From an uncultured Bacilli bacterium (lineage in GTDB: Bacteria; Bacillota_I; Bacilli_A; RF39; UBA660), in NCBI GenBank assembly GCA_934162195.1, contig CAKPHO010000001.1:17281-81280 (forward strand): DNA of 64,000 nt, given 5' to 3'. The first letter of the stretch is position 1. Every line of letters starts with the position of its first letter. The notes beneath the pieces are model-generated. The model saw only the letters and a list, made by a program, of their open reading frames with translations. It did no database searches and was not told the origin of the DNA. Shown here one piece after another: positions 1 through 64,000 of this stretch. Position numbers and translations under genes: made by a program.

Positions 1-260
1 TACTCTGCATTATTTTTCTTAAAAGATAATTTAGTAGAACCCCTGCCTTGAGTATAATTGATTTCTGTTCCAAGTAAAGGACGTATAATTCTCTCTATGT
101 CTATTAAACTAGCTTGAACATAAATTTTAACATCTTTATTATCATCCGTTTCTAAATTTTTGTGTGGTATTTCAATCGTTACAATAGTTTCAGTTCGTCC
201 TTGCTGAATTTCTCCATTCCCCAATATCATTCCTATTAAATAAGCCATTTCTGTGCCCAT
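1..260 (-). CDS. hypothetical protein, N-terminal part only (runs off the window start); possible nuclease partner of the adjacent methyltransferase
   Basis: Hand translation of the reverse strand from ATG 260-258 gives MGTEMAYLIGMILGNGEIQQGRTETIVTIEIPHKNLETDDNKDVKIYVQASLIDIERIIRPLLGTEINYTQGRGSTKLSFKKNNAE..., open to position 1. The ATG lies 1 nt after the TAG stop (264-262) of the upstream methyltransferase, so the two are translationally coupled. It is absent from the ORF track because it is incomplete. Confidence 0.45.
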   Translation of the reverse strand, partial: MGTEMAYLIGMILGNGEIQQGRTETIVTIEIPHKNLETDDNKDVKIYVQASLIDIERIIRPLLGTEINYTQGRGSTKLSFKKNNAE

Positions 261-261
261 A

Positions 262-2367
262 CTAATCTCCTACTTCCTTATATATATGATCTGCTATCGC
301 CTTTGCCATTAATGGCGGAACAGCATTTCCAATTTGAGTTCTAACGTGAACCTTTGCACCTAAAAATACAAATTTATCATCAAACGATTGAATTCTAGCT
401 GCTTCTCTCGGTGTTATAGCTCTATGCAAAAATGGGTGATTATTTGTTCCATTTGATGCTGCATCAAATCTTGTATCTATAGTTGGTGACTCACTATCCC
501 ATTTTAATCTTCCCCATGTACCAGTAAATTGTTGTTTTCCTAACATTTCCTTTGGCAAATGTTCTTTACCACATTCTGGTGGAATCATTTCTAATTTTTT
601 TATTGCCACCTCTGCGTGATTAGAAGCTTTATGATTATAAAGTTTGTTACAATTTTCCCTCATAATTTTTTGATACTCACTGGTTGGTTCTGTAATATAA
701 TCTTGTTCAAACTCACCTTCGCTAGAATTCAAATATGCAAGATCATAAATTGCATCTCTTACTGTTGTTTTCTTTGCTACGGTCGATTTTGGCAAAGTAA
801 TTTTTTTATGTTTTGAACAAATAAATATAGCTCTTTGTCGAGACTGAGGAACCCCAAAATCAGATGCGGTCAAAACTCCACACTCAACATAATATCCCAT
901 TTCTTTTACTTTATTTATTATCTCTTCTTTAAACCATCCTGCTGATGTTGATAATAATGCTTTAACATTTTCTATTACAAAAACTTCAGGGTTAATTGCT
1001 TCAACAAAATTTAAATATTCTTTAAAAAGAAAATTTCTAGGATCATCCAAACCAAGTTTTTTTCCTTTTAAAGAAAAACCTTGACAAGGGGGACCGCCAA
1101 TAATCATATTAACTTTCTTTTCTTTACTCAATTTAATTACTTCTTGTTTTATTTTATCATCAGTAATATCACCCACAACGGTTGTTGTTTGAGGCATATT
1201 ATATTTAAAAGTCATTAATGCTTTTTCATCAAAATCAAGTGCAACCGCAGTTTTAAAATGTTTATTTTTTTCCATTCCATATGAAAAACCACCAGCACCA
1301 CTAAATAAATCTAATATTATAAATTCTTTAACTTTATTTTCAAGAGGTCTTCTTCTAATTAAAATTCTTTTATAAATCTCTTTTCCATTTATTATAGGTT
1401 TAAACAAGTCATATTCATTATCAGAACCATGATTTGCTTCGCCAACTATCTCAAACTGTTTACTATTGTATCTATTTATAATTGTTATAGGCACACCCAT
1501 AATCCCGTAGTAATCATACGGAATATCGTTTATCGTTCTGACATTAATTGCATCATAATTATCATATTTTGGATAATCTATTTCATTATATCTTTTTGTT
1601 AATATAATTTCTCTATGTCTTCGCTCATTATCAATATTTGTAAGCCACATAGCATTACCTAAACTTCTCCATTTTTGTCCGGTTTCATCTACCCAATATC
1701 TTGTTGTTTTTGGTTCGGACGATGCAGGAACTCTAAATTTCATTTCACCAAATTGATATCCTGTCCATACCTTATCATTTTTTATTAACGGAAATATTTC
1801 TTTGTACGTTAAAGCATTTTGATTACCCACAATTAAGAACTTTTTTTTGTGCTTCATGATAAGAGCAACAAATTCTTTAAATAATGAAAAAGGTGGATTA
1901 GTAACAACTATGTCACATTCTTTTAAATATTCCACACATTCATCACTTTGAAAATCCCCTTTTCCATTTAATTTTTTAATGCATTTTGAATTCAAAAGAA
2001 ATTTATTAATCTCATCATCTGTTATAACTCCAGCTTCTTCGCTAAATTTTATAACATCTAAAACATAACCATTTTTTTTGGACAATTTATTATTATTTTG
2101 ATCTAAAAGTCTTAATTCTGTTGATAACATTTTTGAAGAAGCAAAAGATGTACATATTAATCTTTTTAAACTTAATACATTAAAATTCCTTAAAAAAAAC
2201 TTACAAAAATTAGATTCAAATGGGTCATCACAATTACAAAGAACTATTTTATTTTTAAAACTGGATTTATAATGCGAAATTTCTTTTTCTATATCTTCAT
2301 ATCTAGTATAGAATTCATCATTTTTACACAATTTTGCTTTTTGTAAGTTTGTATTTTTATTACCCAT
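262..2367 (-). CDS. bifunctional DNA methyltransferase: N-terminal EcoRI-like N6-adenine MTase module fused to a C-terminal cytosine-C5 (Dcm-type) MTase module
   Basis: 701 aa. The N-terminal half has DEFYTRYEDIEKEI, CNCDDPFESNF and VVTNPPFSLFKEF (NPPF catalytic motif). The C-terminal half has the full ordered C5-MTase motif set: DLFSGAGGFSYG (I), GGPPCQGFS (IV), ENV (VI), QSRQR (VIII), TPREAARIQSF (IX), GNAVPP (X). The junction is near residue 345 (about nt 1335). Confidence 0.85.
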   Translation of the reverse strand: MGNKNTNLQKAKLCKNDEFYTRYEDIEKEISHYKSSFKNKIVLCNCDDPFESNFCKFFLRNFNVLSLKRLICTSFASSKMLSTELRLLDQNNNKLSKKNGYVLDVIKFSEEAGVITDDEINKFLLNSKCIKKLNGKGDFQSDECVEYLKECDIVVTNPPFSLFKEFVALIMKHKKKFLIVGNQNALTYKEIFPLIKNDKVWTGYQFGEMKFRVPASSEPKTTRYWVDETGQKWRSLGNAMWLTNIDNERRHREIILTKRYNEIDYPKYDNYDAINVRTINDIPYDYYGIMGVPITIINRYNSKQFEIVGEANHGSDNEYDLFKPIINGKEIYKRILIRRRPLENKVKEFIILDLFSGAGGFSYGMEKNKHFKTAVALDFDEKALMTFKYNMPQTTTVVGDITDDKIKQEVIKLSKEKKVNMIIGGPPCQGFSLKGKKLGLDDPRNFLFKEYLNFVEAINPEVFVIENVKALLSTSAGWFKEEIINKVKEMGYYVECGVLTASDFGVPQSRQRAIFICSKHKKITLPKSTVAKKTTVRDAIYDLAYLNSSEGEFEQDYITEPTSEYQKIMRENCNKLYNHKASNHAEVAIKKLEMIPPECGKEHLPKEMLGKQQFTGTWGRLKWDSESPTIDTRFDAASNGTNNHPFLHRAITPREAARIQSFDDKFVFLGAKVHVRTQIGNAVPPLMAKAIADHIYKEVGD

Positions 2368-2507
2368 TTTATCACCACCAATTTTAAAGTATGTCTTTTT
2401 TTAATTATACCATGAATTTCGACATTTTTTGTTTTTTGCTGCTATTTTTTTACAGAAAGTCTAATTTATAACAAAAAAATAAAAGAGATTAATCTTTTAT
2501 TCAACAT

Positions 2508-3420
2508 TTATAATTCTTTAGGACAATTAAGTTTATATTTAACATCATTAAATCCATATACCTTTTTACAATCATGACAGATAACTGCTATAAAATCAGC
2601 ACCCTTAATTCTATGTCCATCACCCTTTTGTATTAAAATATTTTTAGAATTACATTTAGGACAAAATATATCTTTTCTCATCACTTCATCTTGACTATAA
2701 GCATTCCTTATTATTTCATAACCATTTCTATCATATCTAGGATAAAATTCATCTTTATTAAATACTTTAATTCTTCCAAACATAAACTCTAATTTATCAA
2801 TTTGTTTTTCAGTATGATAATGTCCACAATACCATTTATCATAATTTATAGATTGCTCTACTTTATCTAAAAATCTTTCCATACTTTTATCTATATCAGA
2901 TTGATCGATACCTTTCATAAATAGTTCAGTAGGTTCATATTTTAATGGACAAGTATGTGGTAAAACAATATCAATATGTTGTCCTTTATATTTATTTAAA
3001 ATATTATCCATTTCTTTTTTGCTAAGTTGTTCATCTTTAAACCATGGATACCCATATATTATTCTATAATTTTTATCAACGGAATAAGCACCACCAATGA
3101 CTAATACTTTTTATTGCCTACATTATACAATTCACCATTTTTAGTAAATATTAAATTTGAATATTCTTATTCAATAAATACTTTACCACCAAACATATCA
3201 ATTTCTTTATATGTTGATATATTTTTTTTCTTTCTTCATGATTAACTTGAACACAAAATAATTTTATATTATAACTATTTAATTATTTTTTTAATTTACT
3301 ATCTCTTCCATATAAATAATGATTAATTCCAGCATCACCTAATATAATTAACATATTATTTTTTTCTATATCATTTAATCTATAAAATTCTCTATGTGTA
3401 TCTCCCATTATATAAATCAT
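2508..3420 (-). pseudogene. metallophosphoesterase (calcineurin-like / phage-type phosphatase) with C-terminal zinc ribbon, disrupted
   Basis: The N-terminal fragment reads MIYIMGDTHREF...LIILGDAGIN (motifs I/II) and ends at an in-frame TAA (3285-3283). Reading on in the same frame gives ...FCVQVNHEER (a degenerate GNHE motif) and then another stop. A different frame carries VIGGAYSVDKNYRIIYGYPWFKDEQLS and joins the 167-aa ORF, which contains WYCGHYHTEK (GHxH motif) and CPKC...CHDC. At least one nonsense mutation plus a frameshift are present. Confidence 0.7.
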
Positions 3421-3437
3421 ATTATCACCACTAAACA

Positions 3438-4874
3438 TTATCTGTGTGAAGCTGATTCTCTTTTTATACAATCCACATCTTTTATAAAAATATTGTATTT
3501 CTCAGTATATTGTGACGCTTTTTTATTTAATGCGTTAATTTTATCAATATCACTTTCTTTATTAATAAAAACCACCAAATATGCCTCTTTACACTCTTCT
3601 TGTTTTAGATAAGTATGAATTTGTTTATTTTCGTCTACACACTCTAATAATTTAGGATTACTAGAAATTTTATTTTCTATTAATACTTTATCATCACCTC
3701 TTGAAATTTTAAAATCTACTGGACCATTGCCAGCATTCGTTTCAGGAGATATATCCACATTAAAACCTGCGTCTTTTATTCTAGCATCAAAAAGTATATG
3801 AACAAACTTTGATATTTTAGGTTCTGAAATAAATCTATTACCATTTGATAGTAAGAACACATATCCTTTTTTATCAGTAATAATCATTTGAAGATATTTT
3901 ATCAATAATTCTGCGACCATTTTTACTGGCATAGTTGAGTTGTCTTTTTTTGTTTCCAAAAGAAAATTTTTATTATCTTTGTAAAATTGATTTGCCAATT
4001 CATATATATTATTTACATTTTCCTTGTCTTCAGATAAATCGTATGCTGTATATTCTTTACCATCGTTTGAGAATTTTCTCAAAACCTCGTCTCTATTATT
4101 TTCTATAATATCTTGCATTATTTTTTTCTTGTTAGCGACAATATCTGATTTCAAATTGTAATCAAAAACATCTTTAACATAATCTATATTATTATGATAA
4201 ATCCAAGTCATAAAATTATCTTCATCAAAATATAGTGTAGTTACTAAAAATTCTTTTGGAATTAATAAAACAGGAATTTCCTTACCATTTTCGTCAATAA
4301 TATATGGGATATCAGTTAGTCCATACTCCCAACGCATTTCATTGAAATTATATTCTTGCTTTAAATTAAATTTCTTAATAGGAAAATTATTTTCTTGTGC
4401 TATTCTACAACTATAAATAATAAAATCATTTTTTATAATGTTAAGTATCATATCTGTAATTCTATCTCCATTGACATTTTTATCAAATAAAGATATTTCA
4501 GCAAAATCTTCTATCCCAAATAATCCTTTTTTAGTAAATTTATTTATATTATGCAAAACAGATAGCGCTGTTTTACCAGTTAATCCACTACCAACATTAC
4601 TATCATATGAAAAACCTAAATTGGCTTCTTTGACTTCATCAAATTGAACCATATTTTCTTTTAAGTTTTTCGGTATATTTAATTCTAATTTGACTATAGC
4701 ATTTAAAAAGAAATTAATTAACTTTTTATAACTAAATTTAAACTCATTAATTGATGTGGTTTTTAATAACAAAGGATCTATAAACAATAATGTATCCCAC
4801 TCTACTTGTGGATTAAACCACTCCTCTGTTCCAATATAATTATACCCAACATATTCACTATATCTTTTTTTCAT
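3438..4874 (-). CDS. hypothetical protein with C-terminal PD-(D/E)xK nuclease-like motif
   Basis: 478-aa ORF with an RBS-like upstream sequence. The C-terminal region reads ISEPKISKFVHILFD...GPVDFKISRGDDKVLIENKISSN, which fits E...D...ExK. A GSGLTGKT string near residue 95 matches GxxxxGKT, but in atypical context. I recognise no named family. Confidence 0.55.
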   Translation of the reverse strand: MKKRYSEYVGYNYIGTEEWFNPQVEWDTLLFIDPLLLKTTSINEFKFSYKKLINFFLNAIVKLELNIPKNLKENMVQFDEVKEANLGFSYDSNVGSGLTGKTALSVLHNINKFTKKGLFGIEDFAEISLFDKNVNGDRITDMILNIIKNDFIIYSCRIAQENNFPIKKFNLKQEYNFNEMRWEYGLTDIPYIIDENGKEIPVLLIPKEFLVTTLYFDEDNFMTWIYHNNIDYVKDVFDYNLKSDIVANKKKIMQDIIENNRDEVLRKFSNDGKEYTAYDLSEDKENVNNIYELANQFYKDNKNFLLETKKDNSTMPVKMVAELLIKYLQMIITDKKGYVFLLSNGNRFISEPKISKFVHILFDARIKDAGFNVDISPETNAGNGPVDFKISRGDDKVLIENKISSNPKLLECVDENKQIHTYLKQEECKEAYLVVFINKESDIDKINALNKKASQYTEKYNIFIKDVDCIKRESASHR

Positions 4875-5003
4875 TATTACTTCACTTCCTTAATACAAAA
4901 AAATAAACAATATCCATCTTAAAAGATTAAATACTGCTTATCTTATATAATATATTATACCATATATTTCCACAATTTTTATATTTTTGCTAATATTTAA
5001 TAG

Positions 5004-5357
5004 TTAAAAATAGGTTTTTGCATTATTTTTTATACATTTTTTAAATTTTAATATCCTAATACCCAAGCAAATTATGTAATGGTAAGTAAACTCGCCACCT
5101 CCTGCATTTATGTGATTAGATATAAGTATAACATCTTTGCTATTACCATAAGCATCTAATACCCTATTAACTCTCTCTGTAGGACTTATTGTTTCATCAG
5201 TACTTCTAATTATTTTAACAGGAACGCCTAAGCTCTTGAACCTGTCATACATATAATTTGAAATTTCCAAATTCAAATCTTTTTCAATTATATTGTTTCC
5301 ACTAGAACCAGGATCATCACCACCATGACCAGCATCTATAACTATTTTATAATCCAT
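5004..5357 (-). pseudogene. N-acetylmuramoyl-L-alanine amidase (Amidase_3) remnant, 3'-truncated
   Basis: MDYKIVIDAGHGGDDPGSSGNN...LISNHINAGGGE matches the first two-thirds of an Amidase_3 catalytic domain. The last ~30 aa (FTYHYIICLGIRILKFKKCIKNNAKTYF) look like non-native read-out, and nothing coding follows. ATG at 5357 follows an AGGTGA RBS. Confidence 0.6.
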
Positions 5358-5401
5358 AATAATCACCTAAAGTATTGTATGATAAATAACTAATTAAGTG
5401 A

Positions 5402-6022
5402 TTATTCATGAATCTTTTTCATAAGTAAATTAACATCTGTTATAGTAACATTAGAATCATTCTCATCACCAAATACTCCAGCTAAAGCCTGTAAATTAGT
5501 AATATTTTCAAATCTAAAAACTATTGATTGAGAAAAATGCATCTGCTTTCCATTTGAAGCAAGTAATTCAAAAGTTAAATCTTTAATAGCAGACCCTTCA
5601 TCAGTTTGAAGATAAAATGTGCCACCATGTGTAGCATCTACACCTTTTATTAAACCAGAAAATGTAATTTCATATATACCCGGTTGAACCTCAATATCAT
5701 TATCTTCTAGCAAATTAAAGTAACTAGATGGATTAGGTATAATCCATGGATCTTGAAGTGTCATTTTACCTGTTTTTGTTGTTTCTACAAATCCTGTAGA
5801 CATTAAACCTTCATTTGCAGATGGTGTTGTTGGACCTTCTGGGCCTATATCACCTTTTTCACCTTTATCTCCCTTTTCTCCTTTTTCACCAGGTATTCCT
5901 TGAGGACCTATATCACCTTTAGGGCCTGTTGGTCCAACTGTCGTAAGACAAATACCTAAATTTAATAATTTATTTCTTAATTTTAATCTCTTTTCTAGTT
6001 CTTGATATTTTTGACAATCCAT
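5402..6022 (-). CDS. collagen-like triple-helix repeat protein with globular C-terminal domain (BclA / phage fibre-like)
   Basis: 12 uninterrupted G-X-Y triplets (GPTGPKGDIGPQGIPGEKGEKGDKGEKGDIGPEGPT) are followed by a ~130-aa beta-rich C-terminal domain. The likely start is MDCQKY at 6022, preceded by GAGGAGG. The ORF-track start at 6085 looks like an over-extension. Confidence 0.75.
   Translation of the reverse strand: MDCQKYQELEKRLKLRNKLLNLGICLTTVGPTGPKGDIGPQGIPGEKGEKGDKGEKGDIGPEGPTTPSANEGLMSTGFVETTKTGKMTLQDPWIIPNPSSYFNLLEDNDIEVQPGIYEITFSGLIKGVDATHGGTFYLQTDEGSAIKDLTFELLASNGKQMHFSQSIVFRFENITNLQALAGVFGDENDSNVTITDVNLLMKKIHE
5828..5935 (-). repeat. GXY collagen triplet repeat coding region (about 36 codons)
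   Basis: A 9-nt-periodic GGN-NNN-NNN pattern is visible on the reverse strand inside the collagen-like CDS. Confidence 0.8.
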
Positions 6023-6107
6023 AAAATACCTCCTCACCATAATATATGGTGGAAAATGCTTGTTGACTAAACATATCACTAACAAAAAAGAATAAAGTAA
6101 CCAAACT

Positions 6108-7205
6108 TTATTCTCCTACAGCCTTATTTAGCTTAACACTAATTTCTTCTATTTTTTTATTTCTATAAACTGTCATTTTTACAGTATCTCCAACAGTATA
6201 CTTATACAATATATATTTTAAATGTGCTCCATCAGAGATTTCATTATTTTCAATTTTTAAAATAACATCACCCTTTTGTAATCCAGCAGCAGATGCAGGC
6301 GTATCATTTTGAACATTAACTACTACAACACCTTTATCTATATCTTCATCAAGTAAAATGTTGTTACGATATAAAGCATAGGTATTATCAGCATCTAATG
6401 TTTCAACACCTAATATAGGTCTTACTATAGCTTCGCCTTTTTCTAATCTATCAACAGAAGTCATAACAAGCTCAATAGGTATTGCAAATCCCATACCTTC
6501 TATTGTGTCTTTTACTAATTTTAAAGAGTTAACCCCAATTACTTCGCCATTAATATTACATATTGGTCCACCACTATTACCAGGGTTTATAGCTGCATCT
6601 GTTTGCAAAACTTGCATTACATAAGCACTACCATTATCTAAGCTAACATCTACAGTTCTATCTTTTCCTGATAAAATTCCTTTTGTAACAGTTCCCATAT
6701 ATTCCGTACCTACAGGTGTTCCTACAGTAAATACAGTATCTCCAATACTTGCATTTTCACTACTACCAATTTCTGCGACTGCTAAAACAGAACTAGCATC
6801 AATAGCAAGTACCGCAACATCTTCATATTCATCACTACCAAGTACTTTTGCTTCAACTGTCTCATTATTCATATTAACAACTTTTACTGTTGTCGCCCCA
6901 CTAATAACATGATTATTAGTTATAATATAACCAGTTTTATCATCTTTTTTATAAACAAATCCAGTACCTGTTCCAGATAGTTTACTACCTTTATAAGACT
7001 CAATAACAACTACTGCATTGTATACTTTAGATACACCCGACTTAATTGTATCACTCTCTGTAACATTTACTTCTGATATCGTTTTTTCAATAGTTTGACT
7101 ATTCATAGGAAAGTAATGAAGTGTTACCACAGTTCCTATTACACCTACAAAGAAAGCAACTATTACATATATTAATGATTTTAAATTCTCTTTTGAATAT
7201 TTCAT
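6108..7205 (-). CDS. htrA: HtrA/DegP-family serine protease (S1C) with N-terminal TM anchor and C-terminal PDZ domain
   Basis: ITNNHV (catalytic His), DVAVL (Asp) and GNSGGP (Ser) appear in order. An N-terminal hydrophobic helix and a PDZ-like LQKGDVILKIEN are present. Confidence 0.85.
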   Translation of the reverse strand: MKYSKENLKSLIYVIVAFFVGVIGTVVTLHYFPMNSQTIEKTISEVNVTESDTIKSGVSKVYNAVVVIESYKGSKLSGTGTGFVYKKDDKTGYIITNNHVISGATTVKVVNMNNETVEAKVLGSDEYEDVAVLAIDASSVLAVAEIGSSENASIGDTVFTVGTPVGTEYMGTVTKGILSGKDRTVDVSLDNGSAYVMQVLQTDAAINPGNSGGPICNINGEVIGVNSLKLVKDTIEGMGFAIPIELVMTSVDRLEKGEAIVRPILGVETLDADNTYALYRNNILLDEDIDKGVVVVNVQNDTPASAAGLQKGDVILKIENNEISDGAHLKYILYKYTVGDTVKMTVYRNKKIEEISVKLNKAVGE

Positions 7206-7215
7206 ATAGTTCCTC

Positions 7216-8148
7216 CTATTCTATATTTGTTATTTCCCTCCAATTGTTAGGAAAACCTATTTTATTTAAAATTACATCAAGTGGCACCGAATCAATCTTT
7301 CCATCTAAAAGGTCGATTTCATAACCTAATTCATTTATCAATTCTTTAAATTTATCATCATCAAGCATATACTTAAAAATTATTATTAACGCAAATAAAT
7401 CATTTTTACCATATTTATATTGGTCAACATCTTTTTCAATATTTAATCTACTATGAATTATATCATCTGGAATAACTCTTTGAGTTCTATGATCATATAA
7501 AATATCCTCATGAGCACATAAATTTCTAAAATTTGCTAGAATATTTAAATAAATAGATAAAGTTTCTGCTTCCATTCCATACTCATCCGCAATTTTAAAT
7601 TGATCATCTGGTTTTAATATGTTAAATAATTCCGAAATAATACCAAAAGACAACACTTTTACTAATACCCAAAGTGGAATATAACCATAATTACTTATAT
7701 AGTGAAGAGTTGCTGTATGTTGTTTTGTATTAACTCTAATCTGTCTTTTCATTTTATTTAAAACATCTTTTACTTGTCTAATCTTCATACTATCTTGAGT
7801 AAAATTTTTAGGATTCAAATAATCTTTTTCCTTAATACCATATTTTCTAGATAATTGATAACTAATAATAGATTTAATATTATTCTCAATAATCAATATA
7901 TACTTAAACATAATATTCCTTATATTTCTATCGAATGTAAAAGTCGCATATAATTCTTCAAAAGTTGCTCCTTTAACAAATCTTCTATCTTTGTATCCTT
8001 CCATAAATAACCAACGATACCCATTTATAAAAAAGTAATTCTCTTTAAATAGTATTTCTTTAGTTTTTTCCTCATCGTTAATAATAAGTCCTTTATTACG
8101 CATGATTTCTATTTGTTCGTCTAAAGTCTTGAATATTTTACGCTCCAT
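7216..8148 (-). CDS. Abi_2 (AbiD/AbiF-like) abortive-infection family protein
   Basis: Family-typical strings: LFKENYFFINGYR, YATFTFDRNIRNIMFKYILIIENNIKS, IPLWVLVKVLSFGIISELFNIL, LANFRNLCAHEDILYD. The likely start is MERKIF at 8148. Confidence 0.8.
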   Translation of the reverse strand: MERKIFKTLDEQIEIMRNKGLIINDEEKTKEILFKENYFFINGYRWLFMEGYKDRRFVKGATFEELYATFTFDRNIRNIMFKYILIIENNIKSIISYQLSRKYGIKEKDYLNPKNFTQDSMKIRQVKDVLNKMKRQIRVNTKQHTATLHYISNYGYIPLWVLVKVLSFGIISELFNILKPDDQFKIADEYGMEAETLSIYLNILANFRNLCAHEDILYDHRTQRVIPDDIIHSRLNIEKDVDQYKYGKNDLFALIIIFKYMLDDDKFKELINELGYEIDLLDGKIDSVPLDVILNKIGFPNNWREITNIE

Positions 8149-8221
8149 ACCATCACCATTATAATTATAACACATTGCATATGAAAAAAATATGATTTTT
8201 TTGTGGTGTTTTTGTGTAAAA

Positions 8222-8914
8222 TCATATTTCTTTAAAATATTTAACTATTCCTCTAGTAATTGAATTTACTACTTTTAGTTGATAATCATTTTTTAATAAC
8301 AAATATCTATCGTTTGGATTTGTGATAAATCCAGCTTCTATCAACACTCCTGGGCGTGTTACTCTCTTATGTAAATACATTTCATTTGTTAGTTTATATT
8401 TTCTCGTTGTTTTTAAATCTTCTTTTAAAACCCTTTGCATGATTTCAGCTAGTTTAACATTTTTCTCATTTATATCATCATAAAAAACTTGTGCGCCCCT
8501 CCATGTTGTTGTTAAATCCGCATTTAAATGTATTGATAAGTATAAGTCACACATCGATTTATTTATAATATTAGCTCTTCTTGATAAATCACTACGCTTC
8601 CTATTAACTGCATTGTTAGCAGATAAATCATAATTGCCATCACGGGTTAAATAAACTATCGCCCCTTTACTTTCTAAAACAGACATAAGTTTCTTACTTA
8701 ATTCAAGATTTATATCTGCTTCGTATATATCTTTGTATAAAGCACCTGGATCAACGCCACCATGACCCGGATCTAAATAAATAACCTTGCCTAAAAGTTC
8801 TAAATCATTACCTTTAGCAAAAGTAAAAGAAAAAGTACATAAAAATAGTATAAGGACAAATAACATTGATAACTTGTATTTAACCACTGTACTCACCCTT
8901 ATAAATTTATGCAC
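8222..8914 (-). CDS. cwlD: N-acetylmuramoyl-L-alanine amidase, CwlD-type (germination-specific)
   Basis: N-terminal TM/signal segment followed by a single Amidase_3 domain (VIYLDPGHGGVDPGA, SIHLNA, LIEAGFITN), about 230 aa. Its position downstream of rplM-rpsI matches B. subtilis synteny. The start is uncertain (GTG 8914 or GTG about 8887). The stop is TGA. Confidence 0.8.
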   Translation of the reverse strand: MHKFIRVSTVVKYKLSMLFVLILFLCTFSFTFAKGNDLELLGKVIYLDPGHGGVDPGALYKDIYEADINLELSKKLMSVLESKGAIVYLTRDGNYDLSANNAVNRKRSDLSRRANIINKSMCDLYLSIHLNADLTTTWRGAQVFYDDINEKNVKLAEIMQRVLKEDLKTTRKYKLTNEMYLHKRVTRPGVLIEAGFITNPNDRYLLLKNDYQLKVVNSITRGIVKYFKEI

Positions 8915-8925
8915 CTAAAAATTAT

Positions 8926-9579
8926 TTATACTTTAAATATATTCCAAGGATATTCATTTGGAGTTTTTATTTTAAAACTTAAAAGTTCCTTAGTAACAGG
9001 ATGATAAAAACTCAAACCCGTTGCATATAAAGCAATTTGTTCTCCAACCTTGGCATTTTTATTATATCTTTGATCACCCCAAAGAGGTAAATTGCGGCTA
9101 GAAAATTGTACTCTTATTTGATGACTTCTACCCGTTTTTAAATTAATTTTAACTAAAGAAAGATTATCATAGTATTTAATCAATTGATAATCAAGCTCTG
9201 CAAATTTACCATTCTTATTAACTTTAACCATATTAGTTTTTTCATCTTTAAGTAAATAATCTTGCAAATTATCTTTTTCTTTAGCTTTTCCACACAAAAC
9301 AGCTTGATATTCCTTTTTTATTTGATGTATTCTAACTTGTTCACTTAATCTACTAGCAGCTTTACTTGTTTTAGCAAACACCATCACTCCACCTACTGGC
9401 CTATCTAAGCGATGAATAAGACCCAGATATACATTCCCTGGTTTATTATACTTTTCTTTTAAATATTTCTTTAAAATAGTCAACAAATCTATATCATTAG
9501 TATTATCTGCCTGAACTAAAAGATTAGGCTTTTTTTCAACTACCAACAAATGATTATCCTCATAAATTATATTAATCAT
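8926..9579 (-). CDS. RluA-family pseudouridine synthase
   Basis: IIYEDNHLLVVEKKPN and the catalytic HRLDRPVGGVMVFAKT motif. The ORF track extends to 9606 (GTG), but ATG 9579 gives the usual N-terminus. Confidence 0.8.
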   Translation of the reverse strand: MINIIYEDNHLLVVEKKPNLLVQADNTNDIDLLTILKKYLKEKYNKPGNVYLGLIHRLDRPVGGVMVFAKTSKAASRLSEQVRIHQIKKEYQAVLCGKAKEKDNLQDYLLKDEKTNMVKVNKNGKFAELDYQLIKYYDNLSLVKINLKTGRSHQIRVQFSSRNLPLWGDQRYNKNAKVGEQIALYATGLSFYHPVTKELLSFKIKTPNEYPWNIFKV

Positions 9580-10444
9580 TACATTCCCATCTTCCATAAA
9601 TGCCACAAGGTAAAATTAAGTCATTTTCAGTAATAGGAAGCCCTATCTCTCCAGCTTCTACTTTTCCACCATATTTCTTTTCCATAGTTGTCTTTAAAAT
9701 ATTAAATAAAACTGTACTAGAAATCCCTGTAGTGTAAGCATTAATTAAAAAGAATAAAGGATTATCACTTAGTATTTCCATGCAAGCACTAATTAAAACA
9801 TCTAAATTTTGTTCAAACTTCCATACCTCACCATTTGGACCTCTACCGTAACTGGGTGGGTCCATAATAATTACATCATATTTATTACCACGACGAGCTT
9901 CTCTTTGAACAAATTTTAAACAATCATCTACAATAAATCTAATTTTATGATCCTCAAGGCCACATAATTTCATATTTTCTTTAGCCCATTCTGTCATTCC
10001 TTTAGAAGCATCAACTTGCACAACTTCTATAGCACCAGCTTTTGATGCAGCCATTGTTGCAGCACCAGTATATGCAAATAAATTTAATACTTTTATTGGT
10101 CTATTAGCGCTTTTTATTTTATTCATAGAAAAATCCCAATTAGCAGCTTGTTCTGGAAATAATCCTGTATGTTTAAAATTTGTTGGACTTACTTTGAAAG
10201 TTAAATCTTTATATTTTACTGTCCAAAACTCTGGTAATTTACTCTTAAAATCCCAATAACCTCCACCTTTATTAGAACGATGATAAAATCCGTCTACTTT
10301 ATTCCATAAATCTGTCTTTTCTATTGGCCACATTGCTTGAGGTTCAGGACGTCTAAATATAACATTTCCCCAACGTTCTAATTTTTCTCCATTTCCAGCA
10401 GAAATACATTCATAATCTTTCCATTCTTCACTAATATACTTCAT
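9572..10444 (-). CDS. class I SAM-dependent (RlmI/RlmK-like) RNA methyltransferase, no PUA domain
   Basis: LNLFAYTGAATMAA (SAM-binding loop) and IIMDPPSYGRG (catalytic DPP motif). Confidence 0.75.
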   Translation of the reverse strand: MKYISEEWKDYECISAGNGEKLERWGNVIFRRPEPQAMWPIEKTDLWNKVDGFYHRSNKGGGYWDFKSKLPEFWTVKYKDLTFKVSPTNFKHTGLFPEQAANWDFSMNKIKSANRPIKVLNLFAYTGAATMAASKAGAIEVVQVDASKGMTEWAKENMKLCGLEDHKIRFIVDDCLKFVQREARRGNKYDVIIMDPPSYGRGPNGEVWKFEQNLDVLISACMEILSDNPLFFLINAYTTGISSTVLFNILKTTMEKKYGGKVEAGEIGLPITENDLILPCGIYGRWECND

Positions 10445-10445
10445 A

Positions 10446-11117
10446 TTATATCCTCATTTCATCATTATTAAAATCCTTATCAATTAATATTTCATGAATT
10501 AACTCTTCTTTATTATCAAGTTTAATTTCTTCTATACGCTCAACCCTACATTTTTCCGCTTGTATAATTGCTTTAACTTTACCTACAGCGGTTTCTATCT
10601 TATCATTAACAACAACATAATTATACTTATTATAACTATTTATTTCATTATAAGCTTCAGTAAAACGCTCTATTACTTTTTCTTTAGACTCTGTTTTTCT
10701 TGCAATCAATCTTTTCTTTAATGTTTCCATATCTGGTGGCATTATAAAGATAAAGAGCGCAGATGGAACTAATTTTTTAATATTAATGGCACCATTTATA
10801 TCAAGTACTAAAATAACATCTATTCCTTTATTTAAATAATCTTCTAACTTATCTTTAGGAGTTCCATAATAATTGTCATTGTAGTTAGTATATTCCAACA
10901 GTTTTCCGTCTTTTATTTTTTGTTCGAACTCTTCTTTTGTAACAAAAAAATAATTTTTTCCTTCTTTTTCATTTTCCCTAGGATTTCTAGATGTCATAGA
11001 AACGGATAACCAAATATTATCAGACTCTTCAATAACTTTATTACAAATAGTATCTTTGCCAGCTCCACTTGGTCCTGACACAACAATAAGTAATCCATTA
11101 CCATCAATTTTTAGCAT
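10446..11117 (-). CDS. gmk: guanylate kinase with ~30-aa C-terminal extension
   Basis: P-loop GPSGAGKDT, SVSMTSRNPRENEKEGKNYFF, and the YNDNYYGTP motif. Confidence 0.85.
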   Translation of the reverse strand: MLKIDGNGLLIVVSGPSGAGKDTICNKVIEESDNIWLSVSMTSRNPRENEKEGKNYFFVTKEEFEQKIKDGKLLEYTNYNDNYYGTPKDKLEDYLNKGIDVILVLDINGAINIKKLVPSALFIFIMPPDMETLKKRLIARKTESKEKVIERFTEAYNEINSYNKYNYVVVNDKIETAVGKVKAIIQAEKCRVERIEEIKLDNKEELIHEILIDKDFNNDEMRI

Positions 11118-11185
11118 ATCATCATTTCCTTTTTAATAGTATAACATATTAGACGTTTTTTTCACATAAAAAATAAAGTGTTTCT

Positions 11186-11815
11186 TTACTTTATTTTTCT
11201 TTTAACATATTCTTTACTTTTAATTTCTTCTTGTGCTAATAAATCATAATTTTTTAGTATTCTTAATTCTTTGTTAGTATCTAATGTGGCGCGTAATAAA
11301 TTATCAATTTTAGTTTCTACTTTTGCAATTGCATCTTCATATATTTTTTTTGCTTTTTTATTTTCTAATAATTGAGCTTTTTTATTATTAAGATCATTTT
11401 CTAGTTCATTAATATTATATTTTCTCAATATATTTTTATAATATTTATTCATTACTGTTGCCCATATTCCCATTGCTACAGAACTACTAACTCCTAAAAA
11501 TGATATTATTAAAAGAATATTAACAACAGGTAATTTTGAAACCAATAAAAATATTATTGATGCTAACATAGTTATAATAACAGCATACACAATAGAAGCC
11601 ATTTTAACACCTCGTATGTGATGTGGCGCTATTTTATAGTCTTTTAATAATTCTTTTAGATTTTCTACTTCCAATTCATACAATTCAACATTTGACTCAA
11701 TAAGAAGTAAAGTTTCTTGCAATTTTTTTAATTTATTTTCATATTCTTTTCTCTCATTATCAAGTTGTATAGCATCTTTATATTTTTCTTCAATCTTTTT
11801 ATCATAATAATCCAT
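11186..11815 (-). CDS. hypothetical coiled-coil membrane protein
   Basis: ORF with GGAGGA RBS before ATG 11815. Charged heptad-like ends flank two central hydrophobic helices. Confidence 0.5.
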   Translation of the reverse strand: MDYYDKKIEEKYKDAIQLDNERKEYENKLKKLQETLLLIESNVELYELEVENLKELLKDYKIAPHHIRGVKMASIVYAVIITMLASIIFLLVSKLPVVNILLIISFLGVSSSVAMGIWATVMNKYYKNILRKYNINELENDLNNKKAQLLENKKAKKIYEDAIAKVETKIDNLLRATLDTNKELRILKNYDLLAQEEIKSKEYVKRKIK

Positions 11816-11908
11816 AAATTTTCCTCCGTGTTCTGTATAATAACACATTTTTAAAAAAGAAGCAAAAAATAAAACCTTGAAATATAACTCCAAGGTTTTT
11901 TGTAAAAT

Positions 11909-12325
11909 TTAACGTTTTGAGAATTGTGGAGCACGGCGTGCAGCTTTTAATCCTGGTTTCTTTCTTTCTTTAGCTCTTGAATCACGAGTAACTAATCCAG
12001 CAGCTTTTAAGATTTTTCTAAAACTTGTATCGCTTGATGGATCAGTATCTTTATCATATTCTAATAAAGCTCTTGCAATACCTAAACGGATTGCTCCAGT
12101 TTGTCCAGAGAAACCTCCACCATTAACTTTAACATCAATATCAAAAGTATTTTCAGTATTTGTAGCAACTAAAGGTTGTTTTAAATCCATAACATTAGTT
12201 TCATAAGGCATAAATTCTCTAACATCTACACCATTAATAGTAATTTTACCTTTACCTGGAACCATAGTAACTTGCGCTACTGATGATTTTCTTCTACCAG
12301 TTCCAATAAATTTTCTTTCTGCCAT
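11909..12325 (-). CDS. rpsI: 30S ribosomal protein S9
   Basis: [10 protein letters not shown]...[19 protein letters not shown]...RAPQFSKR. Confidence 0.96.
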
Positions 12326-12336
12326 TTAAAACCCTC

Positions 12337-12768
12337 CTATCTAGTCCATTCCACTGGTTTTTGAGCCATATGTGGATGTTCACTTTCTGCATATACAAAT
12401 AATTTTTTATACATTTGACGTCCTAATCTTCCTTTTGGAAGCATTCCTTTAACTGCTCTCTCAATCATTTCCACAGGATATTTTTCCTTCATTTCACGAG
12501 CAGTTCTTTCTCTTAATCCACCTGTGTATCCACTGTGGTTGTAATAAATCTTATCATCTAATTTATTACCTGTTAAATTAACCTTTGAAGCATTAACAAT
12601 AATTACAAAGTCTCCACAATCAATATGTGGTGTAAAAGTTGGTTTATGCTTTCCTCTTAATAATGTAGCAGCTTCTGTAGCAATACGTCCTAAATTTTTA
12701 CCTTCAGCATCGATTACATACCAATTACGTACTACATCTTCCTTTTTTTGCATATATGAATTTTTCAT
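12337..12768 (-). CDS. rplM: 50S ribosomal protein L13
   Basis: [16 protein letters not shown]...[12 protein letters not shown]...[10 protein letters not shown]. Confidence 0.96.
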
Positions 12769-12850
12769 ATTCTTTTCCTTCCTCCATTACATATAAGCGA
12801 ATTGTCCCAAGATTCACTTTATGTGGGATATATAAAATGTACCATTTAAA

Positions 12851-12879
12851 ATTATATTAAAAAACTAAAGAAAAGTCAA
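12851..12879 (-). promoter_or_regulatory. sigma-A type promoter upstream of rplM-rpsI (followed by a ~80-nt leader)
   Basis: Reverse strand reads TTGACT-17 nt-TATAAT (-35 at 12879-12874, -10 at 12856-12851). Confidence 0.5.
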
Positions 12880-12953
12880 CATCTATTTAGCTTTTACAAC
12901 AATTATTTTACATTTCCCATCTATACCAGGCATATTTTGCAATTTTATTACTT

Positions 12954-13685
12954 TTATTTATACCATACATTATATAAATAAAGTCCTTCAGGATGTGCGG
13001 TAATACCCGCTTTACATCTATCTTTAGCCTCTAATATATCTTTTACGCATGAATAATCCTTTTTACCCGCACCAATTTCTATTAATAGTCCAACCATATT
13101 TCTAACCATATATCTCAAAAAACCGCTTCCTACAAATGATATTGTAACTATATCATTTTCACATTTAATATCAGTTTCATATATCGCTCTAACATAATCC
13201 TCTTTTAAATCATTAGCTTTAGTAAAAGATTTAAAATCATGTGTTCCTTCTAAATATTTAATAGCTCGTTTCATATCATCCAAATTTAATTTTTTATTAT
13301 ACTGAAATATATAATCTTTCTCTAATGGATTATATTCCCCAATATTTATTTTATAAATATATTCCTTTTTCAAAACATTAAAACGAGCATGAAAGTCATC
13401 GCTTACTTCTTCTACAGATTTAATATATATACTTTTATCAATCAAACTATTTAAAGCTTGTTTTAATTTATCAGGTGTTATTTTGATATCTAAATCAAAA
13501 TGTACTTTCTGATTTAAGGCATGAACCCCTGCATCTGTTCTACCACTTGCACTTACATTAACCATTTTATTGTTAATCATAGTTAAAGCTCGCTCCAACT
13601 CTTCTTGTACAGTTTTTACATTCGGTTGTTTTTGATAACCATAAAACTTTGAACCATCATAAGCTAATGTTATTAAATATCTCAC
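12954..13685 (-). CDS. truA: tRNA pseudouridine(38-40) synthase
   Basis: YDGSKFYGYQKQP...SGRTDAGVHALNQ (catalytic Asp); conserved position after ecfT. Confidence 0.9.
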   Translation of the reverse strand: MRYLITLAYDGSKFYGYQKQPNVKTVQEELERALTMINNKMVNVSASGRTDAGVHALNQKVHFDLDIKITPDKLKQALNSLIDKSIYIKSVEEVSDDFHARFNVLKKEYIYKINIGEYNPLEKDYIFQYNKKLNLDDMKRAIKYLEGTHDFKSFTKANDLKEDYVRAIYETDIKCENDIVTISFVGSGFLRYMVRNMVGLLIEIGAGKKDYSCVKDILEAKDRCKAGITAHPEGLYLYNVWYK

Positions 13686-14434
13686 ATAAACACCTCTATT
13701 CCGATTGTTATTACTAGTAACAATATATGTCCTAAAATAACTAAATAATCATTTATTTTCATCTTTTTATTTGAATAATATATTCTACTATTAAAATTAA
13801 AATTTCTAATTTCTAAAGCATCTGATAATACATCAGCTCTTTTTATTGATAATATAAACATTGGTATAATCATTGTCTTCAACGATTCTATTTTACCTTT
13901 TATATTTGAATTATAATAATCCATTCCTCTACTAGCTTGTGATCTCATTATTTTTATTGTTTGCTCATAAATGATTGGAATAAAACGCAGAGCAAAAGAA
14001 ATTGAATAAGACACTTTAGAAATAGGAACATTTAAAGTTTTTAACGGTGATAATACATATTCTAAACCGTAAGTTATATCTGTTGGTTTAGTAGTTAACG
14101 TAAATATTGATGAATAATTGATTAACAAAATAATTTCTATAATCATAACTAGTGAATCGTATAGACTAACTTTGAATATTAAATTTATTATTAAAAGAGA
14201 AATTAGAAAATAACTAATATTTTTAATACTAGTTAAATATTCATATACGGTTACTCTTAAGGTATAAAATAGATATAAACTAAAACCTAACAGAAAGAAG
14301 CTTAATAATAATTTATTGTTAATAAAAATTGTTAAGACAAATAGTAATAGAGATATAACCTTTGTAACAGGATTTAAGTTATGAATAAAAGTTTTGTTTT
14401 CTTTATATCTTCCTAAAACTAGATTATTTAACAT
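13682..14434 (-). CDS. ecfT: energy-coupling factor transporter transmembrane component
   Basis: Polytopic membrane protein with the RFIPII...MRSQASRG coupling-helix motif, directly after two ECF ATPase genes. Confidence 0.8.
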   Translation of the reverse strand: MLNNLVLGRYKENKTFIHNLNPVTKVISLLLFVLTIFINNKLLLSFFLLGFSLYLFYTLRVTVYEYLTSIKNISYFLISLLIINLIFKVSLYDSLVMIIEIILLINYSSIFTLTTKPTDITYGLEYVLSPLKTLNVPISKVSYSISFALRFIPIIYEQTIKIMRSQASRGMDYYNSNIKGKIESLKTMIIPMFILSIKRADVLSDALEIRNFNFNSRIYYSNKKMKINDYLVILGHILLLVITIGIEVFM

Positions 14435-15275
14435 ATCTATATATATCCTTTATCAAATCATTTATTTCATCTCTATAACCAATTTTTATATTTTTTTTCT
14501 TTTTTACTAAGTTAGAAAACTCAATAATATCAGGAACTTTAATATTGTTTCTTTTCATAATCTTTTCATTACTAAAAACATCATATTTATTCCCTTTTAA
14601 TACAACCCTACCATCTTCTAAAACAATAACTTCATCACTTATTTTAAGTAAAAAATCAGTATCGTGACTTACAATAATAATTGTTTTACCATATCTGTTT
14701 TTTAGCATTCTAATAATCTTTAAAAGATTTTTTCTGCTTACATAGTCTAATCCTATTGTTGGCTCATCTAAAACAATTACCTTAGGATTAAATACCAAAA
14801 TAGAGGCTATTGCGACTAATCTTTTTTCACCATGGCTTAAACTAAGAGGATCTCTTTTTAAAAATGATTCATCAAGTCCTACCATAATTAAAGAATCTTT
14901 AATTCTTTTGTCAATACCACTTTTTTTATAATTAAAGCAATTTAATGCGAACTCTATTTCACGTTCTACCGTGTTTGCAAAAAATTGTTCTTCGGGGAAT
15001 TGAAAAACTAATCCTATTTTATTTCTTAAACTATTTATGTCTTTTATTTTATTATTTTGTTCTAAACGATAAGAAGAAATATCTATATGACCACTAGTAG
15101 GTAATAATACCCCATTAATTAATTCAATTAATGTCGTTTTTCCACTGCCACACTTTCCAACAATAGAATATACTTTACCACTTTCAAAATCTAAATTAAT
15201 ATCATCTAAAACACTATGTTCACTACTTGTTTTTTTATTATAAATATAACCAACATTACAATATTTTACTTCCAT
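14424..15275 (-). CDS. ecfA2: ECF transporter ATPase component 2
   Basis: Walker A GKCGSGKTT, signature LSHGEKR, Walker B VIVLDEPT. Confidence 0.85.
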   Translation of the reverse strand: MEVKYCNVGYIYNKKTSSEHSVLDDINLDFESGKVYSIVGKCGSGKTTLIELINGVLLPTSGHIDISSYRLEQNNKIKDINSLRNKIGLVFQFPEEQFFANTVEREIEFALNCFNYKKSGIDKRIKDSLIMVGLDESFLKRDPLSLSHGEKRLVAIASILVFNPKVIVLDEPTIGLDYVSRKNLLKIIRMLKNRYGKTIIIVSHDTDFLLKISDEVIVLEDGRVVLKGNKYDVFSNEKIMKRNNIKVPDIIEFSNLVKKKKNIKIGYRDEINDLIKDIYRYVK

Positions 15276-16078
15276 AAATGATTCACCATCTCATTCATAT
15301 TTAACATAGTATCACTAACAAGACCGTAATAACCAAGTTTATTAGATAAATCAACCATAAATGGTAAATCTAACCCTAGTTTTTTTAATAATCTTTCTTC
15401 TTTATATACATTTAATTTAGAATCATTTAAAACTATCTTTCCCTCATTTAAAACAACAATATCAGTTCCATAAACAGTTTCTTCTATATCATGGGTAACA
15501 TTAATAATCGTCATCTTTTTCTCATTATTTAATCTCTTTAAAATATTTAAAATTTGTTTTTTAGTTACACCCTCTATCATAGAAAGGGCTTCATCAAGAA
15601 TTAATACTTTAGGTTCTTTAATTAACGCAGAAGCTAGCGCTACTAACTGTTTTTCTCCGCCACTCAAAGAATTTAAGCTACGATCTAATAAATTATCGAC
15701 AGGGACATAAGTTAAAACTTTATTTAATTTAGTCTTAATAGTACTTTCTGCATAATGCATATTATCTAAACTAAATAGTATTTCATCTTTTACGGTATCA
15801 CAAACAAAAGTATTATCAGGATTTTCAAAAACAACACCAACATTATCTCTAATATCTTTTAAATTATCATCACAAAGATTCATGTGATATATATTAATAT
15901 AGCTATCTGTTTTTATTAAACCTAAAAGTATTTTTACTAATGTACTCTTACCACTTCCAGAAGGACCAATAATATGAACATAACTACCTTTTTTAATATC
16001 TAAATTAAAATTATCAAACATTTTTTTCTCATTATAACTAAAGTTTAAATTTTTAATCATAATAATATTATTATCCAT
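15266..16078 (-). CDS. ecfA1: ECF transporter ATPase component 1
   Basis: Walker A GPSGSGKST, signature LSGGEKQ, Walker B VLILDEAL. Confidence 0.85.
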   Translation of the reverse strand: MDNNIIMIKNLNFSYNEKKMFDNFNLDIKKGSYVHIIGPSGSGKSTLVKILLGLIKTDSYINIYHMNLCDDNLKDIRDNVGVVFENPDNTFVCDTVKDEILFSLDNMHYAESTIKTKLNKVLTYVPVDNLLDRSLNSLSGGEKQLVALASALIKEPKVLILDEALSMIEGVTKKQILNILKRLNNEKKMTIINVTHDIEETVYGTDIVVLNEGKIVLNDSKLNVYKEERLLKKLGLDLPFMVDLSNKLGYYGLVSDTMLNMNEMVNHLWK

Positions 16079-16153
16079 ATTATCACCTCACTGTGTACCA
16101 TATATTATAATATATTTATTATTTATTTACAAACAAAAACCCAAATAATTGGG

Positions 16154-16993
16154 TTATTTTTTTAAAGAAATTTTTCCATCATATATGTATGTTGTTTTAC
16201 CATAACATATTTCACCAGTTAATACAGAACCATTTCTTATGACAAGCAGTCCTCCTGAAGGGTGACTATATCTAATTTCAATTTGATAATTTATATTATC
16301 ATTAGATATACTTCCATCACTTTGAATTTTATATGTACCATCAACTACTGAATTATTTTCTAGCATCTCAGTAGCCATAACCAAATTTACTGAGTTTATA
16401 TAACTTTCTGCACTTACCTCATTAGCACCAACAGAAGAGTTAGTAATTTTTTCAGCTATTAAAGGCATTACTGAATAATTTAAGATAAGTAAAATGCCTA
16501 GAATAATAAAAATAACTATAAATACCGGACTCGTTCTTCCATTTTTTGCACATATTCTTTTTAACTCTTCTAAAGTATGATTAGGATGTTTATCAACAAT
16601 TTTGCTAATCTTCTTATCAATAATTTTTAAATATAATGAATTAAATATAAAAAACATCATAATATTTAAAAATAAATTTATAAATAAAACAACATAAACA
16701 CTAAAATTTAATAGCAAAAGAGCAATTATAGAAAGCCATACAATTCCAACTAGATATATTTTTCTATATAAAGCATATATAGGACCAAACAAAAGTGAGG
16801 AAAAAGATAATTTACTTTCTTCAATTCCTACATAATTATTACCTATATAAACCATTTTTAAAATTTCATAATCCTTTACTGATAAGCCTTGTGTAGTTTC
16901 ATTTACTGTAGATTCAAAAGATCCTTGGTTACCACATTTTTTACATTTACCTTTATTATCTAATTCACTACCGCATATAGAACAATAATTCAT
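16154..16993 (-). CDS. zinc-ribbon domain membrane protein, function unknown
   Basis: N-terminal CSICG...CKKCG ribbon, several TM helices, and an extracellular C-terminal domain. Confidence 0.5.
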   Translation of the reverse strand: MNYCSICGSELDNKGKCKKCGNQGSFESTVNETTQGLSVKDYEILKMVYIGNNYVGIEESKLSFSSLLFGPIYALYRKIYLVGIVWLSIIALLLLNFSVYVVLFINLFLNIMMFFIFNSLYLKIIDKKISKIVDKHPNHTLEELKRICAKNGRTSPVFIVIFIILGILLILNYSVMPLIAEKITNSSVGANEVSAESYINSVNLVMATEMLENNSVVDGTYKIQSDGSISNDNINYQIEIRYSHPSGGLLVIRNGSVLTGEICYGKTTYIYDGKISLKK

Positions 16994-17001
16994 ATTACCA
17001 C

Positions 17002-17754
17002 TTACTCACTTTTCCCATTTTGAATTTTATAAGATATTTTTAACTTCAACGACATCGGAATTAATTTAGAGAAAAATATACCTAATTTCATTTTAACCCC
17101 TGGTATAATAATTTTTTTTCTTTTAAACATTTTATCTATAGCATATTGCGATACTTGATAACTACTCATACCTTTAATACTAAATGAACATTTAGCTACT
17201 CTATTAAATTCAGTATCCACAGGCCCAGGGCATAAACAACCAATATAAACACCTGAGTTACTTCTTCTTAATTCTTCACTAATAGCACTAGTTAGATTTA
17301 AAACGTATGCTTTTGTTGCATAATAACTAGCCATTAATGGTCCAGGCAAGAAAGCCGCACTACTGGCAACATTTAATATATATCCTTTATCTTTTTTCTT
17401 AAAATCATTTAAGAATAATTTAGTTAAAGTATGAACTGTTTTAATATTAATATCTATCATATCTAATTCTTTATCAATACTTGTACTAACGAATTCACCA
17501 TATACACCAAAACCAGCGTTATTAATAAGTATATCGATATCTTCTTTTTTATACTTATTATATAGTTTCATACAATTAAAAGTGCTAGAGATATCCATTA
17601 TTTCTATATCAACATTGGTTTTTATTTCTTTTTGTAATTTTTCTAATTTTGTTTTTCTTCTAGCAACTAATATTAAATCATAGCCCATATTGCCTAAAAT
17701 ACGAGCCATATCTGCACCTAATCCTGAACTTGCACCTGTTATTAAAGCTTTCAT
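17002..17754 (-). CDS. SDR-family short-chain oxidoreductase
   Basis: TGASSGLG cofactor motif, NNAG, and catalytic YYATKAY. ATG 17754 follows an AGAGGTGA RBS. Confidence 0.8.
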   Translation of the reverse strand: MKALITGASSGLGADMARILGNMGYDLILVARRKTKLEKLQKEIKTNVDIEIMDISSTFNCMKLYNKYKKEDIDILINNAGFGVYGEFVSTSIDKELDMIDINIKTVHTLTKLFLNDFKKKDKGYILNVASSAAFLPGPLMASYYATKAYVLNLTSAISEELRRSNSGVYIGCLCPGPVDTEFNRVAKCSFSIKGMSSYQVSQYAIDKMFKRKKIIIPGVKMKLGIFFSKLIPMSLKLKISYKIQNGKSE

Positions 17755-17820
17755 AGTATCACCTCTAACCTGATTATACAATAAAAAAAATTCAAAGACA
17801 ATAATCTTTAAATTTTTATT

Positions 17821-18360
17821 TTATAAATCTATTTTTACATCACTTTTCTTTACATCTTCAGCTTCAAAAAAAGCTTTTTTAGTTAAAGATTTAGAATTTG
17901 CAACTACGCTTGTTGGAAATGTAACTATCATTTGATTAAACATTGACACATTTGAATTATACATTCTACGAGCTGCTTGTAAATGTTCTTCAACATCAAC
18001 GATAGATTGTTGTAATGTTTTATAATTCTCACTAGATTTTAATTCAGGATAAGCTTCTGCTAAAACATTTATTCTTTCTAAATTTTTAGTCATTTTACTA
18101 TTTTCTTCATTTTTTTCTTCTAAAGACATTCCTTTACGAAGATTAATAATCTCAAATAAAGTTTCTTTTTCATGTTTAGCATATGCTTTTACAGTATCCA
18201 TCATTTTAGTTAAAACATCATATCTTTTAGTTAAAGCTACATCTATTCCAGAATCAGCTTCTTCAATTTTAACAATACATCTATTTAATTTATTAGATGT
18301 TGCAACATACCAAATAGCTACTATTACAACTAATAATAAAATTATTCCTACTAATGCCAT
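17821..18360 (-). CDS. LemA family protein
   Basis: N-terminal TM helix followed by a LemA-like helical domain (YNKLNR..., KRYDVL..., AEAYPELKS, YNSNVSMFN). Confidence 0.8.
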   Translation of the reverse strand: MALVGIILLLVVIVAIWYVATSNKLNRCIVKIEEADSGIDVALTKRYDVLTKMMDTVKAYAKHEKETLFEIINLRKGMSLEEKNEENSKMTKNLERINVLAEAYPELKSSENYKTLQQSIVDVEEHLQAARRMYNSNVSMFNQMIVTFPTSVVANSKSLTKKAFFEAEDVKKSDVKIDL

Positions 18361-18363
18361 ATA

Positions 18364-19254
18364 CTACACCTCCCTTCTAAATAAATCATTATCTAAGTCA
18401 AGTGTATCCACAAACTCAGTAATAATTTTCATCTCATTTAATGTTTTATTTTGTTCTTCTTCTAAATTTATTTTCTTAAAAATATTAGCCTCAAATAAAT
18501 CTTTATTATTATAAAGACCTACATGAAGACGATTATTAATAAAACATAATAACAAACGTCCTTTTGTTTTATTCTTTAATTCTTTTATTTTTTCCATACA
18601 ATTAGGGGTTAAAACATAAAAAGCATCTAATTCATTTTGAGCATAAACTTTAAATTCTTTATTAAACTCCATATCTTCCATACTTACTTTATTATATTTC
18701 GTTTTTGAAAACAAACCACCTCTTCTAGCATTATAGAAGTTTTTAGCGCACACTTGAATATTAGCTTTAAATTGTTTATTAAAATCAAATATAAACCATT
18801 GGCCTCTAAATATTGTTACATATGTTGTATGTCCTTCGTCATCAGTATGTTCTTCTTCAATATGAACATCTGCAGACTCAAAGTTAATATTTTTATACTT
18901 AGCTTTTATATAGTCATTAGAACGATATTTATCCCCCATATTCATCATTTGAGTTGAAGCAATAGTTTCATAATCTATACCTATTTCAGGTTTATAATCA
19001 ATATCAGTAAACATTTTCTGAAAAGAGCTTAAAACTACTATTTTTTTATATAACTCATTAAATTCTTTTCGTTCTTTGTTAGTTAATACAGCAGTTAAAA
19101 TCGTTCCAATTATAAACGCAATCATAACAATACCAAGATGACCGTTTGTAATAAAAATTAGAATTATTCCTACCAAAATAGCTATCATAATACCTATTGC
19201 GTCTTTTTTAATAACTTTCTTTCTTAGTTCTTCTAATCTATCAAGTTCACTCAC
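18364..19254 (-). CDS. DUF3137-like membrane protein (usual LemA partner)
   Basis: Two TM helices followed by YKPEIGIDYE...YRSNDYIKAKYKNINFESADVHIEEE...TIFRGQWFIFDF. The start is uncertain: the track gives TTG 19284, and I prefer GTG 19254 because a predicted -10 box lies at 19274-19279. Confidence 0.6.
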   Translation of the reverse strand: MSELDRLEELRKKVIKKDAIGIMIAILVGIILIFITNGHLGIVMIAFIIGTILTAVLTNKERKEFNELYKKIVVLSSFQKMFTDIDYKPEIGIDYETIASTQMMNMGDKYRSNDYIKAKYKNINFESADVHIEEEHTDDEGHTTYVTIFRGQWFIFDFNKQFKANIQVCAKNFYNARRGGLFSKTKYNKVSMEDMEFNKEFKVYAQNELDAFYVLTPNCMEKIKELKNKTKGRLLLCFINNRLHVGLYNNKDLFEANIFKKINLEEEQNKTLNEMKIITEFVDTLDLDNDLFRREV

Positions 19255-19273
19255 ATTATCACACCCTAATAAA

Positions 19274-19302
19274 ATTTTATACAATTATATAAATATTGTC
19301 AA
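19274..19302 (-). promoter_or_regulatory. sigma-A type promoter for the DUF3137-lemA-SDR-zinc-ribbon block
   Basis: Reverse strand reads TTGACA-17 nt-TAAAAT, immediately after the rplQ terminator. Confidence 0.45.
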
Positions 19303-19303
19303 C

Positions 19304-19327
19304 AAAAAAAGATGCTTATTTTGCATC
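19304..19327 (-). terminator. rho-independent terminator of the alpha operon (overlaps the rplQ stop)
   Basis: Reverse strand reads GATGC-AAAATAA-GCATC followed by TTTTTTT. Confidence 0.55.
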
Positions 19328-19672
19328 TCCTTCTACTAATTCTAAAATTACCATTAACGCATCGTCTCCTCTACGTTCTGTTAATTTTAATATTCTTGTA
19401 TAACCTCCGTTACGAGCAGCATAGCGTTTTGTTAAATCATCAAATACTTTTTTAACAGCATCATTATCATTGTGTAAGAACGCTAAGGCTTTTCTTCTTG
19501 ATACTAATGATCCATCTTTTCCATATGTAATCATTTTATCAACAAATTTACGAACTTCTTTAGCACGAGTTTCAGTAGTTTCAATACGTTCGTTCATAAT
19601 TAGGTCACGAGTTAAATTTGCAAGCATACTTCTTCTATGTTTGTTAGTACGCCCTAATTTTCTATAAGCCAT
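19316..19672 (-). CDS. rplQ: 50S ribosomal protein L17
   Basis: [25 protein letters not shown]...; last gene of the alpha operon. Confidence 0.96.
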
Positions 19673-19690
19673 TTCATTTCCTCCTAACTA

Positions 19691-20641
19691 TTAGTCTTCA
19701 TCACGGAATCTAAGTCCCATATCTTTAATTTTATCAATAACTTCTTTAAGAGATTTTTTACCTAAGTTACGAATCTTCATCATTTCAAGTTCTGATTTTT
19801 CTGTTAAATCACCTAAAGTATTAATTCCTGCTCTTTTTAAACAGTTATAAGCTCTTACTGAGAAATCTAAATCATCAATTGATGTTTCTAATTTCTTTAA
19901 TTTGCTATCTTCTTGTTTAGCATTCATAATACCTGTTACATCAGCGATTTCACTTAAATTTGTAATGATATTTAAATGTTCAATTAATATTTTAGCACTT
20001 AAAGCCATAGCTTCTTCTGGTCTAATAGCACCGTTAGTTTGAACATTCATAATTAATTTATCATAATTTGCATCTTGACCAACACGAGCATTATCAACTT
20101 CGTAGTTAATTCTTTCGATTGGTGAATAAAGTGCATCTATTGGAATATAACCAATCTTATTATTTTCAGTATATTTCTTATTTTCTGTAGATGGAACATA
20201 TCCGCGACCATTGTCAACAATCATTTCCATATCAAGTTTTCCACCTTTTGCTAAAGTAGCAATTACTTGATCTTTATTAATGATTTCTACATCACTATCT
20301 GTTTCAATGTCATCTGCTGTAACAACTCTTTCTTCAGATACAGAAAGACGAATTACTTTTTGCTCATCAGTGTGGTTCTTTACAACAACATTTTTTAAAT
20401 TTAAGATAATAGACGTTACATCTTCTACAACACCATCTAATGTTTGGAATTCATGCATTGCCCCTTCAATTTTAACAGCAACAATTGCACTACCAGGCAT
20501 ACTTGATAACATTACTCTTCTAAGAGCATTACCAATAGTAGTACCAAATCCTCTTTCTAATGGTTCTAATTCAAATTTACCGAAATTATTATTTTCAACA
20601 TAATCTGTTATTTTATATATTGGTTTTTCAAAATTTAACAT
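19691..20641 (-). CDS. rpoA: DNA-directed RNA polymerase alpha subunit
   Basis: GFGTTIGNALRRVMLSS..., C-terminal domain with SVRAYNCLKRAGI. Confidence 0.96.
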   Translation of the reverse strand: MLNFEKPIYKITDYVENNNFGKFELEPLERGFGTTIGNALRRVMLSSMPGSAIVAVKIEGAMHEFQTLDGVVEDVTSIILNLKNVVVKNHTDEQKVIRLSVSEERVVTADDIETDSDVEIINKDQVIATLAKGGKLDMEMIVDNGRGYVPSTENKKYTENNKIGYIPIDALYSPIERINYEVDNARVGQDANYDKLIMNVQTNGAIRPEEAMALSAKILIEHLNIITNLSEIADVTGIMNAKQEDSKLKKLETSIDDLDFSVRAYNCLKRAGINTLGDLTEKSELEMMKIRNLGKKSLKEVIDKIKDMGLRFRDED

Positions 20642-20659
20642 TTAAAGCACTCCTTTCTT

Positions 20660-21043
20660 TTATCCACGTGGACGTTTTGGTGGACGACATCCATTATGTG
20701 GTATAGGTGTTACATCAGAAATTGAAGTAACTTCAAGGCCAGCTGTTTGTAATGAACGAATTGCAGTTTCACGACCTGATCCTAATCCTTTTACAAATAC
20801 TTGTACTTTTCTCATTCCCATATCAAATGCAGCTTTTCCTGCAGCTTCAGCTGACATACCAGCAGCAAATGGAGTGGATTTTTTACTTCCTTTAAATCCT
20901 AATGTTCCAGCAGATGCCCAACTAATAGCATTACCGTCTACATCAGAAATAGTAACTATTGTATTATTAAAAGTTGAATGAATGAATGCTTTACCTTCTG
21001 GCACATTCTTTTTAACTTTACGTTTTCTTGGTTTATAAGCCAT
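20660..21043 (-). CDS. rpsK: 30S ribosomal protein S11
   Basis: [14 protein letters not shown]...[13 protein letters not shown]...[15 protein letters not shown]. Confidence 0.96.
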
Positions 21044-21069
21044 TTAAATAACCTCCTTTTTAGTTTGCA

Positions 21070-21435
21070 TTATTTTTTCTTATTTGCAACTACTTTACCT
21101 TTACCCTTACGAGTACGAGCATTTCTATTAGTTCTTTGTCCTCTTACAGGTAAACCTTTTTTATGACGAGTTCCTTGATATGAATTAATTTCCATTTTTG
21201 TTTTAATATTCATATTAACTTCACGACGTAAATCACCTTCAGTTAAATATTTATTTAACTCATCACGAATACGTCCTAATTCATCGTTATCTAACTCACC
21301 AGCTCTTTTATTAATATCAATTTTAGCATCAGCTAATACTTTGTTTGATAGACTTCTACCAACACCATAAATATAAGTTAATGCGATTTCAATTCTCTTA
21401 TTATTAGGTACATCTACACCTTTAATACGTGCCAT
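21070..21435 (-). CDS. rpsM: 30S ribosomal protein S13
   Basis: [26 protein letters not shown]... Confidence 0.96.
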
Positions 21436-21449
21436 CTAAACACCTCCTA

Positions 21450-21563
21450 TTAACCTTGTCTTTGTTTGTGTTTTGGGTTTTCGCATATTACATATACTTT
21501 TCCCTTACGTCTAATGATTTTGCATTTATCACAAATTTTCTTTACTGATGGTCTAATTTTCAT
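21450..21563 (-). CDS. rpmJ: 50S ribosomal protein L36
   Basis: Not in the ORF track (37 aa). Hand translation gives [37 protein letters not shown], then TAA. It lies between infA and rpsM as expected. Confidence 0.93.
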
Positions 21564-21579
21564 AATTAATTCCTCCCTA

Positions 21580-21795
21580 CTATTTTCTATAGGTTATACG
21601 CCCACGTGTTAAATCGTATGGTGATAATTCAACAGTCACTGTATCACCTGGTAAAATGCGGATATAGTTCATACGGATTTTACCAGAAACGTGAGCAATT
21701 ACAGTGTGCTTATTTTCAAGCTCTACTTTGAATATTCCTCCTGGCAATACTTCTAAAACTTTACCAGTCACTTCAATTGTATCATCTTTTGCCAT
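21580..21795 (-). CDS. infA: translation initiation factor IF-1
   Basis: [41 protein letters not shown]...; the start is at the ATG after a GAGGTGA RBS. Confidence 0.95.
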
Positions 21796-21800
21796 TAAAA

Positions 21801-22547
21801 TCACCTCTTCGTTAGTATTTCATACCCATCTTCTGTTACTACTACAGTGTGCTCGAAATGGGCTGAAGGCTTATCATCAGCAGTAATCACTGTCCAATCA
21901 TCATCTAAAAGATAAATATCGGCTGTCCCAGCATTAAGCATAGGTTCTACAGCAATTACCATTCCTTTTTTTAATATTGGCCCGGTTCCCTTTTTTCCAT
22001 AATTTGGAACATCAGGATCTTCATGAAGTTCATTACCAATTCCATGGCCTACTAATTCTTTAACTACACCTAAGTGATGTGCTAAAGCATAAGTTTCTAT
22101 CGCATTACCAATATCTCCTATATGTACGCCTTCTTTAACTTGTTTTAAACCTTCATACAAAGCAGTCTCTGTATGTTTCATTAAATATTTTTTCTCATCT
22201 GATATATGCCCTACTGCATAAGTCCAAGCACTATCACCATGGTAACCTTTATAACAAACACATATATCTAATGTTACTATATCTCCTTCTCTTAACTTAC
22301 GGTTAGAAGCAATACCGTGTACAACTTCTTCATTTATAGATATACAGATATTAGCTGGATATCCTTCATAATGATAACAAGAAGGAAATGCTCCTCTTTT
22401 TATGATATATTCACGAGCTAGCGAATCAATTTTTTTCGTAGTAATTCCATGTTTTAAATAAGGAATTAAATACTTGTGAGTATCACCAACTATTTCGCCA
22501 GCTACGCGCATTAATTCTATCTCTCTTGGAGTTTTTATTGAAATCAT
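21801..22547 (-). CDS. map: type I methionine aminopeptidase
   Basis: Metal ligands sit in the conserved context ([29 protein letters not shown]). Confidence 0.93.
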
Positions 22548-22549
22548 AC

Positions 22550-23200
22550 TTATTCTCCTAAGATTTTTACAACTTGTTCATGTGTATATTCTGGAGTTAC
22601 ACTAGAATCAACGTGATAAACATTACCCTTTTTCTCGTAATAACTAATTAGTGGTTCAGTTTTTTCTAGATATGATTTATATCTTTGTTCATAAACTTCA
22701 GCGTCGTCATCGTCTCTATGAGTAAGTTTAGTATTACATACATCGCATAAACCATCGTTTAACGGTTTTGGTGCAGTATTTATATTGTATACTCTACCAC
22801 AACTAGGGCAACTATAACGTCCACTAATTCTTGATTTAGCTATTTCTTTATCAATATCTAAAACAATTACGTATCCTAAGTCTTTATTTATCTCTTTTAA
22901 AATTTCATCATAAGCTTCAGCTTGCGCTAAATCTCGTGGAAATCCATCTAGTATATATCCATTATCACAATCTGGTTGCAATATTCTATTTTTTAAAACT
23001 TTTAATACTATTTCAAATGGAACAAATTCACCTTTATTCTGATATTCTTCAATGATTGAAGCATATTCAGTACCTTGCTTTACAGCATCTCTAAGTAAAT
23101 CTCCAGTTGAAATGTGAGGTATGTGAAATTGTTCCTCTAATTTTACAGCTTCTGTTCCTTTACCAGCTGCAGGAGCAGCAATTAGAATCACACTTTTCAT
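22550..23200 (-). CDS. adk: adenylate kinase (zinc-lid type)
   Basis: GAPAAGKGT P-loop; lid with CPSCGRVYN...CDVCNTKL. Confidence 0.93.
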   Translation of the reverse strand: MKSVILIAAPAAGKGTEAVKLEEQFHIPHISTGDLLRDAVKQGTEYASIIEEYQNKGEFVPFEIVLKVLKNRILQPDCDNGYILDGFPRDLAQAEAYDEILKEINKDLGYVIVLDIDKEIAKSRISGRYSCPSCGRVYNINTAPKPLNDGLCDVCNTKLTHRDDDDAEVYEQRYKSYLEKTEPLISYYEKKGNVYHVDSSVTPEYTHEQVVKILGE

Positions 23201-23201
23201 A

Positions 23202-24470
23202 TTATCTTCTTCTTCCTCTAGTATAATTTCTACTTACTAATTGACTTTCAATTTGTTTATATGTCTCAAGTGCAACACCAACAACGATTAAAAGTCCAGT
23301 ACCACCAATAGTAACACTTGTTGGTAAATTAGTAACCATACCAAATACTATTGGAAGTGCAGCAATAAATGTTAATCCTATAGCACCTACTACTGTTAAT
23401 TTCTTTAAAACTTTTGTAATGTACTTATTTGTTTCTTCGCCAGGTCTAATCCCTGGTATATATCCACCATTCTTATTCAAATTATCAGCCATATCTTTTG
23501 GTTTGATTTGAACGAATGTATAGAAGTATGAAAAAGCAAAAATTAGTACGATATATAATATCAATCCTGTAGGTGAATTTGTTACTATCCATTTATTAAT
23601 AAATAGTGTAAATCCATCTTTTTTAATAAATTGAGCTATAATACTTGGAATTGCTAACAATGCAGATGCAAAGATTACTGGAATAACCCCTGCTGAATTC
23701 AAACGGAAAGGTAAATAATTTTGTTTACCACCAAAAGTGGCATTTGATTTATTTGCATATTGTACTGGTATTCTTCTTTCTGCATTTTCAACAAAAACGA
23801 TACCTACAACAATAATTAAATAAATTAAAACATAAATTATAAATAACACAATTCCTAATAATGTTCCTTGTACACTTGAAGCATCAACAAATCCTCCCCA
23901 TGCACTAGCAAACATATTTGGCATACTAGCAATAATACCTGCCATGATTATTAATGAAATACCATTTCCCACACCTTTAGCAGTAATTTGATCTCCTAAC
24001 CATAGTAAGAAACAAGTTCCTGCTGTTAAGATGATTGAAAATTGCATATAATCCATTGCTGTACCATTTCCAATATAAGCAAATGAATACATATAACCTT
24101 GAACGAATGCAAGTATAATACCTACAACTCTTGTAATTTGATTTAACTTAGCTCTACCTACTCCACCTTGCTCATTTAATTCACTTAAATATGGAATTAT
24201 ATCCATAGATAATAATTGAATGATGATTGAAGCTGTAATGTATGGACCTACACCTAAAGCGAATATTGAGAAACGCTCCATAGCTCCTCCACCCATTACG
24301 TTTAAAAGCTCTAAGAAACCAAGTTGTCCAGTTAACGATTCTTTATCAATTCCTGGAACAATAATTAATGTACCTAACTTAAAGATAAATAATCCAAGTA
24401 AGGTAAATAATATTTTCTTTTGTAAATCTTTATTCTTTGGATTGAATATTTGTTTTACCGAAGCAAACAT
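23202..24470 (-). CDS. secY: preprotein translocase subunit SecY
   Basis: 10-TM protein with the FALGVGPYITASIIIQLL motif, in the spc operon position. Confidence 0.95.
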   Translation of the reverse strand: MFASVKQIFNPKNKDLQKKILFTLLGLFIFKLGTLIIVPGIDKESLTGQLGFLELLNVMGGGAMERFSIFALGVGPYITASIIIQLLSMDIIPYLSELNEQGGVGRAKLNQITRVVGIILAFVQGYMYSFAYIGNGTAMDYMQFSIILTAGTCFLLWLGDQITAKGVGNGISLIIMAGIIASMPNMFASAWGGFVDASSVQGTLLGIVLFIIYVLIYLIIVVGIVFVENAERRIPVQYANKSNATFGGKQNYLPFRLNSAGVIPVIFASALLAIPSIIAQFIKKDGFTLFINKWIVTNSPTGLILYIVLIFAFSYFYTFVQIKPKDMADNLNKNGGYIPGIRPGEETNKYITKVLKKLTVVGAIGLTFIAALPIVFGMVTNLPTSVTIGGTGLLIVVGVALETYKQIESQLVSRNYTRGRRR

Positions 24471-24471
24471 C

Positions 24472-24915
24472 TTAGATCACCTCAGCTTTTCCACCTAATT
24501 TTTCTATTTGTTCTTTAGCTACATTAGAAAATTTATGTGCTTTTACAACTAGTTTTTTCTCTAGTTTTCCATTTCCTAATACTTTAATTCCATCTAGTTG
24601 TTTTTTTACTAATCCCATTTCTTTTAATAACTCTGGAGAAACTGTTGCTCCATCTTCAAATTTATTTAAATCACTTAAATTAATAACAGCATATTCTGTT
24701 TTAAACATAGCATTTGTAAATCCACGTTTTGGTAAACGTCTGAATAATGGTAATTGTCCACCTTCGAAACCTTGACGAACTCCTCCGCCACTACGAGCAT
24801 TTTGTCCTTTGTGTCCTTTACCACTTGTTTTTCCTAATCCAGATCCAATTCCACGACCTACTCTTTTACGAGTAAATGTAGCACCTTCAGCTGGTTTCAT
24901 AGTATGTAACTTCAT
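24472..24915 (-). CDS. rplO: 50S ribosomal protein L15
   Basis: [28 protein letters not shown]... Confidence 0.96.
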
Positions 24916-24916
24916 A

Positions 24917-25420
24917 TTATAAAATCTCCTCTACTTTTTTTCCACGAAGTTCAGCAACTTTTTCTACTGTTCTTTGTGATTTTAAAGCATCTAATGTTGC
25001 ATATGCCATATTAATTTTTGTATTACTTCCAAGTGATTTTGATAAAATGTCTTTAATCCCTGCTAACTCTAAAACTGCACGTACAGGTCCTCCTGCTTTA
25101 ACTCCAGTTCCGGCAGCAGCTGGTTTTAACATAACTTTACTAGCGCTTCTAACACCAATAGCTTCATGTGGGATTGTTCCATCAACAACTGATACTCTAA
25201 CTACATTTTTTGTAGCGGCTTGAACAGCTTTCTTAATTGCATCTGGAACTTCATTTGCTTTTCCAGTACCAATTCCTACTTGCCCTTTTCTGTCACCAAC
25301 AGCAACTGTAGCAGAGAAACGGAAATGACGACCACCTTTTGTTACTTTCGTAACACGACCAATATTGATAACTTCTTCGTCGAATAATTTTGGGCGTGGT
25401 TCTCTTCTTCTATTTTCCAT
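24917..25420 (-). CDS. rpsE: 30S ribosomal protein S5
   Basis: [27 protein letters not shown]... Confidence 0.96.
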
Positions 25421-25434
25421 GTATTTTCCCTCCT

Positions 25435-25797
25435 CTAGAATTCTAATCCATTTTCGCGTGCAGCATCAGCTAATGCTTTAACACGACCATGATATAGGTA
25501 TCCACCTCTATCAAATGTTACTTTATTAATTTTTGCAGCTTTTGCACGTTTTGCAAGTAATGCTCCAACTTGTTTAGCAGCCTCTACATTTCCTCCATTT
25601 TCAAGTTTTAATTCCTTGTCAATTGAAGAAGCACTTACTAAAGTTGTTGCTGTAGCATCATCTATAATTTGTGCAAAAATGTTTTGATTTGATCTAAACA
25701 CATTTAGTCTTGGAACAGAAGCAGTACCAACTACTTTAGTTCTAACACGAGCATGTCTAGCTTTACGTACATCATTACGAGATACTTTCTTTATCAT
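25435..25797 (-). CDS. rplR: 50S ribosomal protein L18
   Basis: [27 protein letters not shown]...[20 protein letters not shown]. Confidence 0.96.
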
Positions 25798-25819
25798 AAC
25801 ATTACTCTCCTTTACTTAA

Positions 25820-26350
25820 CTAAGATGCTTTCTTTCCTTCTTTACGTTGGATATGTTCATCTTTATAACGAATACCTTTGCCTTTATAAGGTTCTGGTTC
25901 TCTTATTTTTCTAATGTTGGCTGCAAATTCACCAACTTGGCATTTATCAATACCTTTTACTGTTAATTCAGTATTGCTTGGTGATTCTAATGTGATTCCT
26001 GCAGGAATTTCAACATTTACAGGGTGAGAATAACCAGCAGTTACAACTAGTTCATTACCTTTTAAAGCAAAACGATAACCAACACCAATTGATTCTAGTT
26101 TCTTTTCATAACCTTCTGAAACACCAATTATCATATTTTTAATATTTGCATTAGCAGTCCCATGGAAATTTTTAAAGTTATCATTTTTTCTTGTAACTTT
26201 TACTTCATTTCCTTCTACTACAACAGTGATATTTCTATTTACTTCTGTAGAAAGTTCTCCCTTAGGACCTTTAACACTTACAATATTACCGTTAACTGTA
26301 ACGCTAACACCTTCAGGTATTGTTAATACTCTATTACCAATACGACTCAT
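25820..26350 (-). CDS. rplF: 50S ribosomal protein L6
   Basis: MSRIGNRVLTIPEGVSV...EPYKGKGIRY. Confidence 0.96.
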   Translation of the reverse strand: MSRIGNRVLTIPEGVSVTVNGNIVSVKGPKGELSTEVNRNITVVVEGNEVKVTRKNDNFKNFHGTANANIKNMIIGVSEGYEKKLESIGVGYRFALKGNELVVTAGYSHPVNVEIPAGITLESPSNTELTVKGIDKCQVGEFAANIRKIREPEPYKGKGIRYKDEHIQRKEGKKAS

Positions 26351-26368
26351 ATTAATCCTCCTATCTTT

Positions 26369-26764
26369 CTACCATATATATGCTAAAACTTCTCCACCAA
26401 GTGATTCTTTACGAGCTTGTTTGTCAGTCATAACTCCTTTTGAAGTAGAAACGATTGCAATTCCAAGTCCATTTAATACACGTGGTAATTCTTCAGCTTT
26501 TGCATAAACACGTAATCCTGGTTTAGAAATTCTCTTAAGTCCAGTAATTACTCTTTCTTTCTTATCACTATATTTTAAATATAATACTATAATACTTTGA
26601 ACTTCGTTCTTTTTAACTTTATAATCAGCTATAAAGCCTTCTTCTTTAAGTATTCTAGCAATTTCTAATTTTAATCTTGAAGCGGGTACTTCAACTTCTT
26701 TGTATCGCATTTGATTAGCATTACGAATTCTTGTAAGCATATCTGCGATTGGATCTGTTACCAT
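26369..26764 (-). CDS. rpsH: 30S ribosomal protein S8
   Basis: [13 protein letters not shown]...GGEVLAYIW. Confidence 0.96.
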
Positions 26765-26782
26765 ATATATCCTCCCTTCATC

Positions 26783-26968
26783 CTACCAGCTAGATTTTCT
26801 AACCCCTGGTATTTGTCCTTTATAAGCTAGTTCTCTAAAACAAATACGGCAAATTCCATATTTTCTAAGTACAGCATGAGGTCTACCGCATCTTTCACAA
26901 CGAGTATATTCACGTACTTTGAATTTTGGTTTACGACTAGCTTTTATAATCATGCTTTTCTTAGCCAT
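26783..26968 (-). CDS. rpsN: 30S ribosomal protein S14, zinc-binding type Z (61 aa)
   Basis: [38 protein letters not shown]. Confidence 0.95.
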
Positions 26969-26986
26969 AATATCCTCCTAATTAAA

Positions 26987-27526
26987 TTACTTTTTGAATG
27001 GCATACCGAATGCAGCTAATAAATCATAAGCTTCTTCGTTAGTTTTTGCTGTTGTAACAAAAACAATATCCATGCCGCGTACTTTAACAACATTATCATA
27101 TTCTATTTCTGAGAAAATCAATTGTTCAGTTAATCCTAAAGTATAGTTTCCTCTTCCATCAAATGCTTTTGGAGATACACCTCTAAAATCACGAACACGT
27201 GGTAATGTAATACTAATTAACTTATCTAAAAAGTTATACATATTTTCTCCACGAAGTGTTACTTTACAACCAATTGCTTGACCTTCTCTAACTTTAAATC
27301 CAGCAATAGCCTTTTTAGCTTTTGTAGCAACTGGTTTTTGTCCTGTAATAATTTCTAAGTCAGCCATAGCAGCTTCTAATAATTTAGCATTAGTTGTTGC
27401 ATCACCAACACCCATATTAACAACTATTTTATCTAACTTTGGGACCTCAGTTACACTTTTATAATTATGTTTTTCTCTTAAACTAGGTACGATTTCTGAT
27501 ACATATTTTTCCTTTAGGCGGTTCAT
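26987..27526 (-). CDS. rplE: 50S ribosomal protein L5
   Basis: MNRLKEKY...[11 protein letters not shown]...[18 protein letters not shown]. Confidence 0.96.
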
Positions 27527-27543
27527 ATATACCCTCCTTCCAA

Positions 27544-27852
27544 TTAATCAAGGTTTTCATTAGATTTCTTAGAAACTCTAACTTTTTTACCTTTTTTATC
27601 AGTTGTATGACCAACTCTAGTTCTTTTATTTGTTTTTGGATCAATCATCATCACATTAGAAGCATGAATTGGAGCTTCCATTTCAATAATTGAACCTGCA
27701 GTTTGTCCATTAGGTTTAACATGTTTTTTAACAATATTTGCACCTTCAACAACTACTTTATTTGAACATTTTAGTACTCTTGTTATTTTTCCTTCTTTAC
27801 CTTTAGAAGAACCTGCAATAACAACTACTTTATCTCCTTGTTTAAAGTTCAT
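27544..27852 (-). CDS. rplX: 50S ribosomal protein L24
   Basis: [20 protein letters not shown]... KOW motif, spc operon position. Confidence 0.95.
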
Positions 27853-27866
27853 ATTCTACCTCCAAC

Positions 27867-28235
27867 CTATAACACTTCTTTTGCAAGTGAAACAATTTTC
27901 ATAAAATCTTTATCACGTAATTCACGTGCTACTGGCCCGAATACACGAGTTCCAACTGGAGATTTATCATCTTTAATAATAACGCAAGCATTATCATCAA
28001 ATTTGATATAAGACCCATCCTCTCTTCTAAGACCAGATTTACTTCTAACGATTACAGCTTTTACAACCTTACTACGAGGTACTGTTCCGTTAGGAATAGC
28101 TTTTTTAACAGTCCCTACGACTATATCACCAATATTACCTGTTTTTACTTTAGATCCTCCAAGCACACGAATAACCATAAGTTCACGAGCACCTGAATTA
28201 TCAGCAACTTTTAACACTGTTTGTTGTTGAACCAT
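27867..28235 (-). CDS. rplN: 50S ribosomal protein L14
   Basis: [28 protein letters not shown]... Confidence 0.96.
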
Positions 28236-28260
28236 ATTTAATCCTCCTTCTCCGTTACAA

Positions 28261-28521
28261 TTATAAAATAACTGCTTTTTCTACTATTTCTACTAAACGG
28301 AAATGTTTTGTTTTAGATATTGGTCTTGTCTCAACAATACGTACAGTATCTCCTTGTTGAGCTAAGTTTTTTTCATCGTGAGCAGCATATTTTTTTGAAT
28401 ATTTAACGCGTTTTCCATACAAGTTATCTTTACGATAAGTTTCAACTAATACTGTAATAGTTTTATTATTTCCAGCACTAACTACTTTTCCAACTAACTC
28501 TTGTTTTCTTTTGTTTTCCAT
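28261..28521 (-). CDS. rpsQ: 30S ribosomal protein S17
   Basis: [18 protein letters not shown]...KYAAHDE...[14 protein letters not shown]. Confidence 0.96.
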
Positions 28522-28530
28522 AATAGCCTC

Positions 28531-28728
28531 CTAGTTTTCTTTTAGTTCACGTTCACGTAAAATTGTTTTCATACGTGCAACTAACTTTCTTAATTCACGA
28601 ATTCTTGAAGGTTTTTCAAGACTTCCAGTAGCTTGGCTAAAACGTAAATTAAATAATTCTTCTTTATATTCTTCGATTTTCTTTAAAATTTCTTCATTTG
28701 ATAAATCTCTGATTTCTTGATTACTCAT
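28531..28728 (-). CDS. rpmC: 50S ribosomal protein L29
   Basis: [25 protein letters not shown]. Confidence 0.95.
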
Positions 28729-29146
28729 TTACTTCACCATCTTTCTTAACGAATTTACACTTGATTGGAAGTTTGTGCATAGCAAGTCTTAAAGCTTCAC
28801 GAGCTGTTGCTTCATCTACTCCACTAATTTCAAACATAATTTTTCCGCGTTTTACTACTGCTACCCATAATTCAGGTTGACCTTTACCTTTTCCCATACG
28901 AGTTTCCAAAGGTATTCTTGTTAATGATAAATGTGGGAATATGTTAATATAAACTTTTCCTCCACGTTTCATATAACGAGTCATAGCAACACGAGCAGCT
29001 TCTATTTGTTGTTGCGTAATATAGCTACCTTCCATTGCTTGTAACCCGTATTCACCGAAATGAAGAACTCTATTTCCTCTAGCTTCTCCATCGTATTTTA
29101 AACGATGTGGTCTACGATATTTAGTTCTTTTTGGAATGACTGCCAT
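28721..29146 (-). CDS. rplP: 50S ribosomal protein L16
   Basis: [15 protein letters not shown]...[22 protein letters not shown]. The start was chosen at the ATG 8 nt after GGAGG. The longer track ORF (to 29254) is an out-of-frame overlap with rpsC. Confidence 0.93.
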
Positions 29147-29798
29147 TCTCATTACCTCCTTTTTTCTTTGAGGCAAGGATTTCTCCTTTGTAAATCCATA
29201 CTTTAACACCAATCTTACCATAAGTAGTATTAGCTTCTTTGTGAGCATAATCAATGTCTGCTCTTAAAGTATGAAGTGGAATATTTCCTTCAGTATATCC
29301 TTCAGTTCTTGCCATGTCAGCTCCACCTAAACGACCTGATACTGAAGTTTTAATTCCTTTTGCTCCTGCTTTCATAGCGTTTCTAATAGCTCTCTTTTGA
29401 GCAATTCTAAATGAAACACGATTTTCAATTTGATGTGCAATATTTTCTGCAACTAATGCAGCTACAACATCTGGGTTTTTAACTTCCATAATAGAAATTT
29501 GAACATTTTCATCAACTAATTTAGCTAATTGACTTCTTAATTTTTCAATTTCATCTCCACCGTGTCCAATAACAACACCTGGTTTTGCAGTATGAATAAT
29601 AACATCTGTTTTTTTAGCTGTTCTTTCAATAACAATACTAGATACAGCAGCATCTTTAAGTTTAGCACTTAATGCTTTACGGATTTTAACATCGTTATTT
29701 AAATACTTAGCGAAATCTTTATTACTAGCATACCAATTAGATTCCCAAGTTTTGTTAATACCAATTCTAAGTCCTATTGGACTAACTTTTTGACCCAC
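29121..29798 (-). CDS. rpsC: 30S ribosomal protein S3
   Basis: [24 protein letters not shown]..., KH domain. The C-terminal tail overlaps the rplP start by about 26 nt. Confidence 0.95.
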
Positions 29799-29814
29799 GA
29801 GTTTTCCTCCTTAC

Positions 29815-30150
29815 TTATTTATTGTCACTAACAACAATCTTAATGTGACTTGTTCTTTTCTTAATTGGATCTACATGTCCACGTGATCCAAATTTCATTC
29901 TTTTCATTGTTTGTCCTTCGTTAACAATTGCTTCTTTAACAACTAAGTCTTTTTTATTTAACCCTAAGTTGTTTTCAGCATTGGCAACAGCAGAAACTAA
30001 CACTTTTCTAGATAATCTTGAAGCTTCTTTATTAATGTTTTTTAATATTTTATCAGCTTCTTCTACGCTCTTACCACGTATTAAATCTATAACTAAACGG
30101 GCTTTACGAGGTGCAATTCTAACTCCTTTTGCAATCGCATATGCTTCCAT
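29815..30150 (-). CDS. rplV: 50S ribosomal protein L22
   Basis: RIAPRKARLVIDLIRGKSVEEA... Confidence 0.96.
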   Translation of the reverse strand: MEAYAIAKGVRIAPRKARLVIDLIRGKSVEEADKILKNINKEASRLSRKVLVSAVANAENNLGLNKKDLVVKEAIVNEGQTMKRMKFGSRGHVDPIKKRTSHIKIVVSDNK

Positions 30151-30182
30151 TTTAGTCCTCCTTTCTTGGTAACTATTTTGTC

Positions 30183-30455
30183 TTATTTTTTACCTTTTTC
30201 ATCGCCATGTCCACCAAATTTACGTGTTAATGCGAATTCTCCTAATTTATGTCCAACCATATCTTCTGTTACATAAACAGGAATAAATTCTTTACCATTA
30301 TGAACAGCAAATGTGTGTCCAATAAATTCAGGATAAATTGTTGAACGGCGAGACCATGTTTTAATAACTTCTTTTTTTCCAGATTCATTTACTTTAGCTA
30401 CTTTTTTTGTTAAATGAGCATCAACAAAAGGTAACTTCTTTAAACTTCTAGCCAT
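30183..30455 (-). CDS. rpsS: 30S ribosomal protein S19
   Basis: [12 protein letters not shown]...[25 protein letters not shown]. Confidence 0.96.
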
Positions 30456-30472
30456 TAATAATCATCCTTTCA

Positions 30473-31303
30473 CTATTTTGTACGACGACGTACAATTAAT
30501 TTATCACTTGCTTTTTTATTAGCACGAGTTTTGTATCCTAATGCTGGTTTACCCCAAGGAGTAACTGGACCTTTACGACCGATAGGTGCACGTCCTTCAC
30601 CACCACCATGTGGGTGATCATTAGGATTCATAACAGAACCACGAACTGTTGGTTTAATACCCATATGTCTTTTACGACCTGCTTTACCAATATTTACTAA
30701 TTCATGATCTGCATTACCTACTTCACCAATAGTAGCTCTACAAGTACTTAGTACCTTACGAACTTCTCCACTAGTTAAACGAAGCAATGTATATTTACCT
30801 TCACGTCCTAATATTTGAACTGAACTTCCAGCAGTACGAGCAATTTGACCACCCTTACCAGCTTTTAACTCAACATTATGAACTACTGTTCCTTCAGGAA
30901 TATTACCAAGCTCTAATGAGTTACCAACTTTAATATCAGTTTTAGCTCCACTTTCAATTTTATCCCCAACTTTTAAACCTTTTGGAGCGATAATGTATCT
31001 TTTTTCTCCATCAGCATAATTAATTAAAGCAATGTTAGCAGTACGGTTTGGATCGTATTCAATAGTAGCAACAGTTCCAACAACACCGTCTTTATCTCTT
31101 TTAAAATCAATAATACGATATTTTCTTTTAGCTCCGCCACCACGATGTCTCAAAGTAATTTTACCTTGATTATTACGTCCACCATTTTTCTTTAAAGTAA
31201 CAACTAATGATTTTTCAGGAACTGAAGTAGTGATTTCATCGTTGATCAACTTTGACATACCACGAGTACCATTAGTCATAGGTTTGTATGTTTTTATTGC
31301 CAT
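30473..31303 (-). CDS. rplB: 50S ribosomal protein L2
   Basis: [15 protein letters not shown]...[17 protein letters not shown]. Confidence 0.97.
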
Positions 31304-31320
31304 ATATATCCTCCTTTAGA

Positions 31321-31602
31321 TTAGTTTAGTTCGATTGAACTACCTTCTCTTAATTTAACAATTGCTTTTTTTACTTTATTTGTTTTTCCTGTATATCTAC
31401 CAACTCTTTTTTTCTTTGGTTTAACATTTACAGTATTAACACTTTCAACTTTTACGTTGAATATTTTTTCTACAGCTTGTTTAATTTGAACTTTATTTGC
31501 ATCTGTAGCAACACTAAATGTAATAGTGTTTTTATTTTGTGCTAAATCAGCACTTTTTTCTGTAATAATTGGCGCTTTAATAATATCTCTATAGTTATTC
31601 AT
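31321..31602 (-). CDS. rplW: 50S ribosomal protein L23
   Basis: [11 protein letters not shown]...[25 protein letters not shown]. Confidence 0.95.
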
Positions 31603-32228
31603 TAAATAAGCACCTCCCCAACTTTTTTAGCAGCTTCTGTAGTCATTAATAATGCGTCTGCACTAACTACATCTAAAGTGTTAATTTCGCTTGCCTCAAG
31701 TAGCATTACACTAGCAATGTTACGAGTAGCTAAGATTAAATTTTCATTTAATCCATCTACAACAATTAATACTTTTTTGTTTGCTAATTTTAAATTATTT
31801 AAAATATTTAACATATCTTTAGTTTTGTTTGTTTCAAGATTTAAACTATCTACAACAACGATTGCTTTTTCAATTTCTTTATAAGCTAAAGCTGATTTTA
31901 AAGCTAATCTTCTTTCTTTACGATTCATTTTTTTATCGTAATCTCTAGGTGTTGGTCCAAATACTACACCACCATGATACCATTGTGCTGCACGGATACT
32001 TCCTTGACGAGCACGACCTGTACCTTTTTGTCTCCATGGCTTTCTACCACCACCACTAACTTCTGAACGTGTTTTTGTACTTGCAGTACCTTGTCTTTGC
32101 GCATTTCTTGTTAATGTAATTGCATCATATAAAACAGCATCGTTTGGAGTGATTCCAAATACTTGCTTTTCTAAAGTAATATCGCTAACTTTTTCACCTT
32201 TGATATTTAATACAGATAATTTAGCCAT
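31602..32228 (-). CDS. rplD: 50S ribosomal protein L4
   Basis: [34 protein letters not shown]. Confidence 0.96.
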
Positions 32229-32243
32229 CTATATTCCTCCTTA

Positions 32244-32993
32244 CTAGTTTTCAGCTTCTACTGGAGCTTCTGCTTCAGTTGCTTCAACTTCTTCAGATTT
32301 TTCTACCACTGGTGTTTCATTAGTTTCTTCTGCATATTTAATTAATTCTTCTGTTTCTTTTACCTTTCCAGGATTTTTAACAGCAGTCTTAATTACAACT
32401 AATGATTTTTTAGGTCCTGGTATATTACCTTTGATTAAAATTACATTATTTTCAACATCTACAGCAACAACTTCAAGATTTTGAATAGTTACTGTTAATG
32501 TACCCATATGACCTGGTAATTTCTTACCTTTGAAAACACGCATTGGTCTCATAGTTCCCATTGAACCTGGTTTTCTGTGATAATGAGAACCATGTCCCAT
32601 AGGACCTCTACTTTGATTATGTCTTTTAATTACACCTTGGAAACCATGTCCCTTAGTGATTCCTGTAACATCAACAACTTCACCAGCTTCAAAAATATCA
32701 ACTTTGATTTCTTGACCTAATGAATAATTATTGATCTCTACACCTCTAATTTCTTTAAAGAAGCGCTTAGGTGTAGTCTTAGCTTTATTGGTATGCCCAA
32801 TAGAAGCTTTAGTCGCTAACTTTTCTCTCTTTGTATCAAATCCTAGTTGAATAGCTTCATAACCATCATTTTCTTTTGTCTTAATTTGTGTTACCACATT
32901 TGGTTCAACTTCAACAACAGTTACTGGAACTAATTTGCCTGATTTTGTAAATACTTGAGTCATTCCAATTTTACGACCTAAGATTCCTTTCAT
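32244..32993 (-). CDS. rplC: 50S ribosomal protein L3 with ~40-aa acidic C-terminal extension
   Basis: [15 protein letters not shown]...[12 protein letters not shown]..., followed by the tail [37 protein letters not shown]. Confidence 0.95.
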
Positions 32994-33012
32994 AATTTTT
33001 TCCTCCTATAAA

Positions 33013-33321
33013 TTATAATTTAATTTGAATATCAACGCCACTTGGGATATCTAAATGAGTTAATGCCTCAATAGTTTCCTTAGATGGGTTATTGATATCA
33101 ATTAGTCTTTTGTGTGTTCTTCTTTCAAATTGTTCACGTGAATCTTTATATTTGTGAACCGCTCTTAAAATTGTAACTTTTTCAATTTCAGTTGGAAGTG
33201 GTACTGGTCCACTAACTTCTCCACCTGATCTTTTAACTGTTTCCACAATTTTAGCACAAGCAGTATCCAAACTTTTATGTTCGAACGCTTTTAATTTGAT
33301 ACGAACTGTAGTTTTAGACAT
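33013..33321 (-). CDS. rpsJ: 30S ribosomal protein S10
   Basis: [14 protein letters not shown]...[29 protein letters not shown]. Confidence 0.96.
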
Positions 33322-33484
33322 ATTGTATCCTCCCTTCGCCTATATCTCAGTATAGACTAGCTCCGTGTAAAAACCCGATATATACCAAATTTTATTTATC
33401 AACTTAACCTGGCGTATCGGCAACCTCACACATCTTCGCATGCCACACATTCAAAATTATACACAATTATTGTATGAAATGCAA
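33322..33484 (-). promoter_or_regulatory. S10-operon promoter plus ~125-nt structured 5' leader
   Basis: Reverse strand reads TTGCAT-17 nt-TATAAT with an upstream TG (-35 at 33484-33479, -10 at 33461-33456). The leader is noticeably more GC-rich than its surroundings and has complementary segments (e.g. CCGATA...TATCGGG). It could be an autoregulatory r-protein leader; its identity is not established. Confidence 0.5.
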
Positions 33485-33549
33485 TAGTTTTTTAGAATTT
33501 TTTTCGTTTTTTTATTTATATAAGCATAAAATTTATAGGGCGTGATAAC

Positions 33550-33858
33550 ATGAAACTAGTTCCAAGTACTCCATCAAATATATATACATTAAGCGCAATT
33601 GTTATTGGATATATTCTTTTAAATGATTCTACTCCTGCTGAACAAAATTCTTTAGGTAACTGGTTTATGCTTATTGGACAAGTGCTTTGTACTAATTCTG
33701 CTCAACAGCAAGTTATAAATAATAGAAACGGAACATCAAATAAATCTAACCAACATGTTATTAATGATACTTTTGGTAGTGATTATACTGTGGAAAACAT
33801 TGAGAAAGTAATAAGAGCTATGAGACAAGAAATTGATAACTTAAAAAAAGGCACATAA
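33550..33858 (+). CDS. hypothetical small protein
   Basis: 102-aa ORF on the plus strand between the S10 promoter and rpsR. It has a hydrophobic/amphipathic N-terminal half (LSAIVIGYILLNDSTPAEQNSLGNWFMLIGQVL) and a polar C-terminal half. I cannot name a family with confidence. Confidence 0.45.
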   Translation: MKLVPSTPSNIYTLSAIVIGYILLNDSTPAEQNSLGNWFMLIGQVLCTNSAQQQVINNRNGTSNKSNQHVINDTFGSDYTVENIEKVIRAMRQEIDNLKKGT

Positions 33859-33877
33859 AAAGGATATAAAAATATCC

Positions 33878-34096
33878 TTATTTAACAAATGGTATTAAAG
33901 CCATAAAACGTGCTTTTTTAACTTCACCAGCAATATGTCTTTGGTGTTTAGCACAAGCACCAGTTACTCTTCTTGGTAAAATTTTTCCTTTGTCAGCACT
34001 TATATATTTTTTAATTATGTCAGCGTCTTTATAATCTACAGATTTACCTGCACACATTTGACATATTTTTTTCTTTTTTCTATAAAATTCAGCCAT
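33878..34096 (-). CDS. rpsR: 30S ribosomal protein S18
   Basis: VDYKDADIIKKYISADKGKILPRRVTGACAKHQR. Confidence 0.95.
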   Translation of the reverse strand: MAEFYRKKKKICQMCAGKSVDYKDADIIKKYISADKGKILPRRVTGACAKHQRHIAGEVKKARFMALIPFVK

Positions 34097-34111
34097 TTTA
34101 TTTCCTCCTTA

Positions 34112-34576
34112 TTAATCTAAGAAGTTATCATCGATAGAAACGCTATCACCAAAATCAGCAAATGGATCATCAGCAACATCTACACTATTTGTTGTAGCAG
34201 TATTTTGATAATCATAAGGACTTGGTTCATTACTTGCTTGACTACGATTTTGAGATTGAGCTCTAGTTTCTAAAAATTGAACAGAGTCTGCAACAACCTC
34301 CATCGTATATCTTTTATTTCCATCTTTATCATCATAACTTCCTGTTTGAATTCTTCCTTCAACAGAAACTAAACTACCTTTGTCTAAGAAATTACAAACG
34401 TTTTCTGCTTGCTTTCTCCAAACAACTACATTGATAAAATCAGTTTCTCTTTGTCCTTGGGCGTTACTATAAGTTCTATTTACTGCTAATGAAAATCTAG
34501 CATATGGTAAATTAGAACCTGTATATCTCAATTCTGGTTTGGCAGTTAACCTACCAATTAACATTACTCTATTCAT
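34112..34576 (-). CDS. ssb: single-stranded DNA-binding protein
   Basis: [19 protein letters not shown]... OB fold and the acidic C-terminal tip DDNFLD; sits between rpsF and rpsR. Confidence 0.95.
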
Positions 34577-34590
34577 GTGTACCTCTTTTC

Positions 34591-34881
34591 TTAAGCTTCA
34601 ATCTTTGTAATTAAATGACGAATTACATCATTACTAATTAAAGCTAAACGATCAAATTCTTTAATAGCTTTGTCATCACTAGCTTCTAAAGTAGCTAAGA
34701 AGTAATATCCACTTTTAAATTTTTTGATTTCATAAGCTAATTCTTTTTGACCTAATTCTTTTACACTTACGTTCTTAGCTCCGTTATCAGTTAAAACTTT
34801 TTCAAATGATGCACTTACACCTTTGATTTCTTCTTCTGATAATGTAGGACGAACAATAAACATAATTTCATAGTTTGTCAT
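34591..34881 (-). CDS. rpsF: 30S ribosomal protein S6
   Basis: [15 protein letters not shown]...[14 protein letters not shown]. Confidence 0.95.
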
Positions 34882-34947
34882 ATCTACACCTCCTTATGGT
34901 CTACTGGCTTTCTAAAAAGCAAGGAGTAAATTTCTTACTCGCCTTTG

Positions 34948-34976
34948 ATTATAACAAAGAAAAATATATTTGTAAA
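34948..34976 (-). promoter_or_regulatory. sigma-A type promoter for rpsF-ssb-rpsR
   Basis: Reverse strand reads TTTACA-17 nt-TATAAT. The leader contains a hairpin, GAGTAAGAAATTTACTC. Confidence 0.45.
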
Positions 34977-35147
34977 CCTTATTTTAATTATATTTAGCAC
35001 TTTTTTTAATATACTCAAAATTTTAAAAACATCAAAAAACATCAAAATTGGTATTGCTAATACAAAAAATGCGTTTTTTATGGACTAATACTATGAATAA
35101 TTTTTGGCGTTTTTGGGGGATAATAATAATGTAGTAGGTGAAGTATA

Positions 35148-35573
35148 ATGAATTTTAGTAAAGAAGATGAAAATTACATATATAATGTTATTGGAAAAAA
35201 TATTAAAAAATATCGTAAAGCAAAAGGTTTAACTCAGGCACAACTTGCAGAAAAGATTGATTATTCCCTATCCTTTGTTTCTAGCATTGAAAGTAGAAAA
35301 CATCAAACTTTTTCTTTAGGTGCATTATGGAGAATATCTTTAATATTAGAAGTTGATATGTATAAACTTTGTATTGATGAAGATGATTTAAGAAACAAAA
35401 AAAACTGTACCTTATATAAATGTGATAATTGCGGTAATGAAATAAAAATGCCAAAAGAAATAATTACTACTTTTAATATTATTAACAAAATGTTTAATGA
35501 TGATAACCAAAATCCAAAATTTAATTGTCCAGAATGTAGAGAAGGGAAATTAATTATTAAAGAAAAAGACTAA
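35148..35573 (+). CDS. XRE-family HTH transcriptional regulator with C-terminal zinc ribbon
   Basis: HTH LTQAQLAEKIDYSLSFVSSIESRK; C-terminal CDNCG...CPECREG. Confidence 0.7.
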   Translation: MNFSKEDENYIYNVIGKNIKKYRKAKGLTQAQLAEKIDYSLSFVSSIESRKHQTFSLGALWRISLILEVDMYKLCIDEDDLRNKKNCTLYKCDNCGNEIKMPKEIITTFNIINKMFNDDNQNPKFNCPECREGKLIIKEKD

Positions 35574-35595
35574 AGCGTTACAACTTTAGTCTTTT

Positions 35596-36696
35596 TTATA
35601 CATTAAATCTAAAATAACAAATATCGCCATCTTGCATTAAATATTCTTTCCCCTCAAGACGAACACGACCAGCTTCTCTTACTTTTTTTTCATCACCATA
35701 TTTTTCTAGATCATCATAACTCATTACTTCTGCTCTTATAAAACCTTTTTCAAAGTCTGTATGAATTATTCCTGCACATTCAGGAGCTTTCATACCTTTT
35801 TTAAAAGTCCATGCTCTAACTTCATCTTTACCTGCTGTAAAATATGTTGCAAGTCCAAGCAAAGAATATGTAGCTTGAATTAATTTATCTAATCCACCAG
35901 AAGAAACACCTAAATCCGATAGAAACATATCTCTTTCTTCATCATCTAATTCACTAAGTTCTTCTTCTATTTTAGCAGATACTGTAATTACCTTTGCCTT
36001 TTCCACTTTAGCATATTCCCTTATTTTATCAACATAAACATTTCCATCATTAACTAAATCTTCTTCACTAATATTAGCCATATATATTATAGGTTTAGCA
36101 GTTATAAGTCTAAAAGAATTAATTATTTTCATATCATCTTCTGATATATCTAATCTTCTTACTGGAATATTTTCTTCTAATCCATTTTTTATTCTTTTTA
36201 ATATATCTAATTCCTTTAATAAATCTTTATCCTTTGTTTGTGTAGCTTTTTTCTCTATTCTACCGATTCTAGAATCAACTATCTCTAAATCTGACAACAT
36301 TAATTCAACATTAATAATTTCCATATCTCTAATTGGATCTATATCATTTTCTACATGAATTATATTTTTATCCTCAAAACATCGAACTACCTCTACTATA
36401 GCATCCACTTCTCTAATATGTGATAAAAATTGGTTACCTAATCCTTCACCTTTTGATGCACCTTTCACCAAACCTGCAATATCAGTAAATTCAAATGTTG
36501 TAGGAACCAAACTTTTAGGTTCATATAAGTTATTTAAAAAATCTAACCTCTTATCAGGCACTGTAACTACCCCAACATTTGGATCAATAGTTGCAAACGG
36601 ATAATTTGCTGCTAAAATGTGTTTTTTTGTAATTGCATTAAACAAAGTTGACTTACCCACATTAGGAAGACCAACGATTCCTGCTGTTAAACTCAT
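35596..36696 (-). CDS. ychF: redox-regulated ribosome-binding ATPase YchF
   Basis: GIVGLPNVGKSTLFNA, DIAGLVKGAS, and C-terminal TGS-like FIRAEV...GKEYLMQDGD. ATG 36696 follows a GGAGGG RBS. Confidence 0.93.
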   Translation of the reverse strand: MSLTAGIVGLPNVGKSTLFNAITKKHILAANYPFATIDPNVGVVTVPDKRLDFLNNLYEPKSLVPTTFEFTDIAGLVKGASKGEGLGNQFLSHIREVDAIVEVVRCFEDKNIIHVENDIDPIRDMEIINVELMLSDLEIVDSRIGRIEKKATQTKDKDLLKELDILKRIKNGLEENIPVRRLDISEDDMKIINSFRLITAKPIIYMANISEEDLVNDGNVYVDKIREYAKVEKAKVITVSAKIEEELSELDDEERDMFLSDLGVSSGGLDKLIQATYSLLGLATYFTAGKDEVRAWTFKKGMKAPECAGIIHTDFEKGFIRAEVMSYDDLEKYGDEKKVREAGRVRLEGKEYLMQDGDICYFRFNV

Positions 36697-36768
36697 AATA
36701 TCCCTCCATAAAAAAACTATGAATAAATTCATAGTTCATATTATACCACGTTTATTGAAACTTAACAA

Positions 36769-38292
36769 TTATAAAGTTGTATATCCACTTATTCCTAAAG
36801 GGAATCCCGATAAGTACCAAATAATTATAAATACAATCCAGAATGCCAACATAATTAATACTGTTGGTAAAATAAGTTTTATAGTTCCAAAGATAGAAAT
36901 ATCATAATCCTCATCCGCATTATTATGATGCATAAATCCTAATAACACGATAAAGAACGCATATAAAGGTGTAATTGCTTTTCCAATTCCATCTGCAACT
37001 TGAAAAATAAATTGCGTTAAATCAGGAGTAATATTTGAACGCATAAATAATGGAACTATTAAAGGGGATACCACAGTCCATTTTCCTAAAGTTGACGGCA
37101 TTACTAATGTCATTATTACAGCTAAAATAAAGAAAACAAATATTAATAATGCTCCCGAAAATTGAAACATACTTAGTACTTCTACTATTTTACATGTAAC
37201 TAATTCTCCCAATCCTGTCCAATCTAATATAGCAATCATTTGTGAAGCAAAGAACATCAAAGCAAATAAATAACCTGAATTATATAAGCTTTTTGATAAA
37301 CTCTCAGTAAAACCTTTACTGGTTTCAATATTCTTTGAAATTTTACCATATATAAAACTACATACTATCATCATTATTAAGAATATTAACATAATTCCTT
37401 CTTTGAAAGGAGCTCCTGTTGTAAATAGTTTAGCAATATAAGTAGTTTGATTATTATCAAGTAATATTCCTGAACCTAAAAATCCTGGAACAATCAAATA
37501 AACTACTATTAAAATCATTATTACAAATGCAACAGTACTAAATATTAATCCCTTTTTTGAGTAATTTGAATCGCTCTCTTCTAATAATGGTTTTTTAAAT
37601 TTAGGTGCTATTTTAACATCTATTAATTTAGCTAAAATAGGAACCATAATAATCATAGATGCTAACATTATATATAAAGTTGATAAATTATTATATGTGT
37701 AGTTAGGATCAACATCAATAGTTGCTGCCATTTGTGTAAGTGTTCCAAGTAAATATGTATCATAATTAAATATAATACCAGAAGCATAACCTAAAGTAAT
37801 ACCAAGAAACACCGTTACTATTCCTAAAACAGAATTTCTGTTTATATATTTATATAAGTAGCCCACCAAAGGCATTAAAATAACAAAACTATATTCACCA
37901 ATCATTGTTGAAACAAATCCCAATAAAACTACTAACAACGTTATAAAATATGGTTTTACTCTTCTAAATGGTTTAAATAATATTTGTAATAACCCGCTAG
38001 CATCCCCAATACCATATGCTATTAATGATATTATAAATAAAACTAGTGGCTCAAACATTTTAAAATTAAGTAAAATATTTGAAAATAAGTACTTAATTCC
38101 ATCTACACTCAAAATATTATTAGGAGTAATCAAAGAAGTTTCAAGTTTACCATTAACTATAATAGTTTTTTCTGCTCTAACTCCAAGTGATGAAGTTATT
38201 AAACTTGCAACCATAATAACAGCAGATATTATCAACATTACAGTTATAGGGCCTAATATTTTTTTCTTTTTCTTATTATTTTTAAATCTCAT
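36769..38292 (-). CDS. AbgT-family (p-aminobenzoyl-glutamate/antimetabolite) transporter-like membrane protein
   Basis: 507-aa polytopic protein. The N-terminal region (ILSVDGIKYLFSNILLNFKMFEPLVLFIISLIAYGIGDASGLL) resembles the AbgT signature. Size fits the family. Confidence 0.55.
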   Translation of the reverse strand: MRFKNNKKKKKILGPITVMLIISAVIMVASLITSSLGVRAEKTIIVNGKLETSLITPNNILSVDGIKYLFSNILLNFKMFEPLVLFIISLIAYGIGDASGLLQILFKPFRRVKPYFITLLVVLLGFVSTMIGEYSFVILMPLVGYLYKYINRNSVLGIVTVFLGITLGYASGIIFNYDTYLLGTLTQMAATIDVDPNYTYNNLSTLYIMLASMIIMVPILAKLIDVKIAPKFKKPLLEESDSNYSKKGLIFSTVAFVIMILIVVYLIVPGFLGSGILLDNNQTTYIAKLFTTGAPFKEGIMLIFLIMMIVCSFIYGKISKNIETSKGFTESLSKSLYNSGYLFALMFFASQMIAILDWTGLGELVTCKIVEVLSMFQFSGALLIFVFFILAVIMTLVMPSTLGKWTVVSPLIVPLFMRSNITPDLTQFIFQVADGIGKAITPLYAFFIVLLGFMHHNNADEDYDISIFGTIKLILPTVLIMLAFWIVFIIIWYLSGFPLGISGYTTL

Positions 38293-38301
38293 CTTTTCCT
38301 C

Positions 38302-38490
38302 CTAAAAATTGATAACTTTTTTTAGCTTTTTATTAAATTCTATTCTAGGTAACATTATGCTTTTACCACAATTCAAACATTTAATTTTTATATCCGCACC
38401 AATTCTTGTTATCTCCCACTCGTTGCTACCACAAGGATGTTGCTTCTTCATAACTACAATACTGCCTAATTTATACTCTTTTTCCATCAT
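38302..38490 (-). CDS. DUF951 family small protein (YyzM-like)
   Basis: VVMKKQHPCGSNEWEITRIGADIKIKCLNCGKSIMLPR; conserved position near ychF/parB. Confidence 0.8.
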   Translation of the reverse strand: MMEKEYKLGSIVVMKKQHPCGSNEWEITRIGADIKIKCLNCGKSIMLPRIEFNKKLKKVINF

Positions 38491-39268
38491 GAATCACCAA
38501 CTGTGGATAAGGAATACTAATATTATTCTTATCCAAAACTAATTTTGCTTGTTTATTAAGTTCACGTTTTACACCATAATGTTTCATAGGTTTAGTTTCA
38601 CAAACTATTCTAACGTTTACTGAACTATCATCCAGTTTTTCAACACCTAAAACTTGAGGTTTACTTATCATTTCTGGATTTTCGTACTTTTCACACATAT
38701 CAGATAAAACTTTTATAGCTTTATCTATATCACTTTCATAAGCAACTCCTACATCAACTATAGCCATTGACTTAGTTTTGCTATAGTTTGTAACTTCACC
38801 AATTAAATGGTTTGGAATAATATGAATCTCTCCAGTATAAGCTTCTAATCTAGTTGTTTTTAAACTCAAAAACTTAACCCAGCCTTCATAACCATTTATC
38901 TTAACAAAGTCACCAATTGTGTATTGTTCTTCAATAATAATACTAATCCCTGCTACTATATCTTTTAATACGTCTTGAACAGCAAGACCAGCAACCAAAC
39001 TAACAACACCTAAAGATGTAACTAATGCTTTTGTATCTATGCCATAAATATCCATAATAATTAATGATGCAACTATAATTAAAAAATACTTAGTAATGCT
39101 AATGATTAAATCACTTATCATTTTTCTTCTGTTATCATTTTTATTATGTCTTACTCGAAACAATTTTTTTACAACAGACTTTAATATATTATAAACCAAA
39201 TATGAAACAACAATAGTAACAATTGGCGCCACCACTTTTTTAGAAAGAATAATATTTAATATTTCCAT
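38471..39268 (-). CDS. small-conductance mechanosensitive channel (MscS family)
   Basis: Three N-terminal TM helices, then the beta-domain motif GDFVKINGYEGWVKFLSLKTTRLEAYTGEIHIIPN. Confidence 0.8.
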   Translation of the reverse strand: MEILNIILSKKVVAPIVTIVVSYLVYNILKSVVKKLFRVRHNKNDNRRKMISDLIISITKYFLIIVASLIIMDIYGIDTKALVTSLGVVSLVAGLAVQDVLKDIVAGISIIIEEQYTIGDFVKINGYEGWVKFLSLKTTRLEAYTGEIHIIPNHLIGEVTNYSKTKSMAIVDVGVAYESDIDKAIKVLSDMCEKYENPEMISKPQVLGVEKLDDSSVNVRIVCETKPMKHYGVKRELNKQAKLVLDKNNISIPYPQLVIHDGKRV

Positions 39269-39269
39269 A

Positions 39270-40160
39270 CTATCTCTCCTTTACATCAAGTACTTCTAAT
39301 ATTCTATTCAAATCAGCCGTATTAGTAAAAGATATCTCTATTTTATGATTTTTTATTTTTACCTTAGTATCCAGTTTATCTCTGAATAAATCTTCTACAT
39401 ACTTGTACTCATCATTACTAGTATTTTTTCGATTAATTTTTACTTTTTTTTCTATTTTTTCTTCTGATGTTATATTTTCTAAATCACGAACTGGCATTTT
39501 ATCTTCAATAATTTGATTTGCCATTTCAATAATTTTATCATCAGATTCTAGTTTACTTAAAACTCTAGCATGTCCCATACTAATTTTACCATCCGCAACC
39601 ATTTGTTGAACAGATGAAGGCAATCTTAATAATCCTAAAATATTAGTAATATGGCTTCTACTTTTACCAACTTTTTTAGCAAGCTCATCTTGCGTCAAAA
39701 ATAATTTATCAAGCATGCTTTTATAAGCCAATGCTTCTTCTATTGCATTTAAATTTTCTCTTTGTAAATTTTCAAGAAGCGCTATTTCCATCATTTGTTC
39801 ATCAGTAAAAGATCTAACAATTGCAGGTATTTTAGTAATCCCTGCTAATTTAGAAGCCCTATATCTTCTTTCACCTGCTATAATCTCATAACCTTTAATA
39901 CTTTTTTTTACAATAATTGGTTGAAAAACACCATGTTCTTTAATTGAAGATGCTAACTCGTTTAAAGCTTCATCATTAAAATTTTTACGTGGTTGATAAG
40001 GGTTAGGTCTTAATTCATTAATATTTATATCAATAACTTCTTCACTAGATGCACTTTCATAAATTTGTTTTTCCATTGTGTTTAAATCTAGATTTTCATT
40101 ATTAAATAATTCTTCTAATCCTTTGCCTAAAGCTCTTTTTTTAGTTTCCATTTCTTTCAA
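39270..40160 (-). CDS. parB: chromosome partitioning protein ParB/Spo0J
   Basis: NPYQPRKNF, IIAGERRYRASKLAG, and HTH LTQDELAKKVGKSRSHITN. Confidence 0.93.
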   Translation of the reverse strand: MKEMETKKRALGKGLEELFNNENLDLNTMEKQIYESASSEEVIDININELRPNPYQPRKNFNDEALNELASSIKEHGVFQPIIVKKSIKGYEIIAGERRYRASKLAGITKIPAIVRSFTDEQMMEIALLENLQRENLNAIEEALAYKSMLDKLFLTQDELAKKVGKSRSHITNILGLLRLPSSVQQMVADGKISMGHARVLSKLESDDKIIEMANQIIEDKMPVRDLENITSEEKIEKKVKINRKNTSNDEYKYVEDLFRDKLDTKVKIKNHKIEISFTNTADLNRILEVLDVKER

Positions 40161-40926
40161 TCACTTCCTTTGCTAAATTAAGGTAAGCCTCTGTCCCCCT
40201 GCTATGTGGATCATAAGCAAGTATTGGTTTCCCATGGCTTGGAGCCTCTGATAATCTTACTAGTCTAGGAATTATTGTATCATATACACGTTCTTTAAAG
40301 TAACTCTTAATATCTTCTACAACCTCTAATCCAAGATTAGTTCTATTATCAAGCATTGTTAATAAAACACCCTCAATATCTAACGTTGGATTTAAATTCT
40401 TTTGCGCTAACATAATAGTATTTAATAGTTGCATAATTCCTTCCAATGCAAAGAATTCACATTGTACAGGAATAATAACTGAATTAGCAGCTGTTAAAGC
40501 ATTTGTTGTTAAAAGACCCAAACTAGGAGGGCAATCAATTATAATATAATCAAACATTTCTTTAGCTTGATCTAAATACTTTTTAAGTTGATTACCTTTA
40601 ACAAAGCCAGGTTCCTGTCTACTCTTTTCCATTAACTCAATATCAGCACCTGCCAAATTGATAGTCGCTGGCATAACGTATAGATTTTTAAATTTAGTTT
40701 TAACAATCACTTCACTTAAAGTAGCATTATCAATAAGTAAATCATATACACTTTTTTTGATCTCACTTTTATCTATTCCAATACCAGTAGTACTATTACC
40801 TTGTGGATCTAAGTCTACTAATAGTACTCTTTTTTTTAATACACCTAAAGATGCTGCTAAATTAATACTAGAAGTAGTTTTGCCTACTCCTCCCTTTTGA
40901 TTAACTAAGGCAATAACCTTACCCAT
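40141..40926 (-). CDS. parA: chromosome partitioning ATPase ParA/Soj
   Basis: Deviant Walker A NQKGGVGKTT, LLVDLDPQGN, IIIDCPPSLG. Confidence 0.93.
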   Translation of the reverse strand: MGKVIALVNQKGGVGKTTSSINLAASLGVLKKRVLLVDLDPQGNSTTGIGIDKSEIKKSVYDLLIDNATLSEVIVKTKFKNLYVMPATINLAGADIELMEKSRQEPGFVKGNQLKKYLDQAKEMFDYIIIDCPPSLGLLTTNALTAANSVIIPVQCEFFALEGIMQLLNTIMLAQKNLNPTLDIEGVLLTMLDNRTNLGLEVVEDIKSYFKERVYDTIIPRLVRLSEAPSHGKPILAYDPHSRGTEAYLNLAKEVIERNGN

Positions 40927-40994
40927 AAACATCACCATTTTCTAATACATTCTACGTATAACTATTTTATCACACTTACAACCATAAATCTATA

Positions 40995-41834
40995 TTATAT
41001 TTTTATTTGATTCTTATTTTCTAATTTTTTATTTTCTTTTTCTATCTCTTTTAAACTTTTGTTTGGTGTTGGTAAGTTCTCTGGCAATGTCCCACCATTC
41101 TTTACGATAACTTCTCTAATATTTCTACCAATTGTATAATGCGTGTCACTAGCTATTATTTCTGTTTTCACATTATCTTTTTTTAGTTTAGCTTCTGTTT
41201 GTGATATTCTAAATAGATTTGCTACTAGTTCTTCACTTCCCATATTATCTAATATATCTTCTCAATATCTCAAACCTTTTCTTTTAGCTATATCATTAGC
41301 AGTTTCTCCATTATAAAGCCCCTTATAACCACAAATATGAAACTTGTCAAAATTCTTAACGCCACAATTTCTAGCAGTTATATTAAGTGAATAATTACCC
41401 TTTCTTGTTAAATTTCTTTGATAAAATCTTTTCTCATCTTCTGTAAGTTCACTATACTCTTTTTCACTTAATTCTTGTTTTCTTGTTTGTATTGCAAAAT
41501 AAGTTTGACCTAACGAAATAACTTTTTTTCTAGAATCACCATTTTGTACAATTAAATAACACGCATATCTTGATAATTTATAATCTAACACACTTCTTTT
41601 AGCTCCTTTGGCAAGGTTTATCATTTTCCCGACCCCGGGAAAATGTTCCTCAACACTATAACCACTATTTTCACATGATTTTTTTGCATTATTAATAGCA
41701 TTAGAAAATCTTTCCCATTTACTATATTCAAGTAATGGCATCAACTCCCTTGCTTCCCAATATTCCCTTCCGTTTTCATCTATATGTTTTATTTCTTCAA
41801 ATATCTTTTCTGTATACTCTTTTACTTCATTCAT
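40995..41834 (-). pseudogene. dinD: DNA damage-inducible protein D (DinD-like), interrupted by one in-frame TGA
   Basis: The two track ORFs (41262..41849 and 40995..41243) are in the same frame. They are separated only by TGA (41264-41262) plus 6 sense codons: ...AKRKGLRY*EDILDNMGSEELVANLFRISQTE... Joined, they give a ~279-aa protein of the DinD type. Confidence 0.65.
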
Positions 41835-41891
41835 ATTTAACCTCCTCACTTATATAATTCAACATAACTTTCTTATTTCCTTTTTAATATC

Positions 41892-41921
41892 AAAAAAATC
41901 ATAGAAATTTGTTTCTATGAT
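41892..41921 (-). terminator. rho-independent terminator downstream of the TR-like element
   Basis: Reverse strand reads ATCATAGAAA-CAAA-TTTCTATGAT (10-bp perfect stem) followed by TTTTTTT. Confidence 0.6.
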
Positions 41922-42001
41922 TTAATATTTAAATATCTTTCTAGTTTCCTAAACCATTCTTTATACGCCTTAACATATAAAACAAGGCCCCCTTAGGAAA
42001 T

Positions 42002-42101
42002 CTGGGCGGACACCGTTGTTGTTCGAATCATCAACGTTATTGTTGTTGACGTTGCCGTTGTAGTTCACGTTCCAAGCATTGTTAGAGTTGTCGGCACGAG
42101 A
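42002..42101 (-). repeat. non-coding, AAC-rich DGR template-repeat-like (TR-like) copy of the 3' end of the upstream pilin-like gene
   Basis: The 100-nt ungapped match to 42372-42471 is 66/100 identical by hand count. Read on the reverse strand in the VR frame it contains 12 AAC and 2 AAT codons in 33 codons. The frame is closed by TAG two codons upstream. It is far more GC-rich than the flanks. Confidence 0.65.
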
Positions 42102-42187
42102 TAACTAACTATAAAAACAGCATGACATTAACAGCATTATCCCAATTATAAAATGTTATTAACATTCATAATCAAAATTTATAAGTA

Positions 42188-42246
42188 GCCGATTTGAAAA
42201 ATCAAATCGGCCATCATCTTAACGGCAAAAACTAAAGATTTTTGCC
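42188..42246. other. two strong hairpins between the VR-like and TR-like elements
   Basis: GCCGATTTGA-AAAA-TCAAATCGGC (42188-42211; 10-bp stem, 4-nt loop) and GGCAAAAA-CTAAAGA-TTTTTGCC (42224-42246). Neither is followed by a clean T-run on the minus strand. Confidence 0.5.
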
Positions 42247-42339
42247 TATTACAAGCCGACAAGTTCGACTTGCTTCTTATGAATTTTATTTTTTTCTTCT
42301 TTTTAATTATTTTCTTCAACTATGTCTTCTAATTCTTTA

Positions 42340-43533
42340 TTATGAGAGTTTAGATTTTAAGACAGTTATAACTGGGCGAACGCCATAGGTGTCCGGATTG
42401 AGAACGCCGGTGCTGCTAACGTAGCCTTCGTAATCCACTTGCCAAGCGATGCTAGAACGCGCAGCACGAGAAGATGCTGTCCAATATCCACATGTAAATT
42501 CATCTGAATTATTTAAGCATCCATATGTAGTACAATTTGTTTTTGTTCTATCATATAACCATCCATATGAACATCCAGTTGTGTTTCCTTCTTTACATGT
42601 ATCACTTTGAGAGCCTGTTTTACTTTCTAAATAATAAGAACTACTATTTTCAGCTACCTTTTCATCCCATCCTGAATAATCAGTTATTGTTGCTATTTCT
42701 TGAGCTGTTATCAATCTTGCTTTATATCCACTATAATCTATTGTATATTTTGCATTACTTGTTTCTCCTGTTTGATCCATTGTATAATTTGATGGTGTTA
42801 TCGTCCCTTGCCATCCATCTGTATCTGTTTTTAATTGGTTTAACACTTCTTTTGGACCGCTTGCATTACTTCCCCTTGAATTCCATGCAACGGTTGCTGT
42901 TGTATTATGGTCTAGTATTAAATTGACTGTATCTTTTCCATCATCATTAAAGGCATAGAATTTCATACATCTACTCTTTGTTCCTGTATTACTTTGTGTT
43001 TCTGTATAATCACTACATTTTTCTCCTGTTGTTACATTAAAATATACTACTTCTCCGTTGGTATATGTTTTTGTTGGTTGTGGTGTTGCTGGAGTTGTAT
43101 TTCCTTTCTCAGTCGCTTCATATGTTTTCTTAGTAGAATTATATGAAACAGTGTAATCTCCTATTGCCATAGTCGATGATGATTGATCAACACTTCCATT
43201 TGTTATCTTTATTTTTCCTGATGTTGGTTTTGTTCCGCTCATTTCTATTTTTATCTTCTTATCATCTGAACAACTTGCACTTTTATCTCTACATAGATTT
43301 CCATCACTTGTTATTTGATATTCGCCTTCTAGTACTTCATTTTTGCTTAGTCGTTCTTCTGCTACTGCTACTTCTACTTGTTTAACATAGCTATCCGCAC
43401 TTCTTTCAGCTGCCCCTTTCTTCGCATTCTTAATTGTATTCATTACTATTGGTGTTGCGATTAGTGCGATTATTGCTAATACTACTATTACCGCTAATAA
43501 TTCTATTAAGGTGAAAGCATTTTTTCTTTTCAT
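42340..43533 (-). CDS. prepilin-type N-terminal (class III signal) protein with C-terminal DUF1566/C-type-lectin-fold-like domain; putative DGR target
   Basis: The N-terminus is MKRKNAFTLIELLAVIVVLAIIALIATPIV (pilin methylation/cleavage motif). The C-terminus is ARLITAQEI...GYWTASSRAARSSIAWQVDYEGYVSSTGVLNPDTYGVRPVI, which fits the YWSS...AW.V...G.V...VR pattern of the Lcl/DUF1566 domains that carry DGR variable regions. Confidence 0.75.
   Translation of the reverse strand: MKRKNAFTLIELLAVIVVLAIIALIATPIVMNTIKNAKKGAAERSADSYVKQVEVAVAEERLSKNEVLEGEYQITSDGNLCRDKSASCSDDKKIKIEMSGTKPTSGKIKITNGSVDQSSSTMAIGDYTVSYNSTKKTYEATEKGNTTPATPQPTKTYTNGEVVYFNVTTGEKCSDYTETQSNTGTKSRCMKFYAFNDDGKDTVNLILDHNTTATVAWNSRGSNASGPKEVLNQLKTDTDGWQGTITPSNYTMDQTGETSNAKYTIDYSGYKARLITAQEIATITDYSGWDEKVAENSSSYYLESKTGSQSDTCKEGNTTGCSYGWLYDRTKTNCTTYGCLNNSDEFTCGYWTASSRAARSSIAWQVDYEGYVSSTGVLNPDTYGVRPVITVLKSKLS
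42372..42471 (-). repeat. DGR variable-repeat-like (VR-like) segment at the 3' end of the pilin-like gene
   Basis: By eye this is over 50% GC in a genome under 30% GC, and it is adenine-poor on the coding strand (19 A vs 33 A in the TR-like copy, hand count). Every position that is AAC in the TR-like copy holds a different codon here. Confidence 0.65.
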
Positions 43534-43565
43534 TTTAATTCCTCCTACTCTTTACTTTCTCTTAA

Positions 43566-43595
43566 ATTATACCCTCCCCCAGAAGCATTTGTCAA
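43566..43595 (-). promoter_or_regulatory. consensus sigma-A promoter of the pilin-like gene
   Basis: Reverse strand reads TTGACA-18 nt-TATAAT. The -35 box is bracketed by the inverted repeat CTCCCC...GGGGAG. Confidence 0.55.
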
Positions 43596-43727
43596 CAGGG
43601 GAGTTTATAATATTTTGATTATTTTGGAGGGTAAATTATTGGTAAATTATTTACTTAAAGTCACTTTTTATGCGATACGAGAACTTAACTTTTAACTTTC
43701 ACACTTTTTGGATCAAAAAAAGAAGAA

Positions 43728-45695
43728 CTAGTCTTCTTCTAAAGCTTTAATTAATTCTTCTTTATTTAATTTAGAATATCCTTTGATACCTTTTTCTTTA
43801 GCTAATGATTTTAAATCTGCTAAAGAAAGATCTTCTAAAGTAGCATCTTTTACTTCTTCTTCTGGCATATGACCATGTTCTACTAAATATTCAATTTGTT
43901 CTTTAGTAATTGTTTCATATTCAAGTAGAGTATTTGCTATTAAGTCAAGTAATGGTCTATTTTCTTTTAATATCTTAGTTGCTACTTCATATTGTTCACC
44001 AATAATTTTTCTAATTTCTTCATCAATTTGAAAAGCAACTTGACTAGAGAAATTTCTACTCTTATTATAATCTCTTCCTAAGAAAACGCTTGATTCTTGA
44101 TGTTCAAATTGAACTGGCCCTAAAGAACTCATTCCATATTCTGTAACCATAGCTCTTGCTATCTTAGTAGCTTTTTCAAAATCATTATGCGCACCAGTTG
44201 TAATTTCACCAAATACTAATTCTTCAGAAACACGTCCTCCTAATAAACCACTTATTGTTTCTAATAATTGATTTTTAGTTGATAAGAAGGTTTCTTCTTT
44301 TGGTAACATCAAATTATACCCACCAGCTGCACCACGAGGTACAATAGTAATTTTTTGTACATCGTTAGCACCATCAAGTTTTAATCCAATTACAGCATGA
44401 CCAGCTTCATGATAAGCAACAATTTTCTTTTCTTTATCTGTATATTTATGACTCTTTTTAGCAGGACCCATAAGTACTCTATCATGAGCTTCATCTATTT
44501 CTGCCATTGTAATAACATCTTTATTTCTTCTTACAGCAAGTAGTGCAGCTTCATTTAATAAGTTTTCTAAATCAGCACCACTAAATCCAACTGTTCTTTT
44601 TGCTATATTAGCAAGTTTTACACCTTTAGCAAATGTTTTTCCTTTGGCATGAACTTCTAATATTTCTTCTCTACCTTTAATATCAGGTAAATTAACTGTT
44701 ACTTGTCTATCAAATCTTCCAGGTCTTAAAAGCGCTGGATCTAAAACATCAGGTCTATTAGTTGCAGCTATAATGATTATTCCCTCGTTTGCTCCAAAAC
44801 CATCCATTTCAGTTAATAATTGATTTAATGTTTGCTCGCGTTCATCGTGACCTCCACCTAAGCCAGCTCCACGTTGACGTCCTACAGCATCTATCTCATC
44901 AATAAAGATTAAGCAAGGGGCAGATTGTTTAGCTTGTTTAAACATATCTCTAACACGACTAGCACCAACACCAACAAATAATTCAACAAATTCAGAACCA
45001 CTTATATAGTAGAATGGTACATTTGCTTCACCAGCAACAGCACGTGCAAGCAAAGTCTTACCTGTTCCTGGAGGACCAACTAATAATACACCCTTAGGTA
45101 TTCTAGCTCCCAATCTTTGGAATTTCTTAGGATTTTTTAAGAAATCAATAAGTTCAGCAACTTCTTCTTTTTCTTCATCTAATCCAGCAACTTCTTTAAA
45201 AGTTACTTTTCTAGCATCTTCATTTAAACGAGCTCTACTACGACCAAAATCCATTGATTTGTTAGCACTACCCATTTGTCTTGTAATTATGAAGAATGCC
45301 CCAAATATTAACAATGCTGAAGGTAAAATGTTTACTATAAAAAGTAAAACAGTACTTGAATCTGGATCTGCTACTGCATTCATCTTAAATCCTTTTTCTT
45401 GTTGTAACGTAATTACTTGACTCATTACTTCATCAGAATAAGGTGTTCTAATTAAGAATGATTCATTTTCCTTATACCCTTCCATTGTTCCTTTTAATTC
45501 ATATAAGCCTGCATTACTACGAGGAACAATTACTATTTCAGTAATTTTCCCTTCTTTAGCAGAATTTATAAATTCATCATATGTAAGTATATTTATTTTT
45601 TGATTAGCAATATTAAAGAAGTACATAATTCCTAAAATTGCAATTACTAAAAATAAATATGGTAATAAACCTTTTTTTAGTGTTTTTTTATTCAT
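43728..45695 (-). CDS. ftsH: ATP-dependent zinc metalloprotease FtsH with C-terminal Rho_N/SAP-like tail
   Basis: [18 protein letters not shown] region, and HEAGHA zinc motif. ATG 45695 follows an AAGGAAG RBS. The tail reads [33 protein letters not shown]. Confidence 0.95.
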
Positions 45696-45710
45696 CAACA
45701 AACTTCCTTT

Positions 45711-47039
45711 CTAATAGTACTTTAGTATTATATCATACTTATCATCAATTTTTTTATCAAATTTTGATTTTTTTAAACCAGGGAGCCAAACAATATTATT
45801 CTTTGAATCAACTACTACTGGCCATAAATCTCTTTCATTTTGATTTATTTTTTCATCAATAAAAATATCTTTTACTTTTTTACTACCTAACATTCCTTTA
45901 ATATATATTTTATCTCCATTCCTTCTAGAACGAACATGCAAAGGTAAACAAATTTCATCACTTGATAATCTAATTACATTATTATCAGTTAACTTGCTCT
46001 TATCTACTACCTCTATATTTTTACCATTAGGAAGATTTACATATTTAATAATTTCTATTTCATATTCATTAGAACTAACATCTTCATTAGTTAAAGTAAG
46101 CGTATTATATGATTTTACAGCTTTAATATTATTAGGTAAATGAATAGAAACATTAGCTCTATTTGAATTAATTAATTGATATATTAATTCCGCATGATGA
46201 TCAGTTATCAACATTAAATCATCTTGATATTTTTGTTCTAACATATAATATATTATTTTCATAGCTATAACTCTATCTAGTTTTTCAAACTCTTCGATAT
46301 TTAAAACATTCTGAGGATAAACTTTATTTAAACATCTTTTCATTTGTTTATCTATGTACTCATTATATTCAAGTAGAGTCTTACTAAATTTATAAAATTT
46401 AGCATTTACGTGTTTATCTTCTTTTTTAAACTGTGGAACAATATACTTTCTAAATCTATTTCTTGTATATACATCCTTAGTATTAGAAGAATCTTCTCTA
46501 AATGGTACTCTATTCTTTTTATCATAGGATAAAATATCATCTTTACTCACTTCGATAAGTGGTCTCACTATTTTATAAGTTCCCATATCAACAATCTTAG
46601 AAAATCCACTATATCCTCTTAAGGTAGATCCTCTAACAATGCGCATTAGGATTGTTTCAGTTAAATCATCACCGTGATGAGCCGTAAAAAGATATTTAGC
46701 TTTATATTTTTTTACTATTTCTCCAAAATAACTATATCTTTTTGTTCTAGCTTCATTATGAAAATTATCATCACCATAGTCTTCAATTGTCATACCTTCA
46801 AAAGTAAGACCATGATTACGGCAATAAGCTTTAACAAATTCTTGTTCTTCTGCCTGTCCATTTCTTCCGGTATTATGATTTACCTGTGCACAAACCACTT
46901 CTATATCCAAGGCTTTTTTCAATCGATAAAGCATATGTAAAAGCGCCATAGAGTCTGGCCCGCCAGAACACGCTACTACAACTGCATCACCATATTTAAT
47001 ACCTAATTCATTAAATAAAAAATCATATGCTTTATCCAT
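45711..47039 (-). CDS. tilS: tRNA(Ile)-lysidine synthase
   Basis: PP-loop VVACSGGPDSMALLH; sits immediately upstream of ftsH as in Bacillus (without hprT). Confidence 0.9.
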   Translation of the reverse strand: MDKAYDFLFNELGIKYGDAVVVACSGGPDSMALLHMLYRLKKALDIEVVCAQVNHNTGRNGQAEEQEFVKAYCRNHGLTFEGMTIEDYGDDNFHNEARTKRYSYFGEIVKKYKAKYLFTAHHGDDLTETILMRIVRGSTLRGYSGFSKIVDMGTYKIVRPLIEVSKDDILSYDKKNRVPFREDSSNTKDVYTRNRFRKYIVPQFKKEDKHVNAKFYKFSKTLLEYNEYIDKQMKRCLNKVYPQNVLNIEEFEKLDRVIAMKIIYYMLEQKYQDDLMLITDHHAELIYQLINSNRANVSIHLPNNIKAVKSYNTLTLTNEDVSSNEYEIEIIKYVNLPNGKNIEVVDKSKLTDNNVIRLSSDEICLPLHVRSRRNGDKIYIKGMLGSKKVKDIFIDEKINQNERDLWPVVVDSKNNIVWLPGLKKSKFDKKIDDKYDIILKYY

Positions 47040-47091
47040 TATTAACACCTCTACATTATTTTATATCAATTACAATTTTATATCAAGTTTA

Positions 47092-47742
47092 TTACCATTT
47101 TATTGGCAATAAACCATCGTTTTCTAAATAATTATTAATTTTAGAAAAAGGACGACTGCCAAAAAATCCTCGTGACGCAGAAAGTGGGGATGGATGCGCT
47201 GATTCTATAATATGATGCTTAGGATTAGTTATAAGATATTTTTTACTTCTAGCAAAGCTCCCCCACAAAACAAATATTACTGGTTTTTCTCTTTCATTTA
47301 ATTTCTGAATAACTGTGTCAGTAAAAATCTCCCAACCTCTTTCTTTATGTGATAAAGGTTTATCTTTTTCTACTGTCATGATTGCATTAAGTAAAAGAAC
47401 CCCCTGCTCTGCCCAATCTATCAAGCAATTATTAGTTCTAACAATACCCAAATCAGAATAAAGCTCTTTAAATATATTGTTTAATGATGGTGGTCTTTTT
47501 ACTCCAGGTAATACCGAAAAAGAAAGACCGTGAGCCTCACCCTTACCATGATAAGGATCTTGACCTAGGATAACTACCTTTACATCATCATAGTCTGTAT
47601 ACCTTAAAGCGTTAAAAATGTTTACATAATCTGGATAACATTCATGAATTTTATATTCATTTTTAACAAAACACCCTAATTTACGAAAATATTCCTTTTT
47701 CATCTCATTTTGTAATACTTCATCCCATTTTTTATTTATCAT
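47092..47742 (-). CDS. ung: uracil-DNA glycosylase (family 1)
   Basis: [18 protein letters not shown] and [11 protein letters not shown] motifs. Confidence 0.93.
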
Positions 47743-47754
47743 ACTACATCACCT

Positions 47755-49071
47755 TTAATCTATTTTATCACATTTTTTTATAGTTTCATATTCTAATTCT
47801 TCCTTTACATTTTTTCTAAGTGATATTAAAGCATAAATATTGATAATAGCAAGCAAAGACATCATTATATCAACAAATGACCATAACTTTTCCGAAGATA
47901 AAACACACCCTAAAAACAGTACAAAAAGAGAAACTATCTTTAGTATGATCAAATAAATATTTTTTACATTTTTAAAAAAATACTTTAAACTAGATTCACC
48001 ATCATAATAGCCAGTTAGAATTGTTGTGTATGAAAAAAGCAATACTGAAATAAAAAGAAGTATATCACCAATATTGCCAAGGTGGTAACGAAAGGCATGT
48101 TGTGTTATTTCTATACCATTAACATCATTCAAAGAAAGCGTAGTATAATCTGAACACATGATAATAATTACTGTAGCTGTACAAATTAATATTGTTGTAA
48201 CATATATTCCAAGCATCTGAATATATCCCTGTGATACAGAACTATCAGTGCTAGAAGTTGACGAGGTAATGCTTCCTGTCCCTAATCCAGCTTCATTTGA
48301 AAAAATACCTCGTTGAACACCTACTATTAAACTTCCTAAGATTCCTCCATACGCTGATTTCAAAGAAAAAGCCGACTTAACAATATTTAAAAAAATGCTT
48401 GGTAATAAAGTAATATTTTTAATTGCTACAAATATCGCTATGCTCACATATAAAATTGTCATAAATGGAACAAACTTCTCTGAAAAAGATGCAATCTTCT
48501 TTAAACCACCAAATATAACAATAGAAGTTATTAAAACCAAAACTATTCCTATAATAAATGGTGAAATATTTATTATTTGTAAAAAGGATTTAGTTATTGT
48601 ATTACCTTGAATACCAACAAACCCAAGTACATAACTAACAAGAATTAAAATAGCGTATAATCCCCCTAATTTAGGTTTACAAAGACCATATTTTAAATAA
48701 TATGATGGACCACCTTTATATTCATCTCCATCTTTTTTTCTATATACAATTCCTAAAACAGTTTCTGCAAAGGTATTAGCTGCTGAAAAAAAGGCACTAA
48801 TCCACATCCAAAAAATACTTCCTGGACCCCCTAAATATAAAGCAAGCGCAACACCAGCAATACTACCAACACCTATTCGTGATCCTAGTGTCATAAGAAA
48901 ACTTTGAATAGGGCTTATTCCTCTATCATTACCACTACTAGTAAATAAATTTTTAAACATCTCTTTAAAATTTAATTGAACAAACCTTAAAGAACAAGAA
49001 AAATAAAAACTTGATATTATTATTAATGAAGTAGCAATTACCCACATAGCTTTATTTATATTTTCTAACAT
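47755..49071 (-). CDS. sodium:alanine (AGCS family) symporter
   Basis: Polytopic protein of about 438 aa with the AGCS-like N-terminal region (FVQLNFKEMFKNLF...GISPIQSFLMTLGSRIGVGSIAGVALAL). Confidence 0.75.
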   Translation of the reverse strand: MLENINKAMWVIATSLIIISSFYFSCSLRFVQLNFKEMFKNLFTSSGNDRGISPIQSFLMTLGSRIGVGSIAGVALALYLGGPGSIFWMWISAFFSAANTFAETVLGIVYRKKDGDEYKGGPSYYLKYGLCKPKLGGLYAILILVSYVLGFVGIQGNTITKSFLQIINISPFIIGIVLVLITSIVIFGGLKKIASFSEKFVPFMTILYVSIAIFVAIKNITLLPSIFLNIVKSAFSLKSAYGGILGSLIVGVQRGIFSNEAGLGTGSITSSTSSTDSSVSQGYIQMLGIYVTTILICTATVIIIMCSDYTTLSLNDVNGIEITQHAFRYHLGNIGDILLFISVLLFSYTTILTGYYDGESSLKYFFKNVKNIYLIILKIVSLFVLFLGCVLSSEKLWSFVDIMMSLLAIINIYALISLRKNVKEELEYETIKKCDKID

Positions 49072-49121
49072 ATTATCACCAAAAAACATTTTAGGCTATT
49101 TTGTTGTCCTAAAATGTCTAA

Positions 49122-49949
49122 TTATAAATTATTGGCTATTTCGATAAATATTTCTGTTGATAATTGTTCCGCGCGAACACTCAAATCTAAATTGTGTCTA
49201 TTTAACACTTCTTCTATTTTTTCTAAATTATAACCTTTTAAATTATTACGTAACGTTTTTCTTTTTTGAGTAAATGAATCCCTAATTAATTTAAAGAATA
49301 CTTCTTCATTTTTTACTGCTAATAAATTTTCCTTCTTAGAAAATTCCACAATAATACTATCAACATTAGGTTCCGGCATAAATACATGACGACTAATATC
49401 AAGTATTTTCTTAACATCAAAATAATAATTTAAATAAACTGATAATGATCCATATTCTTTGCTTCCTGGTAATGCTTTAAAGCGATTCCCAACTTCTTTT
49501 TGAACCATAAAGACCATCTTATCTACTGGGATACAATCTTCAATAATCTTTATTATTATTGGTGTTGTTATATAATATGGTAGATTTGCAACAAAATATA
49601 ATTTTTTATATTCATAACCTTTTATATCATCTAACACATTAGCTTTTAAAAAATCTTGATATATAATTTTTACATTATTTAAATCACGAGTATTTTCTTT
49701 TAATACATTTTCTAGAGTCGTATCTATCTCATAACAAATTACATTTTTAGCAGATATACCTAATTTGTATGTTAAAGAACCCGCTCCTGGGCCTACTTCA
49801 ATTACTAATGTGTCTTTATCTATCTTGCTTTTATCTATTATTGAGTTAATTACATTCTCATCTATTATAAAGTTTTGACCAAACTTTTTCTTTAATGAAA
49901 ATCCATTTTTTTCTAATAATTCTTTCATTTTTTTAGGTGAATACTCCAT
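49122..49949 (-). CDS. rsmA: 16S rRNA (adenine1518/1519-N6)-dimethyltransferase
   Basis: KKFGQNFIIDENVI, VIEVGPGAGSLT, ANLPYYITTPII. Confidence 0.93.
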   Translation of the reverse strand: MEYSPKKMKELLEKNGFSLKKKFGQNFIIDENVINSIIDKSKIDKDTLVIEVGPGAGSLTYKLGISAKNVICYEIDTTLENVLKENTRDLNNVKIIYQDFLKANVLDDIKGYEYKKLYFVANLPYYITTPIIIKIIEDCIPVDKMVFMVQKEVGNRFKALPGSKEYGSLSVYLNYYFDVKKILDISRHVFMPEPNVDSIIVEFSKKENLLAVKNEEVFFKLIRDSFTQKRKTLRNNLKGYNLEKIEEVLNRHNLDLSVRAEQLSTEIFIEIANNL

Positions 49950-50012
49950 AATATCTCTCCCAACCACTACGATTATACTAAAACATTAATTTTTTTTCAA
50001 CAAAAAAGATGG

Positions 50013-50702
50013 TTACCATCCCCATCTTTGTACATTAAACGAAGCATTATTTGATGTTGCTTGATAAACAATTTTATCTTTTTCTGTTGCATGAGCTATA
50101 TCGATATGAACTAAACCATAACTATTCCAACTGTTTACCATAGCAGAACCTGTATCCATAACTATTCCTAGGAAAGGTTCTAATCTTCCATTATCTATTT
50201 CAATTATTGTTCCACATTTAAACATACTTAAATTAGCCGCAATAATTCTAACATCTCCATATTGAATATCATGATAGTATTCTCCACTTTCATTAATATT
50301 AAATTTTCCGCCTTCTCTAGTCTTACAAGAAACTCTTCCTGAGCACCCTTTACAATCAGCACCGTATCCTGTTGTATTACCTTTATAAACACCTTTAGGA
50401 CCTGTTCCAACCTCAACCACTTCCGATACAGAAGCATTTAATTCTTTTTCTTTCCCATTTTCATTTTTATAACTTAAACCGTTCTTGCCTTCTACCAATA
50501 CGTTCTTTTTATTAGAAGGTAATTTATTATTATATTTTACGACAGTATCGTACTCAACAACCGTTGATATAACTGGGGTATCATATATTTGATTCTCTAT
50601 AACTATTGTTTCTTTAGAAAAATTATTTCCCATTAAAGAAAACAATGACATAAATAAAATACTTATTACGCGATAAAACACTCTTAATATAAATAAATTC
50701 AT
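50013..50702 (-). CDS. G5 + 3D domain cell-wall protein (YabE-like)
   Basis: N-terminal signal/TM segment, a G5-like segment (VVEYDTVVKYNNKLPSNKKNVLVEGKNGL) and a C-terminal 3D domain (GTIIEIDN...GIVMDTGSAM...HIDI). Synteny is tatD-yabE-rsmA. Confidence 0.75.
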   Translation of the reverse strand: MNLFILRVFYRVISILFMSLFSLMGNNFSKETIVIENQIYDTPVISTVVEYDTVVKYNNKLPSNKKNVLVEGKNGLSYKNENGKEKELNASVSEVVEVGTGPKGVYKGNTTGYGADCKGCSGRVSCKTREGGKFNINESGEYYHDIQYGDVRIIAANLSMFKCGTIIEIDNGRLEPFLGIVMDTGSAMVNSWNSYGLVHIDIAHATEKDKIVYQATSNNASFNVQRWGW

Positions 50703-50736
50703 TTATTCACCTCTATCACATAGTACAAAAATCTTA

Positions 50737-51495
50737 TCACAAAATATCTTTCAAGTCAAATTGCTTAACTGCTACAGTTGTTGTTTCTTTTAACACCTCT
50801 TCTATGGTAATTTCTTTTAATCTAGCAATCTCTTTAGCTACATAATATATATTATAAGGTTCATTTCTCTTACCTCTAAAAGGTTCTGGAGTTAAATAAG
50901 GACTATCAGTTTCTAGCATTAAATTTTCTAAAGGCACATTCTTAACTACATTCTTTAACTTTTCACTATTTTTAAAAGTTAAGACTCCACCTATTCCAAG
51001 TTTAAATCCTAATTTTATAAATTCGCGAGCCATCTCCAAGCTACTGCTAAAGCAATGAATATCAACTTTTAAATCAGAATAATTTTTTAAAATATCGTAA
51101 GTTTCTTGAATAGCATCCCTACTATGAATAACTACACTTTTCTTATATTTTCTAGCTAATTCAAGTTGTTCAATGAAATATTTTTTTTGAATTTCTTTAT
51201 CTACATCATTATAATGATAATCTAGTCCTATTTCTCCAATACCAACTATTTTAGGATTGTTTATATTATTTTCTATAAATTCTAAATATTTATCTATTGA
51301 TTCATCAATTTCTTCCGGATGGATACCCATTGTTCCATAAATATTTTTATACTTATTACAAAGCTCTACAACTTGTCTATTTGATGAATCACTAGCACCA
51401 CTCACTATCATTATATTATCATTCATCGTTTTTATAACTAAATCTAAATCAGGATAATCTTCTCTATCAAGATGGCAATGTGTATCTATCATCAT
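50737..51495 (-). CDS. tatD: TatD-family metal-dependent hydrolase/DNase (YabD-like)
   Basis: IDTHCHL, GEIGLDYHY, VVIHSRDA, LETDSPYLTP. Confidence 0.9.
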   Translation of the reverse strand: MMIDTHCHLDREDYPDLDLVIKTMNDNIMIVSGASDSSNRQVVELCNKYKNIYGTMGIHPEEIDESIDKYLEFIENNINNPKIVGIGEIGLDYHYNDVDKEIQKKYFIEQLELARKYKKSVVIHSRDAIQETYDILKNYSDLKVDIHCFSSSLEMAREFIKLGFKLGIGGVLTFKNSEKLKNVVKNVPLENLMLETDSPYLTPEPFRGKRNEPYNIYYVAKEIARLKEITIEEVLKETTTVAVKQFDLKDIL

Positions 51496-51537
51496 TTCTA
51501 TCACCAAAAAAATTATACCACACTTTGTAGTATAATT

Positions 51538-51708
51538 TTATTTTTTTGTTTTAACAATTATATATTTTACTAAAGAGCCTATACATATTATAAAATAAAC
51601 GAAATCATATATATCAAACTTACGTAGTAAATTAATTAAAACAATTAATGATACTGCGACTACTACAGAAACAACTACTGTGAATTCTTTCTTTTCATCT
51701 AATGTCAT
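51538..51708 (-). CDS. hypothetical small two-TM membrane protein
   Basis: AAGGAG RBS before ATG 51708; two hydrophobic helices. No recognisable family. Confidence 0.4.
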   Translation of the reverse strand: MTLDEKKEFTVVVSVVVAVSLIVLINLLRKFDIYDFVYFIICIGSLVKYIIVKTKK

Positions 51709-51815
51709 AATTATCTCCTTTATGTTCTGCAACACTATCAGTATATCATGGTTTTTATTGTAAGTTCAAATATATTCGTTCCCTAAATTATGACATTTTA
51801 CAACATTTGACAATA

Positions 51816-53387
51816 TTATTGATGTTGAGTGTTTATTTCCTCTAATTTTGCATTTTTATCAATACGTGCAAATAAAGGTTCTGGTGCATTTAATTTAATT
51901 TCTGCATTCATACCTTCAAAATCATCTATTGAATCATAATACCTATTTTCAGTATTTAATTGTTTAAATATTGAAGTGGCAGTTTCTGGTAAGAATGGTT
52001 GAAGTAAAACCGCTCCATGACGAATAGCTTCTAATAAATTGTAAATAACAGCCACCAATTCTTCTTTTTTAGATTCATCTTTTGCTAAAGACCAAGGCAT
52101 TGTTTCATCTATATATTTATTACTGCGTCTAAATAATTCAACAATTTCTTCTAAAGCATCTGCTACTCTTAAATCGGTCATTTTAGCTTCTACTTTATCT
52201 TTAACTGATAATATATTAGATCTAAAACTATTATCTAAATCGCTTAATGTCGTTGGAACAAGAACATTGCCATCAAAATATTTCTGAGCCATACTAATAG
52301 TTCTATTAACTAAATTACCAATAACATTAGCCAAATCAGAATTTATTCTATCAATTAATAATTCATAAGTAAAAGTACCATCACTAGCAAAAGGCATTTC
52401 ATGAATCAAATAATATCTTACTGCATCAACACCAAAGTACTTAACTAAATCATCAGCATATATAATATTACCTCGCGATTTACTCATTTTATCTTCACCA
52501 GATAATAGCCAAGGATGTCCAAATACTTGCTTTGGTAATGGTAAATCTAAAGCCATCAACATAATTGGCCAATAAATAGTATGAAATCTTAAAATATCTT
52601 TGCCAATCAAATGAACATCAGCTGGCCAATATTTTTTAAACTCTTCACTATGATTACCATCTACATCATATCCTAAGAAAGTAATATAATTTGTAAGAGC
52701 ATCAATCCAAACATATATAACATGTTTAGGATCAAAGGTTACAGGAATCCCCCAAGTAAATGATGTTCTTGATACACAAAGATCTTGTAAGCCCTTTTTT
52801 ATAAAATTATTCATGATTTCATTCTTTCTACTTTCAGGTTGAATAAAATCAGGGTGTGCTTCAATATATTTTTCTAGTCTCTCTGCATATTTACTCATTT
52901 TAAAGAAGTATGCTTCCTCTTTTGCTGGAGAAACATCTCTCCCACAATCCGGACATTTTCCATCCACAAGTTGCGATTCAGTCCAAAAAGATTCACAAGG
53001 CGTACAGTATAATCCCTCATAAGTTCCCTTATAAATATCTCCTTGATCATATAATTTTTTAAATATTTTAGCAACCATCGCTTCATGCGCAGGATTGGTT
53101 GTTCTAACAAACTTATCATAACTTGTATTCATAATGTCCCAAATTCTTCTTATTTCTAGTGAAACATCATCAACAAACTGTTGTGGTTTAATTCCTTTTT
53201 CTTTTGCTTTTTCTTCTATTTTTACACCATGTTCATCTGTACCGGTTTGAAAATACACATCATATCCTACCAATCTTTTATAACGAGCAATTGCATCTGC
53301 TAAAACTATTTCATATGTATTTCCAATATGAGGTTTTCCCGATGTATAAGCAATTGCCGTTGATATATAATACTTACCCTTATCCAT
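51816..53387 (-). CDS. metG: methionine--tRNA ligase (short form, no C-terminal tRNA-binding domain)
   Basis: HIGNTYE (HIGH), KMSKSRGN (KMSKS), and zinc knuckle CTPCESF...CPDCGR. Confidence 0.94.
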   Translation of the reverse strand: MDKGKYYISTAIAYTSGKPHIGNTYEIVLADAIARYKRLVGYDVYFQTGTDEHGVKIEEKAKEKGIKPQQFVDDVSLEIRRIWDIMNTSYDKFVRTTNPAHEAMVAKIFKKLYDQGDIYKGTYEGLYCTPCESFWTESQLVDGKCPDCGRDVSPAKEEAYFFKMSKYAERLEKYIEAHPDFIQPESRKNEIMNNFIKKGLQDLCVSRTSFTWGIPVTFDPKHVIYVWIDALTNYITFLGYDVDGNHSEEFKKYWPADVHLIGKDILRFHTIYWPIMLMALDLPLPKQVFGHPWLLSGEDKMSKSRGNIIYADDLVKYFGVDAVRYYLIHEMPFASDGTFTYELLIDRINSDLANVIGNLVNRTISMAQKYFDGNVLVPTTLSDLDNSFRSNILSVKDKVEAKMTDLRVADALEEIVELFRRSNKYIDETMPWSLAKDESKKEELVAVIYNLLEAIRHGAVLLQPFLPETATSIFKQLNTENRYYDSIDDFEGMNAEIKLNAPEPLFARIDKNAKLEEINTQHQ

Positions 53388-53399
53388 TTTTATCATCTC

Positions 53400-53876
53400 C
53401 TAATTACTAGTTGTGGAACCAATTCCACCATTTCTCAAATTTTTTATTTCTTCTTCATCATCTACTGTTAAATATTTCATAAAAATTCCTTGAATCATAG
53501 CTTGACCTTTTTTTACCGAATAATCCTTGTCACCTTCATTTTGAATTTTAATCCAAATATGGCCTTCATTATCACTATTATAATAATCTGCATCTATTAC
53601 ACCAACTTGGTTACACATTCGAACATTATACTTAAATCCCATACTACTTCTATCAATAAGAAAAAGTACATCATCACTATTCATTTGTACTCTTACACCT
53701 GTTGGTATCTTTTTTATTTCTCCAGGCTTTAAAGTATAATCATACAAAGCAAAAAAGTCATACCCAGCACTATTCATAGTACTTCTTCTTGGTAATTGAT
53801 ACTCATTATATGCATCAATATCATCAAATATATCTTCTTTAAATTGTTCTAAACTAATCTTTTCAAATTTTCTCAT
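53400..53876 (-). CDS. dut: dUTP diphosphatase (trimeric dUTPase superfamily)
   Basis: PRRSTMNSAGYDF, IDRSSMGFK, GVIDADYY, and C-terminal RNGGIGSTT. Confidence 0.8.
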   Translation of the reverse strand: MRKFEKISLEQFKEDIFDDIDAYNEYQLPRRSTMNSAGYDFFALYDYTLKPGEIKKIPTGVRVQMNSDDVLFLIDRSSMGFKYNVRMCNQVGVIDADYYNSDNEGHIWIKIQNEGDKDYSVKKGQAMIQGIFMKYLTVDDEEEIKNLRNGGIGSTTSN

Positions 53877-53890
53877 TTTAACCTCCATAT

Positions 53891-54117
53891 AAAAATCACG
53901 CCCAAATAAGGACGTGATTAACGTGGTACCACCTTAATTTGTGTATATACACCTCAAACAATTAACGCTTGCACACGTATTTACCTACATATCGATAAAT
54001 CAAAAACTGAAACCATTCGAGATATAAAATCTTACTTTTTTTCACCATACAAAAGCTCTCTAAAAAGACAAATATATCTTTCTTTTCAATATAATCTTTT
54101 CAACTGGTGATATTATA
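53891..54117 (-). promoter_or_regulatory. T-box riboswitch leader (probable Met specifier) with promoter and intrinsic terminator, upstream of dut-metG
   Basis: Reverse strand: -10 TATAAT at 54117-54112 with TTGAAG 18 nt upstream; AGAGAG and GGTGAAA stem-I elements; CGAAUGG (AUG at 54016-54014) as candidate specifier; T-box core AAGGTGGTACCACG (53933-53922); and terminator AATCACGTCC...GGGCGTGATT plus TTTTT (53919-53891). Confidence 0.8.
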
Positions 54118-54130
54118 ACACAACAATACT

Positions 54131-54661
54131 CTAATCTTCAAGCATTTTCGACAAAAAATTAGCAGCTAATTGACAAATTTTATTATCTTCTTCTTTTATT
54201 TTTTCTGTATCAGAAAGTACTATAACCAGACCAAGGGCATCACCATTTGATATAATTGTTGATAAACAATAATTACAAGTTATAGCGTGATCGTTTACTA
54301 AATACAAAATCTTTTCATTACAATCAGTAATATTTACTCTATTTTGAAGGCAATCTATAAGTTGATTACTAATTTGTTTTTCCATAATTTCTTTTTTTAA
54401 ATTGCCTGCTACTGCTATAAAAATATCGCTATCGCAAATAATTATATCTTTTTTTAATGACGTATGAATTGATTCAACTAAGTTTTCAGCCATTTCTGTA
54501 AGTCTATTCATCTCCGAAAATCTTTTTAATATTACGTTATCATTATCTATTAAAATTTCTATATTTTCTCCATCTTTTATTCTTAAATTTTTTCTTATTT
54601 CTTTTGGAATTACTATTCTTCCAAGTTCATCTATTCTTCTTATTACACCCGTCGTTTTCAT
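54131..54661 (-). CDS. spoVT: stage V sporulation protein T (AbrB-type N-domain + GAF-like C-domain)
   Basis: MKTTGVIRRIDELGRIVIPKEIRKNLRIKDGENIEI; about 176 aa; mfd-spoVT neighbourhood as in Bacillus. Confidence 0.88.
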   Translation of the reverse strand: MKTTGVIRRIDELGRIVIPKEIRKNLRIKDGENIEILIDNDNVILKRFSEMNRLTEMAENLVESIHTSLKKDIIICDSDIFIAVAGNLKKEIMEKQISNQLIDCLQNRVNITDCNEKILYLVNDHAITCNYCLSTIISNGDALGLVIVLSDTEKIKEEDNKICQLAANFLSKMLED

Positions 54662-54764
54662 AAATTCCTCCATCCAATTTTATTTTGTCTAAATGTTTAG
54701 AATTTATACTTAACTTTTATTAATCTTTGTGTTATAATTACTTAAATATTCTAGGAGGATTTAA

Positions 54765-56390
54765 ATGAAAAAAATACTTATTTTTGGGCATAAAAAACCA
54801 GATACTGATAGTGTAGTTGCGTCTATTGCATTATCATATTTAAAAAATAAATTAGGTTTTAATACAGAACCAAGAATTTTAGGAGAAATTAATAACGAAA
54901 CAAAATATATACTAAACTATTTTAAAATACCAGTTCCTAAATACCTAAATGACGTTAAATTACAAATTAAAGATGTGAATTATTCTAAAGGATATGAAAT
55001 TGATGAAAAAAAGTCTATTTTCAATTGTTATAACTATATCAAAAATAATAAAATAAGTACTTTGCCTATCATTAATTCTAATGGAGAATTTTTGGGCGCT
55101 ACTAGTATGAAGGATATAGCTAGAGATTTAATAGAAAATAATAGAGAAGTGTTAAATACATCTTATCAAAACATTATTGAAACTTTAAACGGAAAAGAAA
55201 TAACTTCTTTTGATGAGGAAATAAAAGGAACAATATTAATTGCTGGGTATAAAAGTACAACATTTATTGAAAATGTAGAGTTGGGAAGAAATACTATTTT
55301 AATTGTAGGCGATAGACATAGTATTATAGAATATGCGGTTAAGCAAGGAATAAAAATGATAATCTTAACTAACGGCATTCAAATTAAAGAAGAACATTTG
55401 AAAATTGCTAAAGAAAATAAAGTTAATATCATTTCCACAAATTATAATACATTTAGTGTTTCACAAAAGATTAGCTTATGCAACTACATTTCAACTATAG
55501 AAGTTGACAAAAACGTTACTTATGTATACGAGAATGATGAATTAAATGACTTTATAGAATTAGCCAATAAAACAAAATTCAGCAATTATCCTGTCTTAAA
55601 TAAAAATAATAAATGTTTAGGAGTAATTAGACTAGCTGATGCTTCAGAAAAAAATAAACAAAAAGTAATATTGGTTGATCACAATGAATATATGCAAAGC
55701 GTTGATGGTATTGATGAAGCTGAAATATTAGAAATTATAGACCATCATAAAATTAGTGTATCTGATACAAAAATTCCAATTAACTTTAGAAATATGACTG
55801 TAGGAAGCACTAGCACAATTATTTATTTACTTTTTAAGGAAAATAATATTGAAATGCCATATGAAATTGCTGGAATATTAATGGGGGCTATTCTTTCCGA
55901 TACACTGTTATTTAAATCTCCTACTACAACAAATCTAGACAAAGCGATCGTAAGTGATCTTAGTGAAAAAACTAATATCAATTATGAAAATTTTGCATAT
56001 GAAATGTTTAAAGCAGGATCTAATATATTAGGCAAGACTCCAGAAGAAATAATATACTCTGACTTTAAAAATTTCACAATTAATAATAGAAAAATTGGGA
56101 TTGGACAAGTTTCTACATTAAACCCTGAACATATACTAACAAATCAAAATACTTATATAGAACTATTAAACAAAATAAGTAAAGATTTAAATTATGACAT
56201 TGTAGCATTATTTATAACTGATATTATGAATAATTGCTCACATTGCTTATATAATGAGTCAGCAAAGAATATTTTAGAATCTTGTTTCTCTAATAACTTC
56301 TACCAAGGAATTTCACTTCCTGGGATTATATCTAGAAAAAAACAAATTATTCCTACTATAATGGATGCTTTAGAAAAAGAAAAGGCGTAG
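54765..56390 (+). CDS. ppaC: CBS-domain-containing family II inorganic pyrophosphatase (DHH-CBS-DHHA2)
   Basis: FGHKKPDTDSVVASIALSY, ILVDHNE, IIDHHK, and DHHA2 C-terminal region with GIGQVST. A ~250-aa regulatory insert carries CBS-like repeats. Confidence 0.85.
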   Translation: MKKILIFGHKKPDTDSVVASIALSYLKNKLGFNTEPRILGEINNETKYILNYFKIPVPKYLNDVKLQIKDVNYSKGYEIDEKKSIFNCYNYIKNNKISTLPIINSNGEFLGATSMKDIARDLIENNREVLNTSYQNIIETLNGKEITSFDEEIKGTILIAGYKSTTFIENVELGRNTILIVGDRHSIIEYAVKQGIKMIILTNGIQIKEEHLKIAKENKVNIISTNYNTFSVSQKISLCNYISTIEVDKNVTYVYENDELNDFIELANKTKFSNYPVLNKNNKCLGVIRLADASEKNKQKVILVDHNEYMQSVDGIDEAEILEIIDHHKISVSDTKIPINFRNMTVGSTSTIIYLLFKENNIEMPYEIAGILMGAILSDTLLFKSPTTTNLDKAIVSDLSEKTNINYENFAYEMFKAGSNILGKTPEEIIYSDFKNFTINNRKIGIGQVSTLNPEHILTNQNTYIELLNKISKDLNYDIVALFITDIMNNCSHCLYNESAKNILESCFSNNFYQGISLPGIISRKKQIIPTIMDALEKEKA

Positions 56391-56415
56391 ACATGATGTA
56401 AAAAGTACATCATGT

Positions 56416-59400
56416 CTACGCTTTTTCTAATACATTTAATAAATCGATCAAATAATAAATAAAATGTTTATCTAAATTAACTATATCTAAAGTTATAACT
56501 AATCTCTTAAAACGCATACCAAATCTAAATTTTCGAGATATCTTAGATAAATTGATGAACAAATCATCAATTTTTATTTTATTTGTTAAATCTACCGGAA
56601 GCCATATTTCTATATTGTTTTTGTTTTGTTTTATATCTTTAATACCCAATTTTTTAGCTTTTTTCTCAAATAATTCCTCATACATATAAATAATAATATC
56701 TTCATTTAACTTTCCAAAACGATCCTCTAATTGATTTTTGACATCATTTAATTCATCTATATTATTAATATTGTTTATTAGCTTATGAATATATATTTTT
56801 AATTCATCTTCTTTTACATAGTTGTCAGAAATATTTGTTGTTACTTCTATTAAAGGTAACGTTTCACTCTCATTAGTTTCAGGAGTAACAATTCCTTTTT
56901 GTCTGTTAATCTCATCATCAAGTAATTTCATAAACATATCAATACCGACAGAATCTATAAAACCTGATTGTTCACTTCCCAATATATCTCCTGCTCCACG
57001 TATAGATAGATCTCTTTTTGCAATTGCAAAGCCACTACCTAATTCAGTAAATTCTTTTATAGCCTTTAATCTTTTTTCAGCAACTTCAGAAAGTATCTTG
57101 TGCTTGTTATACATCAAATAACAATAAGCTATACGATTGCTACGGCCGACTCTTCCTCTTAACTGATATAATTGTGATAATCCAAAACGATCTGCATCTA
57201 TAACAATTAAAGTGTTAACATTAGGTATATCAATCCCCGTTTCTATAATTGTTGTACAAACAAGAACATCGCTCTCTTTGTTAATAAATGCCATCATAAT
57301 ATTTTCAAGCTCTGTTTTATCCATCTGTCCATGTGCACTTGTTATTCTGGCTTCAGGAACTAGTTTTTGAATTTCATGAATTTTTTCATCCATATTATTA
57401 ATTTTATTATATAAAATAAATACTTGTCCCTGGCGTGCTAATTCTTTATGAATAGCATCTCTAATAATTTGATTATTTTCAGATAATACATACGTCTGTA
57501 CCGGCAATCTATCAACTGGTGGTGTTTCAATAACTGATAAATTTTTAATTCCTGACATCGACATTTGTAAAGTTCTAGGAATTGGGGTTGCAGATAGAGT
57601 TAGAACATCAATATTGCTTTTTATTTGTTTTATTTTTTCCTTATGTTTAACACCAAATCTTTGTTCCTCATCAATAATAAGTAAACCTAAGTCTTTATAA
57701 GTTATTTGATCATTTAATAATTTATGTGTACCAAATACAACATCTATCTTACCATCTTTTAAACCTTCTAATATCTTTGTCGTTTCTTTTGGAGAAACAA
57801 AACGATTAAGTAAAGCAATATTTATAGGATAATTTTTAAAACGTTCTAAAGCATTTTTATAATGTTGGTTAGATAGTATAGTTGTCGGGCATAAAAAGGC
57901 TACTTGTTTACCTGATAAAACAGCTTTAAAAACAGATCTAAATGCTACTTCAGTTTTTCCATATCCTACATCTCCACATAATAATCTATCCATTGGAACA
58001 ATTCTTTCCATATCGTGTTTAATTTCTTCTGATGCTTTTAACTGATCCTCTGTTGGAGTAAATTCAAATTCATTTTCAAATTCTAATTGATTTTTATCAT
58101 CTTTCGCAAAGGCAAAACCTTGAGCATTTTCTCTTTCCGCATAAAGTTTAATGAGATCTCCCGCTATACTTTCAACCTTTTTTTTAACTCTTAACTTTGT
58201 CTTTTGCCATTCTGTTCCATTTAATTTGTTTAATTTTGGAACAATTCCATCTCCAGATGAGTATTTTGTTATTAGTTCTATTTTCTCAACAGGTATATAT
58301 AATTTATCACCGTCTTTATACTCTATTTGTAAATAATCCTTTTTTAAACCATTTTTATTTAAAGTGGTAAGTCCAAGATATCTACCAATTCCATGAGCAT
58401 AATGAACAATATAATCACCAGGATTTAGCTTATCAATGTTTTTTATTTTAGTTCCGATTCTGAAATTACTTTTATACTTAATATTTTTATCTTTTGTATT
58501 AAAAATATGACGAGAAGAAATAATTATATAGTCTTTATATTCAAAACTATCATTTATTCTTTTTATAATTAAATTTATTTTACCTTCAAATATTTCGTCT
58601 TCGTTTGTAACTACAATATTATCTGTATCTAAAATTAACTCTAAATTAGTTAATTGATATCTGTTATCTAAGCAAATAATAATAGTTTTCTTATTTTTAA
58701 TATATTTTTTTAATACAACTTTTAATTCATCTTTATCTTTAAAGAAAGTATCAAATTCTTTAATATTATAAATGGTTTTATCTGATAATTTTAAATCATC
58801 AAAAGATATAAAATTTATATATTTTCCGGGAAATAATTCTTCTAAAGAAAACATATACCTTTTCTCTTTTTCTATCCCTTGTGAAATATTGTATTCAACT
58901 ATCTCATTTAAAGTTTCTTCATATCCTAGTTTTATTTCATTATAATCATTAAATACTGTTAAATCAGAGGCTAAAAAGTCTCTAACACTACTATTTTGTG
59001 TACTATCAACAAATACGTTATCTGTGTTAGGATATATATATATTTGATCTAATTTTTTTAAACTAAGTTGAGTATTAACATCAAAAATTCTAATACTCTC
59101 TATTTCATCATCAAAAAATTCTAATCGCACCGGATTTTCCATAGATACAGGATATATATCAATTACAAAACCTCTAACCGCAAAATCCCCCGTTTTTTCT
59201 ACTAAAGTTTCTTTTTCATATCCAAGATCTACTAATCTCTCAACTAATTTATTAAAATCAAATGTCTTACCGATTTTTAAATTTAAAATTCCATTAAGAA
59301 ATCTATCTTTATTGGGAAGGTATTTTAAATATCCCATTAAATTAGTTATAACTATATAATTATTATCTTTAGATAACTCTATTAGTGTTTCTATTCTTTT

Positions 59401-59652
59401 TATTTTTAACTCTGGTGATGATGCTAAAACTTCACTAGTTAAAAAGTTATCCATGGGAAATAATAATACTTTTTCTGTATAAGTATTTATATATTGATAC
59501 AAAGTATTAGCTTCATACAAACTATTTGTTACAACTAAAAAACCTTTATTTTTCTTTTTAAGTAATTCATAGCAATACATAGCTTTTAGTTCACTATTTA
59601 AACCAACTATATTTGAAGCGTCAAAATTAAATTTTGAACTTATTATTTTCAT
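56416..59652 (-). CDS. mfd: transcription-repair coupling factor
   Basis: CarD-like segment (GDYIVHYAHGIGRY), helicase motifs GDVGYGKTEVA, DEEQRFGV and TATPIPRT, and a TRG-like region. Confidence 0.94.
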   Translation of the reverse strand: MKIISSKFNFDASNIVGLNSELKAMYCYELLKKKNKGFLVVTNSLYEANTLYQYINTYTEKVLLFPMDNFLTSEVLASSPELKIKRIETLIELSKDNNYIVITNLMGYLKYLPNKDRFLNGILNLKIGKTFDFNKLVERLVDLGYEKETLVEKTGDFAVRGFVIDIYPVSMENPVRLEFFDDEIESIRIFDVNTQLSLKKLDQIYIYPNTDNVFVDSTQNSSVRDFLASDLTVFNDYNEIKLGYEETLNEIVEYNISQGIEKEKRYMFSLEELFPGKYINFISFDDLKLSDKTIYNIKEFDTFFKDKDELKVVLKKYIKNKKTIIICLDNRYQLTNLELILDTDNIVVTNEDEIFEGKINLIIKRINDSFEYKDYIIISSRHIFNTKDKNIKYKSNFRIGTKIKNIDKLNPGDYIVHYAHGIGRYLGLTTLNKNGLKKDYLQIEYKDGDKLYIPVEKIELITKYSSGDGIVPKLNKLNGTEWQKTKLRVKKKVESIAGDLIKLYAERENAQGFAFAKDDKNQLEFENEFEFTPTEDQLKASEEIKHDMERIVPMDRLLCGDVGYGKTEVAFRSVFKAVLSGKQVAFLCPTTILSNQHYKNALERFKNYPINIALLNRFVSPKETTKILEGLKDGKIDVVFGTHKLLNDQITYKDLGLLIIDEEQRFGVKHKEKIKQIKSNIDVLTLSATPIPRTLQMSMSGIKNLSVIETPPVDRLPVQTYVLSENNQIIRDAIHKELARQGQVFILYNKINNMDEKIHEIQKLVPEARITSAHGQMDKTELENIMMAFINKESDVLVCTTIIETGIDIPNVNTLIVIDADRFGLSQLYQLRGRVGRSNRIAYCYLMYNKHKILSEVAEKRLKAIKEFTELGSGFAIAKRDLSIRGAGDILGSEQSGFIDSVGIDMFMKLLDDEINRQKGIVTPETNESETLPLIEVTTNISDNYVKEDELKIYIHKLINNINNIDELNDVKNQLEDRFGKLNEDIIIYMYEELFEKKAKKLGIKDIKQNKNNIEIWLPVDLTNKIKIDDLFINLSKISRKFRFGMRFKRLVITLDIVNLDKHFIYYLIDLLNVLEKA

Positions 59653-59694
59653 TAATACTCACCTCCTAACGACAAAAATGATACATTTGTATCA

Positions 59695-60258
59695 TTAGTT
59701 CTTTTTATTATATTTATTCATTAATCTATCAAAATCCATTGAAAGAAAATCATCAATTATATTAGCGCTAATTTTAATAGCATGTTCTAAAATATCATAC
59801 TCTTCTCTAGAAAATTTTCCTAAAACATAATCTTTTGTTTCAATACTTTTATCATTTGATATACCTATCTTTAAACGTTTATAATTATTACTTCCAAGAT
59901 TTGATTCTATATTTCTAAGTCCATTATGTCCACCACAACTACCGTGTTCGCGAAGTTTAATTTTTCCGATTGATAAATCTAAATCATCATTAATAATAAG
60001 AATATCGTCAATATTTATTTTATAAAATTTAACATAATCTCTAACCACTTCGCCAGAAAGATTCATGTATTTTTGAGGTTTCAAAAACATAACTTTTTCA
60101 TTATTTATTGAAGTTTCACAATATAGCCCATTAAATTTATTTTTATTAAACTCTAAACCTTTATGTGAAACATAATTATCAACAACCATAAATCCTACAT
60201 TATGCCTTGTCTTTTCATATTCACGTCCTGGATTTCCTAATCCAACAATTAATTTCAT
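59695..60258 (-). CDS. pth: peptidyl-tRNA hydrolase
   Basis: LIVGLGNPGREYEKTRHNVGF, GGHNGLRNI. Confidence 0.94.
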   Translation of the reverse strand: MKLIVGLGNPGREYEKTRHNVGFMVVDNYVSHKGLEFNKNKFNGLYCETSINNEKVMFLKPQKYMNLSGEVVRDYVKFYKINIDDILIINDDLDLSIGKIKLREHGSCGGHNGLRNIESNLGSNNYKRLKIGISNDKSIETKDYVLGKFSREEYDILEHAIKISANIIDDFLSMDFDRLMNKYNKKN

Positions 60259-60265
60259 AATTCAC

Positions 60266-61108
60266 CTACTTACTTATATTGTGATAAATATTATATATTT
60301 CTTTTTTTGCAACATTTCTATCCTTTGCAACTAACTTTATAGCATCATTAACGCTATTTCCTTCTTTGATATAAGCAGTAACATGCTCTGCTACACTTAT
60401 ATTTGTATAATCAACACAATCAGTATTTCCTTCAACAACTACAACAAATTCACCTTTTATATTATCAAATTTATCTATAACATCAACAATTGTTCCTCGC
60501 ACGACTTCTTCATATTTTTTACTTATTTCTTTAGAAATAGAAATTCGCCTATTTCCAAAAACTTTATAGATATCTTCCAAAGTTTCTTTTAATCGATGAG
60601 GTGATTCGTAAAAAATTATAGTTGCTTTTTCTTTTTTTAATTCTTCAAGTTCTTTGTTTTTTTTAGATTGTTTACTATTTAAAAACCCATAAAATAAAAA
60701 TGGCGATGGATTAAGTCCAGACGTAATTAAAGCAGGAATAAGTGCCGTAGGTCCTGGAAGACCAACTACATTATATCCTTTTTCGATAGCAATTTTTACT
60801 AAATCATAACCGGGATCACTTATAATCGGAGTGCCTCTATCTGTAACAATACCAACATCATGCCCATCATCTAAATATTTTAAAAACTTATCTTTATTTT
60901 CTTTTTCATTATATTCATGACTTGATATAAGTTTTTTCTTAATATTTAAGTGATTTAGTAACAATGATGTAACTCTAGTATCTTCAGAAAAAATTACCTC
61001 TACCATTTTTAATGTATTAACAGCTCTTAATGTAATATCTTCCAAATTTCCGATTGGAGTTGGAATTAAATATACGGTTGGGCTTCCATCGTAACTTTTT
61101 TGAAACAT
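60266..61108 (-). CDS. rsmI: 16S rRNA (cytidine1402-2'-O)-methyltransferase
   Basis: LYLIPTPIGNLEDITLRA, SDPGYDLV. ATG 61108 follows a GAGGTGA RBS. Confidence 0.9.
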   Translation of the reverse strand: MFQKSYDGSPTVYLIPTPIGNLEDITLRAVNTLKMVEVIFSEDTRVTSLLLNHLNIKKKLISSHEYNEKENKDKFLKYLDDGHDVGIVTDRGTPIISDPGYDLVKIAIEKGYNVVGLPGPTALIPALITSGLNPSPFLFYGFLNSKQSKKNKELEELKKEKATIIFYESPHRLKETLEDIYKVFGNRRISISKEISKKYEEVVRGTIVDVIDKFDNIKGEFVVVVEGNTDCVDYTNISVAEHVTAYIKEGNSVNDAIKLVAKDRNVAKKEIYNIYHNISK

Positions 61109-61113
61109 ACTTT

Positions 61114-61836
61114 TCACCTCTCAAAATATTTTAAAACTTCTTTTGTATATTTTCCATTTTCATCATGAACAATTAAATTTTCTAGAATTTTTAAACCTGG
61201 ATTTCCATTTTTTCTACCTTCAACCAAGACCATATTAGCCTCTTTTCCTATTTTAGGATAAATAAACCTTATTTTTTTAGGCTCGATATTATGGTTTCGC
61301 ATTGAACATAAAATATCTACTAATCTATCAGGTCTATGAACGATTGCGACCACACCATTATTTTTCAATAATTTTCTAGATATTTTAAATAAATCTTCTA
61401 AATTTAATTTTACTTCATGGCGTGCGATTGTTTTTGCATCATTTTTATTTAATTTAGATTGTTCACATACTTTAAAAAATGGTGGATTACAAGTTATCAC
61501 ATCAAATGAATCACTTTCTATATTTTTACTTAACTCATTTATATCATCATTTATTATTCTTATCTGTTCTAAAAGATTATTCTCTAAAACTGACTCTTTT
61601 GCTAGTTCAGCGATATCCTTTTGAATTTCTACACCAATTATTTTAGCATTTGTTTTTGTAGATAAAATAAGTGGAATCGGTCCATTTCCACAGCCTATAT
61701 CCATTATTTTTGTTATATTTTTATTTAAAGTAACAAAATTAGGTAATAAAACCGAATCTAAAGAAAAATTAAAACTTTCTGTATCTTGAAAAATATACAT
61801 GTCATTATATCCTAATAAATAGTTTTTAACTTTCAT
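61114..61836 (-). CDS. tRNA1(Val) (adenine37-N6)-methyltransferase-like (YabB/TrmN6)
   Basis: MDIGCGNGPIPL SAM loop, ITCNPPFF catalytic motif, and the yaaT-yabB-rsmI neighbourhood. Confidence 0.8.
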   Translation of the reverse strand: MKVKNYLLGYNDMYIFQDTESFNFSLDSVLLPNFVTLNKNITKIMDIGCGNGPIPLILSTKTNAKIIGVEIQKDIAELAKESVLENNLLEQIRIINDDINELSKNIESDSFDVITCNPPFFKVCEQSKLNKNDAKTIARHEVKLNLEDLFKISRKLLKNNGVVAIVHRPDRLVDILCSMRNHNIEPKKIRFIYPKIGKEANMVLVEGRKNGNPGLKILENLIVHDENGKYTKEVLKYFER

Positions 61837-62617
61837 CTTCTAATTGAACCTCTATAACTCCTATTTTAGGAACATCTACTGAATATCTCTTATTTAAAAT
61901 ATCTAAATTTATTACTTTTCCTTCACCTTTTTCTGTTGAAATAGTTTGTCCAACTTTTGGTAAACCTTTTCTACAACATTTATAATTTTCATCTTCGTAT
62001 TTTAAACAGCACAATAAACGACCACATAAACCATTTATTTTAGAGGGGTTAAGTGCTATATTTTGATTTTTTGCCATATTGATAGAAACAGAATCTAAAT
62101 CTTTTAAAAATCTAGAACAACACAATTGTTGACCACACAAACCACATCCACCAACTTCTTTTGCTTTATCTCTTGACCCTATTTGTCTTAATTCAATTCT
62201 GGTTTTGTATTTATTAGCTAATTCTTTAGCTAAATTTCTAAAGTCAATTCTAGCATCTGATAAAAATCTAAAAAGTAATTGTTCATGGTCAAAGGTGTAA
62301 TGTGCATCTACTAGGGTCATATTCAAATCATGTTTTTCAATTAATTCTCTACAATAAATTAAAGCATTTTTTTCAATTTGTTGATTCTTTTTATTTTTCA
62401 AAAAGTCTTCTTTTGTAGCAATACGAACTATTTCACTTAGTGGTTTATTATATTTTTTTTCATCTATATTATAATTTTCTAATTCAATTGTACCAAATTC
62501 TAAACCTTTTTCTGTTTTTACAATTACAGTGATTCCCTTCTTTAATTTTTTGCTATTTGGCAAAAAATTATATACGGTTTTATTATTATTAAATTTAACT
62601 CCAACCACTTCTATCAT
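61826..62617 (-). CDS. ricT: PSP1-domain protein (YaaT/RicT, stage 0 sporulation-associated)
   Basis: PSP1 core with cysteine cluster GGCGLCGQQLCCSRFL...LCGRLLCCLKYE; directly after holB. Confidence 0.88.
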   Translation of the reverse strand: MIEVVGVKFNNNKTVYNFLPNSKKLKKGITVIVKTEKGLEFGTIELENYNIDEKKYNKPLSEIVRIATKEDFLKNKKNQQIEKNALIYCRELIEKHDLNMTLVDAHYTFDHEQLLFRFLSDARIDFRNLAKELANKYKTRIELRQIGSRDKAKEVGGCGLCGQQLCCSRFLKDLDSVSINMAKNQNIALNPSKINGLCGRLLCCLKYEDENYKCCRKGLPKVGQTISTEKGEGKVINLDILNKRYSVDVPKIGVIEVQLEDES

Positions 62618-63574
62618 CTAATCACCTTCTAACATTAAAATTAATTTATCTAATACTAAATTAAGATTACAATTGTTTTTTAGTCTTTCTTCAATTTTTA
62701 ATATTATTAATATTTTGTTTGTCAAGATATCTATATCATTTTTTAAAACTATTAAATCTAGTATATCTTTATTTTCTACAAATATTTTTTCAGACTTAAT
62801 TATTTTATAATTTAAAGATTCATTATATATTAAAAGTAAAATTTTTAAATATTCTTGGAATAACAACTTGTCTTTTAAAATTATTGAACATATTTTATTT
62901 TCTTTTAATATTGTATCTTTCTTATTATTTTCTATAGATTCAATAAACTTAATAGCAAAATTTAATATACTTTTGCCTTGTTCATTTTGAATAAATTCCA
63001 TCTGTTTTGTTTTATCATCAAATATATAATTTGCTACACGCTCTAAATCCGTATTTCCTATTACTTTTTTTTTATTTACTAATTTTATTTTTTGACACCT
63101 TGATGAAATTGTATCAAGCAACATCTCAGCATTGTTTACAACTAATATTGCCACTATATTATCTTCTGGTTCTTCTAAAAATTTTAAAATAGAATTAGCT
63201 GCAGCTTCATTCATTTTTTCCGCTTGATCTATAATATATACTTTTGCTGAAGTTGTTAACGCTTTGTTAGAAAATTCTTTTTGAAGACCGTTTAATTGCT
63301 CTTTTTTTATCCACATACCATCTGGTCTTACTATTTCTAACTCTGTACTATTACCATTATCAATTTGTGTACAAAGATCACAATTTCCACAAAGATTACA
63401 ATCAACGTTTTTTATAGGGCATAGTATGGCTTTAGCAAACGATAGAGCAAAATCATAGCCTCTATAGTAATTATTAGTTTCTATAATGTAAGCATGGGAA
63501 ATATTTAAACTTTTTAACTGTCTATATAATATTTCACAAGCTATATGATTATCTGCATAATATTCACTAAGCAT
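62618..63574 (-). CDS. holB: DNA polymerase III subunit delta'
   Basis: SHAYIIE, zinc module CGNCDLCTQI, IIDQAEKMNEAAANSILKFLEEP. Confidence 0.88.
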   Translation of the reverse strand: MLSEYYADNHIACEILYRQLKSLNISHAYIIETNNYYRGYDFALSFAKAILCPIKNVDCNLCGNCDLCTQIDNGNSTELEIVRPDGMWIKKEQLNGLQKEFSNKALTTSAKVYIIDQAEKMNEAAANSILKFLEEPEDNIVAILVVNNAEMLLDTISSRCQKIKLVNKKKVIGNTDLERVANYIFDDKTKQMEFIQNEQGKSILNFAIKFIESIENNKKDTILKENKICSIILKDKLLFQEYLKILLLIYNESLNYKIIKSEKIFVENKDILDLIVLKNDIDILTNKILIILKIEERLKNNCNLNLVLDKLILMLEGD

Positions 63575-63591
63575 AACATACTTCCTTTCTA

Positions 63592-63780
63592 TCAGAACAC
63601 AAAAAATATCAATGTAATTAATGATAGTAATGCTGGTACACCAAATATAGACACATATAAAATAGTTAATATATTTAGGGGTACCAAAATTCCTAATGGC
63701 ACTGCGATTAAATTATAACCATAAATTAAAAACATCGAAAAAACTATTTTTTTTAATATTTTAAATATTTTTTTTACCAT
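63592..63780 (-). CDS. bofA: BofA-like small membrane protein (pro-sigma-K processing inhibitor family)
   Basis: 62 aa with two TM helices. NLIAVPLGILVPLNILTILYVSIFGVPALL resembles the BofA core. Its position just after recR matches Bacillus. Confidence 0.55.
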   Translation of the reverse strand: MVKKIFKILKKIVFSMFLIYGYNLIAVPLGILVPLNILTILYVSIFGVPALLSLITLIFFVF

Positions 63781-63817
63781 ATATCTTCACCTCTATAAAT
63801 GATATGAAGATAAATAG

Positions 63818-64000
63818 CTAATTAGATATTTTTTTTCTATCTTCTAAAGCTAATTCTAAAGTTAAAGTATCTATATAATCCATATCTGTCCCTAATGGAA
63901 CACCGTGAGCAATTTTAGTGACTAATACTTGAGTATTTTCAAATATTTTTGAAATATACAATGCAGTTGTTTCTCCCTCTATGCTAGGTTTTACTGCTAT
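63818..64000 (-). CDS. recR: recombination protein RecR, C-terminal part only (runs off the window end)
   Basis: Hand translation of the reverse strand gives ...IAVKPSIEGETTALYISKIFENTQVLVTKIAHGVPLGTDMDYIDTLTLELALEDRKKISN, then TAG at 63820-63818. This is the Toprim/C-terminal motif of RecR. Confidence 0.8.
   Translation of the reverse strand: MAVKPSIEGETTALYISKIFENTQVLVTKIAHGVPLGTDMDYIDTLTLELALEDRKKISN

Follow-up and report, generated by a model that had tools for sequence, protein, structure and literature searches.

The locus described here lies on the minus strand of DNA from an uncultured gut bacterium of the Bacilli with a low G+C content. It was found within a 64-kb stretch that was analysed at its full length and is referred to as the window. 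Its central gene (42340..43533) encodes a modular type IV pilin-like protein of 397 amino acids, the target gene of a diversity-generating retroelement (DGR), with a prepilin module at the N-terminus and, at the C-terminus, a domain bearing the variable repeat (VR), which forms the 3' end of the ORF. Residues 1-26 (43456..43533) comprise a class III (prepilin) signal with the N-terminal methylation motif MKRKNAFTLIELLAVIVVLAIIALIA (PF07963 N_methyl, E = 6.4e-7), in agreement with the pilin-like character ascribed to the gene in a preliminary description of this DNA. These residues are invariant among 61 homologues; position -1 is occupied by alanine, where glycine is usual. Sequence and profile searches of the PDB gave matches confined to the hydrophobic N-terminal alpha-1 helix of solved pilins (profile E down to 2e-5) and nothing for the VR domain. 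For the C-terminal domain (residues about 157-397, 42343..43065) weak matches below the threshold were obtained to DUF6273 (E = 0.015) and Lcl_C (DUF1566, E = 0.023), both extending to the end of the profile. The cut-off for DUF6273 was attained by the homologue P0063. An AlphaFold2 model from a shallow alignment (61 sequences, 70-84% identity) had a mean pLDDT of 60.6 and is unreliable for the C-terminal domain (~31-60), including the VR (~31). A putative ligand-binding-type function is suggested for this domain. DGR variable proteins bear their VR at the C-terminus of a C-type-lectin or Ig fold, and a C-type-lectin/DUF1566 fold is a candidate here. Genes for a prepilin peptidase or pilus assembly were not present in the 64-kb window.

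The VR (42372..42471) has a G+C content of 58% and encodes SRAARSSIAWQVDYEGYVSSTGVLNPDTYGVRP, residues 355-387 of the protein. An IMH is the site directing the homing of cDNA in DGRs. By its position, the G+C-rich 3' end of the VR, GGCGTTCGCCCAG (42372..42384), may have this role; the two repeats diverge beyond it, and GGNGTNCGYCCAGTTATA at the VR 3' end is common to all paralogous targets.

The template repeat (TR), downstream of the gene, covers 42002..42101 on the same strand. Both repeats had been reported in the preliminary description as a gapless pair, and this was borne out: the alignment of 42101..42002 with 42471..42372 shows 66/100 identical positions, starting exactly with TCTCGTGC and ending with CGCCCAG. 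The VR is the sole blastn match to the TR in the window (E = 2.5e-9; next-best E > 0.8), and the repeats form G+C islands of 48% and 58% against 28.5% for the window. The TR is non-coding as proposed earlier, with no ORF of at least 50 amino acids over it, a TAG two codons upstream and, in its frame, a TAA 11 codons downstream. Mismatches occur at 18 of the 33 template adenines and at 16 of the 67 other positions (Fisher p = 0.0034). The former counts, made by hand, were thus reproduced exactly, and the statistical test agrees with the view that the pair is adenine-biased, but not adenine-exclusive. Not only the 12 AAC codons of the TR, for which this had been noticed before, but also its two AAT codons are all replaced by other codons in the VR, and the codon alignment confirmed the retained scaffold S-R-A..S..AW.V.Y.G.V....V......GVRP. 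The choice of asparagine codons in the TR is unusual for the host. While housekeeping genes contain AAC and AAT at 30:205, i.e. a preference for AAT of about 7:1, the ratio in the TR is reversed to 12:2, AAC making up 12/14 (binomial p = 1.3e-9).

Upstream of the TR a leader (42102..42144) is conserved in the TR modules of the window and of four related loci (L009, L011, L017 and L019). It is preceded by a conserved TATAAT hexamer resembling a -10 element (42145..42150). At the aligned position L009, L011 and L022 possess a promoter-like site TTGACA-17-TAxAAT, and from the alignment to these three loci alone a TR promoter may be assumed in the window as well. A sigma-70 scan called no full promoter for the window TR; the best -35 candidate, TTGATT (42170-42175), is 19 nt off. 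Between the stop codon of the target gene and the TR unit three tandem hairpins were found (42186..42273, with the single stems at 42273-42251, 42246-42224 and 42213-42186). They have an MFE of -41.5 kcal/mol (z = -4.8), are kept in L017 and L019, and probably serve to terminate the target gene or to insulate it. On the other side of the TR, the proximal 3' flank (41943..42003) is structured by a stem P1 (TTTCCTAA / TTAGGAAA) around an inner hairpin. Comparison of six TR modules showed that three of the eight pairs of P1 are maintained by changes on both sides. The conserved ACAAGYRYTAWTCC motif, the next hairpin and the AAATAYTATAYCRTAGAT segment, present in L009, L017, L019, L022 and L023, are gone from the window. 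Flanking RNA segments are required by DGR templates in cDNA synthesis, according to the accessible part of one report (10.1101/2023.10.23.563531). An Rfam scan of 40500-44000 returned nothing relevant.

Orthologous loci explain what is missing. In L017 and L019 the order of genes is TilS-FtsH-target-TR-MutS_I-bAvd-RVT_1-BroN-ParA-ParB-MscS-AbgT-YchF, and the window has the same order minus MutS_I, bAvd and the reverse transcriptase (RT). The TR itself is orthologous to positions 1580-1679 of L017 and 8926-9025 of L019. By blastn, window 43669-41945 matched L017 27-1736, after which the match jumps to L017 3827. At the junction (41936..41945) the upstream side is the post-TR and the downstream side the post-RT sequence of both relatives. 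Compared with them, the window is short of about 2.1 kb, which hold the genes for the MutS_I-like protein, bAvd and the RT as well as the distal portion of the 3' flank of the TR. The proteins of the orthologous loci were assigned with E = 2e-15 (bAvd) and E = 1.7e-6 (MutS_I). In the 64-kb window tblastn queries with Avd, MSL (the MutS-like protein) and two RTs of the lineage, from L011 and L017, detected nothing, and a scan for YxDD found this motif in MetRS and RsmI only, with no RT. The more distant relative L023 carries MSL-Avd-RT-TR-target between FtsH and ParA; hence the DGR is ancestral to this locus. From these comparisons we infer that the change was a deletion in the window and not an insertion in the relatives. 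In the intact elements adenine specificity is more pronounced, with mismatches at 19/35 adenines and 3/65 other positions in L019 (p = 2.5e-8) and at 16/35 and 6/65 in L017.

The remnant is followed by a Bro-N / DinD-like gene (40995..41849), which in relatives is conserved as the gene to the right of the DGR. It is interrupted by an in-frame TGA (41262-41264), where L017 has an arginine codon. An alternative genetic code was considered for this TGA and rejected on account of that codon and of the other ORFs, which read through under table 11.

TR modules of this kind occur at further places. L077 has an intact, RT-adjacent one, with a MutS_I-like gene, bAvd, an RVT_1 RT and an AAC-rich TR. 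It was the only real TR module among 58 stretches from a metagenome scan with a 20-mer of the TR flank, the other 57 being chance matches from unrelated environments. L022 contains a DGR of the same family on an ICE-like element, with a closely similar TR flank. In L009 an orphan TR module with a full 3' flank lies between ezrA-like and folA, and no RT, Avd, MSL or target was found within 8 kb.

The target belongs to a large family, with over 4,900 homologues detected. Among 61 of them, the 18 codons with adenine at position 1 or 2 in the TR had a mean entropy of 3.07 bits, the 15 other codons 0.72 bits, and both groups were fully separated (Mann-Whitney p = 6e-7). GYWTASSRA and GVRPVITVLKSKLS, which flank the VR, are conserved. 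Together with the AAC bias and the orthologous TRs, which in L017 and L019 lie beside genes for a MutS-like protein, bAvd and RT, this hypervariability bears out the former assignment of the repeats to a DGR template/variable pair. The relatives have many scattered pilin-like paralogues with a common VR 3' end. One of them, P0009 (L001), lies elsewhere (NAGPA / MurD) and has another middle domain, followed by the same C-terminal half and VR; its copy is 98% identical to the VR, with 2 mismatches in 114 nt. In L021 the target gene is joined to another upstream context, the breakpoint being at its 5' end. These sequences show that pilin-like paralogues recombine and serve as recombination points.

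The history of the two repeats can be partly read from the TRs of L017 and L019. The window TR differs from both at 16 positions, where the VR agrees with the window at six and with the relatives at seven. The window-specific states shared with the VR (codon 16, GGC; codons 23-26, the block T..TCG) indicate that the VR was templated by this TR lineage. Agreement with the relatives' state, in turn, means that the TR changed after copying. When this TR drift is corrected for, 9 of the 16 non-adenine mismatches are left, six of the nine being GC to AT in the VR. With 16 such mismatches, or nine after correction, the VR has long not been rewritten from the window TR. On the other hand, its G+C content is still 58%, so that, measured by the pace of compositional decay, its freezing is no ancient event. 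Each of the 33 window TR adenines is matched by an adenine in the relatives, which have two more; changes between these TRs concern 2/35 adenine positions and 15/65 others (p = 0.03). This could reflect continuing selection of the template, or simply selection that predates the deletion.

The RT-less allele was recovered unchanged from two other metagenomes. Contigs of 182,970, 133,310 and 63,712 nt bear it, with ERZ28614312 and ERZ15609928 as samples. L016 is identical to the window across the 6.7 kb compared, and L021 shows zero differences from 43255 to 39684 and about 1% in the flanks; the VR is the same in all three samples. Such invariance was considered as decisive proof of inactivity and rejected as such, because VRs of an RT-positive lineage are also nearly invariant inside clusters of 90% identity.

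Taken together, we consider the locus, with a probability of roughly 80%, to be what is left of a chromosomal DGR belonging to the class with MutS-like, Avd and RT genes, that is, a fossil with a frozen VR. Of the options given in the preliminary description for the imperfect adenine specificity, that of a fossil TR is favoured by the deletion of three protein genes, the cut 3' flank and the seven of 16 non-adenine mismatches attributable to later drift of the TR. The intact element, as seen at this locus in the relatives, consists of the target with the VR at its 3' end, TR, MutS_I-like gene, bAvd and RT. By analogy with known DGRs, the TR unit would have been transcribed first. Its RNA would then be converted by RT and Avd into cDNA, with misincorporation opposite adenines. 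Replacement of the VR by this cDNA would rewrite about 18 codons for the presumed ligand-binding tip of the type IV pilin-like protein. The last writing probably used an earlier version of the window TR. A deletion of ~2.1 kb presumably took the MutS_I-like, Avd and RT genes together with the distal structured TR 3' flank, and spared the target gene, VR, TR and TR leader. Ordinary substitutions would have accrued separately in TR and VR since the last writing, which leads to a mismatch pattern with adenine bias, but without exclusiveness. With the DGR genes lost and both repeats drifting, the locus is most likely inert and the VR a frozen allele.

Other explanations were weighed against this one. 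The preliminary description had considered that the downstream copy may be the tail of a decayed Asn-rich paralogue; this reading, like mere chance similarity, can practically be dismissed. Nothing but the imperfect adenine specificity speaks for it, and it disagrees with the blastn E value and the AAC bias given above, with the exact coincidence of the homology limits with the TR boundaries of intact DGRs and with the lack of any remnant of the remaining pilin gene upstream of the TR. It is also very improbable that the RT-less state is ancestral and that an insertion beside an existing repeat brought the MutS-like / Avd / RT block to the relatives. The block is compact (~2.1 kb) and this DGR family also resides on mobile elements, but for a TR that combines an AAC bias of 12:2 with a conserved leader and a structured flank no role is known in the absence of an RT, and the distant L023 has a DGR at the same locus. 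Moreover, part of the conserved TR flank, retained in all other modules, is missing from the window, which is explained by a deletion, not by an insertion. Somewhat more attention is due to a non-cognate pair, in which a pilin paralogue with a VR written by another TR passed this VR on through recombination or gene conversion, and the adjacent TR was never its template. Such an import is suggested by P0009 with its different middle domain and by the junction in L021, and it would account for the nine non-adenine mismatches otherwise left unexplained. We nevertheless regard it as decidedly unlikely, since six states of the VR are specific to the window TR and not to those of L017 and L019, and most of the mismatches left over are GC to AT, as predicted for drift in a genome of 28.5% G+C. 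If the paralogue had been remotely targeted by the same DGR, this case would be indistinguishable from the fossil preferred here.

A DGR that is split but still active is the remaining alternative. The window TR would be transcribed alone and used by an RT and Avd encoded elsewhere in the genome, in a second chromosomal or ICE-borne DGR, to diversify the VR and remote paralogues. Trans action and remote targets have been documented for DGRs (Wu et al. 2018, PMC5758913). The scattered paralogues with their common VR 3' end, the DGR on the ICE-like element of L022, the second, independent orphan TR in L009 (3' flank complete, no RT within 8 kb) and the conservation of the TR adenines relative to L017 and L019 would all suit this model. 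It is less compatible with the non-adenine mismatches (16, or nine after drift correction), the deletion of the conserved distal TR 3' flank, the failure to find an RT within 64 kb and the stability of the VR, which is identical in three samples and differs at 2 of 114 nt from that of the recombinant paralogue in another strain. We regard continued activity as unlikely. A broader form of this model, in which the TR units of the lineage are autonomous transcription units without an adjacent RT, providing extra templates for an RT and Avd acting in trans (e.g. from an ICE), would make several dispersed templates part of one split DGR, which seems quite unlikely too. The intact AAC codons of the window TR, the complete orphan module of L009 and the similar TR flank of the ICE-like DGR in L022 fit such dispersed templates. 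[quoted passage not shown]

DGR remnants without RT are already known from other bacteria. The present locus offers a clean and mappable case of DGR death, in which the enzymes were removed by a single deletion of ~2.1 kb, and template and target still adjoin. With DGR finders that start from the RT, loci of this kind go unreported, and frozen VRs may pass for ordinary divergent alleles. Such a remnant could be used as an internal clock for the time since the last rewriting, based on the non-adenine mismatches, the drift of the TR and the residual G+C content of the VR in an AT-rich genome. For further work, the pilin-like family is a better subject than the remnant in the window. It comprises over 4,900 proteins of modular, type IV pilin-like build from uncultured gut Bacilli, with DGR-templated tips and several paralogues per genome.

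In respect of the DGR class, the closest systems are DGRs with an MSL (MutS-like) accessory gene and avd, such as that of Legionella pneumophila; DGRs containing MSL also contain avd (Wu et al. 2018, PMC5758913). They are resembled by the orthologues that are intact (L017, L019, L023 and L077) with their small MutS_I-like gene, bAvd, RVT_1 RT and AAC-rich TR. In contrast, the window is without the three genes, its target is type IV pilin-like, and it comes from an uncultured gut bacterium of low G+C content within the Bacilli. In a strain without RT, the target VR differs from the TR mostly at adenines, which was explained as the trace of a DGR that had been lost (2016, PMC4891356). The VR is kept without an RT in those isolates as in the window, where the absence of the RT refers to 64 kb. 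Unlike in those isolates, which lost the TR too, the TR and its leader survive beside the VR here and the limits of the deletion can be mapped. For all3226 of Nostoc/Anabaena PCC 7120 a TR-VR remnant without a proximal RT was described, and it was proposed that the components for diversification were removed after fixation of a variant (Vallota-Eastman et al. 2020, PMC7517822). Both loci kept the TR-VR pair and have no RT gene or pseudogene. They differ in phylum, target family and DGR class, and the deletion in the window is evidenced by intact orthologous loci.

The prototype, the DGR of Bordetella phage BPP-1 (mtd-avd-TR-brt), likewise has a TR/VR pair, the VR closing the gene of a receptor-binding protein; as far as the accessible part of the literature describes it, it mutates adenines specifically, encodes Avd and RT, and depends on RNA flanking the TR. 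Unlike the window locus, the BPP-1 element is phage-borne and active, with another gene order and no MSL gene. Regarding the target, a literature search combining DGR and pilin did not yield DGR-targeted type IV pilins. PilB of Streptococcus sanguinis combines an N-terminal pilin module with a C-terminal adhesion module, as the accessible part of its description states (PMC8179133). The likeness to our target is one of modular architecture alone, and this part of the description reports no DGR or hypervariable region for PilB. In human gut Bacteroides, DGRs diversify Type V pilus adhesins, according to the accessible part of a preprint (bioRxiv 10.1101/2024.11.15.621889). To that extent both cases would concern gut bacteria with DGR-varied adhesive pilus components; unlike the Type V pili of Bacteroidota, the targets described here belong to Bacilli and have a type IV N-terminus with prepilin signal and N-methylation motif.

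The AAC-rich downstream copy (TR, 42002-42101, minus strand) was aligned with the gene copy at the 3' end of the target gene (VR, 42372-42471, minus strand). The ungapped alignment of the preliminary description was confirmed, with 66 of 100 positions identical; the homology starts exactly at TCTCGTGC and ends at CGCCCAG. The earlier hand count was reproduced as well: 18 of the 33 TR adenines are mismatched versus 16 of the 67 other positions, an enrichment at template adenines (Fisher p = 0.0034). As described before, all 12 AAC codons of the TR are changed in the VR, and so are both AAT codons. The TR also proved to lie outside an ORF, with an in-frame TAG two codons upstream and a TAA 11 codons downstream. 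With the TR as blastn query against the whole window, the VR was the sole match (E = 2.5e-9; next hits E > 0.8). Both copies are G+C islands (TR 48%, VR 58%) in a window of 28.5% G+C. Two of the mismatches are located in the G+C-rich 3' end; in diversity-generating retroelements (DGRs), VR and TR often differ there (IMH, the site directing cDNA homing, versus its TR counterpart IMH*). The stretch that separates the target's stop codon from the TR unit contains three tandem, very stable hairpins (42186-42273, minus strand; z = -4.8). They are conserved in L017 and L019, two related loci with intact DGR genes, and might serve as terminators, as insulators or in target recognition by the DGR.

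The target gene (42340-43533, minus strand) is an ORF of 397 aa. Its protein begins with the prokaryotic N-terminal methylation (prepilin) motif PF07963 (E = 6.4e-7), and profile matches to solved type IV pilins cover the N-terminal helix only. The C-terminal 240 aa match DUF6273 (E = 0.015) and Lcl_C/DUF1566 (E = 0.023) below threshold, and each match extends to the end of its profile; the DUF6273 cut-off is reached by one homologue of the protein. The AlphaFold2 model over this domain was of too low quality for use. More than 4,900 homologues were found, and relatives carry several paralogues each, dispersed among housekeeping genes. In the prepilin motif (43456-43533, minus strand), Ala instead of the usual Gly precedes the would-be methylated Phe (KNA/FTLIELL). 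This variant is common to the proteins of L017, L019 and the paralogue P0009; other paralogues have Gly.

The C-termini of 120 homologues share almost invariant flanks, GYWTASSRA and GVRPVITVLKSKLS, around a hypervariable stretch. In an alignment of 61 sequences, the mean entropy was 3.07 bits for the 18 codons with a TR adenine at position 1 or 2 and 0.72 bits for the 15 codons without. The separation was complete, each of the adenine codons exceeding each of the others (Mann-Whitney p = 6e-7). A pilin paralogue on another contig (L002:3550-4686) has an AT-rich VR with the scaffold kept (GCTAATGTACTTACATTTAATGCT...). It looks like a far older frozen VR, which suggests that VR G+C content could be used to date the last rewriting.

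Scanning with a pattern derived from the repeat brought up nine TR-like modules rich in AAC; the MAGs that carry them are labelled Bacilli, Clostridia or Muribaculaceae. Seven modules adjoin an RT-like ORF (RT, reverse transcriptase), and five also have a target ORF with matching C-terminal repeat, together with Avd-sized and MutS-like-sized ORFs (Avd, accessory variability determinant). With the RT of one module as query, 2,046 homologues were found, two of them on contigs with close homologues of the window target (L017, L019). Both contigs are syntenic with the window, in the order TilS, FtsH, target, TR, MutS_I-like (MSL, 169-173 aa), bAvd (111 aa), RVT_1 RT (382-399 aa), Bro-N, ParA, ParB, MscS, AbgT, YchF. 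The window TR shares 83-84% identity with the TRs of these contigs, whose own TR/VR mismatches are nearly restricted to adenines (L019, 19/35 adenines versus 3/65 others; L017, 16/35 versus 6/65). The same TR thus stands beside RT, bAvd and MutS_I-like genes, which supports the initial DGR interpretation. A more distant relative (L023) has the order MSL-Avd-RT-TR-target, also between FtsH and ParA, and a metagenome contig (L077) contributes one more intact cassette. A pilin-like target also accompanies MSL-Avd-RT-TR in L022 (5798-9430), inside a region that resembles an ICE by its integrase, TraG/VirD4-like and VirB4-like genes; therefore this DGR and target module is also horizontally mobile. 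In L009 (CALVVM010000050.1, from an uncultured Bacilli bacterium), a second, independent orphan TR module occupies 6500-6800, with an ezrA-like gene on one side and folA/thyA on the other. The module combines a promoter-like site (TTGACA-17-TAAAAT) and a leader with a TR of 85 nt, rich in AAC, and a structured 3' flank that is complete; neither DGR protein genes (RT, Avd, MSL) nor a pilin target were found within 8 kb.

The window aligns from the target gene through the TR (43669-41945) with L017 27-1736, and the match picks up again beyond the RT, at L017 3827. Thus, the MSL, Avd and RT genes, about 2.1 kb in total, are deleted, with the junction at about 41936-41945 (minus strand). Tblastn with MSL, Avd and two RTs gave no match in the whole 64 kb, and the YxDD motif occurred solely in MetRS and RsmI. 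Next to the junction, the Bro-N/DinD-like gene (40995-41849, minus strand) is split by an in-frame TGA at 41262-41264, where the L017 orthologue has Arg. This gene is a tandem duplicate in L017 and L019, with one L017 copy broken. Elsewhere, 262-8175 is likely a defence or mobile island. It holds ORFs for a fused DNA methyltransferase (262-2367, 701 aa), a 478-aa product that matches no Pfam family (3438-4874), a protein with collagen-triple-helix repeats (5402-6085) and an abortive-infection protein of the Abi_2 type (7216-8175).

The preliminary description had considered the downstream copy as a possible tail of a decayed, ordinarily Asn-rich paralogue. This origin is ruled out by the AAC:AAT ratio of 12:2, compared with 30:205 in seven housekeeping genes of the window (binomial p = 1.3e-9). 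The non-adenine mismatches were compared with the L017 and L019 TRs, from both of which the window TR differs at 16 positions. At six of these, among them codon 16 (GGC) and the TCG block, the VR carries the window-TR state; therefore it was templated by this TR lineage. At seven it carries the relatives' state, and therefore the TR was altered later than the last copying. This later change accounts for 7 of the 16 non-adenine mismatches. In six of the remaining nine, the VR has changed from GC to AT, the direction expected for a genome of 28.5% G+C. Taken together, these patterns argue for an old copy with subsequent independent drift of TR and VR. The main alternative, continued use of the window TR by an RT encoded at another genomic site, is improbable. 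The stem TTTCCTAA / TTAGGAAA in the TR 3' flank, in which three of eight pairs show both-sided changes with pairing kept among six modules, is retained in the window. The next elements, ACAAGYRYTAWTCC, a hairpin and AAATAYTATAYCRTAGAT, are present in L009, L017, L019, L022 and L023 and absent from the window. DGR templates depend on adjoining RNA segments for cDNA synthesis (10.1101/2023.10.23.563531), and therefore the deletion may also have disabled the template.

The RT-less allele with the same Bro-N stop was found in two other metagenome assemblies. One (L016) is identical to the window across 6.7 kb; the other (L021) has zero differences over 43255-39684, about 1% in flanking genes and another upstream context. 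Such near-invariance fits a frozen VR, but alone it is not decisive, because in 90%-identity clusters of an RT-positive lineage the VRs are also almost invariant, with only one or two adenine-site differences. In L021:5984-6100 the pilin allele is joined to an Rnf operon and YhcG, versus TilS/FtsH in the window (43450-43553), and the differences are concentrated near the start of the pilin gene, within its first ~300 nt (43255-43548). The conserved 5' ends of the paralogues seem to be recombination or rearrangement points. P0009 (L001:10001-11383, Hadza metagenome contig) shares the C-terminal half of the window gene, its VR having 2 mismatches in 114 nt. This chimeric paralogue is located between NAGPA and MurD genes, has a middle region 63 aa larger, and indicates domain shuffling or gene conversion among paralogues.

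We regard the window pair as a fossil DGR with a probability of about 0.8. The analysis shows a genuine TR and VR and the deletion of the enzyme genes; the truncation of the template flank is probably of functional importance, and the VR is most likely frozen. The earlier suspicion of a fossil TR is supported by the gene deletion and the later TR drift. RT-less DGR leftovers have been described in Treponema denticola, in which isolates without RT and TR retain targets; compared with TRs of other isolates, the VRs of these targets are mismatched mainly at adenines (PMC4891356). Another is all3226 of Nostoc/Anabaena PCC 7120, which keeps TR-VR homology with no RT close by (Vallota-Eastman et al. 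2020, PMC7517822). The window locus is another such leftover, of particular value since its deletion can be mapped against intact orthologues. It belongs to the DGR class with MSL accessory genes co-occurring with avd (Wu et al. 2018, PMC5758913); its target resembles type IV pilins, and its host is an uncultured gut bacterium of the Bacilli with low G+C. A literature search combining DGR with pilin terms revealed no report of DGR-diversified type IV pilins. Nearest are the Type V pilus adhesins of Bacteroides (bioRxiv 10.1101/2024.11.15.621889), whereas the window target is type IV pilin-like.
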